Positions 1-64,000 of a stretch of 64,000 nucleotides of DNA are shown one piece after another. Origin of the DNA: a virus. Lineage: Duplodnaviria; Caudoviricetes. Positions within the stretch are counted from its first letter, which is position 1, and every line of letters starts with the position of its first letter. The stretch is from IMG/VR virus record IMGVR_UViG_3300031994_002623, positions 1 to 64,000 of that record; one strand, written 5' to 3'. Both the position numbers and the translations under genes were made by a program. Under the pieces are notes generated by a model, which was not told where the DNA came from, did not search any database, and saw only the letters and a list, made by a program, of their open reading frames with translations.

Positions 1-1364
1 TACAGGAGATACAGGCATATGAAATTAATATTAAAACGCTTACAGACGAGAATAAGAGGTACAAGGCTGAGAATAAGAAGATTGATGAGGAGGTCAAGAA
101 CCTTGAGAACACTAAAAACACTCTATTATCTTCTAAGAGGGTTGTTAATAACGACTTAATGAAAGTTGATATTACCACTCTACTCGTTAAGATAGACAAG
201 AATATATCTGAGGGTAAGACTAAGGCTAGTGAACTTGAAGATGTTACCAAGAAACTTGATGAAATAGGAGAGGTAGATTTTTCAGTCGAGAAATATGACG
301 AGCTTGTTGAGAAACTTGGCAAAGCAAACAACGAAATGGCTGTTATTGAGGAAAGATACAGGTCTTCAAAGCAGAACCTTAAACAGCTTGAGTCAAGCAG
401 GATTTGTCCTGTATGTGGAAGGGAAATGCAGAACTTTGACCAGGCAAAGCTTTGTTTGATGTCACATGAAGTTGAAGATATTGAGAAAGAGGGTAAGGGG
501 AAAAGAAAAGAAGTTGAATCTATTAAGAATGAGATTGATAAGATGAAGGAAAACAGAGAGAAATTCAACTTAAAATCTCAGCTTATCATGAAGAAGGCTG
601 CACTTGAACTTAACGTTGAAAAACTTAGAGGTGAATATAGAGAGAATATTGCAATCAAGAAGGAATATGAGGCAAATAAGGAAGCCATAGATACTAATAA
701 CAAGATTGACATAGAACTTAGAAATTCTGATTTTGCCATAGCAGGAAAGAGGTCAACTAGGGATACTAATCTATCATGTATTTCCAGGAACGATAACGAA
801 ATCAAGACTGAGAAGAAGCAAATTCAAGACAGAAAGGATGTTATCGCTAAAATTAAAGAGGAAGAAATACTTATTAAGAACTGGAAAATTTATCTTGAAT
901 TAGTAGGTAAGAACGGTATATCAAAGATGGTTCTTAGAAAAACATTACCAATTATAAATGCAAGACTTTCACAGCTGTTGAATGATGTATGTGATTTCGA
1001 TGTTGAGGTTGGTATAGATGCTAAGAATGATGTTATGTTCTACCTTATTAAGGATGGTGTTTATTCGGATTTGTATGGAGCTAGTGGTTTCGAACTTACA
1101 GCTTCAGCACTGGCACTTAGGTCAGTACTTGCTGAAATGTCAACGATACCCCGCTGTTCCATAGTCACTCTAGATGAGGTATGGGGTCGTGTAGCCAAGA
1201 ATAATTATGATAATATGAGAAACCTTATTGAGAAGATTGCACGAAACTATGACAGTGTTATTCTCATAAGTCATCTTGATGAAATCAAAGACTGGTGTCA
1301 GACCCATATAGTTATAAGGAAGGAAAATAATGTTTCAACTCTTTGTTTGAAGCAGAATGTTTAA
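1..1364 (+). CDS. SbcC/Rad50/gp46-like recombination ATPase, C-terminal part (5' truncated by window)
   Basis: Frame open from base 3; coiled coil, zinc hook CPVC, ABC signature ASGFE, Walker B VTLDE, ISH motif. Confidence 0.9.
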   Translation, partial: QEIQAYEINIKTLTDENKRYKAENKKIDEEVKNLENTKNTLLSSKRVVNNDLMKVDITTLLVKIDKNISEGKTKASELEDVTKKLDEIGEVDFSVEKYDELVEKLGKANNEMAVIEERYRSSKQNLKQLESSRICPVCGREMQNFDQAKLCLMSHEVEDIEKEGKGKRKEVESIKNEIDKMKENREKFNLKSQLIMKKAALELNVEKLRGEYRENIAIKKEYEANKEAIDTNNKIDIELRNSDFAIAGKRSTRDTNLSCISRNDNEIKTEKKQIQDRKDVIAKIKEEEILIKNWKIYLELVGKNGISKMVLRKTLPIINARLSQLLNDVCDFDVEVGIDAKNDVMFYLIKDGVYSDLYGASGFELTASALALRSVLAEMSTIPRCSIVTLDEVWGRVAKNNYDNMRNLIEKIARNYDSVILISHLDEIKDWCQTHIVIRKENNVSTLCLKQNV

Positions 1365-1373
1365 CTTTTAAAT

Positions 1374-2093
1374 ATGAATCAATATGCAAATGATTTTACG
1401 GATACGGTCAGAATCTATTATAATGACCTAAAAGCCACAAAACCTATGTCTAGAGCCAAAGAGAAACGTCTTTTAAGACAATGTAGACAAGGTAATATTA
1501 AAGCTAGGAACGAGATTCTTGAGAGTAATCTTAAGTTCGTGTTCGATATGGCTAAAAGATACACTGGGCGTGGAGTTTCCATATCAGACCTCATATCAGA
1601 GGGAAACATGGGATTGATACACGCTATAACCAAGTTTGATGAGAATAAGGATGTTAAATTTATATCATATGCCGTATGGTGGATAAGGCACTCCATGATT
1701 GATGCCATCAAGAAGAAAAATCTTATGTCATCCGTTGAGGTTGAAGCAAATGACATATATGGTGACACGTATGAAAACAGAAGCTCAGATTCAGAGGATG
1801 AATATGTCTCCAGGAGTGAAACATTATTTTCTGACATTATTGAAGAAAAGACACGTGAAAAACATGAAAGGCAAAACAAAATAATTGATGCAATAATGTC
1901 TGAATTTACTGAAAGGGAAAAGTTTATTGTTAATCATTATTTTGGAATTAATGGTAGTGAAAAACTTAATTTAGTAGAGATAGGTGATAAAATTGGTATT
2001 AGTAGTGAAAGAGCTAGACAAATAAATAACCAATGTATTAGAAAAATGCGTAGTAAAATATTACTTTTTGATGATTTGGAATATTTATCATAA
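1374..2093 (+). CDS. Phage sigma70-family RNA polymerase sigma factor (compact; regions 1.2, 2, 4)
   Basis: SNLKFV..AKRY, DLISEGNMGL, KFISYAVWWIR, region 4 HTH L.EIG..IGISSERARQI. Confidence 0.92.
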   Translation: MNQYANDFTDTVRIYYNDLKATKPMSRAKEKRLLRQCRQGNIKARNEILESNLKFVFDMAKRYTGRGVSISDLISEGNMGLIHAITKFDENKDVKFISYAVWWIRHSMIDAIKKKNLMSSVEVEANDIYGDTYENRSSDSEDEYVSRSETLFSDIIEEKTREKHERQNKIIDAIMSEFTEREKFIVNHYFGINGSEKLNLVEIGDKIGISSERARQINNQCIRKMRSKILLFDDLEYLS

Positions 2094-2111
2094 ATCAGAA
2101 ATGTAAATATT

Positions 2112-3029
2112 ATGGGAAGTTTAAAATTAACAACTAAAAATTTTGTGGAGAGGGCTAGACAAATTCACAATAATAAATATGATTATTCTAAAACGGAATA
2201 TGGGAAAAACAACAAAGAGAAAGTATGTATTATTTGTCCTATACATGGAGAATTTTGGCAAAGTCCTAATAGGCACATGAGGGGTGATGGTTGCCCTTTA
2301 TGTGGCGGTAGTAAAAAATTAACACAAAACGAGTTTATCGATAGAATAAGTAAAATATATGAAGGAAAATATGATTTCTCTGAATCCTTATATGTTAATA
2401 CAGACACTAAAGTTAAATGTTTTTGTTACAAGCATGGGGAATTTTGGCAGACTCCACACCACTTATTAAAAGGAATTGCTTGCGAAAAGTGTGGAAGAGA
2501 ACGTATGTCTAAGAAAAAAATAGAAAAATCTTCTAAAAATTTCGAGAGAGATGCTAGAAAAATACATGGTGATAAGTATGATTACTCCAAAGTAGAATAT
2601 TCTCATAATCAACATGAAGTTTGTATAATATGCCCAGAACACGGTGAATTTTGGCAAATGCCAGTTAGACATTTATCTGGAAATGGCTGCCCAAAATGTA
2701 ATAGTAGTAGACTTGAAACTAATGTAAGAAACTTTCTTAAGGAAAATGATATAAACTTTGAAGAACAAAAAAAATTCGATTGGCTTGGTAAACAGAGTAT
2801 TGATTTTTATCTACCAGAATATAAAATTGGTATAGAGTGCCAAGGAATACAGCATTTTAAACCGATTGAATTTTTTGGGGGTATTTCTGGATTTATAAAA
2901 ACTATTTCAAGAGATAAAAATAAAAATAAATTATGTAAAGAAAATGGTATAAAGGTGTTATATTATTCTGTAGAAGATTTTCCTGGGATGATAACAGATA
3001 TTAATGAATTAAAAAAAGCGATTATATAA
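2112..3029 (+). mobile_element. Free-standing homing-endonuclease-like gene: three Zn-binding repeats plus Vsr/DUF559-like PD-(D/E)XK nuclease
   Basis: 3x KYD.S..Y...KV...C..HGEFWQ.P..H..G..C..C; C-terminal IDFYLPEYKIGIECQGIQHF; AT-rich; relic sigma C-terminus follows. Confidence 0.8.
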
Positions 3030-3085
3030 GGAAACTACGTTCCAATGCAATGATGCTAAATGATACCGAAGAATTATTTATTTGA
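3026..3085 (+). pseudogene. Displaced original 3' end of the upstream sigma factor gene
   Basis: Translates IRKLRSNAMMLNDTEELFI*, aligning with sigma end IRKMRSKILLFDDLEYLS*. Confidence 0.75.
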
Positions 3086-3088
3086 TAA

Positions 3089-3095
3089 TATTTAT
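3089..3095 (+). promoter_or_regulatory. Putative phage late promoter TATTTAT
   Basis: Recurrent motif; 20 nt before ATG 3115. Confidence 0.6.
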
Positions 3096-3114
3096 ATTTA
3101 ATAAAACGTATTTT

Positions 3115-3441
3115 ATGGCAAAGAAAGAAACAATTATCAAAAAGACAGAACCTAAAAAGAAGGCTACTGTTAAGAAGGATGAATCAATTATAAGCGTACA
3201 GAGTGAACCAGATACAGTAACACCTACTGTTGAGGAGTTCGAGGAAGCTCTTGAAGCACTTGATAACATGAATGGAGACCCAGCAGTTCTTACCCCTGTT
3301 GAAGACACGGATGCACCTGCTGAGGAAGCTGTACAGGAAGAAGAAGAACCTGCACCAGCACAGGTGGAAAATAAACCTAAGAAGGGAATAATCAATCGTA
3401 TGTTTGGTTATCTTTGGAATGGACAAGAAATGGATTACTAA
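3115..3441 (+). CDS. Hypothetical protein (basic N-terminus, acidic low-complexity middle)
   Basis: ORF track; ATG 3115 preferred as start. Confidence 0.75.
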   Translation: MAKKETIIKKTEPKKKATVKKDESIISVQSEPDTVTPTVEEFEEALEALDNMNGDPAVLTPVEDTDAPAEEAVQEEEEPAPAQVENKPKKGIINRMFGYLWNGQEMDY

Positions 3442-3444
3442 GAT

Positions 3445-4020
3445 ATGAATGAAATGAGTGTCACCAAGAAAATGCTTGCTAAGCTTAGAGAGAATAAGGA
3501 CAAGCAGGCAAGAGAAGCAGCAGAACAGTTTGTAATGGAAGATGTTGAAAAGGACAACTTCCTAACTATGTCAAAAGCCCTCATGGAGGAAGCTGTACAA
3601 GAAAGTAAAAAAAAAATCTTAACAGAGGAAGATAGTTCTGATACATCACATGAAAAATACTTCGAGATAAGGAAAGATACTCCACAGTTCGGTGATGTAA
3701 GGGTAGCACAGGAAGAGACCCTTAAGAAGACGATAGGTGAGAATATCAAGCTTGAAAGTGATGCATTGAAATACTACCCAGATTCTGATGACATAACCCT
3801 GGAAGGGAAGATTAATACTTTAAACATGTCATTCCAGTTCAGATACAACGACCCATCTGGTGATGGGTGTTATATATGGACTGAGGCAATGCAGTTGACG
3901 GATACCAACACCAAGACACTTGGAAAGATTAGAAATGCCTTCTGTAACTGGAAGGATTCAATCACCCAGGATGGTGACTTGATGGAAAAACTTAACAGGG
4001 CTGCAAACAGAGAAAATTAA
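3445..4020 (+). CDS. Hypothetical, probable virion/internal protein
   Basis: ORF track; VQES and ILTEE motifs; followed by terminator. Confidence 0.7.
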   Translation: MNEMSVTKKMLAKLRENKDKQAREAAEQFVMEDVEKDNFLTMSKALMEEAVQESKKKILTEEDSSDTSHEKYFEIRKDTPQFGDVRVAQEETLKKTIGENIKLESDALKYYPDSDDITLEGKINTLNMSFQFRYNDPSGDGCYIWTEAMQLTDTNTKTLGKIRNAFCNWKDSITQDGDLMEKLNRAANREN

Positions 4021-4047
4021 GGATGCTAGAGATAGCGTCCTTTTTTT
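4019..4047 (+). terminator. Intrinsic terminator
   Basis: aaggatgcta-gaga-tagcgtcctt followed by T run. Confidence 0.8.
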
Positions 4048-4058
4048 GTGTTTAGTGA

Positions 4059-4065
4059 TATTTAT
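4059..4065 (+). promoter_or_regulatory. Putative phage late promoter TATTTAT
   Basis: gaTATTTATataga upstream of ATG 4083. Confidence 0.65.
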
Positions 4066-4082
4066 ATAGAAAATAATGCACT

Positions 4083-4298
4083 ATGAGGATGATTTCAGAG
4101 AATATATTGGACCAAATAATTTCAGAGGAAATAAGTAAAAGTGACGTTAACTCTATCGTTGCTAATAAGATTTCGTCTTCATATGATTCTAAGGAGTTTG
4201 AGAGGAAGGTCAAGGAGATAGTTGCGGATGCAATAGAAGACCTTTACAAGACTCTGTTCAACAGAAGTAGTTCCTGGAAGGGAGGAGTTGTTAGGTAA
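4083..4298 (+). CDS. Small hypothetical protein with IxE-rich leader
   Basis: MRMISENILDQIISEEI; stop overlaps next start. Confidence 0.75.
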   Translation: MRMISENILDQIISEEISKSDVNSIVANKISSSYDSKEFERKVKEIVADAIEDLYKTLFNRSSSWKGGVVR

Positions 4299-6016
4299 TG
4301 AAGAAAGTATATGTTAACGAGTCTGTACTCAGTAGTCTCATAATGGAGGCTATGGCTATAGATGATATATATCAGAAATATTATAATGACATACCGTATG
4401 ATTCCTACAAACGCATTGTAATGTTTGAAGACCCGACGTATGATATGGCTTCTGGTAAGATGGGTAGGTATGCAAAGTGGCTTCTAGGAATGTATAGGAG
4501 AGGTACGTTCAAAGAAGGTGACTTCAATGAAGCTAGGGAGCTTCTAACTGTTTTTGAGAAATATAAGAACAGAGTAGAGGTTAGGGATGTGACAAGACTT
4601 CATTCAATGGGAGAACTTTACCAAGTTGTTAAACCATTCATGGAGGGAGACCAAGCCACATCTAAGTCAGACGCTACCAGGAGGGCTAAGGAAGGCGCAG
4701 AGAAGGTTTATGAGGATGAACATTGGATAGTTATTATACCTCACACTATGGAGGCTGCGCAGATATATGGGGAGAATACCAGGTGGTGTACAGCAGCCGC
4801 TGACCCAGATGATAACCTGTTTGATTACTACAATAGTAAGGGAAACCTTTATATAAACATACAGAAGGGTAAACCATATAAGTACCAGTTTCACTTCGAA
4901 ACAGAATCGTTCATGGATGAGATGGATGATGAAATTGACAGACCGATATTTGAGACTATGGGTGCTACCCAGGGACTTATAAATTTCTACAAGGAAAGAG
5001 TAGGGATTATAGATTTTATTGACATTGTTGGTAATTTTAAGGTTGATTCCACATGTAGGAACAGATGGAAAGAGTATAGTAACTATATTAACAATGGTGG
5101 AAACCCTAATGAAGTGTATTTACCAAAGGCATACCTTGTATGGAGCCAAGATGAACAGCATTGTATGTTTGTCAATGAAGATGGAGACCAGATTTCAGCA
5201 TGGTTTGATGATGCTCATCCATTCACTATATATAGACCAGCACAAGACCCTTGGAGGGTAGGACCTTCAACACAGGTTCGTGTCTATGCTGACCAAGAGG
5301 ATTCAATTTACACAAATGACTTGGAACTTATTGGAAATGCTGTTTTCGATGGAAATAGTGTTAATGTAATCGAATGGAGAGATTATAATGGAAATGAGAG
5401 ATATCCAGACTGGTGTGAAGGTGATGATGTATATGGAAGTTGGTATGTCCCTTCAGATGAAGAGTATGACGAGTCATATGGAATGAATGAATCAGTAACT
5501 AAGATGTCTTTCTTCATGTTCTTCAATGAGATTAAGAAATTCATAGCTGGTTTACTTTCAGACCCTATAGGAACTAAGCCTAGTGAAGTACTCATATCGT
5601 ATGGGTTGCATAATGGAAAACTTAGAAAGATGCTTCGTGATGCAAATGTCATACAAATGAAGGAGAATATTGATGAGCCATATAGTGAGGAAACAGGAGA
5701 AATGGAGTCTAGGTATTTTCTTTCGTATAAAGTACCTAAGAAGGATTTCAAGAAAAAGCTTAGGAGACTATACCAGAAATTGTTTGAGAGGGATATTACA
5801 GAGAGTTATCATACTCCTAATGGGTTGATGCTTCATAATAACGAGCTTGGTAATGACCCTAATATGAGGGGTCAGATTGACATGATGTTAAATTCTCCGC
5901 TTACTATGGGTATTGCGTGTGACGAGAGAGCACCAGAATACGTAAAGGATGCGGTTAAAATATATAATGATAAAATAATTTCTAAAAAATTACATAACAA
6001 TGAAAAAGAGAGTTAG
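4298..6016 (+). CDS. Multidomain hypothetical protein, probable processed internal virion protein
   Basis: Jumbo-phage-type KVYED..W....P.T.EAA..YG.NT.WCTA segment; VNES, MNES and ITES sites between segments. Confidence 0.7.
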   Translation: MKKVYVNESVLSSLIMEAMAIDDIYQKYYNDIPYDSYKRIVMFEDPTYDMASGKMGRYAKWLLGMYRRGTFKEGDFNEARELLTVFEKYKNRVEVRDVTRLHSMGELYQVVKPFMEGDQATSKSDATRRAKEGAEKVYEDEHWIVIIPHTMEAAQIYGENTRWCTAAADPDDNLFDYYNSKGNLYINIQKGKPYKYQFHFETESFMDEMDDEIDRPIFETMGATQGLINFYKERVGIIDFIDIVGNFKVDSTCRNRWKEYSNYINNGGNPNEVYLPKAYLVWSQDEQHCMFVNEDGDQISAWFDDAHPFTIYRPAQDPWRVGPSTQVRVYADQEDSIYTNDLELIGNAVFDGNSVNVIEWRDYNGNERYPDWCEGDDVYGSWYVPSDEEYDESYGMNESVTKMSFFMFFNEIKKFIAGLLSDPIGTKPSEVLISYGLHNGKLRKMLRDANVIQMKENIDEPYSEETGEMESRYFLSYKVPKKDFKKKLRRLYQKLFERDITESYHTPNGLMLHNNELGNDPNMRGQIDMMLNSPLTMGIACDERAPEYVKDAVKIYNDKIISKKLHNNEKES

Positions 6017-6182
6017 AACACTTGAATTTTACGGATACGACAATGACAGCACAATGTTGAGATATGATAAGTATTTCCCAGTATCCAAAGTAAAGGAAGT
6101 AAAGAATATGAAGTATATTATACCAGATGAGGAAGACGAAGAGTCAGAAGATGAATCTGGTAGTACAGAAGACAATGGATAA
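6000..6182 (+). CDS. Hypothetical protein with acidic tail
   Basis: ORF track; operonic packing. Confidence 0.55.
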   Translation: MKKRVRTLEFYGYDNDSTMLRYDKYFPVSKVKEVKNMKYIIPDEEDEESEDESGSTEDNG

Positions 6183-6197
6183 TTGGTTTTAATGAGA

Positions 6198-6204
6198 TAT
6201 TTAT
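6198..6204 (+). promoter_or_regulatory. Putative phage late promoter TATTTAT
   Basis: gaTATTTATata before ATG 6212. Confidence 0.6.
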
Positions 6205-6211
6205 ATATACA

Positions 6212-6901
6212 ATGAATAGGATTAAATTAACAGAACAAGACCTACATATTCTTGTAGAAGATGCCGTAAGAACATATCTTATGAATGAAGGTATTGATGA
6301 GACCATGATGGGTGGTCTTAAAAATGCATGGCATGGTGCTTTTGGTAAAAATGACCAAGGACAGAGAAACTGGAATTTCAACTTTGGTCAGAATTACCGC
6401 AATGGAAATTTTGTATCATCTTTTGAGAAGTATGCACAGCAGGCAACTCAAGCATTAGAAGGTATGAAAACAATGGCAACTTCATCTAAGAATACTAGTA
6501 TTAATAAATATCTTGACCAAATTGTATCTAATATACAGAATGTTTCTCAGCAGTTCTCACAGCAAGCTACAAACATTGCTAATGGGCAGCAACTCAAGAT
6601 GAAGAGAGTTACTAATCCTTGGAAACAGCAGCAAATGCAACAGGATAATCAATATGCTGATATGCTTAATAATCAGAAGGCTGATTACGAAAATCAGTTA
6701 CAGGGTTGGCAAAATAAATATGGTAAATTGAACACTAGATTTAAGAATTATAGGGCTAAGAATCCTGTTAATCAGAATGCTAATCCGAATTTTAAAGTAA
6801 ATTCTAGTGAAGCTGTGAAGCAAGGAACACAAGATGCAGAACAAAAAGCTGCTAATGCAAGAAAAAATCTTAACGCAACAAGAAGAAGAATAAGCAAATG
6901 A
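6212..6901 (+). CDS. Q/N-rich protein with LTE.DLH leader
   Basis: MNRIKLTEQDLHILVEDAV...LMNE. Confidence 0.8.
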   Translation: MNRIKLTEQDLHILVEDAVRTYLMNEGIDETMMGGLKNAWHGAFGKNDQGQRNWNFNFGQNYRNGNFVSSFEKYAQQATQALEGMKTMATSSKNTSINKYLDQIVSNIQNVSQQFSQQATNIANGQQLKMKRVTNPWKQQQMQQDNQYADMLNNQKADYENQLQGWQNKYGKLNTRFKNYRAKNPVNQNANPNFKVNSSEAVKQGTQDAEQKAANARKNLNATRRRISK

Positions 6902-7248
6902 GACAGATAATTAGACTTACGGAGAGTGACCTTCATAGGATTGTGAAGGAAGCTGTTGACAAGATACTTTCAGAGGATGGTATGGCTGCTGGTGGCGGCG
7001 GTGCAACCAATGCTGCTGGTGTAATGCAGGGTGGTGGTACTAATCCTGGAGCAGGACAGTACGACGTACCAGTTTTCGGTGGTAAGAAACCTAAGAAGGT
7101 TGGCGGTAATGCATTTGACCAGCCAATAAGAAAACCTTCTCCAGTTGGAGAACCTACTAACAAGAAGGACAATGGTGTTGATGTAAGCCCAGCTCTTGAC
7201 AGGACACCAGGATTCTCTATGGGAGAACGTGTTGGAAGTAAAAAATAA
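6898..7248 (+). CDS. Gly/Pro-rich protein with LTESDLH leader
   Basis: MRQIIRLTESDLHRIVKEAVDKILSE. Confidence 0.8.
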   Translation: MRQIIRLTESDLHRIVKEAVDKILSEDGMAAGGGGATNAAGVMQGGGTNPGAGQYDVPVFGGKKPKKVGGNAFDQPIRKPSPVGEPTNKKDNGVDVSPALDRTPGFSMGERVGSKK

Positions 7249-7254
7249 GTAATT

Positions 7255-7404
7255 ATGATAGATTACGAAGCAAATGCAGATACCATCAAGAGGATTCGAG
7301 AAATAGATGATAAAATTCACGAGGAGAAGGATGGTAAAGCAAGAACAAGGCTCATGTTTGAGCAGATGTTAAGGGGATTATACATAAATCAATTTAATCA
7401 ATAA
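7255..7404 (+). CDS. Small hypothetical protein (49 aa, not in ORF track)
   Basis: MIDYEANADTIKRIREID...; fills the gap between neighbouring genes. Confidence 0.65.
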   Translation: MIDYEANADTIKRIREIDDKIHEEKDGKARTRLMFEQMLRGLYINQFNQ

Positions 7405-7408
7405 AGAA

Positions 7409-8224
7409 ATGGTAACTAAAATTAATGTGGGTGAATTGAGAAGAGTCATCAAGGAAAGCACCAATGAGTTCAAGCCAGTTGTGTTCGGTGATAAGGAGAC
7501 CAAGAAAATCAATGATGAAGCCTATTCTGACATTAAGAAAGAAACCGAGAAATATGACGGTGGTGTCGGAAAGAAGAACCAGAGTCTAGGTGGTGGTATC
7601 TCCGCAACCGATAACAAGGGAATGCATGACCTTACTTATGACAATATCAACAAACCATTCCAGGAGAGAACGAAGTCCCAGATGAAGGGCTACGTTTCAA
7701 AGGATGCCGAGACAAAGCACAAGGATGATGAGTTCGGCAATGCTACGTTCGATAAGAACGGTAAGATTTATGATGCTGCTAAAGACCATGCGGAGGCAGC
7801 AAAGCAGGGTAAGGATACGGCAGCAGAGATTGGTCTTACTGGTAGCAAGTTAAATAAGAAAGACATAGAAGATAACGACAGCACTATGTACGAAAACAAG
7901 AAAATCAAGAGACTTACATTCAAGACCCAGTTTATTTCTGAGGGACACATGATGTCTAAGATTCCAGATGAAATGAAAGTTGAGGGTAAGAGATTCATTA
8001 TGAAGGACACGGCAGATAATGAATACCTAGTTGAGTGGAATAACAAAGAGCCTAAGGTAACTAAAAAGGTTAACATGACCCTAGTAAACGAACAGAAGGA
8101 GAGAATCAAGCAGCTATGGGGATATAAGAGCGCAGAGGCAAGCAGAACAACATCTTCATTCAGAATCCAGGAGGGTAAGGAGTTTAACGATATGGTCAAT
8201 AAGGCTAGGAAGTTAATGAACTAA
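7409..8224 (+). CDS. Hypothetical, probable virion internal/core protein
   Basis: Repeated IKES, ISE, VNE, IQE motifs. Confidence 0.7.
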   Translation: MVTKINVGELRRVIKESTNEFKPVVFGDKETKKINDEAYSDIKKETEKYDGGVGKKNQSLGGGISATDNKGMHDLTYDNINKPFQERTKSQMKGYVSKDAETKHKDDEFGNATFDKNGKIYDAAKDHAEAAKQGKDTAAEIGLTGSKLNKKDIEDNDSTMYENKKIKRLTFKTQFISEGHMMSKIPDEMKVEGKRFIMKDTADNEYLVEWNNKEPKVTKKVNMTLVNEQKERIKQLWGYKSAEASRTTSSFRIQEGKEFNDMVNKARKLMN

Positions 8225-8251
8225 TAATGATTTAATTTTATGTGAAGAAAG

Positions 8252-9085
8252 ATGAAAAACAAGGACATAAACATTAATATCAGCCCAAATGAAGGCAAGA
8301 AAGAACCAATTTATGTGCAGAGCATAAGATGGGTTACAAACACAATAGCGAGTGCTAAATGGACTAAAATACTTAAGGTTTACTTTGTTACGTTTTTCTT
8401 CCTAGCCACAGCTTTAATAGGGTTCTATGCGTTTAATGTGGTTAAAAGCGAAAGGTTTGTTGATAGGTCAACAGAGAAGATACTAGAAGATGACCATAAG
8501 AAAAGACAAGCCATAGAGAAAGAGAAGGAGAAAATCAGAACAGATGTAACTCCAGAGATACAAGCAAGTATTGATAGAATCCTTTATTCTCTTAATGCTG
8601 ATAGGGTTTTCATTTTCGAATGTCACAATGGTGTAACAAACCCTAGTGGATTGCCATTCGAGTTTGCTAATATGAACTATGAGGTTGCAAATAGAGAGAG
8701 AGGCGTAGACAGAGTATATTACAAGTATAAGGATGTTCCACTGACAATGTACACTTTTCCGAATTACATGCGTAAGAATAAGTTCTTTATTGGTACAATA
8801 GATGAACTATCTAAACTTGATTATGAGTTTGCAAAACATATGAAGGAAGATGGTGGTAAATATGCATCTTTTATTTACTTGAGTCACGGTGAAGGTCCTC
8901 TTGGATTCTTGGGAGTTTCTTTCCATAGTATGGATAGAGTGCCAAGTAAGGACGCAATAGAAAAGAAGGTTGAGGCATATGGTCTTAACATTGCGACCCT
9001 TCTAGACCTTAAGAAACAACAAGAGAGACTACTAGAAGAGGAGAAAAAATTAGAGGAGGCTAAGAGAAATGGAGAATCCGTTTAA
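8252..9085 (+). CDS. Single-TM protein with GAF-like soluble domain; T4-T-type holin candidate
   Basis: One TM (about aa 40-64); ADRVFIFECHNG and LGFLGVSF GAF-like segments; adjacent spanin-like gene. Confidence 0.45.
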   Translation: MKNKDININISPNEGKKEPIYVQSIRWVTNTIASAKWTKILKVYFVTFFFLATALIGFYAFNVVKSERFVDRSTEKILEDDHKKRQAIEKEKEKIRTDVTPEIQASIDRILYSLNADRVFIFECHNGVTNPSGLPFEFANMNYEVANRERGVDRVYYKYKDVPLTMYTFPNYMRKNKFFIGTIDELSKLDYEFAKHMKEDGGKYASFIYLSHGEGPLGFLGVSFHSMDRVPSKDAIEKKVEAYGLNIATLLDLKKQQERLLEEEKKLEEAKRNGESV

Positions 9086-9758
9086 ACAAAAATGTTTCTG
9101 GATAATAACTATATTATTTCTAATAACCTGTGGATTAGTATGGTACACTGACAAATCATATAGAAATACTAAGAGGTTAGTTGAGGAAGTCGAGTATTAT
9201 GATAGTCTTAACAGGTATAATAAGATATATTATAGTGAAACATTTAGTGCATTAAAAAAAGAGAATAAGCAACTTTATGATTCTCTTAAACAGTATAAGG
9301 ATAAAATCGATTACATTGTGCAGTTTACACACGAGAAGGAATACAATACTGGTAAAACAGAATCTAAGCCAATCATTAAAGACAGCGTAGTATATGATAC
9401 AGTACCTATGATAGTTCCACAAGTGGCTAAGACGTATGAATATACCAGTGAACCTAATGATACCTTCCAATATAAACTTAATGTCAATTCGTTTACAGAA
9501 CCTCTTTGGTATTCTATGCAAGCAAAGGTGAAAAATAAATTCACCATTGTAAATAAGGAACAGGATGGTATTAACCACACAACCATAGAGCCTAATAACG
9601 GAGGTACTATATCTGATGTTACTCTTTTTAACAGGAAGGAAAAGAGAAAGTTCCTAAACAGGTTCTCGTTCGGCCCTTCTGTGACAGGCGGGTATGATGT
9701 AGTAAACAAACAGTGGGGCATTATGGTTGGTGCATCAGTAACTTTTGATTTAAAATAA
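9069..9758 (+). CDS. Membrane-anchored coiled-coil protein with C-terminal beta strands; spanin candidate
   Basis: N-terminal TM, coiled coil, terminal FSFGPSVTGGY...WGIMVGASVTFDLK. Confidence 0.45.
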   Translation: MENPFKQKCFWIITILFLITCGLVWYTDKSYRNTKRLVEEVEYYDSLNRYNKIYYSETFSALKKENKQLYDSLKQYKDKIDYIVQFTHEKEYNTGKTESKPIIKDSVVYDTVPMIVPQVAKTYEYTSEPNDTFQYKLNVNSFTEPLWYSMQAKVKNKFTIVNKEQDGINHTTIEPNNGGTISDVTLFNRKEKRKFLNRFSFGPSVTGGYDVVNKQWGIMVGASVTFDLK

Positions 9759-9764
9759 GATTTA

Positions 9765-9804
9765 AAAATACTTGGAAATAGTTTATTTTCCAGGTATTTT
9801 TTTT
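9765..9804 (+). terminator. Intrinsic terminator
   Basis: aaaatacttggaaa...tttccaggtatttt followed by T run. Confidence 0.7.
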
Positions 9805-9844
9805 ATATTTTATAGAAAATAACATATTTAAATTAATAAAAGTT

Positions 9845-10039
9845 ATGATAGCAACTCTATTGTTACAAATAAAGGTTTTCCTGTTCATCATGTCATTATT
9901 TGTTCTACTTGGTAGTATGTTCCACATCGTGAGTGTATTCAGACTTAAAAGTGGAAAGTTAATATCTTCAGACAAGGGACTGGTTATGTTCGGGATAGCC
10001 ATAGCATACATACTAACAATGTTAATTACAGGATTCTAA
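9845..10039 (+). CDS. Small two-TM membrane protein
   Basis: Two hydrophobic stretches. Confidence 0.7.
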   Translation: MIATLLLQIKVFLFIMSLFVLLGSMFHIVSVFRLKSGKLISSDKGLVMFGIAIAYILTMLITGF

Positions 10040-10537
10040 ATGAAAACGTTACAGGATAGAATGAATGATATGAAGCCCTACTTTAGGGCTATAGAGGTGT
10101 ATAATAATGCTTTGATGGTTAGGGTGATATTTCCTTCTAACTGGAAGGTATATGCTAGCCCAGACGAGGTGATTAAGGTCACACCGTCTGAAACAAATGC
10201 CAATGAAGTAATATATTATGCAGATTCCAATGATGCAACCTATGAGGATATATTCGACTTAGTTGAGGAAACAATTAAGGCTAACCAGGACATCGTGCTT
10301 AAGTTGAAGCTTCTTAGGGAGAAGGTTGAGGAGCTGAAGGAAATGTTCTCAAGGCTTCCATTTGAAGAGCTTAAGACGCTTAAATTTGTCACTGAGAAGG
10401 CGAAAGAAGTAAAGCCTAAGAGAAAGTATACTAAGAAGAAGAAAGAGGAAGAGAAGGCAGCAGAAGAACCTATGGAAGTTATTCCTGTTGAAGAACTTTA
10501 TCCAGAGAAAATAAAAGTAGAAGAAAGTAGAGACTAA
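10040..10537 (+). CDS. Hypothetical protein
   Basis: ORF track; abuts neighbours. Confidence 0.8.
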   Translation: MKTLQDRMNDMKPYFRAIEVYNNALMVRVIFPSNWKVYASPDEVIKVTPSETNANEVIYYADSNDATYEDIFDLVEETIKANQDIVLKLKLLREKVEELKEMFSRLPFEELKTLKFVTEKAKEVKPKRKYTKKKKEEEKAAEEPMEVIPVEELYPEKIKVEESRD

Positions 10538-10899
10538 TGGAGTGGATTACAGTATTTATATTTTCCATCGTTTCGTATGCAATATCTAATCATTTCGTCT
10601 ATGCACACGGACCGATGCACCTTTACGATAAGATTCGTGAACTTGCATGCAAGATTCACCCTAACCTTGGGGAATTATTTGAGTGTATGATATGTTTTCC
10701 AACATGGGTTGGATTCGTGCTCAGTGCTGGTAACTCATTGATTTTTCCTATTCTTGAGCTTACGCCATTTATGATACTCATGAATACGGTAGCACCTTGG
10801 TGGGTAATAATGATTCTGGACGGTTTCTTCGCATCTGGTGTTGTATGGTTAATACATACCTTCCAGGAAGCTATGGAAAGGAGCGGAAATCATGAGTGA
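10537..10899 (+). CDS. DUF1360-like membrane protein
   Basis: LGELFECMICFPTWVG motif; three hydrophobic segments. Confidence 0.6.
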   Translation: MEWITVFIFSIVSYAISNHFVYAHGPMHLYDKIRELACKIHPNLGELFECMICFPTWVGFVLSAGNSLIFPILELTPFMILMNTVAPWWVIMILDGFFASGVVWLIHTFQEAMERSGNHE

Positions 10900-11080
10900 G
10901 ATAGATAGAGAACTTATGACTCTTGAGAGTGAGAGGAAGATGTCTGCACTTGCCTTAAAGGGTCAGCAGAATAAGATTGCCGAACAACTGAGAGGGGAAA
11001 TGGGAAAAGACATCAACAGGACAGTTAAGAAGAAGCTGTCAATATGGGATAAGATAGATAATTTTCTAAGAATGCTTTAA
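10892..11080 (+). CDS. Hypothetical protein
   Basis: ORF track; operonic packing. Confidence 0.7.
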   Translation: MSEIDRELMTLESERKMSALALKGQQNKIAEQLRGEMGKDINRTVKKKLSIWDKIDNFLRML

Positions 11081-11082
11081 TT

Positions 11083-11346
11083 ATGGCAGACGTTACAGAT
11101 TTTAAATTCGGATATGTGGGAATAATAGACCTGGGAAGCGTTGTATCAGAGAAACTTGCTGAGTATGGCGTAGGTGATGAAACAACTATTACCATCAATC
11201 TTAATGAAGAGGAATTTAAGAAGGTTGATGAGGATTTGTTCTACAGAAACAGGAAGAGTGAGGAAGACGAGTTTATCCCTTCTGAGGGAGAAATAGACAT
11301 CAAGTATGATAGTGTTAGAATTATAATAAAAAAGAAAACTGAGTAA
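11083..11346 (+). CDS. Hypothetical protein
   Basis: ORF track; operonic packing. Confidence 0.75.
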   Translation: MADVTDFKFGYVGIIDLGSVVSEKLAEYGVGDETTITINLNEEEFKKVDEDLFYRNRKSEEDEFIPSEGEIDIKYDSVRIIIKKKTE

Positions 11347-11377
11347 TATGAATCTGATAAAAACAAATTCAACGTGA

Positions 11378-11384
11378 TATTTAT
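11378..11384 (+). promoter_or_regulatory. Putative phage late promoter TATTTAT
   Basis: gaTATTTATtaga upstream of ATG 11417. Confidence 0.65.
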
Positions 11385-11416
11385 TAGAAAATAAGATAAT
11401 AAATACGTATAATAAT

Positions 11417-11764
11417 ATGAATAAGAAACTTATAAGATTAACGGAGAGTGACCTTCACAAGATTGTGAAAGAGTCTGTGAATAGGATAATTAAAGAGAAT
11501 AATCAAAGAGCAAGAAAAATGATTAGAGAGTTCGATGACTATGATAACTATGATGAATTCGAAGAGGAAGAGGAAGAATTTATTGATAGAAAAGGGAATC
11601 CTATTCAAAAGGGTAGTAAAGTTATATGGTATGACCCTGAAAGGTCAGCAAGAGATTTAAAACGTGTTTGGACTGTATATGATATGGGAGGAGATATTGT
11701 ATACATTGCTGATGACTATGGCGAGGCAGAGGTTTTTCCAGAAGAATTGAAAGTTGTTGGTTAA
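11417..11764 (+). CDS. Protein with LTESDLH leader and small SH3-like beta domain
   Basis: MNKKLIRLTESDLHKIVKESVNRIIKE; G.PIQKGSKV.W...EEL. Confidence 0.8.
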   Translation: MNKKLIRLTESDLHKIVKESVNRIIKENNQRARKMIREFDDYDNYDEFEEEEEEFIDRKGNPIQKGSKVIWYDPERSARDLKRVWTVYDMGGDIVYIADDYGEAEVFPEELKVVG

Positions 11765-11820
11765 GCAGCCATCAGTCCAACTCTAATTTGAGTTTAAAAC
11801 ACCATTTACTAAATAACGTT

Positions 11821-11869
11821 AAAAAATGAGGTAATCGCTTGGTTATCTCATTTTTTTTATGTAACTTTG
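11821..11869 (+). promoter_or_regulatory. Terminator hairpin overlapping Bacteroidota sigmaA promoter
   Basis: Hairpin with CTTG (-33) in loop region, 20 nt spacer, TAACTTTG (-7) at 11862. Confidence 0.75.
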
Positions 11870-11894
11870 CACCAGAAATTAAAAAATTGGAAAT

Positions 11895-12299
11895 ATGATT
11901 ACGTACATTGTTATTGGAATTTTCGTGCTGCTACTGGCAGTGGTGATTTACGCCTTGAACAACCAGGAGAAGGTAATTGAGAAAGCTCAGAAGAGCAAGA
12001 ATATGTTTAACTTCTATCACATCCTTGCCCTCATGACTGCCCCTGGATATAAGGGTTACAACAGCACTGATGAGGAGAAGAAAGCTATGGAGGAGTTCCT
12101 AAAGGGTGACAGTGAATATGATGCTCATCCGATAGGTTCTTATTTCAAGATGCGCAAGGATAACAAGGAGATTTGCAACCTTGCTGGAAACTTCGATGGG
12201 GGTAATGTCTCCTTCAACGTCTCTGAGGTGATGATTGGAGTTCTTGTTATGGTTGTGTTCGCTATCGTCGTAACGCTTGGCGTAATGGCACATAACTAA
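11895..12299 (+). CDS. Membrane protein with N- and C-terminal TM helices
   Basis: Hydrophobic termini; own promoter. Confidence 0.75.
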   Translation: MITYIVIGIFVLLLAVVIYALNNQEKVIEKAQKSKNMFNFYHILALMTAPGYKGYNSTDEEKKAMEEFLKGDSEYDAHPIGSYFKMRKDNKEICNLAGNFDGGNVSFNVSEVMIGVLVMVVFAIVVTLGVMAHN

Positions 12300-12301
12300 A
12301 C

Positions 12302-12335
12302 AAAATAGAGTGAGGAGCGCTCCTCACTCTATTTT
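12302..12335. terminator. Perfect 34-bp palindrome, bidirectional terminator between convergent genes
   Basis: aaaatagagtgaggagc|gctcctcactctatttt. Confidence 0.8.
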
Positions 12336-13030
12336 TATGGTCTAGTGGAGCATCTATTAATTTTAAATCTACTCCAGTGTGTAAGTTCCTGTATCCTGTT
12401 AATCCACAGGGATTTATACTTACTATTGGCAATATCACCCATGAATGTGATATACTTATATTTCTTTTCTGTTGATTTCTCCTCTATCATATTGTACATT
12501 CTGATAGAGTCCTTCTTATTTTTACAGATAACCATTTCCAGTTTTCCATTGCAGTCAATAAGTAGTTTATTGTTGTAAACCTGCACGGATTTGAACATAT
12601 ACTTGTTCTTGGCATCCTTTGTTATGAAGGTATCAAATATCCAGGTGAAGTTTTTCCTCTGGAGTCTTGGATGATACCCATATACCCAGAATGTTTCCTC
12701 TATGTAGTAAGGTGCTTTGTTATAAATTATCCAGTCTTCATCTGAGGACTCATAGTTTATGAACTTCCCGTATTCATCCCTAAGTTTGGATACAGGATTG
12801 TCAAAGTGCTCCTTACCTTTTATTATCACAAGCTCATACTCAGCCCCTATCATGACATGTTGCTCATTATTCCACTCTATTGGAAATACTACTTTTTTAT
12901 TTTCCTTGAGCATCTTGGCAAACTCCTTGTTTACTTTAATCTCAGAGTTTGTATGGAATAGGTCACGTAGTTGCTTGCCATGATTGACAAGTATTATATG
13001 ATATAGGTCTCTCTTTGGTTTACGTGCCAT
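12335..13030 (-). CDS. Hypothetical protein (start MARKPKR)
   Basis: ATG at 13030 overlaps upstream TAA. Confidence 0.75.
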   Translation of the reverse strand: MARKPKRDLYHIILVNHGKQLRDLFHTNSEIKVNKEFAKMLKENKKVVFPIEWNNEQHVMIGAEYELVIIKGKEHFDNPVSKLRDEYGKFINYESSDEDWIIYNKAPYYIEETFWVYGYHPRLQRKNFTWIFDTFITKDAKNKYMFKSVQVYNNKLLIDCNGKLEMVICKNKKDSIRMYNMIEEKSTEKKYKYITFMGDIANSKYKSLWINRIQELTHWSRFKINRCSTRP

Positions 13031-13371
13031 TAGTACCAGATGTGGATTTCCTTTCCACCCTCCTTGTTTTCGGAAACTGATATTTCGGTACAATATCCGT
13101 TTCTTGCCCCATAAGCCATACCATCATCCTCAAGGACTAGTATCTTTGTCTCATTATCGAGGCTTTTATTTCTCTTCATGAACTCACGAAGGTCTTTCAT
13201 TGTATGGTGACGGAGAGTCCATCCTTGGAAGTCGATTTCTTCCTCCTGTTTTCTCTCGTACAGTTCCAATGTCTTTATCGCCTCTTCCAGGGCAGTTTTT
13301 TCATCTTCGGATAAATCCTTGATTCTATCTTCCAAAATATTTAGTGTTTTTATTACTTTGTCGTGTTCCAT
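13030..13371 (-). CDS. Hypothetical protein
   Basis: ORF track; operonic packing. Confidence 0.75.
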   Translation of the reverse strand: MEHDKVIKTLNILEDRIKDLSEDEKTALEEAIKTLELYERKQEEEIDFQGWTLRHHTMKDLREFMKRNKSLDNETKILVLEDDGMAYGARNGYCTEISVSENKEGGKEIHIWY

Positions 13372-13373
13372 AA

Positions 13374-14336
13374 CTATTTTGTTTCTAATGAAATTACTGA
13401 TATAAGCGGTTTATGGTCTGATAATCTCCCAATATCTTCATTTGTGTTATCTCCGTAATAGCATTCTTTTAATACTATATTATATTTTGAATTCTCATTG
13501 TTTATGTAAAAAAGTCTGTCAGCATCACTGAAATTTGTTGGTACTGCTTCTTTAATTGATAAATTTGGAATCGCATTGATTGGATTTAGAAGATACTCAT
13601 TTATGGTATTTACATCCCAGCCGTATTTGTTATAACAGTTGGTGTCACCCATAATAATAGTTGGGTTATTATTACCAGCATTATATCTATTTTCTATGAA
13701 CTCTTTTAATTGGTCTAATTCAGAGTTCCTAGCTTCAATATCTCCATCCACATTAGGACATGTTTCTTGATTGTAGAAATCAGCGTCCATATGAACTATG
13801 TATAGGTCTAGGTTTATTTCACCATCTATGAGAATTGAATAAAATCTATAGCCCTTATGCGTTAAAAGGTCATTAGCGTGACTGAAGTAACCATATGATT
13901 TATTCCATTTTATTATTTTCTCTTCTAATATTTTTATATTTTTACTATTGGCTATTAACTCAATACCATCAACCTTAAATCTTGGTAAAGGAAAATGTGT
14001 ACAGAATTCAACCCTTGAGAATAGTTTTGACAATTCAATATCTCCAGTATAAGTTCCAGTTGCATAACTATTATTTAACGATTCCATAAGTTCTGTATGA
14101 TAATTAAAATCTTCCTGTACGCCTATTATGTCAGCATTGTTATCAGATAGCCATTTACTTATGTATTTTGTGCATACACTGATATTATGGTTATCATTGA
14201 TGTTTATTAATGTAGTGCCTTTAAATAGTTTATATACCCATGCTATAGGTTTTAATATCCAAGGTAAAGTATCTAAATCAAGATATTCTGGTAATCCATC
14301 AATGTTGTACGTTATCAATTTAATATTATGTTCCAT
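13374..14336 (-). CDS. Endonuclease/exonuclease/phosphatase (EEP) hydrolase, sphingomyelinase-like
   Basis: TYNIDGLP, GVQEDFNYH, VHMDA, MGDTN, DRLFY, LSDHKPL. Confidence 0.85.
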   Translation of the reverse strand: MEHNIKLITYNIDGLPEYLDLDTLPWILKPIAWVYKLFKGTTLININDNHNISVCTKYISKWLSDNNADIIGVQEDFNYHTELMESLNNSYATGTYTGDIELSKLFSRVEFCTHFPLPRFKVDGIELIANSKNIKILEEKIIKWNKSYGYFSHANDLLTHKGYRFYSILIDGEINLDLYIVHMDADFYNQETCPNVDGDIEARNSELDQLKEFIENRYNAGNNNPTIIMGDTNCYNKYGWDVNTINEYLLNPINAIPNLSIKEAVPTNFSDADRLFYINNENSKYNIVLKECYYGDNTNEDIGRLSDHKPLISVISLETK

Positions 14337-14348
14337 ATTTTTTTCCTT

Positions 14349-14355
14349 ATAAATA
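14349..14355 (-). promoter_or_regulatory. Putative phage late promoter TATTTAT (minus strand)
   Basis: ATAAATA on + strand, just upstream of the minus-strand EEP gene. Confidence 0.6.
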
Positions 14356-14385
14356 ATAAGATTTTTAACAATTTTTTAAAGAATT

Positions 14386-14418
14386 ATTTGTTTTTTAGGA
14401 AAAAAATATATATCTTTG
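14386..14418 (+). promoter_or_regulatory. Bacteroidota sigmaA promoter
   Basis: TTTG at about 14387 and TATCTTTG at 14411. Confidence 0.8.
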
Positions 14419-14433
14419 CACAAGAAACGGTAT

Positions 14434-15501
14434 ATGATAGATACATTCAAACATGCTTATTTTGGAAAATCCTTCATGATGATAGGTGATAGCCTACCAC
14501 GTTGTTTTAACTGTACGTATTGTAGGGCTAACGATAGCGAGGAGAAACATTTCCACATACTGCCAGTAGAATTAAACCCTTTATTCGTAAGGATACCAGT
14601 GGCAGTTAACTTATTCTACGGAGACCCAATGCTACAGGTTGACAATACTCTTAGCATACTTGAAAGTCTTGAGAAGTCTGGACATAAAGCACCAGTCATA
14701 ATAATAACTAAAGGTGACTTGACTAAGTTTCCAAAGGATAGGAAGTTTAATCTAGACCTTCATTTTGGAATATCAACGTTCGGGATAGATTCAAGGTTTG
14801 ATGGTGGCTCTATAGATAGGTTCAAAAAGAATCTGGATTATGCAAAGGAACTTGGGTATAAGTATTCTATAGAGTTCAGACCAATCATAAGGGATATAAA
14901 TTCTTCTGAGGAAACTATAAAAAATATTATTTCCATAGCAAAAGAGCACAATACTGGAATAGGGTATTGCGGATTACAGGTATCTCCTACCCTTAAGGAA
15001 CAATTGGCTGAGGATGGTATAGAGTTCAAACCGTTCGAAGGACATGAGTTCGGTATGAAGAAACATGTAGGTAAGGAAGTGACGAAGGTATTTGACGAGT
15101 ATGAATTCTCATTCAAGAAGACATCCTGTTTGATTGCGTGGAAACACGGACTTGATAGAGACCCTAATGCACATTATTATAGGCCTAACGAGGTTGGGTG
15201 CTTCAATTGTCCCATGAAGGATAAGTGCATGAAGTTTAAGGATGAACTAACTGGAGAGATTGATATTAAGATACCGTTTGATTATAAGATTGTTGAGAAG
15301 GAGAACTACGTATGTGGACTTGTTAGAGCTGGAATATGTAAGTTTCCAAGTGATGACTGCAAGCATATAAGCGGTAAACTCATGAAGATAGAAGAACCTA
15401 TGACAACAACTGACGTAAGAATAATTAAATGGCTCACTGGATATACAGTTGAAGCTGAATTTGTTGAGTCACCTTATATGAGCGATAGATGGATAGTTTA
15501 A
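14434..15501 (+). CDS. Radical-SAM-like Fe-S protein
   Basis: N-terminal CFNCTYC, GDPM, IITKG, FRPII; extra C-terminal Cys clusters. Confidence 0.65.
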   Translation: MIDTFKHAYFGKSFMMIGDSLPRCFNCTYCRANDSEEKHFHILPVELNPLFVRIPVAVNLFYGDPMLQVDNTLSILESLEKSGHKAPVIIITKGDLTKFPKDRKFNLDLHFGISTFGIDSRFDGGSIDRFKKNLDYAKELGYKYSIEFRPIIRDINSSEETIKNIISIAKEHNTGIGYCGLQVSPTLKEQLAEDGIEFKPFEGHEFGMKKHVGKEVTKVFDEYEFSFKKTSCLIAWKHGLDRDPNAHYYRPNEVGCFNCPMKDKCMKFKDELTGEIDIKIPFDYKIVEKENYVCGLVRAGICKFPSDDCKHISGKLMKIEEPMTTTDVRIIKWLTGYTVEAEFVESPYMSDRWIV

Positions 15502-15680
15502 AAGTTGGCGATACAGTTGAGTATAAGGGTAGAAAATGGTATTTGTACAGCCTTTATAGTCCTAACCTGTGTATGATAGTTGCACTTAGGGACGGAAAGT
15601 ATACACACACCAAGAACGGTGAAGAGTACATTAATGCTAATATTGTAAATTTATCAGTTGAGGAAATAACTAAAATATAA
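15489..15680 (+). CDS. Hypothetical protein
   Basis: ORF track. Confidence 0.65.
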   Translation: MDSLKVGDTVEYKGRKWYLYSLYSPNLCMIVALRDGKYTHTKNGEEYINANIVNLSVEEITKI

Positions 15681-15701
15681 CAAGTAAATATAGATAGATT
15701 T

Positions 15702-16178
15702 ATGGCAAAGATTTTTGAAACATCAGCAGACATTGCTGAATTGGCGCAGGATAAGTTCGAGGAGACTGGTCTTGCACAGATGGGAATAAATTTAAAGGTA
15801 TTATCAACTACCAAGTCGAAGAATGTTCTTAAAGTATCTAAGGCTGGTGCAATTCTTCAAGGTTTGACTGGAAAAGATGTCATTCTTGTGGTTTATGAAG
15901 AGGCATTTGATAGAATGTCAGATGAGTTCAAAAACAAGTTGATGGAGGGTGTTATAAGCAATATCAGCTACGATACTGAGAAGGATAAACTGAATGTTGA
16001 AGGCGACATCGCAAAGGAGATTTTCAGAATGCGCAGAAAGTATGATAACTACGTTGACATCGTTGAGACTTCATATCTTGTTGTTGAGCAGATTGAGGAC
16101 GAGGAGAAGCGTCGCAAGGAGGAAGAGAAATTAAAGAAGGCTGAGGAAAAAGCAGCCAAGAGAAGAAATCAAGGATAA
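15702..16178 (+). CDS. Hypothetical protein
   Basis: ORF track; charged C-terminal helix. Confidence 0.8.
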   Translation: MAKIFETSADIAELAQDKFEETGLAQMGINLKVLSTTKSKNVLKVSKAGAILQGLTGKDVILVVYEEAFDRMSDEFKNKLMEGVISNISYDTEKDKLNVEGDIAKEIFRMRRKYDNYVDIVETSYLVVEQIEDEEKRRKEEEKLKKAEEKAAKRRNQG

Positions 16179-16408
16179 TGGGAAAGAGAATATCTCAAGC
16201 TAGGATAATGAGGAAAAAGGCTGAGAAGCTGAAACTGAAAGCCAAGAAGGAAATTCTTAGGGACTACCCGAAACTTATGGCAGACCCAGAACAGAAGAAA
16301 AAGGTTTTCGAACTCATTGATAATGCCAGTGTTGCAGTTGATAGTACTGGAAACATAAGGATTATATATCAGAATATGGAAAATAAAAACCTAATTAATT
16401 TAAGCTAA
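16178..16408 (+). CDS. Hypothetical protein
   Basis: ORF track; stop-start overlap. Confidence 0.7.
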   Translation: MGKRISQARIMRKKAEKLKLKAKKEILRDYPKLMADPEQKKKVFELIDNASVAVDSTGNIRIIYQNMENKNLINLS

Positions 16409-17113
16409 ATGAGTAACGTTAATGTAAATTGGATTAACCTTGTATTCGTTATTGACAAGTCTGGCAGCATGTTCTCTTCAAAGGAAGATGTTGTTGGTGG
16501 TTTCAAGAAGACAATAGAGGAGCAGAAAGCTAACAAGGATGGAAAAGTAACAGTCTCACTTTACACATTCAATGAGAGAGTAAACCAGGTGTATCTTGGA
16601 AAGGACATCAATGAGATTGAGGAGTTCCATTATTCACCAGATGGTATGACAGCTATGAACGATGGTATTGGAAAGGCTATCGATGAGGTTGGAGCATGGC
16701 TCTACGAGAAGGACAAAAGAAATGATGAAATGCCTGGTAAGACGCTTGTAGTTGTTATGACTGACGGTATGGAAAACGCATCACGTGAGTACACACTGAA
16801 GCAGGTACAGGACAGAATCAAGGAGCAGACAGAGAAGTATTCATGGGAGTTCATCTACATGGGAACTGATATAACCACTACAAAGGCTGCTGATGACCTT
16901 GGATTCAAGTTCAAGACATTCAACACTCGTGGAAAACTAAGCAAGAACTATGACATCATCAATTGTGCAACAAGCGCATACAGAAGCATGGCAGCAACTG
17001 GTGCATCACTTGCTGATACATCATTGTGCTTTGCAAGCGTTCTTGATGAGGAAGCAACTAAGAACACTAAGGATTACGAGAATACCCTTGGAAAGAAACT
17101 TAGCAGTACCTAA
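16409..17113 (+). CDS. von Willebrand factor A domain protein
   Basis: MIDAS motif DKSGSM, G.TAMNDGI, VMTDG. Confidence 0.88.
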   Translation: MSNVNVNWINLVFVIDKSGSMFSSKEDVVGGFKKTIEEQKANKDGKVTVSLYTFNERVNQVYLGKDINEIEEFHYSPDGMTAMNDGIGKAIDEVGAWLYEKDKRNDEMPGKTLVVVMTDGMENASREYTLKQVQDRIKEQTEKYSWEFIYMGTDITTTKAADDLGFKFKTFNTRGKLSKNYDIINCATSAYRSMAATGASLADTSLCFASVLDEEATKNTKDYENTLGKKLSST

Positions 17114-17122
17114 GAAAATAAT

Positions 17123-17151
17123 AAAGGGGGCTTGGGTGAAAGCTCCCTTTT
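17123..17151 (+). terminator. Intrinsic terminator
   Basis: aaagggggctt...aagctcccttt. Confidence 0.7.
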
Positions 17152-17165
17152 AACATTTATTCATT

Positions 17166-17534
17166 ATGGGAGATTTGTTGAAAGAAGCCTTTGACAAGGT
17201 GTCAAGGGAAGATAAGGAAAAGGAACTTGACCAGATAGTAAAAGAGGTTATACCAATCATACATGAAATGAAAACAGAGAAAAGCGAGATTGGTGTACTG
17301 ACTGGTAAAGATTTTACAGAGGTGGACAAGTATGGAACTAAGGTTCTTTGCCTTACTGGAGGATTGAATGGTTGCGGAGAGTGGGAAGACTATTTCTCAG
17401 ACCTATCGAAAGTAGTTACGAGGCTGAAGAAAGAAGGTTATCACACTTGGACAATAAACCTCGAAAACGATTGTCTTGATGATGTGTTTTATTTGAAGCT
17501 TGGAATTAGTAGAAAGAAAAACGACGATGAGTGA
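17166..17534 (+). CDS. Hypothetical protein
   Basis: ORF track. Confidence 0.75.
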   Translation: MGDLLKEAFDKVSREDKEKELDQIVKEVIPIIHEMKTEKSEIGVLTGKDFTEVDKYGTKVLCLTGGLNGCGEWEDYFSDLSKVVTRLKKEGYHTWTINLENDCLDDVFYLKLGISRKKNDDE

Positions 17535-18420
17535 TATACAACTACTTAAACAGATAGAAGAATATGATAAACCCTGGTGTTACCAATACCAGAAAAGACT
17601 AGATACCCTACAGGAAGACATGGAAAGGTATGGGTGGACTGAGGAGTATGTGGCTGATATAAGCCTCGATGACTTCGAGTTTTCATATATAGAGTCACAG
17701 GATGAAAAACAAGAAGCTACAGAGTTCATAAAAAGATATGAGTGGCTTGGTACTGTAGGCTCATTTCCTACCCATTGGTTTTCAGCTAGATATAAGGGTA
17801 TACTTGGAGGTGTGATAATCATGGGTATGCCAAATGCTTTCTCTAAACTCATGGGAGAGGATACGAGAGAGATTGAAAGGCTCATAGCCAGGGGTGCTTC
17901 TGCATCATGGTGTCCCATGAACCTTGGCAGTAAATTCCTTATGTGGTGCATCAAGTGGATGGTTGACAACACTCAATATAGGCTCTTTACATGCTATTCA
18001 GACCCACAGGCTAAGGAGGTTGGAAGTATTTACCAGGGGCTTAACTTTTTCTATCTGGGAAAGGGTAGTGGGACTAACGTAAGGTGTGTTAACCCATACA
18101 ACCCAGAGAAGATTGTCACTGACAGGGCTTTTAGGGCTAGAAGTTTCTATAAGAGATATGCCAAAGACCTTGGCATAGAGTGGCAGAAGAACTGGAATAC
18201 AGACCAGGTAATGTTATGGGAGAATGTACCAGATGATATTGAACAGAAACTGAGAGATTACTCAAAGGAAATGTTCAAGAATGCCAAGAAGATAACATTT
18301 CCATCAAAGCATAAGTATGCGTTTGTTCTTGGTAAAAACAAAAAAGAGACAAAACAGCTTAGGAAAAAATTCTTAGAACTTAACAAGGTTTATGATTATC
18401 CAAAGGAAAGGGGAAAATAA
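17527..18420 (+). CDS. Mom-like (GNAT-fold) DNA adenine modification protein
   Basis: FIKRYEWLG, SKFLMWCIKW, CYSDP...GSIYQGLNFFYLG. Confidence 0.65.
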   Translation: MSDIQLLKQIEEYDKPWCYQYQKRLDTLQEDMERYGWTEEYVADISLDDFEFSYIESQDEKQEATEFIKRYEWLGTVGSFPTHWFSARYKGILGGVIIMGMPNAFSKLMGEDTREIERLIARGASASWCPMNLGSKFLMWCIKWMVDNTQYRLFTCYSDPQAKEVGSIYQGLNFFYLGKGSGTNVRCVNPYNPEKIVTDRAFRARSFYKRYAKDLGIEWQKNWNTDQVMLWENVPDDIEQKLRDYSKEMFKNAKKITFPSKHKYAFVLGKNKKETKQLRKKFLELNKVYDYPKERGK

Positions 18421-18632
18421 TGAATTTAAATGTTGAATTTGTTGGTGTTGATTTTAGCACCATGTCAGAAAATCAGAAAAAACGTTTCTATGATGACTTC
18501 TTCGAGGGTGTAGGTGATTTCGTTGGAAGACCGATGCTAGCAGGTACGGAGGATGCTATAAGGGCTGCTTTGAGGAATTTCTCAGAGAAGTATAATTTAA
18601 CAGATGGAAATATACAGTTTGTATGGCAATAG
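18420..18632 (+). CDS. Hypothetical protein
   Basis: ORF track. Confidence 0.65.
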   Translation: MNLNVEFVGVDFSTMSENQKKRFYDDFFEGVGDFVGRPMLAGTEDAIRAALRNFSEKYNLTDGNIQFVWQ

Positions 18633-19153
18633 TAATTAATTTGTTTGCAGGACCTGGTGTTGGTAAGAGCACCACTGCTGCCCGTGTGTTCGCAGAGCTT
18701 AAGCTTCACGGTGTAAATTGCGAAATGGCACTTGAGTTTGCCAAGGATAAGGTTTGGGAGGAATCCTTTAGGACTATGGATGACCAGATTTACATCTTCG
18801 GAAAACAGTTCCACAGGATTTGGAGACTTAAGGATAAGGTAGATGTCATCATCTGTGACTCTCCACTTCCAATATCTATAGTGTATGACAAGGAGAACTC
18901 ACAGGCTTTTCACCAGCTTATAATGGAGCAGTTCGACAAGTTCGATAACTATAACTTCCTGCTTGAGAGAGGCTCTGACTACCAGGAGGCTGGAAGAGTA
19001 CAGACAGAGGAAGAGGCAAAGGAGGTTGACAAGACAGTTAAGAGGGTTCTTGATGAGCATAGGATAGACTATACTACACTTCCTATCGACGGGGCTGCAA
19101 AACATATAAGCGGTCTCATACTTAACGCATTAGAGGAAATGGGTAAAATTTAA
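18623..19153 (+). CDS. NadR/Ttd14-like P-loop kinase (AAA_28 type)
   Basis: GPGVGKST, EFAK, ICDSP, GRVQ. Confidence 0.8.
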   Translation: MAIVINLFAGPGVGKSTTAARVFAELKLHGVNCEMALEFAKDKVWEESFRTMDDQIYIFGKQFHRIWRLKDKVDVIICDSPLPISIVYDKENSQAFHQLIMEQFDKFDNYNFLLERGSDYQEAGRVQTEEEAKEVDKTVKRVLDEHRIDYTTLPIDGAAKHISGLILNALEEMGKI

Positions 19154-19161
19154 TAGAAGAT

Positions 19162-19842
19162 ATGGATAAATTAACGAAAGATTTTAGGCATTTTGCCATT
19201 GACAAGACTAAGGCATCCACATCGGTGGTGGATGACGTAATTAAGAAACAAAATAATCTTCTCACTCCATACATTCTTGAGGAGAGACAACTTAATGTGG
19301 CAACATTTGACGTATTCTCAAGGCTGATGTATGATAGAATTGTATACTTTACAGGAGTTGTTAACGAGGATACGTGCAATACTGCTGTTGCACAGCTACT
19401 TTATTTAGCTTCAGTGGATGAGAGAGATATTAGTATGTATATAAACAGTCCTGGAGGTTCTGTTGTTGATGGTCTTGGACTTGTTGACACTATGGATTAC
19501 ATTAACTGCGACATTTCAACACTATGTGTGGGTATGGCGGCATCAATGGGCGCAGTACTACTTAGTAATGGTGCTAAAGGAAAGAGATTCGTATTACCTC
19601 ACAGTAGGGTTATGATACACCAGGTTAGTAGTGGAGCACAGGGTGTGTTGAAAGACCTTGAAATTGAGCTGGAACAGACCAGGAGGTGTAAGAATGACGT
19701 ATACAGGATTCTTGCTGATAATACTGGCAAGTCATTCGAGGAAATGGAAGCACTCTGTGACAGGAACAACTGGTTCATAGGACAGGAGGCTGTTGACCTT
19801 GGAATTGTTGATAAAGTGTTAATTAGTGAGAAAAAGTCTTAA
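19162..19842 (+). CDS. clpP: ATP-dependent Clp protease proteolytic subunit
   Basis: DVFSRL, YINSPGGSV, GMAASMG, MIHQ. Confidence 0.95.
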   Translation: MDKLTKDFRHFAIDKTKASTSVVDDVIKKQNNLLTPYILEERQLNVATFDVFSRLMYDRIVYFTGVVNEDTCNTAVAQLLYLASVDERDISMYINSPGGSVVDGLGLVDTMDYINCDISTLCVGMAASMGAVLLSNGAKGKRFVLPHSRVMIHQVSSGAQGVLKDLEIELEQTRRCKNDVYRILADNTGKSFEEMEALCDRNNWFIGQEAVDLGIVDKVLISEKKS

Positions 19843-19846
19843 AATA

Positions 19847-19878
19847 TTTTGGAATAATATATTTTTCGTATATATTTG
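19847..19878 (+). promoter_or_regulatory. Bacteroidota sigmaA promoter
   Basis: TTTG at about 19848 and TATATTTG at 19871. Confidence 0.7.
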
Positions 19879-19884
19879 CACCGT

Positions 19885-20067
19885 ATGAGCAAGTATGAGT
19901 ATAAAGTTATTAACAGGGAGACAATATCGCTAACTGAATTAAACGCCTTGGGAGGTGAAGGGTGGATAATGTGCCACATAACACCTCCAGAAGGTCGCAT
20001 CAAACAATATGTTTTCTACCGTAATATTGAAGAAATAAAGGAGGCTAATGAAAATGAAAGCAACTAA
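19885..20067 (+). CDS. DUF4177-like small protein
   Basis: YEYKV...LNALGGEGW...FYR. Confidence 0.65.
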   Translation: MSKYEYKVINRETISLTELNALGGEGWIMCHITPPEGRIKQYVFYRNIEEIKEANENESN

Positions 20068-20605
20068 GGTTTTTACGCCCCCATTGAAGTATGACAATAG
20101 TACTTATATGATAAATGGTATAGTACCACTTAATCTATTCCTAGGGGGTACAATTGACAATGGTAACTCTTTGGATTGGCAGAAATCCATTGTGGATGAA
20201 TTGTGTGATACTGACACAGTGCATCCTATCATGATTTATAACCCAAGAAGAGAAGATTGGCCAGATAGTGATAATAAAGAAGAAATTGAAAAACAAATCA
20301 ATTGGGAGTTATATCATCTTGAGAGGTCTGACCTAATAGTAATGAACATATTGGGTAATTCCAAGTCGCCAATATCATTAATGGAAATTGGATTGTATGC
20401 AAGAACTGGAAGGCTAATTGTATTCTGTAATCCTAACTTCTATAGGTTTGACAATGTGAGGATTGTATGTAAGACATATAATGTTCCGTTGTACGAGACC
20501 AACGATATATTAGTGATTAAGAATAAAATCTTGGAGAGGGCTAACAAGGATGCAGACTTCACTTACGATGGTAGTGTATACACTTCTCCGTACTATGAAC
20601 CATAA
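20048..20605 (+). CDS. Nucleoside 2-deoxyribosyltransferase-like protein
   Basis: FLGGTI, DWQ, YNPRR, QINWE, SPISLMEIGL. Confidence 0.85.
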   Translation: MKMKATKVFTPPLKYDNSTYMINGIVPLNLFLGGTIDNGNSLDWQKSIVDELCDTDTVHPIMIYNPRREDWPDSDNKEEIEKQINWELYHLERSDLIVMNILGNSKSPISLMEIGLYARTGRLIVFCNPNFYRFDNVRIVCKTYNVPLYETNDILVIKNKILERANKDADFTYDGSVYTSPYYEP

Positions 20606-20611
20606 TCAGTT

Positions 20612-20947
20612 ATGTTTGATAATATCAGAAAAATAAAATATAGGAACTTGAGAATTTGGTTGGTTGACCAGATTAAGAGGAAGAGGTGGTTTATCAACTT
20701 CTTCGTCACTGGTAATGCGTGGGGTGCATTCTCAATTAACTCTCACATTAATCAGCATACTGGGAAAGAGAAGGTAATGTATAATTCTGTCAAGTCTGCA
20801 CAAAAAGCTGCTGACAGCATGTCAAAGAAGCGTGGAGTACACTTCTCATTCTACAAGTGTCTTTTCTGTGATGGATACCACGTAGGTAAAAATAGGGACA
20901 ATAAAATTCCAGGATATGATACCAAAGAGACTATTGATAAAGGGTAA
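20612..20947 (+). CDS. Hypothetical protein with YxCxxCxGYH motif
   Basis: ORF track; YKCLFCDGYHVG. Confidence 0.7.
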   Translation: MFDNIRKIKYRNLRIWLVDQIKRKRWFINFFVTGNAWGAFSINSHINQHTGKEKVMYNSVKSAQKAADSMSKKRGVHFSFYKCLFCDGYHVGKNRDNKIPGYDTKETIDKG

Positions 20948-21248
20948 AGAATTCAAGTTCTGTTATGAACCCATGAGTGGTGGTATACTGTTCGATGAAT
21001 GGTGGTGTTGTTACTTCACTGGTGAAGAAAAGGCTGACGATAATTCCGTAGAGGCTGGGGAAGGATATATACCGTTCGTTACAGATGGAAGAGACCGTTA
21101 TTATCTGTTGTCGGCAGCACCTACCAAAGATGACTCATTCATGGCTTTAGTTGAGAAGGTGAATAATGCACTTTCGTTCAAGGAAGGAATTGTAAAATGT
21201 GTTGATAACGAATATGTTGAATTAAGTGATTTACAAGATGGTATTTAG
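20916..21248 (+). CDS. Hypothetical protein
   Basis: ORF track. Confidence 0.7.
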   Translation: MIPKRLLIKGKEFKFCYEPMSGGILFDEWWCCYFTGEEKADDNSVEAGEGYIPFVTDGRDRYYLLSAAPTKDDSFMALVEKVNNALSFKEGIVKCVDNEYVELSDLQDGI

Positions 21249-21657
21249 AAAATTTTCAAAGGAAGAGAGAAGTTCATTCTCATACTGGTTTAATCATTGG
21301 AAGGCTTACAATTGGGTTGCTTGGAATCTTGGTGTATGGCAACCACGTTTTCTTCTTCATGATATTGAGAAACCCTGGCTTAAGTTATTGTGGGGTGACT
21401 ACAAGAAGGTACAGAAGTGGCATAAGCACCACAACAAACACCATATATTCTCTGGAAGACATTACGGCTTAAACAAGGTTGATTGGCTTGCTGCTGTGAT
21501 AGATTGGGAGTGTGGACGCTATACAAAATATGCTTGTCCAAGGAATGCAAGGGAAGAGGTTGATTACCTTCTTACCCAGACTGAGAAGTATTCCGATGAT
21601 GAGAGGGAAGAAATAAGGAGAAATTGTTATCCAATATTAGATTATTTGGAACTATGA
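21238..21657 (+). CDS. HD-like His-rich protein
   Basis: LLHDIEK, HKHHNKHH, IDWE. Confidence 0.6.
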   Translation: MVFRKFSKEERSSFSYWFNHWKAYNWVAWNLGVWQPRFLLHDIEKPWLKLLWGDYKKVQKWHKHHNKHHIFSGRHYGLNKVDWLAAVIDWECGRYTKYACPRNAREEVDYLLTQTEKYSDDEREEIRRNCYPILDYLEL

Positions 21658-21794
21658 CAAAGGAAGAGTTAATCAAAAGTATTGAAAACTACGAAACAAT
21701 GTGTGATGAATCTGATACATGGTATAGTAGTGACCTGGTTGAAGAAGCATTAAGCATACTTGATTCGGTTAAAGAGTATTTGAATGAAAATTAA
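21654..21794 (+). CDS. Small acidic hypothetical protein (46 aa)
   Basis: Manual translation; ATGA overlap. Confidence 0.6.
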   Translation: MTKEELIKSIENYETMCDESDTWYSSDLVEEALSILDSVKEYLNEN

Positions 21795-21933
21795 GAGAAT
21801 AATTGCTGCAATATTAACGTTTGGGTTGTCTGAGAAAATGGATAGTAAGCCTACCAATGGAGTAACTATACTTGATACTGATGAACTCAGACGTGCAATA
21901 ATTGAAGAGAGGGTTACATTTACCGAATTATGA
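21784..21933 (+). CDS. Small hypothetical protein (49 aa)
   Basis: Manual translation; overlaps neighbours. Confidence 0.55.
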   Translation: MKIKRIIAAILTFGLSEKMDSKPTNGVTILDTDELRRAIIEERVTFTEL

Positions 21934-22142
21934 GTATATGGAAAACATTAAGGCAGGAGAAGCCAGAGAAGTTTACCAATGTAATTATACTTACGAGGGG
22001 TAACAGGATTACGCAGGGATTCTATAACCCAGAAGACGGTAAGTTCTGGAAAAGGATTGGATGGGTACACCCAATCACCTACAAGCGTTGGTGCTACGAG
22101 CATGAGTTGGTACAACAGGCATTAGAGGAGATAAGACAATGA
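21930..22142 (+). CDS. Hypothetical protein
   Basis: ORF track; ATGA overlap. Confidence 0.65.
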   Translation: MSIWKTLRQEKPEKFTNVIILTRGNRITQGFYNPEDGKFWKRIGWVHPITYKRWCYEHELVQQALEEIRQ

Positions 22143-22246
22143 TAGATTATATCGTGATGTCGTTTGTTACATTGTCTTTTGTCGCCATTCAGTTTATGAT
22201 GTACGATATTGGTAAGACAATGATAAAAAAAAAATACAGTAAATAG
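22139..22246 (+). CDS. Small membrane peptide (35 aa)
   Basis: MIDYIVMSFVTLSFVAIQFMMY...KKKYSK. Confidence 0.5.
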   Translation: MIDYIVMSFVTLSFVAIQFMMYDIGKTMIKKKYSK

Positions 22247-22270
22247 TTTGATATTTTGAATAAAACGTTA

Positions 22271-22277
22271 TATTTAT
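22271..22277 (+). promoter_or_regulatory. Putative phage late promoter TATTTAT
   Basis: Motif match. Confidence 0.55.
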
Positions 22278-22279
22278 AA

Positions 22280-22405
22280 TACAGATATGAGATATATTAA
22301 TGATAGCATAATGATACAGGCTGGTCAGTTGCAATTGCAACGACTCGCACTATAAGGGTAAAAACACTGTTTTCACCTAGGTATCACGATGCAATCATGT
22401 CTGTA
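22280..22405. ncRNA. Candidate structured RNA (three-way junction), family unknown
   Basis: Pairings 22300-22317/22381-22398; hairpins 22323-22345 and 22356-22378; outer 22280-22290/22395-22405. Confidence 0.45.
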
Positions 22406-22440
22406 GTACATAATAACGTTATTAAAATATTAAACTAACT

Positions 22441-22563
22441 ATGGCATGTGGATGTAAAAAGAATCAGACAGCTCCAAAACCAACGACAGAGAACGTGAAT
22501 AGGGCAAGACCTACTTCAAACGGTACTAGGGGCTTAAGGACGGAAAAGAGAATTATCCGTTAA
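22441..22563 (+). CDS. Small basic protein with MACGCK N-terminus (40 aa)
   Basis: Manual translation. Confidence 0.65.
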   Translation: MACGCKKNQTAPKPTTENVNRARPTSNGTRGLRTEKRIIR

Positions 22564-22577
22564 AATTTTCTAAAAAA

Positions 22578-22609
22578 TTTGGTTTTTTGAAAAAAATTCC
22601 ATATCTTTG
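22578..22609 (+). promoter_or_regulatory. Bacteroidota sigmaA promoter ahead of the tRNA region
   Basis: TTTG at 22578 and TATCTTTG at 22602. Confidence 0.8.
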
Positions 22610-22671
22610 CATCGTGAATCAGAATGTACTGGCTCACGATGTTTTTTGTTTTTAGAAATAAGTAAGAAAGA

Positions 22672-22851
22672 TAGTCATTCGATGTTATTTGGGGGTTCAA
22701 ATCACCTCAACTGGGCTAAATGACGACGAACTTAGTAAGTATCTTGATAATGTAATGAATCCGATATTGCCCGCAAACGTAGGAGTTGTTATCAAGTAAG
22801 GTCGGACATTGTTAAATCTGTAAGTAGTACGTAATGCTTGCATGAATGACT
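22672..22851 (+). ncRNA. Candidate structured RNA with T-loop, family unknown
   Basis: Ends pair (agtcattc/gaatgact); GGTTCAAATC T-loop; cttgataat/gttatcaag stem; no ORF. Confidence 0.45.
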
Positions 22852-22855
22852 TTAT

Positions 22856-22945
22856 GGCTGAGTGGTGGAATTGGTAGACACACCAGACTCAAAATCTGGC
22901 GGTGAAGTAGTACTTCCCATGCGGGTTCGAGTCCCGCCTCAGCTA
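22856..22945 (+). tRNA. tRNA-Leu(CAA)
   Basis: Cloverleaf GGCTGAG/CTCAGCT; CCAGA-CTCAAAA-TCTGG; long variable arm; TTCGA; CCA not encoded. Confidence 0.93.
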
Positions 22946-22951
22946 CAACAT

Positions 22952-23033
22952 ATCTCTGTGGCGCAATGGTAGACGCAGTACGTTCAGACCGTATGTTCGA
23001 TAGAACATGTGGGTTCGACCCCCACCAGAGGTA
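22952..23033 (+). tRNA. tRNA-Leu(CAG)
   Basis: ATCTCTG/CAGAGGT; GTACG-TTCAGAC-CGTAT; long variable arm; A73. Confidence 0.88.
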
Positions 23034-23050
23034 CAATAGATTGATATTAT

Positions 23051-23161
23051 ATGAGAGTACGTGAGACATATTATGACACCGATATGCACGGCAATACGGT
23101 AGTTGAAGAAGTTGGAAAGTCAGAATACTTTATCGATGAGTGGGCAGACTTTGATGACTGA
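23051..23161 (+). CDS. Small acidic peptide between tRNAs (36 aa)
   Basis: MRVRETYYDTDMHGNTVVEEVGKSEYFIDEWADFDD fills the spacer. Confidence 0.5.
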   Translation: MRVRETYYDTDMHGNTVVEEVGKSEYFIDEWADFDD

Positions 23162-23167
23162 TAGAAT

Positions 23168-23253
23168 GGCCTCGTGCTGGAATTGGTAGACAGGCTAGGT
23201 TGAGGGCCTAGTGCCTCGTGAGGGGCGTGTGGGTTCGACTCCCATCGAGGTCA
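23168..23253 (+). tRNA. tRNA-Leu(GAG)
   Basis: GGCCTCG/CGAGGTC; CTAGG-TTGAGGG-CCTAG. Confidence 0.93.
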
Positions 23254-23351
23254 CGTGATGATTTTACAAGTGTTAGGTTATACTGAGTTCGCAAGCAAAC
23301 CTAGTTCACTTTGGGGTGGTATTATGGTTCGCCCAAATACCCCCATTTTAT

Positions 23352-23439
23352 GCCCTTGTGATGGAATTGGTAGACATGCCAGACTAAGAATCTGGTGCGA
23401 AATAACAGTAGTGTGTGGGTTCAAGTCCCACCGAGGGTA
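23352..23439 (+). tRNA. tRNA-Leu(AAG)
   Basis: GCCCTTG/CGAGGGT; CCAGA-CTAAGAA-TCTGG; Leu-type D loop; A73. Confidence 0.88.
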
Positions 23440-23444
23440 CATAT

Positions 23445-23534
23445 TGGGTGATGGTCGAGTGGTTTAAGACGGAGGTCTTTGAAGCCTTTGTAAAGGTGAC
23501 CCCTTTACCGCAGGTTCGAATCCTGCTCACCTAA
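23445..23534 (+). tRNA. Class II (long variable arm) tRNA with TTG (Gln) anticodon; amino acid identity uncertain
   Basis: TGGGTGA/TCACCTA; GAGGT-CTTTGAA-GCCTT; V stem GTAAAGG/CCTTTAC; GCAGG-TTCGAAT-CCTGC. Confidence 0.85.
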
Positions 23535-23549
23535 CTATTTATCTATACT

Positions 23550-23786
23550 ATGAGTAAAGGTAAGAAATTCAATACCCCTAAAAGATTTTGGAAGAATATG
23601 TATAAGAAGACTAAACGTCCACCATATTCAACTCAGTCGTGGAGAAAGACAACCCCCCATGTATTTGGTCAACGACATAAAAAATTCAAGTGGTATTACA
23701 GGAACAAGAAGTGGTTCAAAGAGTTTGATGGAGAAAGACTTAGCCATCAGAAGATGAACAACTATGAATTGTGGTTCTGGGACTAA
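23550..23786 (+). CDS. Basic, aromatic-rich hypothetical protein
   Basis: ORF track. Confidence 0.6.
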   Translation: MSKGKKFNTPKRFWKNMYKKTKRPPYSTQSWRKTTPHVFGQRHKKFKWYYRNKKWFKEFDGERLSHQKMNNYELWFWD

Positions 23787-23835
23787 CTAGTAACTTTTGA
23801 AAATTATACTATATTTATTCAAAAACTAAAAGATT

Positions 23836-24015
23836 ATGAATAGTATAGTAAGTAACAACAAGATTGAACTGAGGTATAACTCTGATAAGATGGAGTATAT
23901 CTTGGTGATGTATGACATCTATGGTCACTACATCGATGAAACTACTTTATCCAGGGAGGATGTTAAGGAGCTTTACGAGGGTCTTGATGCAGTAAAGAGT
24001 GATTTTATTCGTTAA
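23836..24015 (+). CDS. Small hypothetical protein (59 aa)
   Basis: Manual translation; TATTTAT at 23812. Confidence 0.65.
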   Translation: MNSIVSNNKIELRYNSDKMEYILVMYDIYGHYIDETTLSREDVKELYEGLDAVKSDFIR

Positions 24016-24042
24016 TTTCTTGTTTTTCCGAAAAAAAATATA

Positions 24043-24050
24043 TATCTTTG
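24043..24050 (+). promoter_or_regulatory. Bacteroidota sigmaA promoter -7 element
   Basis: TATCTTTGCA. Confidence 0.75.
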
Positions 24051-24081
24051 CACTATAGATATTAATTTAGACTAGAGAGTT

Positions 24082-24282
24082 ATGAATATTTTTGTAAAGA
24101 AGACAATGGCATCAACCCTTGGTATGCCTATGGAGCAGGTTGATGCAATACTGAATGCAGCAGAGGCATTCAAGAGTAATGAGATTGATAGGGCAACTGC
24201 AATCGAGGTGTTCAACAAGATGTCAAAAAAGAATCCTAAGGAAATTAACGAGGTTCTTAAGGCACTCAAGGGTATGCTTTAA
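24082..24282 (+). CDS. Hypothetical protein
   Basis: ORF track. Confidence 0.7.
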   Translation: MNIFVKKTMASTLGMPMEQVDAILNAAEAFKSNEIDRATAIEVFNKMSKKNPKEINEVLKALKGML

Positions 24283-24284
24283 CT

Positions 24285-24803
24285 ATGACAGCTACTCAAC
24301 TTTTCATACAGTTTCTTAGGGAAACATGTGATATAGGTGAGTACTTTTTCTTTAGGGAAATCATATCACACGACCCTGGAAACAGATATTTCAAGAAAAG
24401 GCCGCTTTTCAAGAAGGATTTCGTTGAAGGCTATCTCTCTAGGAATGGAAGACAGCTTAGGACTTTTATGACTAGAATGTTCGTTCTAGCACCAAATCTT
24501 GTAAAGAAGAGAAACTCAAACCCAAGGTGGAAAACCCTATACAATAGGTATAAGGATGATGAAGACCAATTATGGAGAAAATGGTGGTTATCTATCATGA
24601 ATAGTAAGGGTACTGGCATATATGTTAAGTATTACTGTGATTTGTGGCATTATTGGCTTGATAGGAGGGTTGATTGGGAGAACAGTAACAAGAGACCTTG
24701 CAGCAATTTCAAGAAGGGAGAAAACTATCAGTTTACGCTAAGAAAAAATGGGAAGGATAATAATCTACAACACGAAACTAGAAGACCACACCGCAGAACC
24801 TAA
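24285..24803 (+). CDS. Hypothetical protein
   Basis: ORF track. Confidence 0.7.
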   Translation: MTATQLFIQFLRETCDIGEYFFFREIISHDPGNRYFKKRPLFKKDFVEGYLSRNGRQLRTFMTRMFVLAPNLVKKRNSNPRWKTLYNRYKDDEDQLWRKWWLSIMNSKGTGIYVKYYCDLWHYWLDRRVDWENSNKRPCSNFKKGENYQFTLRKNGKDNNLQHETRRPHRRT

Positions 24804-25143
24804 CAACTACTATATAGGTAGGTCTAGTGACGGAAACCCACTTGGGAATCCATTCACCCACAACGGAAAAAGGAGCAACCTAGCAAAGCTCTCCTTCAAG
24901 ACACGAGAGCAAGCCATAAATGCATACAGGATGTATTTCGAAAGAGCATATGGCAAGGATGAGGCACTAACAAAAGCATTCGACGAGATATATGAACATT
25001 ATAAGAATGGTGAGGATGTATATCTTCAGTGCTTTTGTAAGCCAGAACCATGTCATGGTGATGTAATTGCTGAGGAATTACAAAAGAAACTACTCAAGGA
25101 GAAAATGACAGAATTAAAAAACAAGAAAAGAGAGACTAAGTGA
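24748..25143 (+). CDS. DUF4326 domain protein
   Basis: YIGR...LGNPF, L.CFCKPEPCHGDV. Confidence 0.85.
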   Translation: MGRIIIYNTKLEDHTAEPNNYYIGRSSDGNPLGNPFTHNGKRSNLAKLSFKTREQAINAYRMYFERAYGKDEALTKAFDEIYEHYKNGEDVYLQCFCKPEPCHGDVIAEELQKKLLKEKMTELKNKKRETK

Positions 25144-25160
25144 GTCTCTCTCTTTTTTTT

Positions 25161-25637
25161 TTATCTTATCGGATGACTAAGTTCCCCTATAATTCCTTTA
25201 TTTATCTCTTTTGCTAGTTCATCTATCTGAGTCTGTAAATCTTCAATACTGTATCTTCTTCCATTACCATTAGTTATTGAGTAGTTTGCTGTAGTCATTT
25301 CAGAAAATGGTATTAGTTTTGTCTTGAAGAAGAACGGATTATCACTCAAAGACTCTATTACTTTCATTTTTTCCTCACAGATGCCCCTAAAAGCCTCTGT
25401 ATCTGCTTCGGATAGTTCAAACCATTCTCCTATAAGGTTTGATGATTTGAAGTGATTGTGGAGCATTTTTTCAAGTTTGAAAGGGTGTTCTGTCTCATAC
25501 GACTCCTTAATGTACAGTTCCGACGAGCTTCCAGTCTGTAATTGTTTCAACCTCTTTGTTACATCCTTAGCCCTGGTAGAGCCTATTTTGTACCTCCCAG
25601 GTATTTCTCTATTTCCTATTAAATATACGTGTCCCAT
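25161..25637 (-). CDS. GIY-YIG/T5orf172 nuclease-like protein with C-terminal prohead-protease-like fragment
   Basis: VYLI, YKIGST, RLKQLQTG, EKMLH, GEWF; tail NGRRYS...GELSHP. Confidence 0.8.
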   Translation of the reverse strand: MGHVYLIGNREIPGRYKIGSTRAKDVTKRLKQLQTGSSSELYIKESYETEHPFKLEKMLHNHFKSSNLIGEWFELSEADTEAFRGICEEKMKVIESLSDNPFFFKTKLIPFSEMTTANYSITNGNGRRYSIEDLQTQIDELAKEINKGIIGELSHPIR

Positions 25638-25675
25638 AATATATAAAATATAGTATCTGTTTCTGATTTTCCAAG

Positions 25676-25682
25676 TATTTAT
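25676..25682 (+). promoter_or_regulatory. Putative phage late promoter TATTTAT
   Basis: TATTTATataga before ATG 25700. Confidence 0.7.
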
Positions 25683-25699
25683 ATAGAAAAAAATATATT

Positions 25700-28468
25700 A
25701 TGGCATATACTGATGTAAAAGTTACTAAAGTAACAAGTGGAAATAATTATGACATATCAACCCACTTCACAAGTGGGTATACTAATACGCCATCACCATA
25801 TGGTACAATTACCATTACACCAAAAGATGGATTTACAGTAGAGAATGACCTATCAGTGAAGGTATGGGTATCATATAAGAGTGATGGTACTGACTGTGGT
25901 ACTAAGTACTTTGATTTCACCATACCAGGAAGTGGAGGTGGTGGAGGTGGTTCAATCAGTGTTGAACCAGCATCCTGGTCATGGGATTATAATAAATCTG
26001 GAAGTGCAAACAAAAAGGTATTTACAATCACGAAAGATAATAACGTACATATTGAGTCAATAAGTTTAAGTGGTAGGGATGATAATAAATTTCAACTTGG
26101 TGAAAGTGGTCAAACAAGCTTTGAAGTATACCCTAAAGCTAACAATACTGGCACAACAGATTTCGAAACATTAGTGATTGTCTCATATACAGTAGATGGA
26201 GGCAGCGGCAGAGTGATAAATGTTCAATTGACACAATTTAAGGAGTCTTCTCCAGGACCTACTCCGCCTCCTGGAACATTTACAGTTGACCCAACATCAC
26301 TTTCATGGAAGTGGAAAGACGCAACAAATCAAAGTGTTACATATATGCTTGGCGATGGAGTATCTTTAACCACTGTTGATATTACTGGAACTTCAGAAAA
26401 TGAATTTGATGAGCCAATAATTTCATATGATGACAATAAAGTTTATGTTAAACCAAAGGGTGTTAATGAAACAACTGGAGTATTTAATGCTGATTTGGTC
26501 TTCACATATACAGTGAATGGAGGTTCACAAACAACAACAGTTCCTTTGACACAAGGTTATGATAGTGGTTGCGTGGGTGGTGAACTTACGGTATCCACAG
26601 GAAGTTTGGTATGGCTAGACGGTGATGTTAGTGAAAAAACTGTTACCTATACTAAGGGTAGTGGAGTAAGTGTGGATTCTATTAATCTTGGCGATTCTTC
26701 AGAAAACAGTGATTTTATGATAGTAGGACAACAATCTGATAGTGTTACTGTTAAACCGAGGCATGCTATAACCTCAAATGAAGTTATTAAAGATTATTTA
26801 TATTTCGCATATACAGCGAACGACTGTTACCAACAAATTGAAACTGTGAATTTAGTACAAACAAAAAGTAATTTAGATTATGTTGTAATAAATCCTATAT
26901 CTAAAATATGGGAACATGATGAATTATCTCCTCAAGAATTTGTATATGTGATTGGTGGGAGTTATAGTCTAGTAAACGTTGAGATTGACGGTCCACAGAA
27001 AAGTGGATTTACCATAACACATGATGATTATGATGAGGTAACTAAAACTGGAGTAGTTACTGTTAAGCCTAAAAGATTACATATTGACCAATACCCAGAG
27101 TCAGCATATTTAAGAGTCTATTATTTTGATGGAAGTAATACTACTTATGTACCTGCAAAGTTGGAACAAAAACCTAGCACCAATTGGATTGCCTTTAACC
27201 CACCAACGGTTTCGTCATGGTATGCTGACGAATATGGTCTATCATCCGCCAAGAGAGTTGATATTGCGCATGGACCTCAAGTTATTAATCTTAGTATTGC
27301 GTTTAGGGATTTGTCAGATGCAGATAAATTTAATCTAATAACTGGAGAAACTTCGTTCTCTGTATATCCTCTTACTTCAAATGTAGGTGGTGCAAGCAAT
27401 AAAACAGGTTGCGTTAAAGTTAGATACCAGGATATTTCTGGAGGTAATCCTATTAATCCAGTTGATGGCGAAGATGGCCGTGTTTTTATAGATGAGTATT
27501 TTGATTTAATTCAAGAGAAAAACTCAGCTCCAAAACCAGCAGGAATAAAAGTAACTCCAAGTAGTTGGGAATGGGGGAACAGCAAGTATGGCAGTGAAAA
27601 TAGTAAGACATTTACTGTTGAAATAAATGGAACTACCACTGTGGTTAATTCTATTGACTTTACGGTGGGGTATGATGAAAATAAGTTCCAACTTAGTGTT
27701 GCTTCAGATAAATCATCGTTTACGGTTTATCCAAAAGGAGCGAATACAACAACAGGAACTTTTATGGCAGAAGTGAAAGTTTTTTATTCCATTGATGGAA
27801 GTCCTCAGACACCTAAGAGAGTTGCATTGTATCAATCAAAAAAGAGTGATACTTGTGATGGTCATGAGTGCGTTGACCTTGGCTTACCAAGCGGATTGAA
27901 ATGGGCGACAATGAATGTTGGCGCAAACAGTGTTACTGAATGTGGGCTTTATTTCCAATGGGGAGGCACACAAGGCTATACTGCTTCACAAGTTGGAACT
28001 GATAAAACATTCGATTATCCAGGTTGTCCATATTCAATAAATCATGCAGAGTTCTCAAAATATAATGAAAGCGATGGAAAAACAGTATTGGAAGCGTCAG
28101 ACGATGCCGTACACGCTGCTTGGGGAGGCAATTGGAGAATGCCAACTGCGGATGAAGTTCAAGAGTTATTAGATAATACTAATCACAGCCTTTATGATGT
28201 CATAGATGGTGTTGAAGTACTTAGATTTGTTAGTAAAACAGATAGTGGTAAAAGTATTTTCATTCCTTTATGCGGTATTGCCGTAAGAGACTCAATAAAC
28301 GGTGAGGTAGCTGGTTTCTGGACAAGCACTATAGATACTGAGACTATGAGCACCTACGATAGTAGGAATGCTAAATCCCTTCATCATAGTAAAAGATTGC
28401 CAGCAATAGTTACTCGTAATACACGTTATGATGGTTTGACTGTAAGGGGTGTATGTTACGGTGGTTAA
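25700..28468 (+). CDS. Virion adhesin: tandem BACON/Ig-like domains plus C-terminal lectin-like domain of Bacteroidota DGR-target type
   Basis: Repeated V.P.SW.W...V.L.Q modules; VDLGLPSGLKWATMNVGA, YFQWG, WRMPT..E..EL, GLTVRGV. Confidence 0.75.
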   Translation: MAYTDVKVTKVTSGNNYDISTHFTSGYTNTPSPYGTITITPKDGFTVENDLSVKVWVSYKSDGTDCGTKYFDFTIPGSGGGGGGSISVEPASWSWDYNKSGSANKKVFTITKDNNVHIESISLSGRDDNKFQLGESGQTSFEVYPKANNTGTTDFETLVIVSYTVDGGSGRVINVQLTQFKESSPGPTPPPGTFTVDPTSLSWKWKDATNQSVTYMLGDGVSLTTVDITGTSENEFDEPIISYDDNKVYVKPKGVNETTGVFNADLVFTYTVNGGSQTTTVPLTQGYDSGCVGGELTVSTGSLVWLDGDVSEKTVTYTKGSGVSVDSINLGDSSENSDFMIVGQQSDSVTVKPRHAITSNEVIKDYLYFAYTANDCYQQIETVNLVQTKSNLDYVVINPISKIWEHDELSPQEFVYVIGGSYSLVNVEIDGPQKSGFTITHDDYDEVTKTGVVTVKPKRLHIDQYPESAYLRVYYFDGSNTTYVPAKLEQKPSTNWIAFNPPTVSSWYADEYGLSSAKRVDIAHGPQVINLSIAFRDLSDADKFNLITGETSFSVYPLTSNVGGASNKTGCVKVRYQDISGGNPINPVDGEDGRVFIDEYFDLIQEKNSAPKPAGIKVTPSSWEWGNSKYGSENSKTFTVEINGTTTVVNSIDFTVGYDENKFQLSVASDKSSFTVYPKGANTTTGTFMAEVKVFYSIDGSPQTPKRVALYQSKKSDTCDGHECVDLGLPSGLKWATMNVGANSVTECGLYFQWGGTQGYTASQVGTDKTFDYPGCPYSINHAEFSKYNESDGKTVLEASDDAVHAAWGGNWRMPTADEVQELLDNTNHSLYDVIDGVEVLRFVSKTDSGKSIFIPLCGIAVRDSINGEVAGFWTSTIDTETMSTYDSRNAKSLHHSKRLPAIVTRNTRYDGLTVRGVCYGG

Positions 28469-28539
28469 CCAACCCTTCCAGGTCCTGACCCTTCAACAGA
28501 GCATAAAGTGGATTTAACATAGATACTCTTTTTTTTTTA

Positions 28540-28567
28540 GCAAGGTGGTAGAGTTTTCCACCTTGCA
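28540..28567. terminator. Hairpin/terminator
   Basis: gcaaggtgg...ccaccttgc. Confidence 0.55.
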
Positions 28568-28693
28568 TAAAAAATAGTTTTGCAATAAATGGCTAATGTC
28601 AATAAAATGGATATATGATGTTTGCTGAAGCAGTTATGATGACAGCGTTAGCTATCGTGGGCTTAATATAGATTTAATTACTATAAACCTTAT

Positions 28694-28742
28694 AAAAGAG
28701 TATCTAATTTAGGTACTCTTTTTTTATACTCAAACTATTTAT
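28694..28742 (+). promoter_or_regulatory. Terminator hairpin followed by putative late promoter TATTTAT (28736)
   Basis: aaaagagtatcta-att-taggtactctttt; TATTTATaat. Confidence 0.65.
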
Positions 28743-28810
28743 AATTAAAATAACAATTAAGCAAGTCCTTACTTGCTTTTCTTAATAATCTATTTAGATA
28801 AAATAAAATT

Positions 28811-31057
28811 ATGGCAAAAGACAGAAGAAAAGTCCAACACATTCATAGTAGTGTGCCAGACAAACAGCCTACACCAGCCTCACTTGAGGTGGGCGAGATT
28901 GCGGTTAACAATTCAAAAAACCAGGAATTCCTTTCAATTAAGAACTCAGAAGACAAAGTTGTAAGATTCTCTTCAGATGAACAAGTAATCACCATAATGG
29001 AGAGAAAAGAGGTCATGCCTTACGAGGGACTTGTAAGGGGTGCGGAAGGACCTGGCGGTAGCAAGGATTCTTACAATTCTTATGGTATCACAGAGGGAGA
29101 CCTTAAGACTAACAAATCAAATCTTATCATTAAGCTTAACCAGGTAGCAGCAGGTAATACAACCAAGCATGACAAGGTTAATGGTGCAAAGGATATATAT
29201 AACAACCTAGTTAATCCAACTACTGATGGTGGACTTAACGACGGTGCAGGTTTCGCCATTGACATGTCACGTTATGCTATGAATGGTGCAAACCCTTCAT
29301 TCAGTTCTGTAACCACAACATGTCATACTGAGCTTAACGGTAGAACTGAGATACTTGGTGGCAATGGTACAACAGGAGACTGTAGGAGTTACTTGAAGAT
29401 TGACGTATTAACAGCCGACACCAAGGTAGGTAGTGCAAAAACTGGCATCAGTACGGCAACTACAGTGATTGGTACTAATGACACCACGATAAGTGGTAAT
29501 ACAACATTAAATGTTAGTGGTACTACAACTGAGAATCATTTACAGGATGTAACTATTAATAATAGTCAGAATTATACCACTCTTACAAGTGGTAACACCG
29601 TAATACATTCAAATGGTGCTGTTGGTATTAGTGCAAAGGAAGATATTACAGCAGTATCAACAGAGAATAATGTATATATCACAGCAAATAAAAATCTTTG
29701 TGCAAGTGCTGGTGATAATGCAACTCTTTATGGTGAAGATGTAACTAACGTAGGTACAAACTGTAACGGCACTGGAGCATCTACAAACACTAATATCAGT
29801 GGTAGCACAATTGGTATTGGCGGTGATACTCTTATTGAGACAATCAACCAAAACAGTACGGTTAATGTTGGTGGCAATTACATAACCAATGTTACTGGAA
29901 ACACGCAGATGTTCTCTACTGGAAAGACTTGTATTAATTCTAGTGATAATTTGAATATCGGTAGTGATGCTAATACTAATGTCGGTGTTAATTGTGAAGG
30001 TAATGTTTACTCAAACAACGTAAATATCAGTGCAACCTCATCAATCAATGAAAGTGCTACAACTGTTAATGTTAAGGGTTCTAGTACCATTAATATTGAA
30101 GCACCAACAACCAACGTTACAGGTAATACAACTCTAAATCTTAAAGGAAACACTGTAAATGTATCAGCCAATACGTATTCTTCATATACAACAAGCAAGA
30201 CTTGTATACTTGCAAACACTGATTTGAATATGGGTGGTAACACAAATACCAGAATTGGTACTGACTGTAACGGTAGTGTATATTCAGATAATACTTTTAT
30301 TGATGCAAGTAGTAGTGTGACAATAAATGCACCTGTAACAAATATTACTGGTGATACTAACATCAGTGGTGATACCATAATAGAGGGTGACACTATCATT
30401 GATGGTAAATTGATTATATCTGGAACAGGTTTGAGCACAAAGCTTAGTTGGACATATGACAATGTATGTAATGCAACTGGCGATAGCACTAATTTCAAAA
30501 CTGATAAGTCATTTAAGATTCCAAGCTCAGTAGCTCACATAAAGCGTGAAACTTTATCATGGTCATATGGTAGTGTTAGCGACAAAACAGCAGGAGCTTA
30601 TGACCCAGGTAGCAACACTTCATCAAACTGTACACAGAATAGTAATACTAGCAAGATTACAATACCAAAGAGTATTGACCATCTTGACGAGTGGAATGGA
30701 ACTTGCTTTATGATTCCTCACAACCTTTGTGTTAGTGGAACAGTGACATCTACTGGTGGTATGTATACTTCTTCAGATGAAGTTCTTAAGGATGACATAC
30801 ATTATATAAGAGGCGAGGAGATTTCAAGAGCTAGGAAGGTTGAACTTAAGTCATTCTATTATAAGAGCGACCCTTCTAAGAGAAAAGTATATGGTGTTAT
30901 AGCACAGGATTTGGAACGTCTTGGACTTGAGGAACTTGTACACCATGATGAAAATGGTATAAGGTCAGTTGACTATACTGGTCTTCTTCTGCTTAAGATT
31001 GCAGCACTTGAAAAGGAGATTTCAATACTCAAGAACAAATTTGATGAACAAAAATAA
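28811..31057 (+). CDS. Tail fibre/spike protein with beta-helix repeats and C-terminal peptidase S74 intramolecular chaperone
   Basis: N-terminal P...L..GEIAVN; T/N/G/S-rich short repeats; SSDEVLKDDI...YGVIAQ...VDY, terminal coiled coil. Confidence 0.85.
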   Translation: MAKDRRKVQHIHSSVPDKQPTPASLEVGEIAVNNSKNQEFLSIKNSEDKVVRFSSDEQVITIMERKEVMPYEGLVRGAEGPGGSKDSYNSYGITEGDLKTNKSNLIIKLNQVAAGNTTKHDKVNGAKDIYNNLVNPTTDGGLNDGAGFAIDMSRYAMNGANPSFSSVTTTCHTELNGRTEILGGNGTTGDCRSYLKIDVLTADTKVGSAKTGISTATTVIGTNDTTISGNTTLNVSGTTTENHLQDVTINNSQNYTTLTSGNTVIHSNGAVGISAKEDITAVSTENNVYITANKNLCASAGDNATLYGEDVTNVGTNCNGTGASTNTNISGSTIGIGGDTLIETINQNSTVNVGGNYITNVTGNTQMFSTGKTCINSSDNLNIGSDANTNVGVNCEGNVYSNNVNISATSSINESATTVNVKGSSTINIEAPTTNVTGNTTLNLKGNTVNVSANTYSSYTTSKTCILANTDLNMGGNTNTRIGTDCNGSVYSDNTFIDASSSVTINAPVTNITGDTNISGDTIIEGDTIIDGKLIISGTGLSTKLSWTYDNVCNATGDSTNFKTDKSFKIPSSVAHIKRETLSWSYGSVSDKTAGAYDPGSNTSSNCTQNSNTSKITIPKSIDHLDEWNGTCFMIPHNLCVSGTVTSTGGMYTSSDEVLKDDIHYIRGEEISRARKVELKSFYYKSDPSKRKVYGVIAQDLERLGLEELVHHDENGIRSVDYTGLLLLKIAALEKEISILKNKFDEQK

Positions 31058-31121
31058 ATAAAATAATAATGAGTCACATGGTTTTCTGTGTGGCTCTTAC
31101 CAAAAAACTGAAATAAATAAA

Positions 31122-34100
31122 ATGAATTGTGAACCTTGTAATTCCCTTGAGATAACATGTAATCATAATGTTACAATTGGTTATCTTAAAGAGTTGGTGG
31201 CAGCTATTCCAGGAGCATGTTGTACAAGAATAACTGTTACTGGTAATGATTCATACTGCCCTACATATGGTGAGCTAACGGGTGGAACTCTAATTCCTAA
31301 CTTCAGTGATGGTGGTAATTATGCTTGGTCAAATAACGTCGATGGTATTGTAGTAAGTCCTGGCTATTCTAACAACCAATGTGTTGCAAAGAAAGACTTG
31401 AAACTGATATATACAGCGTTTGAGAGCCTTGTTGTATCAAATCCCTCTCCTATCGTATCAGAATGTGGAGGGTCAACAACTACAACAAAGACACTCACCT
31501 TTAGAAAATATACTAAAGAATGCGATAAGGCTGTTACCTCTACAACACAAGTGGATACAACACTTAGAGTTACTTGGAGTGGAACGGATGGCAGTAATAC
31601 TGGAACAAAGTCATACCCAATAAATAATAGCTTTACTGACACGCATCCATCTACTGTTTATTGCACAATTAACTGGAGGGGGTGTTCATATACCTCCAAT
31701 TCTATAACAGTAAGCCAGAAAATAAGAGCGTTTAGCCATTATGATGACTATTCAAGGTCTAGTGGACAAAGTGTTGATGTATCATGCTATCCATATAGCT
31801 TCGACTGTAAAGGTGGTACTTCAGAGGCAACTGCAACGTATTACTACACAACGTGGACTGAAAGGCATCATATTGACACATGTAACAGGGATTATTACCA
31901 AGAAAATGTTAGCATAATAAGGGATAACACACTTGATGTTAGTAACTACCTTAATGCAACATCTTATACATATGAATGCCAGGTAACAACTGCTGATGAA
32001 AGTAGATTTACTTTCGAAGCAACATATGATGGTTTATATGGTAGTGATTCTTGTTGGCAAGTATGCTCTCAGTGTGCAGATTGTCCTCCAAAACCATTCT
32101 CATCATATACAGATGTTGAGGTAGCTTGTAGCTCTCTTTCTGCAAGAGTAATAGTAAGTGCGTATACATTCAGTGGAGGTGAACTAGACGGTAGTGGTAA
32201 CTGTACTGGATGGACATCCGCAGCAACAGATGCATCATATACAAGGGCGTGGACTTGTGATACTGACGGAGGATGGATAGATGAACATATATATGTTACT
32301 GGAGCACCTTGTTGTCCAATAACTAGCGCATATACATATGATGATGTGACAATTCCTTGTGAAGCATCTAATAGTAAGACAGTATCTGTTGGATGGACTT
32401 GTGAGGTACATAATGCTGACGGTTCAATAACTTATATAAGTGATACAAATCCTAATACTCCAATACCAGCTGTTGCATGTAACCCTACTACATCTACCAA
32501 AGAGATTCAATCAAGAATAGTTGCAGAGACACTTGAGCTTTCAAGACCTTTAGTTACACAGTTAGCTGGTCCTTGCTGCCCAGAAAGTGATACATTCAAA
32601 TATGATGATGTGACTGTATCTTGTTCTGGAATACCTGCAACAACTATGAGTGTTGGATACACACAGTATCATATTGGACCTGATGGTAGCGAAACTGTTA
32701 CAACCCATACTAACAATGTATCAATATCAGCTGTTGCATGTAATACATCCTCAACAACAATCATACTTCAGACAAATGAGAGTGGAACAACATTAGCTTC
32801 TGCAAGACCTGGTATAACACAAGAAGCAGGACCTTGTTGTCCAACAGGCGATACATTCAAATATGATGATATAACAATACCTTGTTCTGGAACTCCAGCA
32901 ACAACCCAAAGCGTCGGTTATACACGCTATCATTTGAATGCTGACGGAACAACAACTACAACAACTGGAACAAATCCTAATACACCAATACCAGCTGTTA
33001 CTTGTAACTCAGAGTCAACAACTGTAACTGTACAGACAAATCAGAGTGGAACAACTTTAGATTCAGCAAAACCTGGTATAACACAGGCAGCAGGACCTTG
33101 TTGTTGTAACTGTGACAATTTGATAGTATGTGATAGTTATGAAGTAGGCTCAACTGGTGCTTTGAATGTACAGGTTGGATACTTCAATGCAGATACCTGT
33201 GTCACTGGACTTACAGTAACTTCATCAGAGAACTGGTTGCGTGGACTATCTGCAAATGCTAATGGTACAATAACTGGCTCTTATGATGATAACCCATCAC
33301 CAAATCCAGAGAGGACAACAACTGTTACTGTTACAGGAAGTGATGGCACTAGAACTTGTACTAAGCAATATACGTTGAAACAATTCGCAACAACGTGCGA
33401 AACTGATAGTTGTACTTGCTATGTTGTTTCAAATGCAACTGGTAGTACTAATTCAACAGCAACATCAACAAGTGTAACTTGGTCTTATACAGCAATAACT
33501 TGGACAACAGCTTCAACATGTGCGGTTTCAAGTTCAAAAACTGAAGGAACAAGTAGTACAACAGTTACATTTGCAGCAGCAACATGTAATAACTACACAA
33601 AGAATGGAAGCTTTGTATGGACAGGACATAAGTCTTGCGTAACTAGTGGCTGTAGTTCTAACGATATAACTGTTAATTGGAGTGTAGCACAGCAAAGACC
33701 AGCAGACTGTGATTGTGATTGCAGTGCATTGACTTTTAGTGAAGAAAGCTTATCTTGGACTTGGGATTTAACAACCCCTAAAACTGTGACTGCAACATCT
33801 TCACCATCTAATTGTGTAACCAACATGACATTTGGTAATCTTAATAATTTCACTGTTGAAGGTGAAGACGATAAGATAATAATAACACCAAACGGTAGAA
33901 ACACAACAAATTCAGTCATAACTGAAATATTGACTGTTTCATTTACATCTGGTACACATACAGATTGTACGAAGGTAATCAATTTGTCACAAACTGCTCC
34001 ACCTTGTCAGTCAGCAAGCTGTATTTGCTATGCAATCACTAATTCTAGTACAAGTAGTACTGAATCCATTACATGTGATTCCACTGCGGTTACTTTGTCA

Positions 34101-34373
34101 TGGAATTACGAAGAGCGTAGGATAACTAGTGGATATGATTGTTCTGTTTCATCACAGGTTATAAATACTGGAAGTGAAAGCGTTAGAGTTACATTTAGCC
34201 CTAATACAAATGGAACTTCATCTGTAACTAGAAATGGTAGCTATACATGGACTGGACATAATAAGTGTGGAAACAACTCATGCACATCAGAGACAATAAC
34301 AATACCTTGGTCTGTGACGCTTCCTCCATGTGGATGCGACTGTAGTGACATTAGACTAACTAAGGAAAGCTAA
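31122..34373 (+). CDS. Cys/Thr-rich modular virion fibre-like protein
   Basis: Internal repeats, BACON-like segment (NWL...N....RTTTVTV), CxC junctions. Confidence 0.75.
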   Translation: MNCEPCNSLEITCNHNVTIGYLKELVAAIPGACCTRITVTGNDSYCPTYGELTGGTLIPNFSDGGNYAWSNNVDGIVVSPGYSNNQCVAKKDLKLIYTAFESLVVSNPSPIVSECGGSTTTTKTLTFRKYTKECDKAVTSTTQVDTTLRVTWSGTDGSNTGTKSYPINNSFTDTHPSTVYCTINWRGCSYTSNSITVSQKIRAFSHYDDYSRSSGQSVDVSCYPYSFDCKGGTSEATATYYYTTWTERHHIDTCNRDYYQENVSIIRDNTLDVSNYLNATSYTYECQVTTADESRFTFEATYDGLYGSDSCWQVCSQCADCPPKPFSSYTDVEVACSSLSARVIVSAYTFSGGELDGSGNCTGWTSAATDASYTRAWTCDTDGGWIDEHIYVTGAPCCPITSAYTYDDVTIPCEASNSKTVSVGWTCEVHNADGSITYISDTNPNTPIPAVACNPTTSTKEIQSRIVAETLELSRPLVTQLAGPCCPESDTFKYDDVTVSCSGIPATTMSVGYTQYHIGPDGSETVTTHTNNVSISAVACNTSSTTIILQTNESGTTLASARPGITQEAGPCCPTGDTFKYDDITIPCSGTPATTQSVGYTRYHLNADGTTTTTTGTNPNTPIPAVTCNSESTTVTVQTNQSGTTLDSAKPGITQAAGPCCCNCDNLIVCDSYEVGSTGALNVQVGYFNADTCVTGLTVTSSENWLRGLSANANGTITGSYDDNPSPNPERTTTVTVTGSDGTRTCTKQYTLKQFATTCETDSCTCYVVSNATGSTNSTATSTSVTWSYTAITWTTASTCAVSSSKTEGTSSTTVTFAAATCNNYTKNGSFVWTGHKSCVTSGCSSNDITVNWSVAQQRPADCDCDCSALTFSEESLSWTWDLTTPKTVTATSSPSNCVTNMTFGNLNNFTVEGEDDKIIITPNGRNTTNSVITEILTVSFTSGTHTDCTKVINLSQTAPPCQSASCICYAITNSSTSSTESITCDSTAVTLSWNYEERRITSGYDCSVSSQVINTGSESVRVTFSPNTNGTSSVTRNGSYTWTGHNKCGNNSCTSETITIPWSVTLPPCGCDCSDIRLTKES
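32307..33095 (+). repeat. Three tandem 261-264 bp coding repeats
   Basis: PCC at 32307, 32571, 32832, 33096; shared gatacattcaaatatgatgat in units 2 and 3. Confidence 0.85.
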
Positions 34374-34380
34374 TAACAAA

Positions 34381-34411
34381 AAGAAAGTAGCTTGCGTGGC
34401 TACTTTCTTTT
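34381..34411 (+). terminator. Intrinsic terminator-like hairpin
   Basis: aagaaagtagc...gctactttctt. Confidence 0.7.
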
Positions 34412-34434
34412 AACTGAATTAATAATATATAAAC

Positions 34435-37400
34435 ATGATAAATGTAGATTTTACGACTAACTCTGGGGAAACTATATATAGTTATTCTTGGCAGAATTGC
34501 GGTGGTAATAAAAACGTTAATTTTGAACTTGAAAACCCTAGTTATACGTGGTGTACGGTTACACACACACCAGAGAATTCTAAGGTTAAGATTCATGCAG
34601 ATGCAGTTCCAGAAAGGCAAAGAGACCCTAGGAGTGCTAAGGTGTTAATGAAAGTGAACGATGTAACATGTGATGAGTACTTTTATGTCTCACAACCAGG
34701 ACAACCATGTCACTGTTCAGCGTTTATTCCAATCGAGATTGGAGCTACATTTCCTTCATCTGGTGCTGCCGTAGGAACTGTTATAGGTTCATATTATAAT
34801 GATACTACTTGCGACGCTAGCAAGATAACAATTACTGGTGACCTTCAAGCTGAAGCTGTTGGAGGACAAATAAAACTAACATCAGCAGTTGGTGCTTATA
34901 ATGATGGTAGAACCTTTAATGTTATTTTCAATTATGATGGGTCTGAATGTACTAGAGGTACTTGTACCCAAAGTGCTGCTTCATGCCGTTGTACAACAAT
35001 AACAGCAACGCCTTATACATTTGCAGCACCAGACACCTGTGGTGACATTAGACCAGTAACAGTATTAACAATTGATGGCTGTTGTTCAATTGTAACGGGA
35101 ATAACTGGAACTGATAGTGATAAGTTTACCATAACAACCGCTACTTCTGGTGATTATAAAGTGGTTAAAGCGTGTCCTAGTTCAACAAATATTAGCACAA
35201 GTACCGATAGAAGAGCTACCGTATCGGTAACAGCTACTTGTGGAAATGATACTTGTTCTAGCTCAACAACTCTAACACAGGAGCATTCTGGATGTACCCC
35301 TAGTGAATGCACATGTTATACAGTATCTAACGCTAGTGTAGTTGATGGGTCAAATTTGACTTGTGAATCAACATCAGCAACTGTTAGATGGAACTTTACT
35401 GGATATACTATAACTAAGAATGCAGATTGTACCACAGCAAAGACTCAAGTAGTCCAGTCTTATCAAGATGGAACAGTTAACTTTTTGCCTAATACTGGAG
35501 GAGAAACTTCTGTAACAAGGAGCGGAGAAACTGAATGGTATAACCACTTAGCTTGTATTGGTAACACATGTGGGCAGTCTAATGTAAAAGTACCTTGGAC
35601 TGTAGAATTACCAGCGTGTTCTAGTTGCGATTGTAACTGTTGGTATCTTTTAGGTTTTGAAAGATTTATAGAATATTTACCAGCATCTGGAGTCACAAGC
35701 TCTCAATTGGTGGCTAAATATTATCATTCATTAGAAAAATTCACACCATCGTGTTATAACAGTATCGGATTAGGTAATCCTTATGTTATCTACCCAAGTG
35801 GTCAAGCAGTATCTATTAATTCGCATGTCACTGCTTATACTGGAACATATAATGGTCAGCCAGCAACAGTATTAGAACTATGGGTAGATAATTTGGATGC
35901 AAATCCAGAAACTAATAAAATAAGAATAATAGATTATCCATTTAATATAGGTGGAAACTATTGTATCTCATTTACACTACAACAAGAAGGAGCTGAAATT
36001 CAATGTACGTGTGAATACTTTGTTGAGTCTGGTTTAATTAGACCAATAAAAACAAAGATTCCAAATGCTGGTACTAGTGGACAACTTGTTGAAATAGCTA
36101 GTGGTAATACGCATGGATGCGGAACTTTGGTTGGATACATAAACGCAACTACTATGATAGATAGTTTCTCAGCTCATACAATAGAAAAAACAGAACGGAT
36201 TGATGGTAAAGATGTAGTTGTAGACACTGACTACCATTGGTGGGCATCATTCACTGAAAATGATAGCCAAGGAGGTGTTCTAAGAACTTGTGCTCTTTCA
36301 TTCCTATATTATGACAATGATAATGTTCTACAACCATGTAATCAAGATATTATAATAATGCAAAATCAAAACATATGCACGTGTCCAAGTATAATATCAA
36401 TAGATTCTACTTATGATATAGATGGAAAGGAACACGGAATTGGTATTCCAGAAACAGCCTATACTAGAAGAGCTACTTTATCAACAAGCGATGGATATAT
36501 GTGCCAGTTTGTTTTGGCAGAATCTGATTCTTCATGGTGTACTGCATATACTTCCTTTGAAAGGGATGAATATGGAAGTAGTGATTCTGGTGATTTATAC
36601 ATTGAGATAAAAACCACTCCAAACTTTAGCACCCAAACTAGAACTGCAAGAATTACTTATTTTGGAATTTCTAGTCCGCAAAATGGTAGTGGAAACCTTG
36701 TAATTAGACCTTATGAACGATATACTAAATCAGATGTGGATGCTATATGTACTTATGAAACATGTAAAAATGCAGGAACTGTAACAGTAAATCAAGCTCC
36801 ATTTGGTCCTTGTAACTGTACCACTTCTGAATTTGAAGTATATTCCTCTGCTAGGACAGTTAATTATGATGACACAAGTTGGACATTCACATTCAGCAAG
36901 AACATATGCGGAGAAGCAACATACACATATCAATTTGTGGATGAAAATGGCAATTCAATTCAAATGTCAGACACCTTTGTAACTGGTGTTACCTTTAACA
37001 CAACTTCATATAGTGATAGGATAGAGCTTACTTTAGAATTCGATTATAATGGAACTAGTGACCAAGATACAACGGCTAGAGAGGTATATGTTGTTGTTGT
37101 AATGACATTACATGATGATGTATATGGTGAAATTTATGTTTGTGAAAATAGGGTTATATTGACACAAAATGGTACTTGTACGTGTGATAGAATGATTGTG
37201 GCTAATGGTTATATTTCAGTTGGTGACTCTATGCATGATGATTATGAGGTTAAATTAGCAGTTGTCGGTAAATGTGGCATTATTGACAGTTCAGACATTT
37301 CATTTAGTTTTGACCAATATTATGATTGGATTTCACTTAACGGTTTATATGAGAGAGATGGATACATATGGGGTTCATTCAATATTTCTAGAAATACAGG

Positions 37401-38202
37401 TGGATATTCAAGAAGTGCAAGTTTCACCGTTTCAGTTTATGGTACTGACTGTAGCAAACAATGTACTGTAGAACAAGACCCTAGTGCTTGCTTAAATTGT
37501 GCTAAACTGATGAGAAAAATAATGCAAACCACTTCATTACAGTTTACTTGCTGCGAAACAGGTTCAAGTACCAAGACCACAATTGCTAGGCTGCCATACG
37601 ATTGTAGTGATGTTAGCCAGCTTAGTTATTCTATAAATGGCGGAGGTTGGTTGAGTGCTGGAAACGATACCGATGGTAGCGTATGGGTTATGATTGATAA
37701 TGAAAACTCTTCTACTAGCGAAAGATATGATGATGTTAGAATTACTCCATTAGATTCAAACGGTCAACAAGTGATTAGTGACTGTTATGTTAATTGCAGG
37801 GTTTACCAATCTGGAACTAATCCTCCAACTTGTAATTGTATGTCAGTAACAGATGATGATAGTAATCTACATATCACCGCTGATGAATGGAGTCTTGTTG
37901 AAAATGTGTATGTAATACAAGTCCATCGAGAACATCTTGGAACAACAATTCAAATCGGAACTATACAACTTGATGAAGAATTACCATCTTGTTTAGAGTA
38001 TATTGTAACTAATACACAAGAAAGCTATGCTAAATTGTGGTTGAGGAAAGAAGCTCCAAAAAATTACACTATTTTTGCAGATTTTGGCAGCAATGCTTGT
38101 AATTCAGTAACAAGTGCAATTATTAGGGTTGATAATTCAACTAGTTCTATTAAAGAATGTTGGAATCAAATTATTAAGTTTAAATTCCCAGATGCATGTT
38201 AA
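34435..38202 (+). CDS. Cys-rich multi-BACON/Ig-like virion fibre-like protein
   Basis: Modules containing W and N.....R...I.V, ending Q...CxC; one module shared with the 31122 gene. Confidence 0.75.
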   Translation: MINVDFTTNSGETIYSYSWQNCGGNKNVNFELENPSYTWCTVTHTPENSKVKIHADAVPERQRDPRSAKVLMKVNDVTCDEYFYVSQPGQPCHCSAFIPIEIGATFPSSGAAVGTVIGSYYNDTTCDASKITITGDLQAEAVGGQIKLTSAVGAYNDGRTFNVIFNYDGSECTRGTCTQSAASCRCTTITATPYTFAAPDTCGDIRPVTVLTIDGCCSIVTGITGTDSDKFTITTATSGDYKVVKACPSSTNISTSTDRRATVSVTATCGNDTCSSSTTLTQEHSGCTPSECTCYTVSNASVVDGSNLTCESTSATVRWNFTGYTITKNADCTTAKTQVVQSYQDGTVNFLPNTGGETSVTRSGETEWYNHLACIGNTCGQSNVKVPWTVELPACSSCDCNCWYLLGFERFIEYLPASGVTSSQLVAKYYHSLEKFTPSCYNSIGLGNPYVIYPSGQAVSINSHVTAYTGTYNGQPATVLELWVDNLDANPETNKIRIIDYPFNIGGNYCISFTLQQEGAEIQCTCEYFVESGLIRPIKTKIPNAGTSGQLVEIASGNTHGCGTLVGYINATTMIDSFSAHTIEKTERIDGKDVVVDTDYHWWASFTENDSQGGVLRTCALSFLYYDNDNVLQPCNQDIIIMQNQNICTCPSIISIDSTYDIDGKEHGIGIPETAYTRRATLSTSDGYMCQFVLAESDSSWCTAYTSFERDEYGSSDSGDLYIEIKTTPNFSTQTRTARITYFGISSPQNGSGNLVIRPYERYTKSDVDAICTYETCKNAGTVTVNQAPFGPCNCTTSEFEVYSSARTVNYDDTSWTFTFSKNICGEATYTYQFVDENGNSIQMSDTFVTGVTFNTTSYSDRIELTLEFDYNGTSDQDTTAREVYVVVVMTLHDDVYGEIYVCENRVILTQNGTCTCDRMIVANGYISVGDSMHDDYEVKLAVVGKCGIIDSSDISFSFDQYYDWISLNGLYERDGYIWGSFNISRNTGGYSRSASFTVSVYGTDCSKQCTVEQDPSACLNCAKLMRKIMQTTSLQFTCCETGSSTKTTIARLPYDCSDVSQLSYSINGGGWLSAGNDTDGSVWVMIDNENSSTSERYDDVRITPLDSNGQQVISDCYVNCRVYQSGTNPPTCNCMSVTDDDSNLHITADEWSLVENVYVIQVHREHLGTTIQIGTIQLDEELPSCLEYIVTNTQESYAKLWLRKEAPKNYTIFADFGSNACNSVTSAIIRVDNSTSSIKECWNQIIKFKFPDAC

Positions 38203-38204
38203 AA

Positions 38205-38355
38205 AATGGTACTGGAACAGTACAATGTGATTGTGATTCTTTAACTAATGATGGTAATTACTTGCGGTACGGCATCAAGTAATGTTATTAGACATTACGG
38301 CTCACAGACATGTTGGAATCAAACTATTGAGTTTATTGATTTACCTAAGTGCTAA
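38205..38355 (+). pseudogene. Internally deleted relic of an alternative terminal module of the upstream gene
   Basis: NGTGTVQCDCDSLT, then (other frame) ...CWNQTIEFIDLPKC* versus gene end CWNQIIKFKFPDAC*. Confidence 0.7.
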
Positions 38356-38377
38356 TAGAACTAAATCCTATAATATT

Positions 38378-38413
38378 AAAAGGAGTGACAACAGTGTTGT
38401 CGCTCTTTTTTTT
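38378..38413 (+). terminator. Intrinsic terminator
   Basis: ggagtgacaaca-g-tgttgtcgctct inverted repeat followed by T run. Confidence 0.8.
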
Positions 38414-38468
38414 TATCATTTATTATATATTTTATTAGATAATATTTTGTTTTTTAATATTTTTTATA

Positions 38469-38476
38469 TATCTTTG
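38469..38476 (+). promoter_or_regulatory. Bacteroidota sigmaA promoter -7 element
   Basis: TATCTTTGCA with upstream TTTG. Confidence 0.8.
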
Positions 38477-38493
38477 CATAAAATTATTAAATA

Positions 38494-39336
38494 ATGACTA
38501 TAAAGATAAATGGAGAACCTAAGATAGTAACAGATATTAGGAATAAGATATTAAAGGAATTTGATGGATTAGTATTCATTGAGGAAGGTCATAAGTATTT
38601 TCTAGATGGGGTACAGCTACCATCAGTCTCTGAGGTAACGCACAGGTTCTGTGCTTATCCATTTAATGAAAAGGAGCAGTCAGAGAGATATGCAGAGACT
38701 CATGGTGAGACAGCACAGTACTGGCTTGATAAGTGGAAGTTTACGAACCTTGTGGCAACAACATCTGGTACATTGACCCATGAATATGGAGAAGGCCTTG
38801 GTTGGCTTAAGAATGGACATCCAGAGTTCCTTCCAGAATCATGTAAGCCAAAGTACGTAAAGGATAAGAACTGGCTAATACCTACTAGACCAAAGGAGGA
38901 GGCTGTATTGAAGTTCTACAATGAATTGAACGAGAATCTTCATTTTGTGTTGGCTGAGACGAAAGTGTACACTGGAAAGAACAAGGAGCTTACTAATCTA
39001 AAACAAGATTACTGCGGAACGTTTGATATATTGTTCTACTATAAAGACCCAGAGGATGATTCAAAGAGTGGGTTGTGTATATTCGACTTCAAGACAAATA
39101 AGGATTTAAGAAAAGATTTCAGCAGAGAGCATGGAAAAATGTTATTACCACCGTTTACGGATTTCTACGAAGAACCATTAAGCTACTATACAGCTCAGTT
39201 ATCATGCTATCAGATACCGCTTGAGGATATAGGTTTAAAGGTGATAGCGAGAAGAATCGTATGGCTTAAAGATGATGGTAGTTATGAATTAATCGGATTA
39301 CAGAATGTTACAGATAGATTGAGGAGTGTGTTATGA
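38494..39336 (+). CDS. PD-(D/E)XK exonuclease-like protein
   Basis: HKY, SVS, GTLTH, CGTFD, IFDFKT, QLSCY. Confidence 0.8.
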   Translation: MTIKINGEPKIVTDIRNKILKEFDGLVFIEEGHKYFLDGVQLPSVSEVTHRFCAYPFNEKEQSERYAETHGETAQYWLDKWKFTNLVATTSGTLTHEYGEGLGWLKNGHPEFLPESCKPKYVKDKNWLIPTRPKEEAVLKFYNELNENLHFVLAETKVYTGKNKELTNLKQDYCGTFDILFYYKDPEDDSKSGLCIFDFKTNKDLRKDFSREHGKMLLPPFTDFYEEPLSYYTAQLSCYQIPLEDIGLKVIARRIVWLKDDGSYELIGLQNVTDRLRSVL

Positions 39337-39479
39337 CAAAGACAAAGAAGATTATCCTGGGAGGCATTGCTGGAATGATGCTGACCAGTTTTATTTCATC
39401 GACGTATTTCTATACGTTTTTTAGAAGAGCTATGAGAAAGCTAGATAATGGTTTCAAGGAGTGGGATTTTAATTTTTGA
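39333..39479 (+). CDS. Small membrane peptide (48 aa)
   Basis: Manual translation; one TM; ATGA overlap. Confidence 0.55.
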   Translation: MTKTKKIILGGIAGMMLTSFISSTYFYTFFRRAMRKLDNGFKEWDFNF

Positions 39480-39484
39480 TGGTT

Positions 39485-39883
39485 ATGGAATTTGAGAACA
39501 TTTATATAGAAAAAAGGTGGAGTAAGGAAGTAATAGAGAAGAGGTTGGAAAACCTAAAGAAGATAATACCACCAAGTATTGTTGATGCGGAAATTACGGT
39601 TGCAAAAATTAAGGCTGATGACGAACTTGATGCGTTATATCTTGCATATTACTCTCTGAAGGATAGTTACTGTAAGATTAAGAGAAAAACATTCGGTATA
39701 CCAAAGAACGTTAAATATACGCCAAAACGTGTAGCATGGTATAGCAATGACTGGAGTGCTTGCTACGATAATACTGAATACTTCTATCCTTCTACAACAG
39801 CAACTACAAGTGCCACGATATACACCTACAATGCAAATGACTATTTTAACACATGGGCAACAACAACTATATTAAACAGATAA
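39485..39883 (+). CDS. Hypothetical protein
   Basis: ORF track. Confidence 0.7.
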   Translation: MEFENIYIEKRWSKEVIEKRLENLKKIIPPSIVDAEITVAKIKADDELDALYLAYYSLKDSYCKIKRKTFGIPKNVKYTPKRVAWYSNDWSACYDNTEYFYPSTTATTSATIYTYNANDYFNTWATTTILNR

Positions 39884-39886
39884 AAC

Positions 39887-40501
39887 ATGAAAGTAATAGT
39901 ATTGTCTCATTATATATTTGATGAGAGGATGAAGAAGCTTGGAATCAATGATGAGAACGTAGAAGACACTGGAAACTTCTATATATCCATCATAGGGACT
40001 CCAGAATGCCTTAATTACTACCTGGATGAAGGAGACACTAGACACTACTTTAAAGACCACCAGAACGTCTTAAATCTCGATTTCGATGATATAGGGGATG
40101 ATGTTAGGTATAATGGTCACCTGTTCAAGACGATTACTATGGAACAGGCTGAGAAGGCAGTGGATTTCATTCAGACAATGATAGAAAAACATCCAGAGAA
40201 TATATTTATACATTGTAGGGCTGGAATGAGCAGGTCTAGGGCATTTGCAGAATTTATATATAGGTTCTGTAGGGAACATGACATACCTCTTGACTATGAG
40301 GACAGAAACGACTACACAACGATGTATAATCATGGTGTCCTTAACAGACTTAACCACGCCTACTGGAAGAAACACGGACTTGGTATGTATGAAAAGAAGG
40401 ATACGGGGTATCCAGAAGAGTTTGTCAACACGCCAGTCGTAGAAATAAACAGGGAGAGAACAAGAGAAGCTTGGAAACTCAATAACCAGAAGAAGATATA
40501 A
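39887..40501 (+). CDS. Protein-tyrosine/dual-specificity phosphatase family protein
   Basis: CX5R motif HCRAGMSRS; FDD loop. Confidence 0.88.
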   Translation: MKVIVLSHYIFDERMKKLGINDENVEDTGNFYISIIGTPECLNYYLDEGDTRHYFKDHQNVLNLDFDDIGDDVRYNGHLFKTITMEQAEKAVDFIQTMIEKHPENIFIHCRAGMSRSRAFAEFIYRFCREHDIPLDYEDRNDYTTMYNHGVLNRLNHAYWKKHGLGMYEKKDTGYPEEFVNTPVVEINRERTREAWKLNNQKKI

Positions 40502-40668
40502 TGGAAGAGCTTAAATCGTTTTATGACCTTGCAGAGAAGGTAGAACCTTGGAATCCATCAAAGGAGTTCCTAGAGGGCTTCAGCAAGTATATGGAGGAGT
40601 CCATAAGGCAATCGAGGATAAATATGGCAAAAGCTATTGAATCTGCAAGCAAAATCTTTATATTTTAA
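40501..40668 (+). CDS. Small hypothetical protein (55 aa)
   Basis: Manual translation; TAATG overlap. Confidence 0.6.
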   Translation: MEELKSFYDLAEKVEPWNPSKEFLEGFSKYMEESIRQSRINMAKAIESASKIFIF

Positions 40669-40672
40669 TTAT

Positions 40673-40897
40673 ATGAATAATTTCGATGTGAGAGATTACG
40701 AGGACGGTATGAATGTCCTCTATCACCAAGAGTCCCTTGAAGCCCAGAGAATGATGGAGGTTTATCTTGGTAGAAAAATTAAGAGAGATTCATGTACCAG
40801 TTGTTACAGATACCCTAACTGTAGGATATACAGGGAATGTGGAGATATTGGTATTAATTGTGACGAGTATTATAAGGAAGAGGAAGAAGAGTTATGA
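40673..40897 (+). CDS. Small Cys-motif protein
   Basis: CTSC...C....C.....C. Confidence 0.65.
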   Translation: MNNFDVRDYEDGMNVLYHQESLEAQRMMEVYLGRKIKRDSCTSCYRYPNCRIYRECGDIGINCDEYYKEEEEEL

Positions 40898-41379
40898 GAT
40901 ACGAGGGAATTATAGATGAAATCCTCTATTATGGGGAGAGAAGTAAGGACGGAAGGTGGATAATCCCCATTGCAGTTGACTGGGATTACACTATTACCAG
41001 TTGTTCATCATGGAAAGAAGGAACTATGGACATAAACTATAAGGCTTTCAAGGTGATGAAACGCTGGATTGAGGAGTACAACGTAGGTTTCATCCTTGAT
41101 ACAATGAGACATGACGAGATACTTGTAGAACCTCTTAAGATACTAAAGGAAAACGGAATCGAGCTGTATGGTATTAGAAAGAATCCACAGCAGGATAAGG
41201 ATGGTAATTCGGTAACTAAGGCATGGGCAGTATTTAGTATTGATGACCGTAACGTAGGTATTCCAGTAACTATGGCAGAAGGCTGTGACAGGCCTTGTGT
41301 TGACTGGGACAAGGTAGATGAAATAATGACACCGATTCTCGAAGAGATAAGTGCCACACTAAATAAAGTAAGACTATGA
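40894..41379 (+). CDS. HAD-superfamily hydrolase-like protein
   Basis: IAVDWDYTI, ILDTMR, K.....IDDRN. Confidence 0.75.
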   Translation: MRYEGIIDEILYYGERSKDGRWIIPIAVDWDYTITSCSSWKEGTMDINYKAFKVMKRWIEEYNVGFILDTMRHDEILVEPLKILKENGIELYGIRKNPQQDKDGNSVTKAWAVFSIDDRNVGIPVTMAEGCDRPCVDWDKVDEIMTPILEEISATLNKVRL

Positions 41380-41576
41380 ATGAAAAGTATGTTTTGATTA
41401 AACCATACGTATGTAACTACGGAACATTGCCAGAGGGTAGTGAGATAATCTATTTCAGAGGACAGTTCTACTTAAATGGAGGACCAATTCCACAGGTATG
41501 GAATAGTCTATTTAAGAAGATAATTGGTGATACTGAATATGTAAGGAAGGTAAAGATACAGAGAAATGAATTCTAA
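41376..41576 (+). CDS. Hypothetical protein
   Basis: ORF track. Confidence 0.7.
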   Translation: MNEKYVLIKPYVCNYGTLPEGSEIIYFRGQFYLNGGPIPQVWNSLFKKIIGDTEYVRKVKIQRNEF

Positions 41577-41578
41577 TT

Positions 41579-41821
41579 ATGGGTAATAACGATATTTTCT
41601 GGAATAAGATGAAAAAGTATAACATGGGCGAAGAAGGTGTATATGATTTATCAGATGCAACACCAAGCGAGCTTATGGATATACTTGCGGAAGATGAAAA
41701 TAATCTAACAGATGAAGACCGCTCATTCCTAAATACCCTCTATGATAAACTCAAACAACTTGAAGGAAAAGAGGTTATTGACAATAATGGAAAAATATAC
41801 AAAATGATTGCAGAGAATTAA
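41579..41821 (+). CDS. Hypothetical protein
   Basis: ORF track. Confidence 0.7.
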   Translation: MGNNDIFWNKMKKYNMGEEGVYDLSDATPSELMDILAEDENNLTDEDRSFLNTLYDKLKQLEGKEVIDNNGKIYKMIAEN

Positions 41822-42138
41822 TGGATAGTAAGAGATTTCTAAGAGATAGTGACAGTACTGGCAGGTTTATCGTTAAATCCAAGGCTACTGGTAAGAAATA
41901 CTTCGTTGAGGTTATAGGTAACACTCATGCGGCAGATTGGGGAGACCTAGACCCAGCCACAAAGAAGATGACAGGTTCATATGGTGAGAGATATGAAGGC
42001 TGCGTACCAGAGAAGGATTCTCTAATAACAAAGGAAAACGGCTTTGATAAGATAACGATGCTAGACCCAGGAGTTTCCCCGTTCGATGAAATTGAGAGAA
42101 GGGACAGGGAATACGAAGAAAAAATGAAAAATAATTAA
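41821..42138 (+). CDS. Hypothetical protein
   Basis: ORF track; WGDLDPATKK.TG.YG. Confidence 0.75.
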   Translation: MDSKRFLRDSDSTGRFIVKSKATGKKYFVEVIGNTHAADWGDLDPATKKMTGSYGERYEGCVPEKDSLITKENGFDKITMLDPGVSPFDEIERRDREYEEKMKNN

Positions 42139-42158
42139 TTAAAAAAAACTATATAGTT

Positions 42159-42572
42159 ATGAGTAAGATTAAGTATTTCCATCTGTACGGAAATGCAGAA
42201 GGTGCAGATGGTAAGAACCACGTTGTTACGGTGGTAGGAAAGCTGGAACAGGGAAAGAAGACAGTAGAGTTTACTGAGAATGTTCCAATTGAGGTTAAGG
42301 AGAATTCGTATGTCAACGGTGAGTTGAAGTATTCTCGTAGAATTATGAACAGAAAGCTGACAATTGGTGCGTCAATTTGTCATCCACTTGATAGATTCGA
42401 CCTTGAAAAGGGTATTGAGATTGCTAAGGCAAGAATTGAGAAGGGTAATGACCTTGGTGTACTTGAGACATCATCTGTTACCATGCTTACCGACGATGCT
42501 ATTATGGCAGAACTTTTGGTGAAACTTCAGTATATGATTAACAATATTGATGAATATTTACCAGAGGAATAA
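42159..42572 (+). CDS. Hypothetical phage protein
   Basis: ORF track; SICHP.D.F...G..IA.AR. Confidence 0.75.
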   Translation: MSKIKYFHLYGNAEGADGKNHVVTVVGKLEQGKKTVEFTENVPIEVKENSYVNGELKYSRRIMNRKLTIGASICHPLDRFDLEKGIEIAKARIEKGNDLGVLETSSVTMLTDDAIMAELLVKLQYMINNIDEYLPEE

Positions 42573-42594
42573 TACTAATTATTAAAAAAGTTTA

Positions 42595-42642
42595 AAAAAA
42601 AGTGGGATTATTTGCTAGTCTCACTTTTTTTTTATATCTTTG
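42595..42642 (+). promoter_or_regulatory. Terminator hairpin overlapping sigmaA promoter
   Basis: agtgggatta-TTTGc-tagtctcact; 20 nt spacer; TATCTTTG at 42635. Confidence 0.8.
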
Positions 42643-42655
42643 CACAAAAAATTAA

Positions 42656-43014
42656 GGCAATAATACAGCAGTTGGCACAAAAATATAATTATTACAACAA
42701 TATAGTATGTTAAAGAAAGACAAAGAAATAGTTAAAAAGTATCTTGGCAGTAGCCTTTTTGAATTAATATCCCCCAAAAAGGATAGGAGGTGGTATAGTA
42801 ATACCCTTATACAAGGGTATGTTAACTTTATTGTAATTCTTACAAAACAAGCAAAAGAAGAAGGTAACTGTATTAATGAAATACTTTCATTACAAAAATC
42901 AGAAGGTTTTGAAATGAAAGCTATTGAGCATAGGCACGGTGATTCTTATGTTTATACATTTGAACTTGTTAACAAGCAAAATAATTAATTTGTGCCATCT
43001 TCTATATCATTACC
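42656..43014. repeat. Imperfect inverted repeat of about 35 bp (42656-42693 / 42980-43014) enclosing a 93-aa ORF
   Basis: ggcaataatacagcagttggcacaaa versus reverse complement ggtaatgatatagaagatggcacaaa. Confidence 0.7.
42707..42988 (+). CDS. AT-rich hypothetical protein inside the inverted repeat
   Basis: ORF track. Confidence 0.6.
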   Translation: MLKKDKEIVKKYLGSSLFELISPKKDRRWYSNTLIQGYVNFIVILTKQAKEEGNCINEILSLQKSEGFEMKAIEHRHGDSYVYTFELVNKQNN

Positions 43015-43027
43015 AAAATTAATGAAT

Positions 43028-43129
43028 ATGGACAAATTTATTAAAATTGCTAGTAGTATAGCTATACTTTCTGTTATGTTATTTGGGTTGGCAGAATACA
43101 GAATAAGAAAAATAATTTCACGAGATTAG
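43028..43129 (+). CDS. Small membrane peptide (33 aa)
   Basis: MDKFIKIASSIAILSVMLFGLAEYRIRKIISRD. Confidence 0.5.
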   Translation: MDKFIKIASSIAILSVMLFGLAEYRIRKIISRD

Positions 43130-43138
43130 TATTAGGAT

Positions 43139-43471
43139 ATGGGTGCTTATATCAATTATTGGAAAGTAGAAGATAAAATAGCAAAAAACCATAGAGGTGA
43201 AAGTCCATACATATTCTCGTTTATTGGCGGCTCTTGGTCAATGAGTGAAATACGCAATAAAGCTAAGGAGCTATATGAGAAAAATGTTTGTGACGGTATC
43301 CTCTATAGGGTAATAAGAGAGAATCCTTGGGGAGAAACTATTAAATGCTACTTTATTTACTATGATGGTAAGGTATTTCACAAACAAGATTACATAGACA
43401 ATATTGGACTAATGTTTGAGCCATTTATTCAAGATGGTGAAGAAATTGTTCCAGCGTTACCAGTTTATTGA
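43139..43471 (+). CDS. Hypothetical protein
   Basis: ORF track. Confidence 0.7.
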   Translation: MGAYINYWKVEDKIAKNHRGESPYIFSFIGGSWSMSEIRNKAKELYEKNVCDGILYRVIRENPWGETIKCYFIYYDGKVFHKQDYIDNIGLMFEPFIQDGEEIVPALPVY

Positions 43472-43495
43472 AAAAAAATACTATAACGTATAGTT

Positions 43496-43511
43496 TGGCA
43501 CGGTTTTTGCA
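43496..43511 (+). promoter_or_regulatory. sigma54 (RpoN) -24/-12 promoter consensus
   Basis: TGGCACG-GTTT-TTGCA, exact match in intergenic DNA. Confidence 0.65.
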
Positions 43512-43513
43512 GT

Positions 43514-43780
43514 ATGGATAACGTGAAGGAAATATACGAATACAACCGTTTAGACCGTAAATATGTTCTCATGATAGGTGAGGATGGTTCTGTCAAGTTG
43601 ACAGACTACAGTAAGACGGATGGTGTTGAAATGCACAAACCAACTATTGTAGACATTGCTGGAGGGAAGGGATGTAAGAGAATTGAATATGGTATTAATC
43701 CAACCGCAGGTAGGTCTTCAATTCCATTCAAGAACTGGGGAGACGGTGAGTTGGATAAACATTGGACACAGATAAAGTAA
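43514..43780 (+). CDS. Hypothetical protein, paralog of next gene
   Basis: EIYE..KY.L.I..DGS.KLT..EYG..SS.PF...DG.LD..W..IK shared with next gene. Confidence 0.75.
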   Translation: MDNVKEIYEYNRLDRKYVLMIGEDGSVKLTDYSKTDGVEMHKPTIVDIAGGKGCKRIEYGINPTAGRSSIPFKNWGDGELDKHWTQIK

Positions 43781-44040
43781 TGGAGAAAAGAGTAAGAGAA
43801 ATATATGAGGGTGACTGTGTTATGAAAGACGCAAAATACCTTTTACTAATATACGACGATGGGAGTTTAAAGTTAACATGGTACTGTGGTGAGAGGATTG
43901 TTGAGGAAAAGAATCCTACGCTTAGAGCAGCAGGTAGTGGTCTCAGACTGGAGTACGGGGAAGGGGATGTAAAATCTTCAATGCCGTTTACCAAATATGC
44001 TGACGGAACTCTCGACGATAAATGGGTGAAAATAAAATAA
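43780..44040 (+). CDS. Hypothetical protein, paralog of previous gene
   Basis: Same shared motif; TAATG overlap. Confidence 0.75.
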   Translation: MEKRVREIYEGDCVMKDAKYLLLIYDDGSLKLTWYCGERIVEEKNPTLRAAGSGLRLEYGEGDVKSSMPFTKYADGTLDDKWVKIK

Positions 44041-44063
44041 CTTTGACATAAAAATTGTAGAAA

Positions 44064-45971
44064 ATGGGAAAAATTATTGGAATTGACCTTGGAACATCAA
44101 ACTCATGTGTTTCGGTGTATGAAGGAAACGAGCCAACTGTTATTGTGAACAGTGAAGGTAAGCGCACAACCCCATCAGTAGTGGGTTTTGCTGAAAATGG
44201 TGAACGTAAGATTGGTGAGCCTGCTAAGAGACAGGCTATTACCAACCCTAAGAACACCGTTTACTCAATCAAGCGTTTCATGGGTGAGACATATGAGCAG
44301 TCTAAGAAGGAAGCTGAGCGTGTTCCTTTCGAGGTTGTGAATGAGGGTGGTTACCCACGTGTGAATATTGATGGACGTAAATTCACTCCACAGGAAATTT
44401 CAGCAATGATTCTCCAGAAGATGAAGAAGACTGCTGAGGACTACCTTGGACATGAGGTTACAGAAGCTGTTATTACTGTTCCTGCTTACTTCTCTGACTC
44501 ACAACGTCAAGCAACTAAGGAGGCTGGACAGATTGCTGGTCTGGACGTTAAGCGTATTGTTAACGAGCCTACAGCTGCTGCTCTTGCCTATGGTATTGAC
44601 AAGGCTGACAAGGACATGAAGATTGCCGTATTCGACGCTGGTGGTGGTACGTTCGATATCTCCATCCTGGAGTTCGGTGGTGGTGTCTTTGAGGTACTTT
44701 CTACCAATGGTGATACTCACCTGGGTGGTGATGACTTCGACCAGGTAATCATCGACTGGTTGGTACAGGAGTTCAAGAACGATGAGGGTGCTGACCTTAC
44801 GACTGACCCAATGGCTATGCAGCGTCTTAAGGAAGCTGCTGAGAAGGCTAAGTGCGAGCTTTCAGTAACCAATAGCACTGAGATTAACCTGCCTTACATC
44901 ATGCCTGTGAACGGAACTCCTAAGCACATGGTGAAGGAAATTACTCGTGCTAAGTTTGAGCAGTTGTCAGATAGTTTGCTTAAGCGCCATATCGAGCCTT
45001 GTAAGAAGGCACTGGAGGACGCTAAGCTGACAGCAGCGGATATTGATGAGGTTATCCTTGTCGGTGGTTCTACACGTATTCCTGCATTGCAGCAGATTGT
45101 AAAGGATGTATTTGGACGTGAGCCATCCAAGGCTGTAAACCCAGACGAGGCAGTATCTATTGGTGCTTGCGTGCAAGGTGCTGTCCTTAACAAGGAAGGA
45201 GGAGTGGGAGATATCGTACTGCTTGACGTTACTCCATTGACACTGGGTATTGAGACAATGGGTGGTGTGATGACCAAGCTGATTGATGCTAACACCACTA
45301 TTCCTTGCAAGAAGAGCGAGGTGTTCTCTACCGCAGCTGACAATCAGACTGAGGTAACTATCCATGTGCTCCAGGGTGAGCGTCCTATGGCTTCTCAGAA
45401 TAAGAGTATCGGTAAGTTCAACCTTACTGGTATTATGCCAGCTCGTCGTGGTATTCCTCAGATTGAGGTATCATTTGACATCGATGCCAACGGCATCCTC
45501 AAGGTTACTGCCAAGGATAAAGCTACTGGCAAGGAGCAGGCTATCCGTATTGAGGCTTCATCTGGACTTAGTAAGGAGGAGATTGAGCGCATGAAAGCTG
45601 AGGCTGAGAAGAATGCAGAGGCTGACAAGAAGGAACGTGAGGTTGCTGATGCAATCAACAAGGGTGACCAGCTTATTTTCGCCCAGGAGAAGCTTATTGA
45701 GGAGCAGAAGGACAACATTACCTCTGACGAGAAAACGAAGCTTGACGGGCTTGTAAATAGCCTTAGAGACGCTGTAGCTGCCAAGGATGTGAACAAGATT
45801 AATGAGATTGAGAAGTCCATCAACGATACATGGAACGAGGTATCTCAGAGAGTCTATGCTTCACAGCAAACGCAGCAGACTTCACAGCAGGCATCTGACG
45901 AGGCAGCAGCATCAGAACCAGCCCAGGAGCAGCCTAATGTGCAGGATGCAGAGTTTGAGGAAGTTTCATAA
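44064..45971 (+). CDS. dnaK: Chaperone DnaK (Hsp70)
   Basis: [37 protein letters not shown]. Confidence 0.98.
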
Positions 45972-45974
45972 GTC

Positions 45975-46148
45975 ATGAAAAGAGACTCTTTCTATTTTGC
46001 ACAGTTCAATTTCCATTGCCCTCATTGTGGTGGTAGTTTTCGTGGAGAGGTTCATAAAGCACCGCCATATCGCAATGGGCATAGGGAGGTTTCAACAAAC
46101 TGCCCACATTGTAGTGCAGTTGTAACAAAAGAAGTTACTAGTGTTTAA
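45975..46148 (+). CDS. Small zinc-ribbon protein (57 aa)
   Basis: CPHC...CPHC; manual translation. Confidence 0.65.
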   Translation: MKRDSFYFAQFNFHCPHCGGSFRGEVHKAPPYRNGHREVSTNCPHCSAVVTKEVTSV

Positions 46149-46186
46149 ATGACTTGGCAAGGTTGATACATATTTCATTAATAAGT

Positions 46187-46220
46187 CTGAGGAATTTCCC
46201 AACGATTCCTCAGATTTTTG
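46187..46220 (+). terminator. Intrinsic terminator
   Basis: tctgaggaat...attcctcaga followed by T run. Confidence 0.75.
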
Positions 46221-46232
46221 TAGTTTTGTTTT

Positions 46233-46523
46233 ATGAGTGAAGAAGACGTTTTTGCTATAAAAGATATATTACAGAATAGAATTGGGACTAATAAAATTGT
46301 TTTTAGAGACAAGAACGGTAAATTAGACCCTATTGTTTTTGACAATATTAGTATTGTTGGTTTATTCATTAGTGGTGGTGGAATATTATGGCTAGTGGAT
46401 GATACTGAGGTTAAGCATGATATGTTTGGTGACATAAGACCTTGGTATTTTCATGACAAATACTATGCTTTAACGTTTCCGCATGACTGTGAACAGAAAT
46501 TACTTGAAAAACTTGGAATTTAA
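46233..46523 (+). CDS. Hypothetical protein
   Basis: ORF track. Confidence 0.6.
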   Translation: MSEEDVFAIKDILQNRIGTNKIVFRDKNGKLDPIVFDNISIVGLFISGGGILWLVDDTEVKHDMFGDIRPWYFHDKYYALTFPHDCEQKLLEKLGI

Positions 46524-46535
46524 AAATAAAATATA

Positions 46536-46543
46536 TATCTTTG
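46536..46543 (+). promoter_or_regulatory. Bacteroidota sigmaA promoter -7 element
   Basis: TATCTTTGCA. Confidence 0.8.
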
Positions 46544-46569
46544 CACTAAAATTATAACTTTTTCATAAT

Positions 46570-47637
46570 ATGAGAAAAGATTACTACAATATTCTTGGTG
46601 TCAGCAAGGATGCATCAAAGGATGATATTAAGAAGGCTTTTAGAAAACTTAGTATCAAGTATCATCCAGACCGTAACCAAGGTGATAAGAAAGCCGAGGA
46701 GAAGTTCAAGGAGGTGGCTGAGGCTTATGAGGTTCTTGGTGATGATGAGAAGCGTAAGCAATATGATAATCCAGCATCTAATTTTGACTTCAAAACCAGT
46801 GGCGGTCCAGACTTCGGTGGTATGAACATTGATGAGATACTGAGACATTTTGGTGGATTCGGTGGTTTTGGTGGATTTGATTTTGGTGGTGAGAGAAAAC
46901 CGAAACAGGTGGTAGGTAGTAGCATACAAATCACTTTTAAACTCACACTGAAAGAATTATTTGATGGTGTTACCAAGAAGATTAAGTATAACCGTTATGA
47001 GCTTTGCGGTGAGTGTAACGGAACTGGTATGACATCTGAGAGCAAAAAAAGAACTTGTAAGTCATGCGGTGGAACTGGTAATGTGTTCTCATCTAATGGA
47101 TTTATGAGTATGACAAGCACTTGCCCTCAATGCGGTGGTAAAGGGCATATTATCGAGAATCCATGCAAGAAATGTAACGGTCACGGTATTGTATTAACAT
47201 CAAAGGAGGTTGAACTGAAGTTTAACAGAGGGAGTTTTCATGGACAGGTATACCAGTTTGCAGGATTGGGAAATTTCCCACCTCATGGAAATGGCTCTCC
47301 AGGAAATTTGATTGTTAACATCGCACAGATTCCAGATGAAAGATTTGACAGGGTGGGTGAAGACCTTTTCTTCACCCTAGAAATACCAGTGTTGAAGGGT
47401 ATAATAGGCGGTGAAACGACTGTCGAAACAATTGATGGAAAAATTATAACGGCTAAAATACCACGGGGTACTGAGGATGGCACACAACTCAGATTCAAGG
47501 GTTATGGTATGCCAAAATTCAACACAAACAATAGGGGCAATATGATAGGAGTTGTGAAACTCGTAATGCCAAAAGCAATAACAGAAGACGAAAGAAAACT
47601 ATTGGAAGAACTTTGCGAAAAGGATAATTTTAAGTAA
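46570..47637 (+). CDS. dnaJ: Chaperone DnaJ (class A)
   Basis: J domain HPD, G/F-rich region, four CxxCxGxG. Confidence 0.97.
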
Positions 47638-47646
47638 CAATAATTT

Positions 47647-48741
47647 ATGGAAAGAGAAAGAAGTTTCACACGCTACGTGAAGAGCGAGAATACGTTTCAA
47701 CCCATAGGAGAGACGAGGGACGTTCTTCCATCTGGCTTCTATGAGCCAGTTTACGATTCTTATCATGGAAAGGCATTCTTCAGCAGGAAGGAAATCATAA
47801 TGCCTAAGTTGTATATCCTACCAAATGATATCCAGACAACGATTCTTGATGACATCAAGAGATTCTGGGAATCAGAGGATAGGTACAGACAGTTTGGTAA
47901 TGTTTATAAGAGGAACATACTCTTGTATTCATTGCCTGGTAATGGCAAAACATCACTTATTAATATTCTGGCACATAAGCTAATAGAAGAATACGATGGT
48001 GTTGTTATATTCATTGATAACACGCAGGCACTCAGTTCGTATCATGTGTGCATGGAGCGACTGAGGGATATTGAGCCTAACAGGAAGATTGTAACAATCA
48101 TTGAGGATTTCGAACGTCTGTCAAAGGATGACCACTATACAGCCATGCTGTTGCAGTTGCTTGATGGTAATACACAGTTTGATAATGTTGTTACTATTGC
48201 AACAACTAACTATCCGCAGATACTTGAGAAGAGATTTACTTGTAGACCAAGCAGATTCAACCTCGTTATCGAGTATAAGAAACCTACTGAGGATGTGAGG
48301 AGAGCTTACATCACTATGAAGTTAAAGGATGCTGGACTGGATGTTGAGGATGAGACAATTAAGAAGGACATAGAGAGGTATACTGTAAAGACTGAAGGAT
48401 TCACGTTTGACTTCTTGAAAGAAGTGATACAGGGTATTTACGTAGACCAGATACCAGAGGTGACACTGTTTGACAGACTCAATGAGATTATCAAGAAGAA
48501 TGGTAGGATTACTGTTACTGAGGAAGAGACAAAGCAGATTGGCTTCTCTACTGGTGCAACACTATCAAACTCTGTCACAGAACCAACAGACCCAATAGGG
48601 GTTGAAGAAGCCGATGAAGTGTCTGAGGATTGGGCTGTAAAACCAGCTAAACAACGAGCAGCAAACTTAAAAATTAAAGGATTTTATACACCTATTGCGA
48701 AAGAAATGGGTATAGGAGAGGAAGATGCTAAAAACGATTAA
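47647..48741 (+). CDS. AAA+ ATPase
   Basis: LPGNGKT, IIEDFE, ATTN, RPSRF. Confidence 0.85.
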   Translation: MERERSFTRYVKSENTFQPIGETRDVLPSGFYEPVYDSYHGKAFFSRKEIIMPKLYILPNDIQTTILDDIKRFWESEDRYRQFGNVYKRNILLYSLPGNGKTSLINILAHKLIEEYDGVVIFIDNTQALSSYHVCMERLRDIEPNRKIVTIIEDFERLSKDDHYTAMLLQLLDGNTQFDNVVTIATTNYPQILEKRFTCRPSRFNLVIEYKKPTEDVRRAYITMKLKDAGLDVEDETIKKDIERYTVKTEGFTFDFLKEVIQGIYVDQIPEVTLFDRLNEIIKKNGRITVTEEETKQIGFSTGATLSNSVTEPTDPIGVEEADEVSEDWAVKPAKQRAANLKIKGFYTPIAKEMGIGEEDAKND

Positions 48742-49333
48742 GGACGTAGACCTTTTCGAACATGTTAAGGAATATGACGTGGTGCTGATAGGAACTAATA
48801 CCTATTGCACCATGTCTCAAGGTATACAGTTGAAGGTTATGCTCAACTACCATTACGTACAAGAGAAGAATATGGAAACCAAGTATGGAGACCCAGAGAA
48901 GCTTGGTACTATTCTAGAATGTACGGCAGATGGAGAGCCAACCTTCTGTCTGTGTTTTATCACGGCTGGTTATAATTTCAGACCAGACCTCCAAAAAGAC
49001 TACTTATCCTATGAATCTCTTGAGAAATGCCTCAAACTTATTAATATTTTATATAAAGGGAAACGAGTTGCTTGTCCCTTACTTGGTAATAGCAGGTTCG
49101 ATGGTAATGGTGATAAGAATAGAATATTAGACATATTCACTAATACTATAACGGATGTTGACCTAGACATCTATGACTACCATCAGAAGAGTAGGGCAGA
49201 GGAAATGAAGGAGATTAGAGAGAAGGAGCTTGAGGTTAAAGCTAAAGACAGGAAAGCGTACTACGAAATGGTTGCTAAGAGAAAGAAAGAAGCTGAGGAA
49301 AGATTTAAGAAAAACGGACATAGAAGATATTAG
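48725..49333 (+). CDS. Macro-domain-like (Poa1p/DarG-like) protein
   Basis: DLF, TN...MSQGI, LG, YESLEKCL, CPLLG. Confidence 0.6.
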   Translation: MLKTIKDVDLFEHVKEYDVVLIGTNTYCTMSQGIQLKVMLNYHYVQEKNMETKYGDPEKLGTILECTADGEPTFCLCFITAGYNFRPDLQKDYLSYESLEKCLKLINILYKGKRVACPLLGNSRFDGNGDKNRILDIFTNTITDVDLDIYDYHQKSRAEEMKEIREKELEVKAKDRKAYYEMVAKRKKEAEERFKKNGHRRY

Positions 49334-49337
49334 ATAT

Positions 49338-49706
49338 ATGGTAATACATTTACATTTAACTGAAGACCACTTGAAGCTGGTCAAATTCCTCAACATTGAG
49401 GATAAGGATGACGATATAATCGCCATTAACAAGAACGTCATGCTGACGTTGCAGACACACATTCTGGATGATGTGGCTACAGTCCTTGGATATAGGGACA
49501 AGGCAATAAAAGGTACAGAGGAAGACCCAGATGGTGCTGCATATCCAGATGATGTGGAGAAATATCTACTGGATACCTATCATTATGTATCAGACAATCT
49601 ATATTACATAGAGACACTTATTCACCAGAGGTGTACACAAGGTGTAGTACCTGGTCATTATAAGGCCTTAGACAGAGACTTGTTATGGGAATATGTAGAG
49701 GGTTAA
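49338..49706 (+). CDS. Hypothetical protein
   Basis: ATG 49338 preferred; LTEDHLKL. Confidence 0.7.
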   Translation: MVIHLHLTEDHLKLVKFLNIEDKDDDIIAINKNVMLTLQTHILDDVATVLGYRDKAIKGTEEDPDGAAYPDDVEKYLLDTYHYVSDNLYYIETLIHQRCTQGVVPGHYKALDRDLLWEYVEG

Positions 49707-49749
49707 CAAAAATTAAGGATATTATTTTGGTTATGTCAGATAAATTCTG

Positions 49750-49757
49750 TAACTTTG
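49750..49757 (+). promoter_or_regulatory. Bacteroidota sigmaA promoter -7 element
   Basis: TAACTTTGCA with upstream TTTG. Confidence 0.7.
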
Positions 49758-49792
49758 CACCCGATAATGACTACGAAGACCCAGTTGGGGCG

Positions 49793-50041
49793 TTGGCTAC
49801 TGATGTGGGTAAGAACATCCCAGTACTTGAGGGTGAAGATGCTGAACGTTTTATCCTCATGATGGAAGAAAACGAGAGGAAGGCAGCTGAGCGTGCTAAA
49901 CTCCCCCCAACGAAGGAGGAAATAGAGAGGAGACTAAGCTGCGCTAAGATTATGTATGACTTTCAGAAAAGACAACTTGAAGAATTAGAACAAGAAATAA
50001 AAAGGCTAGAAAAATTAAATGCTGAAACCGAAGAAAAATGA
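49793..50041 (+). CDS. Hypothetical protein (start uncertain)
   Basis: PVLEGEDAERF then coiled coil; start placed downstream of promoter. Confidence 0.55.
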   Translation: MATDVGKNIPVLEGEDAERFILMMEENERKAAERAKLPPTKEEIERRLSCAKIMYDFQKRQLEELEQEIKRLEKLNAETEEK

Positions 50042-50546
50042 TTTGACCCAGAGGTTTAGGGTTAATGATGAGATTCGTTTCTCTGGTGACGTTAGAATCG
50101 TAGGTGAGGGTATCGAATCAAAGGTGGTCTCAATTAACGAGGCACGTAGAATTGCCGAGAGTATGGAATTAGACCTTGTGGAAATACAGGGTAGACTAGA
50201 GATTCCAGTTCTTAGGATATGTAACTACGAAAAGATGCTATATGAGATTAAGAAAATCGCAAAGAAGGCTAAACAAAATGCGAAACCTCTTAAAGAGATA
50301 CAACTTAGCGTTAACATTGCTAAGCATGACCTCGAAACAAAGGTTAATAACGCAAGAAAGTTTATTGAGGAAGGCAGCAGAGTTAAAGTGGTACTTACCA
50401 TGAAGGGCAGAGAACTGTCAAGACGTGAGGAGAACAAGAGGTCTATACTGGAGTTTATCGTCATGCTTGAAGACGTTGCTGTTCCAGAGGCAGCACCACG
50501 TGATGAGAACAATAAGACCACTGTCATATTGAAAAAAAAGAATTAA
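50019..50546 (+). CDS. infC: Translation initiation factor IF-3
   Basis: RVNDEIR, LDLVEI, KEIQLS.NI..HD.ETK, KGRE. Confidence 0.93.
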   Translation: MLKPKKNDLTQRFRVNDEIRFSGDVRIVGEGIESKVVSINEARRIAESMELDLVEIQGRLEIPVLRICNYEKMLYEIKKIAKKAKQNAKPLKEIQLSVNIAKHDLETKVNNARKFIEEGSRVKVVLTMKGRELSRREENKRSILEFIVMLEDVAVPEAAPRDENNKTTVILKKKN

Positions 50547-50578
50547 CAATGTTACAAACAATAAAGGAATAAGAAAGA

Positions 50579-51541
50579 ATGGCTTTAGTAGTAAATTTGA
50601 AACAGACTGACACTGGTCTTGTTTGCCGTAGTGAAAACACCAAACGTTTCTACAACGACATCAGAAAGTACGATGTTCCAGACAAGGAAGAGGAAATCAA
50701 GATGTTCGCTGAATTTGCCAAGTACAGGAATCTACTGAATGAGGCAAAGGAGAATCATGATTTGGAGGCTATTAAGAGATACGAACCTAAGATGATTAAG
50801 GCTCGTGGTCTTATTATTGCCGCAAACCAGAGACTTTGTGTTGCAGCAGCGAAGAACTGGGCAACCACAGACACATTGATGGACTACGTGAACGAGGCTA
50901 ACATAGGTCTTGCAGAAGCTGTAGATAAGTTCGACCATACGAGGGGATTTAAGTTCGCCAGTTATGCTATGTGGTATGTGAAGAGAGCTATCGAAGAGTA
51001 TCATCACAACGTCAAGCCAATAGTCCACAGAACCAACAACTCTAAGACATGGAGTATTGTTTCTAAGGCATCAAGCGAATTTATGCAGGAGAACGAGCGT
51101 AACCCTAGCGCAGAGGAACTGTTGGATATTGTCAATAAGAAGCTCAAGAAGGGTATCAAAGACAAGAATGACCTGCTTAACCTGCATGTTACGATGGTTG
51201 ATGACTACTCTCCATCTGACGAGGAATCAACTGTAGGGTTTGCTGACCTCATGGATTACAACCGTGCAAGTTCCTCAGCCAATGACTATGAGGCTAAGTC
51301 TGAGAGTGATTTCCAGAAGACTATGGTTTCCTCGCTATTAGAGATACTAACACCACGTGAGCAGAAAGTTATTCAGATGCGCTTTGGTCTTATCGAGGTT
51401 AACGGCATTAAGAGGGAGTTTGAACTTTCTGAGGTGGCACTAGAACTTGGTTTGACATCTGAGAGAATCAGACAAATGGAGACTGCCATACTCGCAAAGC
51501 TGAAAAGAGAATATGAAGAGAGAATCTTCTCCTCCAAGTAA
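50579..51541 (+). CDS. Sigma70-family factor (regions 1.2, 2, 3, 4)
   Basis: ANQRL, EANIGL.EAVDKFD..RGFKFASYAMW, R.PS.EE, LT.REQ.VI.MRFG, LTSERIRQ. Confidence 0.92.
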   Translation: MALVVNLKQTDTGLVCRSENTKRFYNDIRKYDVPDKEEEIKMFAEFAKYRNLLNEAKENHDLEAIKRYEPKMIKARGLIIAANQRLCVAAAKNWATTDTLMDYVNEANIGLAEAVDKFDHTRGFKFASYAMWYVKRAIEEYHHNVKPIVHRTNNSKTWSIVSKASSEFMQENERNPSAEELLDIVNKKLKKGIKDKNDLLNLHVTMVDDYSPSDEESTVGFADLMDYNRASSSANDYEAKSESDFQKTMVSSLLEILTPREQKVIQMRFGLIEVNGIKREFELSEVALELGLTSERIRQMETAILAKLKREYEERIFSSK

Positions 51542-51547
51542 AAAAAT

Positions 51548-51580
51548 AATGGACTACTACCACGTGTAATAGTCCATTTT
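51548..51580. terminator. Bidirectional terminator
   Basis: aatggacta...tagtccatt between convergent genes. Confidence 0.7.
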
Positions 51581-51586
51581 TATTTG

Positions 51587-52087
51587 TTATGCCTTAACAG
51601 CCACCTGTCCACTTGAAATCATATCCTCAAGTTTCTGTGCAACCCTACTGGTCATAGGTCTCTCACCATTAAGTATCTTTCTAAGCTGTGACTGAGCACC
51701 CTCGTCAGTATGGTCTGGGAATATTTCCCTTGCAACTGCTGCAATATCTGTTTTCTCTGGGTCGATTCTGTCTGCAAGCTGTCTATAGTCACCAGCTGCA
51801 ACGTCTCTGTTCTTCTCCTTATATCTTGTGAAGTTATATCTTTCACTACCTCCACCCTTCTTTTTACGCATTCTGTATTCAGCTTCTTTTTTCTTTTTAA
51901 GCTTTTCCTTGTACTTCTTTACTGCAAGGTCATGTGCTTCTTTATCGCTGAAACCTTTATTCTGGTATTTAAGCTGTAACCTTCTGATGTTCTTATAGTG
52001 CTTCTCTTCCTCTGGGTTCTTATACACCCTTTCAGAGAGAATAGTCTTTTCCACTTCTTCACGTATGATTTGTGCTATATAATCCAT
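51587..52087 (-). CDS. Basic protein with IIREE..ILSE leader and C-terminal HTH-like region
   Basis: ORF track; TATTTAT upstream on minus strand (52121-52127). Confidence 0.75.
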   Translation of the reverse strand: MDYIAQIIREEVEKTILSERVYKNPEEEKHYKNIRRLQLKYQNKGFSDKEAHDLAVKKYKEKLKKKKEAEYRMRKKKGGGSERYNFTRYKEKNRDVAAGDYRQLADRIDPEKTDIAAVAREIFPDHTDEGAQSQLRKILNGERPMTSRVAQKLEDMISSGQVAVKA

Positions 52088-52181
52088 AATATTTTAGTTA
52101 ATAAACGTTATAATATACCTATAAATACATTTTTTTCTGAAAAAAGTTCTCTAATTATTTGGAATTAAAGAAAAAAATATA

Positions 52182-52189
52182 TATCTTTG
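52182..52189 (+). promoter_or_regulatory. Bacteroidota sigmaA promoter -7 element
   Basis: TATCTTTGCA with upstream TTTG. Confidence 0.8.
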
Positions 52190-52216
52190 CACCACGATTC
52201 AAAAAAGTGAGAAAAT

Positions 52217-53893
52217 ATGAACACAAGAACAAGAACACAGACAACGAATAGGTTCGTTGAGACAGTAGGGTTTAGAGCAACAACCCTTACAGAGAATGGA
52301 GCAGTTACTAACGTTACTACTGGTAGCCAGATAGTTGACCAGTTCGGTAAGGCAGGTAACTTCAGAGGTCGTCCTATCGCAGATGTGTTCACTGACCAGG
52401 CAAGAATCTGGGAGGAGAACGCTGAGGCAGCTCTCCGTTTCCCATTCTACCTTCGTATGGTTACACGTAAGGTGAAGGTTAACAAGGAGAACGAGACTGA
52501 CAAGGTTCAGAACGGACAGGGTGCTCGTGATGAGTCATTCAAGCGTTTTCTTTGGATTGCCAAGGAACACCCATCAACCTTCTACAACAACGTATGGGCA
52601 TTGCCTATTGTTGGTTCATGGAAGGACATTTGGACAATGTTGTTCTACGACATTCACGAGGGTACGAATGCGCTGAATCATGAGGCGATGTTCGAAATCA
52701 TTGCACAGGGTTTGCTTTGCGATACCCATGTTGACCTGGTGAAGAAATATATGCCTCGTATCAAGAGCGAGAGTAAGTGCAAGACTGAGTGGACTAAGAC
52801 AACTAACAAGTTGGCTAAGGAGTTCGCTAACTTCATGAACCTGTCCTACAAGGAGTACAACAAGCTGAAGACCAGCGGTAACGCACATGACTTCCAGAAG
52901 CTTATCTGTTCACGTAACTACGGTGAGTTGAACTGGAATCATATCCCAGGTCGTGCTCTGAATCTACTTGTAACCAGCAAGTTCCTTTCAAACCACAATT
53001 TGAAGGACGCTTACACCAAGTGGATAATGGGTAAGCCTGTGGCAAAGTTTACTGGATACGTCTTCGAGCTTGCCAAGAAGCTTCGTGATGCTGGTGTCTA
53101 CAGAGGATATGCTCACAAGGCATTGTCTCCAGAGGTCAAGCACACTATCGATGCTCAGTTTATGGGCTTGGTAGAACAGGCACGTAAAAACGGTAAGATT
53201 ACAGGTAACGTATGGTGCGCACTTGATACCAGCGGTTCAATGAGTACACGTGTGAATGGTCTGAATGACGTATCTTGTAGTGACGTTGCCAACTCTTTGG
53301 CAATCTTCTTCAGTGAACTTAACACTGGAGCGTTCCACAACAAGATTATCATGTTCGACAACAAGTCATACCCATACGACCTCAAGGGTGATTCATTCTG
53401 CGACAAGGTGATGACACTACCAGGTGTTCCTTGTGGAGGTACTAACTTCCAGTCAATCGTAGAGGAGATTGTGAAGATTCGTAAGGAGCATCCAGAGATT
53501 CCTCTGGAGGACTACCCAAAGACCATCCTTGTGGTATCAGATATGCAGTTCAATCCTGCTGGTGGTGGCTACTATTCACGTCAGCGTACTGAGCCAACCA
53601 ACTACGAGTACTCAAAGAAGACACTCAAGACTGTCTTCCCAGATGAGTTCGTTGAGAGTATGTCGTTCATCTGGTGGGACGTAGCTGCAAGATACGGTAA
53701 CACTCACTACGAGGGTGACTGCAACACTCCAGGTTGTTACTTCTTCTCTGGCTTCGATGGTAGTATTATATCGATGCTGCTTAACGAAGAGGCGGTGAAG
53801 GATGAGGTAACTGGTGAGGTTCGTAAGCCTACAGCCGAGGAGCTGGTAATGAAGGCTCTGTCACAGGAGATTCTGAATTACATCAAGCTCTGA
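52217..53893 (+). CDS. DUF2828 family protein (TROVE/Ro60-like helical domain plus vWA)
   Basis: LTENGA, GQG.R, GSWKD, KYMPR, DTSGSM, TNFQ, VSDMQF, SGF. Confidence 0.85.
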   Translation: MNTRTRTQTTNRFVETVGFRATTLTENGAVTNVTTGSQIVDQFGKAGNFRGRPIADVFTDQARIWEENAEAALRFPFYLRMVTRKVKVNKENETDKVQNGQGARDESFKRFLWIAKEHPSTFYNNVWALPIVGSWKDIWTMLFYDIHEGTNALNHEAMFEIIAQGLLCDTHVDLVKKYMPRIKSESKCKTEWTKTTNKLAKEFANFMNLSYKEYNKLKTSGNAHDFQKLICSRNYGELNWNHIPGRALNLLVTSKFLSNHNLKDAYTKWIMGKPVAKFTGYVFELAKKLRDAGVYRGYAHKALSPEVKHTIDAQFMGLVEQARKNGKITGNVWCALDTSGSMSTRVNGLNDVSCSDVANSLAIFFSELNTGAFHNKIIMFDNKSYPYDLKGDSFCDKVMTLPGVPCGGTNFQSIVEEIVKIRKEHPEIPLEDYPKTILVVSDMQFNPAGGGYYSRQRTEPTNYEYSKKTLKTVFPDEFVESMSFIWWDVAARYGNTHYEGDCNTPGCYFFSGFDGSIISMLLNEEAVKDEVTGEVRKPTAEELVMKALSQEILNYIKL

Positions 53894-53899
53894 AGAAAT

Positions 53900-53931
53900 A
53901 AAAGGTGCTAGTTAACGCTAGCACTTTTTTT
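53900..53931 (+). terminator. Intrinsic terminator
   Basis: gtgctag-ttaacg-ctagcac followed by T run. Confidence 0.8.
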
Positions 53932-53974
53932 GTTAAATAGAGTTAAGTAATTTTGATAATTCGCTTATTTTTTA

Positions 53975-53982
53975 TATCTTTG
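53975..53982 (+). promoter_or_regulatory. Bacteroidota sigmaA promoter -7 element
   Basis: TATCTTTGCA. Confidence 0.75.
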
Positions 53983-53999
53983 CAGAAAAGATATTAATT

Positions 54000-54602
54000 A
54001 TGAAGGAATTTGTAAGATTGTTTAATTCATCAGCCCTGGCTGGTATTTGTATCGCTATGGGTGGTACTGCGTTTATGAAGGTAGGGGGTCTGTGGGGCGC
54101 TATACTCTTCTCATTTGGACTCATTACCGTAGTTCACTATGCTTTCAAACTTTATACTGGTACTGCTGGTTTCTTCAAGCCAGACAGTGTAAAGGAGTGG
54201 ATAGAGCTGCTAGTTATCATTTTCGGTAACGCCATTGGTTGTGGACTCATGTCAATCCTCCTATGGAGTACTTCCCCAGAACTGATAGAAGCATCAAGTC
54301 AGATTCTACATAAAAGATTAGATGCTGGTGCATTTAACTGTTTCCTTGCCGCAATCTGTTGCGGATTTATTATGACAACAGCGGTGCATTTTGCTAGAAA
54401 GAGACACTTCCTACCATTGCTATTCGGTGTACCTTTATTCATTATGTGTGGATTCACACACAGTATAGCCGATGCATTCTATTTCCTATGTAGTAAGGAG
54501 TTTATAAGTGGAAGTGTTATTGCTATATGGATAGCTGAGATTCTTGGAAACTTCGTAGGTTGTAACCTGTACAGGATGGTAATTCCTAAACAGCCAGGTT
54601 AA
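54000..54602 (+). CDS. Formate/nitrite transporter (FNT) family channel
   Basis: LAG..I..G, FSFGL, LYTG, GN.IG, FI.CGFTHSIAD, GNFVG. Confidence 0.88.
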   Translation: MKEFVRLFNSSALAGICIAMGGTAFMKVGGLWGAILFSFGLITVVHYAFKLYTGTAGFFKPDSVKEWIELLVIIFGNAIGCGLMSILLWSTSPELIEASSQILHKRLDAGAFNCFLAAICCGFIMTTAVHFARKRHFLPLLFGVPLFIMCGFTHSIADAFYFLCSKEFISGSVIAIWIAEILGNFVGCNLYRMVIPKQPG

Positions 54603-54640
54603 AGCTTGTTAAATAATTTGGAAATATAATTTTTTTAATA

Positions 54641-54648
54641 TATCTTTG
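54641..54648 (+). promoter_or_regulatory. Bacteroidota sigmaA promoter -7 element
   Basis: TATCTTTGCA with upstream TTTG. Confidence 0.8.
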
Positions 54649-54656
54649 CATCCGTA

Positions 54657-54878
54657 ATGACCAGGGAAGAAATAATTCTTAGGACAATTATGTATTTTTT
54701 CAAAAAAAGTAAGAATAAGAGTAAGGGAAAAAGCAGCAGTAGGAAGAAGGGTGGAAACCCGAACTCCAGGCAGAAGAGGAAAGCTAGGATGGAAAGTATA
54801 ACAGAGACACAGAGGCTTTCCATCGTTAATGCTGTCCTAAGTAAAAGAAGGCTGCTAGTATATACGGATAGTTTATAA
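54657..54878 (+). CDS. Small basic hypothetical protein
   Basis: ORF track; directly after promoter. Confidence 0.55.
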   Translation: MTREEIILRTIMYFFKKSKNKSKGKSSSRKKGGNPNSRQKRKARMESITETQRLSIVNAVLSKRRLLVYTDSL

Positions 54879-54894
54879 CATTATATAAGATAAT

Positions 54895-56178
54895 ATGAAT
54901 CCATTACTTAAAGAATTGAAAGAGAGAGGACTTATTGCAAGTCTCTCTGGCAACCTCGAAGAGTTGCTCAGTAAGCCAACTGTATTTTATGTAGGTACTG
55001 ACCCCACAGCGGACAGCCTACACCTTGGACATTTGCTGGCATTTACAACTGCCAAGCTTCTTCAGTCCTATGGCCATAAGCCTATCGTTCTGTTGGGAGG
55101 TGCTACGGCTTTCATTGGAGACCCATCGTTTAAGTCAGAAGAGCGCAAGCTTCTGAGTGCTGAAGTAGTCGAGCATAACATCGAGGGTATCCGCAAACAG
55201 GTGAGTAGACTGCTTCACTTTGATAACAACGACCCAAAGGCTGCTATTCTGGTTAATAACTACGATTGGATGAAGAATTTCTCTTTCATCGATTTCGCAC
55301 GTGAGGTTGGTAAGTGTATCACCGTTAACTACATGATGGCAAAGGACTCTGTAAAGAAGCGTCTTGAGCGTGAGGGTAGTGGTATGTCATTCACTGAGTT
55401 TACCTATCAGTTGTTACAGGGTTACGATTTCGTCGAGTTGTACCAGAACTATGACTGTAAGCTACAGATTGGTGGTAGTGACCAGTATGGAAACGGTACT
55501 ACTGGTATTGAACTGATACACAAGATGCTTGGAAAGGACGATGCTTGTATGTTGACATGGCCTTTGGTAACTAAGGCTGATGGCACAAAGTTCGGTAAGT
55601 CAGAGAAGGGTAATATCTGGCTTGACCCAGAGAAGACGAGTCCATACGAGTTCTTCCAGTTCTGGATGAATCAGTCTGACGAAGACTCAGAGCGTTTCAT
55701 AAAGCTGTTCACCCTCATCCCTCTTGAAAACATCAAGACTATTATTGAGCAGCATCGTGAGAACCCAAGCAAACGTTACTTGCAGACTGTACTTGCTGAA
55801 TACATGACTGAAATGATTCATGGTCATGATGCAGTGCTTGGTGTGAAACAGGCTACTGCATTCCTGTTTGGCGGTATTGGCCTTGACGAAATGGATATTA
55901 ACGGATGGAAGTTCGTTGAGTCAGAGGTTGCTACTGTTGAGATACCAAAGGAACAGCTTGCCAGTGGTGTGACTGTTATCGACCTTGCAACCATGCATGA
56001 CAAAGTGCCTTCAAAGTCCGAGGCTCGTAAGCTTATCAAGGCTAACGGTTTCTCCATCAACAGGGAGAAGGTTACCGACGAGAAGGTAGTTGTTGATGCT
56101 GGTAGTCTAATCAACGGCAAGTATCTACTTCTCCAAAAGGGTAAGAAAGATTATACGCTAATTGTGGCTAAATCCTAA
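54895..56178 (+). CDS. tyrS: Tyrosine--tRNA ligase
   Basis: DPTADSLHLGH, YQLLQGYD, QIGGSDQ, KFGKS, C-terminal S4 domain. Confidence 0.97.
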   Translation: MNPLLKELKERGLIASLSGNLEELLSKPTVFYVGTDPTADSLHLGHLLAFTTAKLLQSYGHKPIVLLGGATAFIGDPSFKSEERKLLSAEVVEHNIEGIRKQVSRLLHFDNNDPKAAILVNNYDWMKNFSFIDFAREVGKCITVNYMMAKDSVKKRLEREGSGMSFTEFTYQLLQGYDFVELYQNYDCKLQIGGSDQYGNGTTGIELIHKMLGKDDACMLTWPLVTKADGTKFGKSEKGNIWLDPEKTSPYEFFQFWMNQSDEDSERFIKLFTLIPLENIKTIIEQHRENPSKRYLQTVLAEYMTEMIHGHDAVLGVKQATAFLFGGIGLDEMDINGWKFVESEVATVEIPKEQLASGVTVIDLATMHDKVPSKSEARKLIKANGFSINREKVTDEKVVVDAGSLINGKYLLLQKGKKDYTLIVAKS

Positions 56179-56190
56179 ACAATATATATC

Positions 56191-56655
56191 ATGGCAACTA
56201 GGAGTTGTATTATCGTAAAAGTTAGAAATTCTGATGTTGGGTCAACACAAAGATATTCTGACGAGAAGTCTAAGTCTCCAGCCAGTGATTGGGGTGGAGA
56301 AGCTTCTAATGACAAGTGTGAAGACGTGAAGATTGAGAAACCTTTCATTGGTGTATATTGCCATTGGAATGGTTATCCTAGCGGTGTTGGAGAGTCTCTT
56401 AAGTCTTTTGCGGACACCTATGAGAGGGCATTGAACCTTGTGTTAGGCGGTGATATGAGCAGCGTTGATAACGATGGCTTTACTCACTACGCAAACAGAG
56501 AAGGTGAAGTGTGGGAGCATATAGCGCCAAAACAGGGAGACACTGCAATCGATGTAAATTCACAGATTGATGAGGACTACGCCTATGTTTTCGAAGAGAA
56601 TAAGGGTGGATGGTTTCTTCTCAACAAGAAGACTGGAGAATTGGAAGAGTATTAA
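56191..56655 (+). CDS. Hypothetical phage protein (MxTR...YCHWxGYP type)
   Basis: Motif; ORF track. Confidence 0.75.
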   Translation: MATRSCIIVKVRNSDVGSTQRYSDEKSKSPASDWGGEASNDKCEDVKIEKPFIGVYCHWNGYPSGVGESLKSFADTYERALNLVLGGDMSSVDNDGFTHYANREGEVWEHIAPKQGDTAIDVNSQIDEDYAYVFEENKGGWFLLNKKTGELEEY

Positions 56656-56663
56656 ATGATGTT

Positions 56664-56711
56664 AAAAAACGGGGTAACTTTTGGCTATTCCGTTTTTTTT
56701 CTGTATCTTTG
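56664..56711 (+). promoter_or_regulatory. Terminator hairpin overlapping sigmaA promoter
   Basis: TTTG at 56680 in loop; TATCTTTG at 56704. Confidence 0.75.
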
Positions 56712-56730
56712 CACTCAAAATTACGATAAT

Positions 56731-56940
56731 ATGAAGAAAATTTGCTTACTTAATTGCTTTGGTGATATAATTAATGGTATTCGCTTAGACAGCGGTGCTG
56801 CTACTGCTGGTAGCTATTCAGTTCCTAGTGTTATGGATTTAAGCGTACAGCATAGGAGTGAGATAGTAGTGAAGATTAAGAATATCAATTTACTACCACA
56901 TGAGAAAGTAAAGTTTACGGAGTTGAAGAAATTAAAGTAA
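56731..56940 (+). CDS. Hypothetical protein
   Basis: ATG after promoter. Confidence 0.55.
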   Translation: MKKICLLNCFGDIINGIRLDSGAATAGSYSVPSVMDLSVQHRSEIVVKIKNINLLPHEKVKFTELKKLK

Positions 56941-56962
56941 AACAAATAATAAATTAGGTATT

Positions 56963-57904
56963 ATGATAGAGACTTATCGTACAGCACCTTTAAACTATGG
57001 TGAGGTGTTTAACAACTTGATTGAGGGAATCGTCGAGTATGTAGCCAACAACAACATTAAGTGTCTTGTCCTTGGTATTAGCGGTGGTATTGATTCTACT
57101 GTGTGCGCAGCATTGTGCAACAAGGCAATCGTTAGATTCAAGGCTAAGTATCCTGGTATTGACAGCCCTACGTTGGCTGGTTTCAGTCTTCCATGTTCAA
57201 CCAACAAGGAGGATGAGGTTAGTGCTGCATCATTGGTCGGTAAAGAGTTCTGCACCACTTTCGACGAGATAAACCTTGAGGATGTCTACGAGACTGTAGA
57301 GGATTTCTGTAAGGGAACTATCCATAACATAGATGCCACGCCAATATCAAGAGGGAACATCAAGGCTCGTCTGCGTATGCTTACGCTGTATGACATCGCT
57401 TCTAGGACACGTGGTCTGGTGGTGGACACTGACAACCTCACAGAGCACTTCCTTGGCTTCTGGACTCTTCATGGTGATGACGGTGATTTCAATCCAATCG
57501 GTGGTTTGTGGAAGCACGAGGTGTACGACCTAGCTAAGTGGATGAAGGAGAATGTGTTCAAGGATTCCAAGGCACTTGAGGCATCCATTGCACTTATGCC
57601 TACCGATGGTAACGGTGTGAAGGAAGGTGGAGACCTTGCTCAGATTGCCCCAGGAAAGACCTACGACGATGTGGATGAAATCTTACATGCCTGGGTTGGT
57701 TTGGACTCTAGAATCAAACCAACTGTTGTGACAAGTGACTACGAGCATGGTGTGTTCAAGGGTCTGTGCCAGAAGCATGGTAAGGATACTGTGGAAATGG
57801 TCATAGAGCGTTGTATCAAGTCTGAGTACAAGCGCAAGCAGCGTCCTCTGGTCATTGACATTTTCAATGGAAATATTACCGAGAAAAACGGTAAACTGTT
57901 ATAA
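56963..57904 (+). CDS. nadE: NH3-dependent NAD+ synthetase
   Basis: LGISGGIDS, GNIKARLRM, GFWTLHGD, PIGGLWK.EV, KR. Confidence 0.92.
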   Translation: MIETYRTAPLNYGEVFNNLIEGIVEYVANNNIKCLVLGISGGIDSTVCAALCNKAIVRFKAKYPGIDSPTLAGFSLPCSTNKEDEVSAASLVGKEFCTTFDEINLEDVYETVEDFCKGTIHNIDATPISRGNIKARLRMLTLYDIASRTRGLVVDTDNLTEHFLGFWTLHGDDGDFNPIGGLWKHEVYDLAKWMKENVFKDSKALEASIALMPTDGNGVKEGGDLAQIAPGKTYDDVDEILHAWVGLDSRIKPTVVTSDYEHGVFKGLCQKHGKDTVEMVIERCIKSEYKRKQRPLVIDIFNGNITEKNGKLL

Positions 57905-57930
57905 GGAATGTTCATTTCTAAATAATTGTT

Positions 57931-57978
57931 AAAAATCTGGGATTACTTTGGTTATCTCAGATTTTTTCTGTAACTTTG
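57931..57978 (+). promoter_or_regulatory. Terminator hairpin overlapping sigmaA promoter
   Basis: tctgggattac-TTTG-gttatctcaga; TAACTTTG at 57971. Confidence 0.8.
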
Positions 57979-58006
57979 CGCCATAAATTAAATAAAAAGT
58001 AAGACT

Positions 58007-58507
58007 ATGGATTTTTTGATTGTATTGACAGTATGTCTATTAATTTTTCTGGTACTATGTTTACTGGAAAGACGAAAAGAGAAGAAGGATTTCGGTAAGA
58101 AGGTTACCAAGTGTATGGAAGACGTAAAGAAGTATGCTAGGAAATTTAACTCTTCAATGTCGCACCTTAATGACATCAAGGATGCAGTCCATGAACTTGC
58201 TAGGTCTAATAAGTTGAAGTATCTGAAGCCATTTGAGGCATATAATATACCAACTAAGAACTACTACTTTAATTGTTTGTTCTACCTTCTTACGACAGAA
58301 AATCTTGAGTATCGGATTGTCATAACGAAGAGTCCATTATACAAGGAGGATAATACGAAAAAGGTAAAGTTACTTCTAGAGCATTCAATGACACTGGAAG
58401 AGTTCGATAAGTTTGTAGATGAATGCAAGGAAGAAAACTATAAGGCTGGGCTTGAGAGATACAGGCGTGAACAGATTGACAGCATTCTTAATAAGGCTAT
58501 AAAATAA
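58007..58507 (+). CDS. Membrane-anchored hypothetical protein
   Basis: N-terminal TM. Confidence 0.75.
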   Translation: MDFLIVLTVCLLIFLVLCLLERRKEKKDFGKKVTKCMEDVKKYARKFNSSMSHLNDIKDAVHELARSNKLKYLKPFEAYNIPTKNYYFNCLFYLLTTENLEYRIVITKSPLYKEDNTKKVKLLLEHSMTLEEFDKFVDECKEENYKAGLERYRREQIDSILNKAIK

Positions 58508-58539
58508 CAAGTATATTAATGACTAATTTCGATTAGAAT

Positions 58540-59052
58540 ATGAAAAAGTATTATGATTTTATTATCTCTATACCAGCACTTGGTATAAGAAAGGGCGACA
58601 TTGTATACAAGGAGGATAAGGTATTCAAGTTTGAGAAGAATGGTTGTGAAGTGCCAAGTTACATTAAGATGGATGCCACCACTATTTCTGAGCACCCTTA
58701 TCTGAGAAAGTATGATAATGGAACTCCTGTAGTACCTAATGCAGGTGCTCTTTCTTCCAAGTTTCCAGGTGGACTGTATGTCATTACTGACTTTCTGGTG
58801 AAGGATAACAGATATGCCATTACATCTGTAAATGATAAGTCCAAGGTTGCTTATGTTTCTGATAAGAAATTCAAACTTGCTGACATCTATTACTTCCTTG
58901 ATTCGAAGGGAAAAATTCAAATGTCATATACTGGTAAAGATGCAGAGGCTGATGAGTGGAGAAAGGTCAGTCATAACATGTTCAAATCCAAGGAGGATGC
59001 TGACAGTTATAAGAACGAAATTATTGCTAAGTGGGTAACTTGTATTGGATAA
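58540..59052 (+). CDS. Hypothetical protein
   Basis: ORF track. Confidence 0.75.
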   Translation: MKKYYDFIISIPALGIRKGDIVYKEDKVFKFEKNGCEVPSYIKMDATTISEHPYLRKYDNGTPVVPNAGALSSKFPGGLYVITDFLVKDNRYAITSVNDKSKVAYVSDKKFKLADIYYFLDSKGKIQMSYTGKDAEADEWRKVSHNMFKSKEDADSYKNEIIAKWVTCIG

Positions 59053-59056
59053 AGCC

Positions 59057-59614
59057 ATGAGGGTAAAGGATAAAATTGAAAAATACATTGACAAACTGGT
59101 AAAACAGTATCCAGTTGTTTGCACAATTGTAGAAGCTAGTAAATCACGCTACTATAACGTTAATGGTAGGGTCTTGAGAATATCAGACCACATCGGTGCT
59201 AACAGCAGTGGTGTTATGTCGATTATAATCCCAGGATTTTCCTCTGGAGGCAATTATATCCTTCATGCACACACATCTGGTCAGTTATCTATTATACCAT
59301 ACGAGAGTGTTAAGGAAGTAGTTCGCTCATTTTTCTTTATATCATCCATGATGAATGAGATTGTTCAGAACACATTCAAGTGGGAGTCTGAGAAGTGCGA
59401 AACTTTCAATACAAACGAGGAAATTAAGAAATTGAAAGCTCAGAATAAAAAGCTTGAAAACTATAAGAAAAAAATGGTTAAAGCTACAAAGGGAAAAGCT
59501 GACAAGAATCTTATCATGGGTATTGAAAGAGCTAAATTTGATGATAAACATCTTGATATTATCGATGCTATCTTGGATAAAATGAAACGAACAGGAGTTT
59601 TAAACGAAGAATAA
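59057..59614 (+). CDS. Hypothetical protein with SxY...LRISDH motif
   Basis: ORF track; motif. Confidence 0.7.
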   Translation: MRVKDKIEKYIDKLVKQYPVVCTIVEASKSRYYNVNGRVLRISDHIGANSSGVMSIIIPGFSSGGNYILHAHTSGQLSIIPYESVKEVVRSFFFISSMMNEIVQNTFKWESEKCETFNTNEEIKKLKAQNKKLENYKKKMVKATKGKADKNLIMGIERAKFDDKHLDIIDAILDKMKRTGVLNEE

Positions 59615-59616
59615 TT

Positions 59617-60981
59617 ATGTTAGAATTAAAAGGACAGTATTGTAAGGACTTAAAGGTCTTTACCGACAACGTTGAGGAGACTGCGTTGTCAACGATATAT
59701 CGCATTGCTGATTGTATTGCGTTCAAGGACAGGAAAATACGAATCATGCCAGACTGTCACGATGGTAAGGGCATTGTAGTTGGCTTCTCATGCCCTGTTA
59801 ATATAGATAAAGACCACGTGAACCCAGAGCACGTTGGATGTGATATCGGGTGTACTATCTCTGCTACCTTCTTCGATAAGCCTATTATCGACGATAATAT
59901 GAAGGAGTTCGAGCACAAGATTCGCAAGGAGATACCTTTCGGTTTCTCAATTAACGACAAGTCTAAGATTGAATGGAAGCGTATCACCAAGGCTGTTAAC
60001 GCAGCTATGGACAGGTTATGCTCATTGTATCCTCAGTTCTCAGAATATGCTATTCGTTTTGGAAACGAAATGGATTTGGAGAAGTGGTGTACCAGGGTAC
60101 GTATTGACTATGGTGACTTCATTAAGGCTATCGGCTCTGTAGGTGGTGGTAACCATTTCCTTGAGTATGATGTCAACGAGGAGTTGGGTAAGTATTGCGT
60201 ATGCGTACACTGCGGCTCACGTAAGCTTGGTTTGGCTGTATTCAATTACTGGAACAAGATTGCCAAGAGCATGACTGTTTCCAGGGAAGAAATGAAGATG
60301 CTTGAGAATAACGTCAAGGCTAAGAACACCGATAAATCAAAGATGAAGGAAGAGCTAAAGGCTGCAAGGGAGGAATATCTCTCTCACAGGATTCCAGGTT
60401 ACCTCTCTGGAGAACACCTTATGGGATACTTAGTAGATGTACTCATTGCCCAGACCTATGCACAGCTGAATCACGAGGTAATTAACGAGCAGGTCGTTGA
60501 GATATATAGGAAGATGTCTGGAGGTGGAAAACCAGTTGACTTCATCAGTACTACGCACAACTATATTGATTACGACTTCAAGGCGTTGATGGGTGCTCCA
60601 AACATGATGATTCGTAAGGGTTCTATCCGTGCTTACGAGGGTGAGAGGGTGATTATTCCATTCAACATGAGGGATGGTATCTCTATCTGCACAGGTAAGT
60701 CAAATCCAGACTGGAACTTTACAGCACCACACGGTGCTGGACGCATTATGTCACGTTCAAAGGCTTTCGAGAACCTGGATGCTGAGGAGTTTAAGAAACA
60801 GATGGCTGATGCTGGCATCTATACCACCACTGCCGATGAGAAGACTCTTGATGAAGCACCAGATGCTTATAAGCCAATGGCAGAAATTGTAAAGCTTATT
60901 GAGCCAACTGTTAACATCGAGTTCTTCATGAAGCCAAAGATGAATATCAAGGCACAGGAAGATAAGATTAAGTTCTTTTAA
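59617..60981 (+). CDS. rtcB: RNA ligase RtcB
   Basis: MPDCH, DIGC, GGGNHFLE, HCGSR, HNY, RKG, HGAGR, DEAPDAYK. Confidence 0.96.
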   Translation: MLELKGQYCKDLKVFTDNVEETALSTIYRIADCIAFKDRKIRIMPDCHDGKGIVVGFSCPVNIDKDHVNPEHVGCDIGCTISATFFDKPIIDDNMKEFEHKIRKEIPFGFSINDKSKIEWKRITKAVNAAMDRLCSLYPQFSEYAIRFGNEMDLEKWCTRVRIDYGDFIKAIGSVGGGNHFLEYDVNEELGKYCVCVHCGSRKLGLAVFNYWNKIAKSMTVSREEMKMLENNVKAKNTDKSKMKEELKAAREEYLSHRIPGYLSGEHLMGYLVDVLIAQTYAQLNHEVINEQVVEIYRKMSGGGKPVDFISTTHNYIDYDFKALMGAPNMMIRKGSIRAYEGERVIIPFNMRDGISICTGKSNPDWNFTAPHGAGRIMSRSKAFENLDAEEFKKQMADAGIYTTTADEKTLDEAPDAYKPMAEIVKLIEPTVNIEFFMKPKMNIKAQEDKIKFF

Positions 60982-60993
60982 ATTGTGCGACGT

Positions 60994-61440
60994 ATGATTA
61001 CAATCGATATTTTCAGCAAGAAAACTCTTAAAGGTAAAACTATCTATAGAGTCTTTAGGGTTGGACATGAAATACCAGCAACTGTTAATGTACGTGTGTA
61101 CACCAATTGTGAGGTTACTGGCTTATCTTATAGTGGAGGCTATTTCAAATACAACATATTTGGAACAGACGAAGATGGTAATAGGGTATTTTTCATGGGG
61201 TTTGGTGCAAGAACGGATAAACCTTCTCACGATATAGAAGAACTATTCCTTTCAAAGGATGAAGCAGTTGCAAAGAGAGAAGAAATCCTTGACCAGATAG
61301 AGAAAGAGATAGAGGATTATACAGCAGCCAGTAGGGATAAAATCAAGGCATCAAAGGCGATACTTGGGGATGCCAGAAGAAATAATCCACTGGTTAGTGA
61401 GAAGGAATTACTTGAACTTGTAACATCTGCTGCTGAATAA
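60994..61440 (+). CDS. Hypothetical protein
   Basis: ORF track. Confidence 0.7.
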   Translation: MITIDIFSKKTLKGKTIYRVFRVGHEIPATVNVRVYTNCEVTGLSYSGGYFKYNIFGTDEDGNRVFFMGFGARTDKPSHDIEELFLSKDEAVAKREEILDQIEKEIEDYTAASRDKIKASKAILGDARRNNPLVSEKELLELVTSAAE

Positions 61441-61445
61441 AGAAA

Positions 61446-61480
61446 AAAAAAATGAGGACCAACCGAGTCCTCATTTTTTT
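61446..61480. terminator. Bidirectional terminator
   Basis: aaaaatgaggac...gtcctcattttt. Confidence 0.8.
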
Positions 61481-61956
61481 GCTATTAGTTTATCGTACAG
61501 GAATTTCGTGAAATATGGCCTTATTGGAGCACCATAATATTCCTTAGCAAGTTCACGCTTCCTTTTAAGTGTCAGTTTCTCAAATTCTTTCCACTGGTAT
61601 GTTGCACCGTGCATGCAGTAGTCCCAATTATCTTGATTGAGGTATGCCTCTATTTCAATTGGTATAAACTTGTATGCGGCATGGAATTTAATGAATATAA
61701 GAGGGATATTGCGAACCCATTCCCATGCATACCTTAGGTAGAAGAAGAACCATGAATCATGTGTTGATTCAGCCTGCCTTACGTGAATGGTTTCATGAGA
61801 TTCCAGCTGACTGTCAATGGTATCAGTTTCATTAATCTTGTCGGCATCCTCTCTTTTGTGACAATAAATGTAACCCTTCCAGGTTAATGCTTTGATATTC
61901 GATGGTAGAAACCATGCCTTTCTACCTCTTACTGTAACAAATTTACTTGGTTTCAT
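61471..61956 (-). CDS. HExxH zinc-metalloprotease-like protein
   Basis: HETIHVRQ...EIEAY; TATTTAT upstream on minus strand (61969-61975). Confidence 0.65.
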   Translation of the reverse strand: MKPSKFVTVRGRKAWFLPSNIKALTWKGYIYCHKREDADKINETDTIDSQLESHETIHVRQAESTHDSWFFFYLRYAWEWVRNIPLIFIKFHAAYKFIPIEIEAYLNQDNWDYCMHGATYQWKEFEKLTLKRKRELAKEYYGAPIRPYFTKFLYDKLIAKK

Positions 61957-61999
61957 AATTTTTTTTCAATAAATACTTGTTTTTTTAAAATTTTTAATA

Positions 62000-62007
62000 T
62001 ATCTTTG
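62000..62007 (+). promoter_or_regulatory. Bacteroidota sigmaA promoter -7 element
   Basis: TATCTTTGCA. Confidence 0.75.
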
Positions 62008-62027
62008 CACTGTTAAACAGAAATCTT

Positions 62028-62285
62028 ATGAGTATAGACGATTTAAAGAATGTACTTGGGAATAATAAAGTAACGAAGTATTCTATTACGGCTGCTGAGG
62101 TCTCAAATATAATGCAGTACACTAATGTATCTCTAGAACTTGATAGGGGTACTCTTGACTATTATTACTCAATTGACGTACAGAGTTTATTGGATTCAGA
62201 TATGCCAGTAGCTGACCTTGATGACTTGAAGAAACAGGGTTGGGCTTTTGTCGAAGATGACAAATATCTTATATTATATATTTAA
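62028..62285 (+). CDS. Hypothetical protein
   Basis: ORF track. Confidence 0.7.
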   Translation: MSIDDLKNVLGNNKVTKYSITAAEVSNIMQYTNVSLELDRGTLDYYYSIDVQSLLDSDMPVADLDDLKKQGWAFVEDDKYLILYI

Positions 62286-62318
62286 TTTATTTTACTAATC
62301 TAACAATTTTTTCATCGT

Positions 62319-62750
62319 ATGCTTAATATAGAGCTGATAGGAAGACTTGGTGCTGATTCGGAAATCAGAAACACCAAGAATGGAAAGCAGATGGTATCCT
62401 TTAGGGTAGCAACTGATGATTTTAGCGGTGGTGAGAGAACTACCACTTGGGTAAACGTAATGTGGACTGGTGACAGAGCCATCAAGATGCAGGAGCACTT
62501 GAAGAAGGGTAGCCACGTAGACGTTCGTGGTGTACTTCGTACATCAATCTACAAGACAAAGAGTGGTGAGAGTGCAATTTCGCACGATGTGTTTGCCGAC
62601 AGGGTTGATTTCGTATCAAGCGGTTCTGGAACAACACAGTCAAATGATGCAGTGGTATCTACTGGAGCTGACTTCGGTAATCTGAAGAGAGACAACACCG
62701 AGCAGGAAGTGTCAGCAGCAAGCACAGCAGCTGATGACTTACCATTCTAA
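62319..62750 (+). CDS. ssb: Single-stranded DNA-binding protein
   Basis: LIGRLGAD, TTW, LKKGS.V.V.G, C-terminal DDLPF. Confidence 0.95.
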   Translation: MLNIELIGRLGADSEIRNTKNGKQMVSFRVATDDFSGGERTTTWVNVMWTGDRAIKMQEHLKKGSHVDVRGVLRTSIYKTKSGESAISHDVFADRVDFVSSGSGTTQSNDAVVSTGADFGNLKRDNTEQEVSAASTAADDLPF

Positions 62751-62754
62751 ACAA

Positions 62755-62784
62755 AAGAACTACTCAGAAATGGGTAGTTTTTTT
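62755..62784 (+). terminator. Intrinsic terminator
   Basis: aactactca-gaaa-tgggtagtt followed by T run. Confidence 0.75.
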
Positions 62785-62847
62785 ATGACTTTAGTTTTTT
62801 TAACATAATATTATAGTCGATAATTTGTTTTTCTCAAAAAGTTTATA

Positions 62848-62855
62848 TATCTTTG
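62848..62855 (+). promoter_or_regulatory. Bacteroidota sigmaA promoter -7 element
   Basis: TATCTTTGCA with upstream TTTG. Confidence 0.8.
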
Positions 62856-62893
62856 CACCACATTTGTTTTTATAACTTTAAAATGATAGAATA

Positions 62894-64000
62894 ATGGCTA
62901 CAAGAACTAAAAGAGAAAAGCCCATTGTTGACGCTGAGTTCTCAGAGGGTGATGCTACAGAGACTGTAACTACTACTAGGACTAGAAGGGCAAGGAGAAC
63001 AACTACCCCTGCTCCAAAGCCAAAGGTTAATAGAAGTAGACGTGCTGCTGCTGAGATTGCTGCTGAGGCAGAGGCTGAACTGAACGGAACTGCTGGTGTG
63101 CCACAGAAACGTATTGATGATGGCGGTGAGGTCAATATTGACAATATCCCAGCACAGAGACTGGCATATTACAGGGAAATTGCATCTGTCCTTAATGAGA
63201 AGGATTTGACTAGTATCTCAAGCTATGGTTCTGATTTGCAACATGCTATGGACACCTATTCTAATGACTTCCTTACGCAGTCGTTTGAGTCACGTTCAAG
63301 CATTGAGTCAGCACAGCTTATTTCCAACCTGCTTGCAGAGCTACACGAGGTTAACATTGATGACCTCGAAGCACCTAGTGCAGTCAAAAGATTCCTGCGT
63401 AAGATTCCAGGACTTAAGAAGCTTATTATTTCAGTGGAACAGGTGAAGACCAAGTATAACACCATTGAGAAGAACATTGACGGTATCGTTGACAAGCTTA
63501 AGGCTACACGCCAGATTGCTATCCGTGATAACAATCTGTTGCAGAAGCAGTTCGAGAATAACTGTGACTATGTAGACCAGCTTGAAGACCTTATTGTGGC
63601 AGGTAAGCTGAAGTCTAAGGAGTTGGAAACTTTGCTTGAGAACATGAAGGCAGAGGCTGGACAGTATGAGGATTACCAGATTACCGATATAGAGGAGTAC
63701 AAGAACTCTCTTGATAAGCGTGTAACTGACCTCATCATGTTGCGCTATGCATTCAAGCAGTCATTGACTCAGATTCGTATCATCCAGCGTACCAACATCA
63801 TGGATGCTAACAACACTGAGTCTCAGATTGCTATGACAATACCTCTCTGGAAGAACCAGTTGTCACTTGCTGTGGCATTGTACAACCAGAAGCAGAGTAT
63901 TGAGGTAAGTAACAAGGTTACAGAAACTACCAACGAAATCTTCAGAAAGAACGCTGAGTTGATGAAGGTGCAAGCAATCGAGGTTGCCAAGCAGAACCAG
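62894..64000 (+). CDS. TelA-like toxic anion resistance protein (3' truncated; absent from ORF track)
   Basis: Manual translation: YGSDLQ, KY..IE.NID.I, LDKRV.DL, QIRIIQ..N, TIPLWKNQL. Confidence 0.88.
   Translation, partial: MATRTKREKPIVDAEFSEGDATETVTTTRTRRARRTTTPAPKPKVNRSRRAAAEIAAEAEAELNGTAGVPQKRIDDGGEVNIDNIPAQRLAYYREIASVLNEKDLTSISSYGSDLQHAMDTYSNDFLTQSFESRSSIESAQLISNLLAELHEVNIDDLEAPSAVKRFLRKIPGLKKLIISVEQVKTKYNTIEKNIDGIVDKLKATRQIAIRDNNLLQKQFENNCDYVDQLEDLIVAGKLKSKELETLLENMKAEAGQYEDYQITDIEEYKNSLDKRVTDLIMLRYAFKQSLTQIRIIQRTNIMDANNTESQIAMTIPLWKNQLSLAVALYNQKQSIEVSNKVTETTNEIFRKNAELMKVQAIEVAKQNQ

Follow-up and report, generated by a model that had tools for sequence, protein, structure and literature searches.

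A conserved phage tRNA with a serine-type body and a glutamine anticodon that most likely inserts glutamine

The stretch of DNA analysed here, from a large rumen phage (the window, the first 64 kb of a 92,680-base IMG/VR record; G+C 38.8%; rated 37% complete) carries at 23445–23534 a tRNA gene with the anticodon of glutamine and a long variable arm, a feature that in bacteria is held to be for Leu, Ser, Tyr and Sec tRNAs (PMC7609411). Such a gene raises the question of whether it delivers the amino acid of its body or that of its anticodon, and of what the arm is for. A sequence-only reading had regarded it as a chimera and had offered three explanations: a missense tRNA that puts serine or leucine at CAA/CAG codons, a remodelled tRNA-Gln that escapes host toxins directed at tRNAs, and a decoy.

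The tRNA gene and its genome

ARAGORN found five tRNA genes in the 64-kb window, all on the + strand within 22856–23535, the last of which was called at 23445–23535 with anticodon TTG; the model match ends at 23534. Rfam RF00005 matched 23445–23534 over its full length at 55.9 bits (gathering score 29, E 2.3e-9), and the covariance model of the gene's own family (R3) gave 93.8 bits. The features on which the argument draws are:

22856–23439, + strand, four tRNA-Leu genes (anticodons CAA, CAG, GAG and AAG), directly upstream of the Gln tRNA (ARAGORN, Rfam)
23445–23534, + strand, the whole tRNA gene, 90 nt from position 1 to discriminator A73 (ARAGORN, RF00005, R3)
23445–23451, + strand, 5' strand of the acceptor stem, TGGGTGA, which pairs with TCACCTA at 23527–23533 (read from the sequence)
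23454–23470, + strand, D arm, GTC-GAGTGGTTTAA-GAC, tRNA-Ser-like, with a 3-bp stem and a large loop with 20a/20b insertions
23472–23488, + strand, anticodon arm, stem GAGGT / GCCTT, loop CTTTGAA, anticodon TTG at 23479–23481
23489–23509, + strand, variable region of 21 nt, comprising T44, a 7-bp stem, the loop TGACC and C48
23510–23526, + strand, T arm, GCAGG-TTCGAAT-CCTGC (RF00005 match)
23534, + strand, discriminator A73 (all 38 aligned family sequences have A73)
54895–56178, + strand, phage tyrosyl-tRNA synthetase, TyrRS (PF00579; full equivalog TIGR00234 tyrS, 382.6 bits)
59728–60951, + strand, RtcB RNA ligase (PF01139, 192 bits)

Direct reading of the sequence bore out every detail of the structure previously described for this gene, from the cloverleaf, D arm and 21-nt variable region to the 7-bp stem and the ends. 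Its acceptor stem begins with U1-A72, G2.U71 and G3-C70, the acceptor and T stems have the standard 7/5 layout with a T loop of TTCGAAT, and the pairs are kept in 38 sequences. The variable stem consists of GTAAAGG and CCTTTAC (23490–23496 with 23502–23508), and its 7 bp abut C48. CCA is absent from the DNA of the gene, C-T-A following A73 instead. The locus holds a real tRNA that is class II in shape and has the anticodon UUG.

Since the last tRNA-Leu gene ends 5 nt before the Gln tRNA, the tRNA-Leu genes and the Gln tRNA probably form a single transcription unit; a scan for promoters and terminators around the cluster gave nothing above chance. The cluster is syntenic in the relatives L001–L004 and L008. 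The 92,680-base record as a whole has 41 tRNA genes and one tmRNA, and duplicates and odd copies are frequent in phage tRNA arrays. The long-armed gene is the sole UUG tRNA in the genome, and the other Gln tRNA of the record is a single ordinary gene of 73 nt with anticodon CUG, which also has U1-A72 and A73. The host is likely to be a member of the Bacteroidales; the phage TyrRS is 51–55% identical to its nearest cellular enzymes, almost all of which are from Bacteroidales and many from rumen samples, and the short tRNA-Gln genes of the phages closely resemble those of Bacteroidales in alignment.

Conservation and make-up of the long-armed family

Eight viral contigs related to the window, the longest of 412 kb, were found via the neighbouring ClpP-like gene and have the same tRNA cluster. 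At the same place in three of these eight there is a long-armed tRNA(UUG), each directly after an ordinary short tRNA-Gln(UUG), and in several relatives the ordinary gene lies 4–6 nt upstream of the long-armed copy. This arrangement of short and long forms side by side hints that the copies are perhaps not simply redundant. Pattern scans of viral and metagenome contigs from rumen and gut brought the number of distinct orthologues to 38 (86–93 nt); the scan patterns demanded the D arm and UUG, which accounts in part for the constancy of these two features. An exact-pattern scan of viral contigs with the D loop and anticodon loop of the window gene gave no match, the pattern being too strict, and a BLAST search of 50,697 phage records with the tRNA yielded short T-arm matches alone, the best to Vibrio phage tRNA-Gln genes, and no close cultured relative.

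The 38-row alignment indicated that the fold has been maintained by compensatory change. Paired bases occupy 98.2% of the stem cells, 18 of the 25 pairs show a compensatory change, and the covariation score of 0.503 compares with 0.170 in shuffles, none of 500 of which reached that value; when the 3' partners were slid by 1–3 columns the score was at most 0.12. All five tested (outer) pairs of the variable stem have compensatory changes, as do acceptor pairs 3–7 and four of the five pairs of the anticodon stem. Conservation in related phages, proposed earlier as a check on this gene, is thus evident in 38 orthologues with covarying helices.

These data bear on the idea that the gene is a decaying or neutral duplicate of a tRNA-Ser or tRNA-Gln with no function, an idea for which the many duplicates and odd copies of phage tRNA arrays give some precedent. 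We find it hardly credible. The 38 distinct sequences are 98% paired, every variable helix shows compensatory changes, the identity positions are invariant, and the family turns up in two unrelated phage lineages as well as in samples that many studies took from sheep and cattle. The two lineages, jumbo phages of 240–412 kb and a crAss-like phage of about 192 kb, have very little in common. Nor was there any sign of a Ser, Tyr or Leu anticodon at this position, which had been named as the mark of an error or a recent mutation: the relatives keep UUG, and contigs over the gene from two DNA and two RNA-library runs (sheep and cattle gut) show no difference across 23424–23600, although the RNA-library contigs overlap part of the gene and assembled contigs say nothing of transcription, ends or level.

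The family has two sister genes, at loci L058 and L064, that have the same body with a CUG anticodon and score 91–94 bits with a model that was not trained on them. Each sits directly upstream of a long-armed UUG gene, and the next matches at these loci (60–68 bits) are to a long-armed tRNA-Glu, a short-looped tRNA(UUG) and tRNA-Ser genes. With these sisters the family therefore covers the two Gln anticodons, UUG and CUG, and no others, which is exactly the Gln codon box. A scan of IMG/VR with the D arm only, and with any anticodon allowed, found the motif mainly in phage tRNA-Ser genes; in that scan every U1 body had UUG, and the G1-C72 bodies had anticodons for Ser.

The ends of the molecule are as uniform as its anticodon. 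Among the 38 sequences U1-A72, G2 and A73 are invariant, and position 71 is U in 32 and C in 6. With the two CUG forms the set grows to 40 distinct long Gln tRNAs, every one of which has U1-A72 and A73. At pair 2-71, 32 of these have G.U and 8 have G-C; at pair 3-70 the split is 23 with G-C and 17 with C-G.

The body is that of a tRNA-Ser. Our own models gave the window gene 62.5 bits as tRNA-Ser (R1) and 27.2 bits as tRNA-Gln (R2), a Ser score that is inflated, as the D arm motif had also served in part to select the genes on which the Ser model was trained. A search of 151 Bacteroidales genomes with the family model found no member of the long-armed Gln family, and its best matches, at up to 79.5 bits, were all host tRNA-Ser genes. 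These share the D arm, the T loop and the arm geometry of one unpaired base, a stem of 6–7 bp and C48, a geometry that is equal in the phage tRNA and in Bacteroidales tRNA-Ser, and they differ from the family by G1-C72, A3-U70 and G73. The window gene shares with the tRNA-Ser genes of both Bacteroidales and phages this arm geometry as well as the T loop TTCGAAT and the motif T-G-NNN-GAGTGGYTKAA-NNN of the D arm; the G1-C72, G2-C71, A3-U70, G73 or U73 and Ser anticodons of tRNA-Ser are all missing from the phage tRNA. Numerically, G1-C72 is present in 30 of 33 tRNA-Ser genes and A3-U70 in 27 of 33, and position 73 in 33 phage tRNA-Ser genes is G in 18, U in 11, C in 3 and A in 1; G1-C72, A3-U70 or G73 occurs in none of the 40 long Gln tRNAs.

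The 3' part of the window gene (T arm and acceptor strand) is closest to the short tRNA-Gln genes of the same loci, and its T arm equals, letter for letter, that of a short phage tRNA-Gln(CUG) in L059. U1-A72 is present in 19 and A73 in 22 of 28 short phage tRNA-Gln genes, and nine of nine tRNA-Gln genes from five Bacteroidales genomes have U1-A72, G2-C71, A73 and U8-G9-G10. A73 is therefore the local, Bacteroidales discriminator for Gln, unlike the G73 of E. coli. The canonical tRNA-Gln of Bacteroidales and their phages (72–75 nt) resembles the long-armed tRNA in U1-A72, G2, A73, U8-G9-G10, the UUG or CUG anticodon, the lack of an encoded CCA and sometimes the same T arm; it differs in its variable loop of 4–5 nt and its small D loop (GTGTAATGGTA-CAC), in place of which the window gene has the 21-nt arm and the Ser-type D arm. 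The models and the comparison of acceptor ends agree with the earlier view of the gene as a chimera: the class II body is Ser-like, the ends are Gln-like, the anticodon is that of Gln, and body and anticodon disagree as predicted.

Which amino acid the tRNA carries

Comparison of these genes leads us to consider it probable that the long-armed tRNA is a working tRNA-Gln in class II shape that is charged by the host GlnRS. The GlnRS identity set comprises N73, U1-A72, G2-C71, G3-C70, G10, U34, U35, G36, A37 and U38 (PMC9976931). The window gene has U1-A72, G3-C70, G10, the UUG anticodon and A37; pair 3-70 varies within the family, and G2.U71 (32 of 38 sequences) and A38, where the set has U, deviate from the identity set of E. 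coli GlnRS. The route to Gln-tRNA in the host clade is expected to be direct, because glnS was found above the curated cut-off in five of five Bacteroidales genomes and gatB in none of the five. A search for an enzyme of the GluRS/GlnRS type or the SerRS class found none in the genome of the window or in five relatives, three of them rated complete.

Under the mechanism that we propose, the core of a Gln tRNA has been rebuilt in the class II shape of tRNA-Ser, with a Ser-type D arm and a long variable arm, and its identity would be set by the parts that GlnRS reads, namely the weak U1-A72 pair, G2, G3-C70, G10, A73 and U34-U35-G36. Since these parts are present, we infer that the host GlnRS would put glutamine on the long-armed tRNA, which would then decode CAA and, by wobble, CAG. 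The acceptor marks of SerRS (G1-C72, G2-C71, A3-U70 and G73) have all been replaced, so serine should be kept off. The long arm would be no hindrance because class I synthetases, GlnRS among them, bind a tRNA on the face opposite the variable region. EF-Tu and the ribosome, for their part, handle class II tRNAs routinely.

The meaning of the codon itself could be assessed from the proteins of the phage. Opposite the CAA codons of this phage, aligned relatives have Q at 52% of positions, K at 16% and E at 7%; Ser accounts for less than 2%, and Tyr is not among the residues. CAA therefore behaves as an ordinary Gln codon in this phage, a statement that concerns the meaning of the codon rather than the amino acid on the long-armed tRNA. 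CAA and CAG are abundant in the phage's own genes. The alignment of CAA codons, another check that had been proposed, thus spoke for glutamine and not for serine.

Among the relatives, G004 is a crAss-like phage of 192.6 kb with a completeness rating of 100%. It carries close to one tRNA for each amino acid, most of them matching codons that end in A. Its sole Gln tRNA is of the long-armed UUG type, and its sole Glu, Lys and Arg-UCU tRNAs are also long-armed. TAG is a sense codon in its late genes. At 12 of 16 TAG sites of its portal gene, CAA or CAG stands in a single GenBank homologue that reads through without a stop under the standard code, and across 21 homologues 79% of the cells opposite a portal TAG are Q, some of which may themselves be TAG read as Q. 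The portal homologues were used for this purpose in place of the relatives of the window: tblastn of the TAG-containing proteins of G004 against the window's genome and its relatives gave five matches and no TAG-aligned column. These alignments point to Gln as the meaning of TAG in G004.

The single tRNA(CUA) of G004 has a long variable arm together with U1-A72, G2.U71, G3-C70 and A73, and at 37.8 bits with R3 it belongs to a different tRNA family. As TAG appears to mean Gln and the sole tRNA(CUA) is long-armed, a long arm would be no bar to charging with Gln in this phage. The arm loop of the suppressor, TCTGA, contains CUG, which may itself recruit GlnRS, so the suppressor is only a partial parallel. 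We also considered whether the arm loop of the long-armed Gln tRNA copies a Gln anticodon loop; that idea fits the suppressor, not the window tRNA (TGACC) or its family, and was rejected.

The leading proposal of the sequence-only reading was a missense tRNA that places Ser or Leu at CAA/CAG codons. Host SerRS (or LeuRS) would then charge it, and the effect would be either to harm host proteins or to diversify the proteome. SerRS does not read the anticodon but depends on the long arm and the tertiary shape, the latter being what the E. coli enzyme is said mainly to read (PMC9976931), and both the D arm and arm geometry equal to those of Bacteroidales tRNA-Ser and the higher score with the Ser model fit such charging. 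In bacterial tRNA-Ser, however, G1-C72 and G2-C71 are conserved, and G73 and features of the acceptor stem add to the effect of the arm (PMC9976931), yet the acceptor features that strengthen Ser identity were kept in none of the 40 family members. Moreover, according to the account in the same review, replacing pairs 1-72 and 3-70 switched an amber tRNA-Ser to Gln. Missense decoding also sits badly with a phage whose own genes are full of CAA and CAG, with CAA sites that align with Q, K and E and not with S, with G004, in which the long-armed type is the only Gln tRNA, and, in its Leu version, with the D arm of the window gene: A73 would suit Leu, but the adjacent tRNA-Leu genes have a different D arm, of the GGAATTGGTAGAC type. 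Missense decoding is consequently improbable in our view; it had been put forward on the strength of the body, and the lack of any Ser mark, the end like that of host tRNA-Gln, CAA as Gln, the Gln slot in G004 and the CUG sisters all tell against it. Some serylation could still occur, given the Ser-like tertiary shape.

Charging with Tyr by the phage's own TyrRS is less probable still. A73 and U35 are determinants of bacterial tRNA-Tyr (PMC9976931) that the gene possesses, together with a long arm, and a TyrRS gene lies in the window. G34 and G1-C72, by contrast, are missing, their places being taken by U34 and U1-A72, the arm geometry is of the Ser type, and Tyr is not among the residues aligned with CAA. 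We rejected the phage TyrRS as the charging enzyme: G004 has the long-armed tRNA and no TyrRS gene.

A role outside translation, as a decoy or sponge for a nuclease that attacks tRNA-Gln, for SerRS or for another factor, or as a regulatory tRNA-like RNA, was likewise weighed, and we give it little credence. In some relatives an adjoining ordinary tRNA-Gln(UUG) could cover decoding, and the genome encodes RtcB. On the other hand, the long-armed gene is the sole UUG tRNA both in the genome of the window and in the complete G004; its anticodon loop, T loop, 7/5 layout and discriminator are kept as in working tRNAs; and both Gln anticodons occur in the family, as would be expected of decoders. The suggestion of a decoy thus gained no support. 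The view of the gene as a remodelled tRNA-Gln was, as to identity, supported by the Gln-type ends, the sole Gln tRNA of G004, the meaning of CAA and the CUG sisters, and the long-armed tRNA most likely still inserts glutamine.

Known systems and the purpose of the long arm

Full-text search of the literature found no description of a class II tRNA-Gln in phages or bacteria. If the tRNA is charged as we expect, a conserved natural family of Gln tRNAs with a long arm and a complete Ser-type core would break the long-arm rule for bacteria, and would do so in two or more mutually unrelated groups of phages from rumen and gut. There is also a practical consequence in that annotation tools that score the body will mislabel such genes or flag a mismatch or a suppressor, which matters for the prediction of phage genetic codes.

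Some long-armed tRNAs of nematodes and other eukaryotes are reportedly charged according to their body, with Leu. In the phage tRNA the acceptor end has been changed and the amino acid of the anticodon is expected. The resemblance to the noncanonical variable-arm tRNAs of nematodes and other eukaryotes, as these are cited in PMC5389517 (Hamashima et al., 2016), thus lies in the combination of a class II body with a class I anticodon, and those tRNAs are eukaryotic. Closer in origin are the allo-tRNAs (Mukai et al., 2017; PMC5389517), which are likewise natural, long-armed and metagenomic, with anticodon and body mismatched. Their layout is 8/4 or 9/3, they have G73 or U73 and they are thought to accept Ser or Ala (PMC5389517), in contrast to the 7/5 layout, Gln-type ends and A73 found here.

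The nearest precedent is experimental. Giege and Eriani (2023; PMC9976931) describe work by Rogers and Soll (PNAS 1988) in which an amber suppressor tRNA-Ser of E. coli became able to accept Gln once pairs 1-72 and 3-70 had been replaced. That construct and the phage tRNA have in common a Ser body with a long arm, and the phage tRNA has U1-A72 and G3-C70. As far as that account goes, the construct was laboratory-made, had a CUA anticodon and was assayed in E. coli; the phage tRNA is natural and phage-conserved, has UUG, A73 and mostly G2.U71, and is known from sequence alone. By analogy, the phage tRNA looks like a natural version of the Rogers and Soll construct with the full Gln anticodon added. 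As a natural counterpart of a classic identity-switch experiment, the family would show which parts evolution alters when a body is moved between amino acids.

Two related suggestions can be made for the purpose of the arm, and both are tentative. It is possible, though we would not put it higher than a guess, that the arm is a shield against a tRNA-cutting nuclease, either of a host defence or a shut-off enzyme of the phage, that hits ordinary tRNA-Gln. The idea is attractive because the arm is kept paired, occurs in two lineages and is found on copies next to short ones, because Glu, Lys, Arg and other tRNAs have been rebuilt likewise, and because RtcB is present. RtcB reseals the type of break that anticodon nucleases produce. 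Alterations in phage copies of host tRNAs, possibly past recognition by nucleases, have been described by van den Berg et al. (2023; PMC10264068); in that study, these are point changes in the anticodon loop and have experimental support, as opposed to the whole extra arm and the candidate role proposed here. If the shield idea is true, it would represent a structural, whole-arm form of nuclease evasion distinct from the known anticodon-loop point changes. An arm that protects against tRNA-cutting defences would also be a new kind of counter-defence, and an orthogonal-looking scaffold for tRNA engineering in Bacteroides.

The second suggestion, about as uncertain, is that the phages maintain a parallel set of class II tRNAs, most often for Gln and Glu and also for Lys, Arg, Thr and others, that are charged normally and evade nucleases, with the arm as shield or handle. 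In the record of the window a long variable arm is also combined with the anticodon of a class I amino acid in Glu-UUC, Arg-ACG, Cys-GCA, Lys-CUU, Thr-UGU and Met-CAU. In the complete G004 the tRNAs rebuilt in this way are exactly Glu-UUC, Gln-UUG, Lys-UUU and Arg-UCU, the ones that bear xm5U-type modifications at position 34.

Long-armed tRNA-Glu(UUC) and other extended tRNAs

The extended variable arm is not confined to the long tRNA-Gln. A family of long-armed tRNA-Glu(UUC), whose D arm is of Glu type (TTCGACTAGTGGCTTAGGTC) and whose variable stem has 6 bp, occurs both in the jumbo phage of the window and in the crAss-like phage G004, and at several loci the long tRNA-Gln is followed directly by a member of this family. 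The short variable loop is said to be required by the E. coli GluRS, and the long-armed tRNA-Glu(UUC) is therefore as odd as the long tRNA-Gln. Its representatives, and further tRNAs of the window's genome (contig G000; all beyond the window) that join an extended variable arm to a class I anticodon, are as follows:

G000 66986-67074, long-armed tRNA-Glu(UUC)
L043:2494-2581 (-), long-armed tRNA-Glu(UUC) of G004
G000 71836-71918, Cys-GCA
G000 75130-75219, Arg-ACG
G000 81382-81466, Lys-CUU
G000 82140-82224, Thr-UGU
G000 89528-89612, Met-CAU

Next to the Lys-CUU and Thr-UGU tRNAs there is in each case a short tRNA with that anticodon.

The long-armed set and amber code of G004

The genome of G004 (loci L043-L052; 192,624 bases, rated complete) has long-armed tRNAs for exactly Glu-UUC, Gln-UUG, Lys-UUU, and Arg-UCU. 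In bacteria, the tRNAs with these anticodons are the set that carries an xm5U-type modification at position 34. TAG is read as Gln in G004 only in the late genes of the + strand, and is nearly absent from the - strand genes. The phage also encodes an amber suppressor:

L044:15700-15788 (+), suppressor tRNA(CUA)

This tRNA has the ends U1-A72, G2.U71, and A73. Its variable arm is long, TTGCCT-TCTGA-GGGCGA, and the loop of that arm displays CUG, the Gln anticodon.

Short-looped tRNA(UUG), the Leu cluster and RtcB

Two contigs encode a 77-nt tRNA(UUG) that has the Ser-type D arm of the long tRNA-Gln but a short variable loop. Its first pair is A1-U72, its discriminator is U, and its CCA is encoded in the gene; this tRNA may represent either an intermediate form or a design of its own.

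L014:5784-5860 (-), 77-nt tRNA(UUG)
L028:4708-4784 (+), 77-nt tRNA(UUG)

The cluster that holds the Leu and Gln tRNAs also contains 96-nt Leu-like tRNAs, at the two loci below and in L022 and L112, for which ARAGORN reported a four-base anticodon (GAGA or AAGA).

L001:13972-14067, 96-nt Leu-like tRNA
L004:13302-13397, 96-nt Leu-like tRNA

A G1.U72 wobble as first pair, noted at the tRNA-Leu genes of window 22856-23439, is common in the tRNAs of the window's phage and its relatives, where it occurs in 36 of the 58 long Leu tRNAs and in most short Glu tRNAs (14/16). The G2.U71 pair of the long Gln family is also frequent in long-armed Glu and Lys tRNAs. Between two of the tRNA-Leu genes lies an inverted repeat of G/C runs, GGGGTGGTATT ... 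AATACCCCC, which could form a hairpin. The window's genome, dense in tRNAs, carries an intact gene for the RNA ligase RtcB.

Window 23300-23350, inverted repeat
Window 59728-60951 (+), RtcB RNA ligase gene (PF01139, 192 bits)
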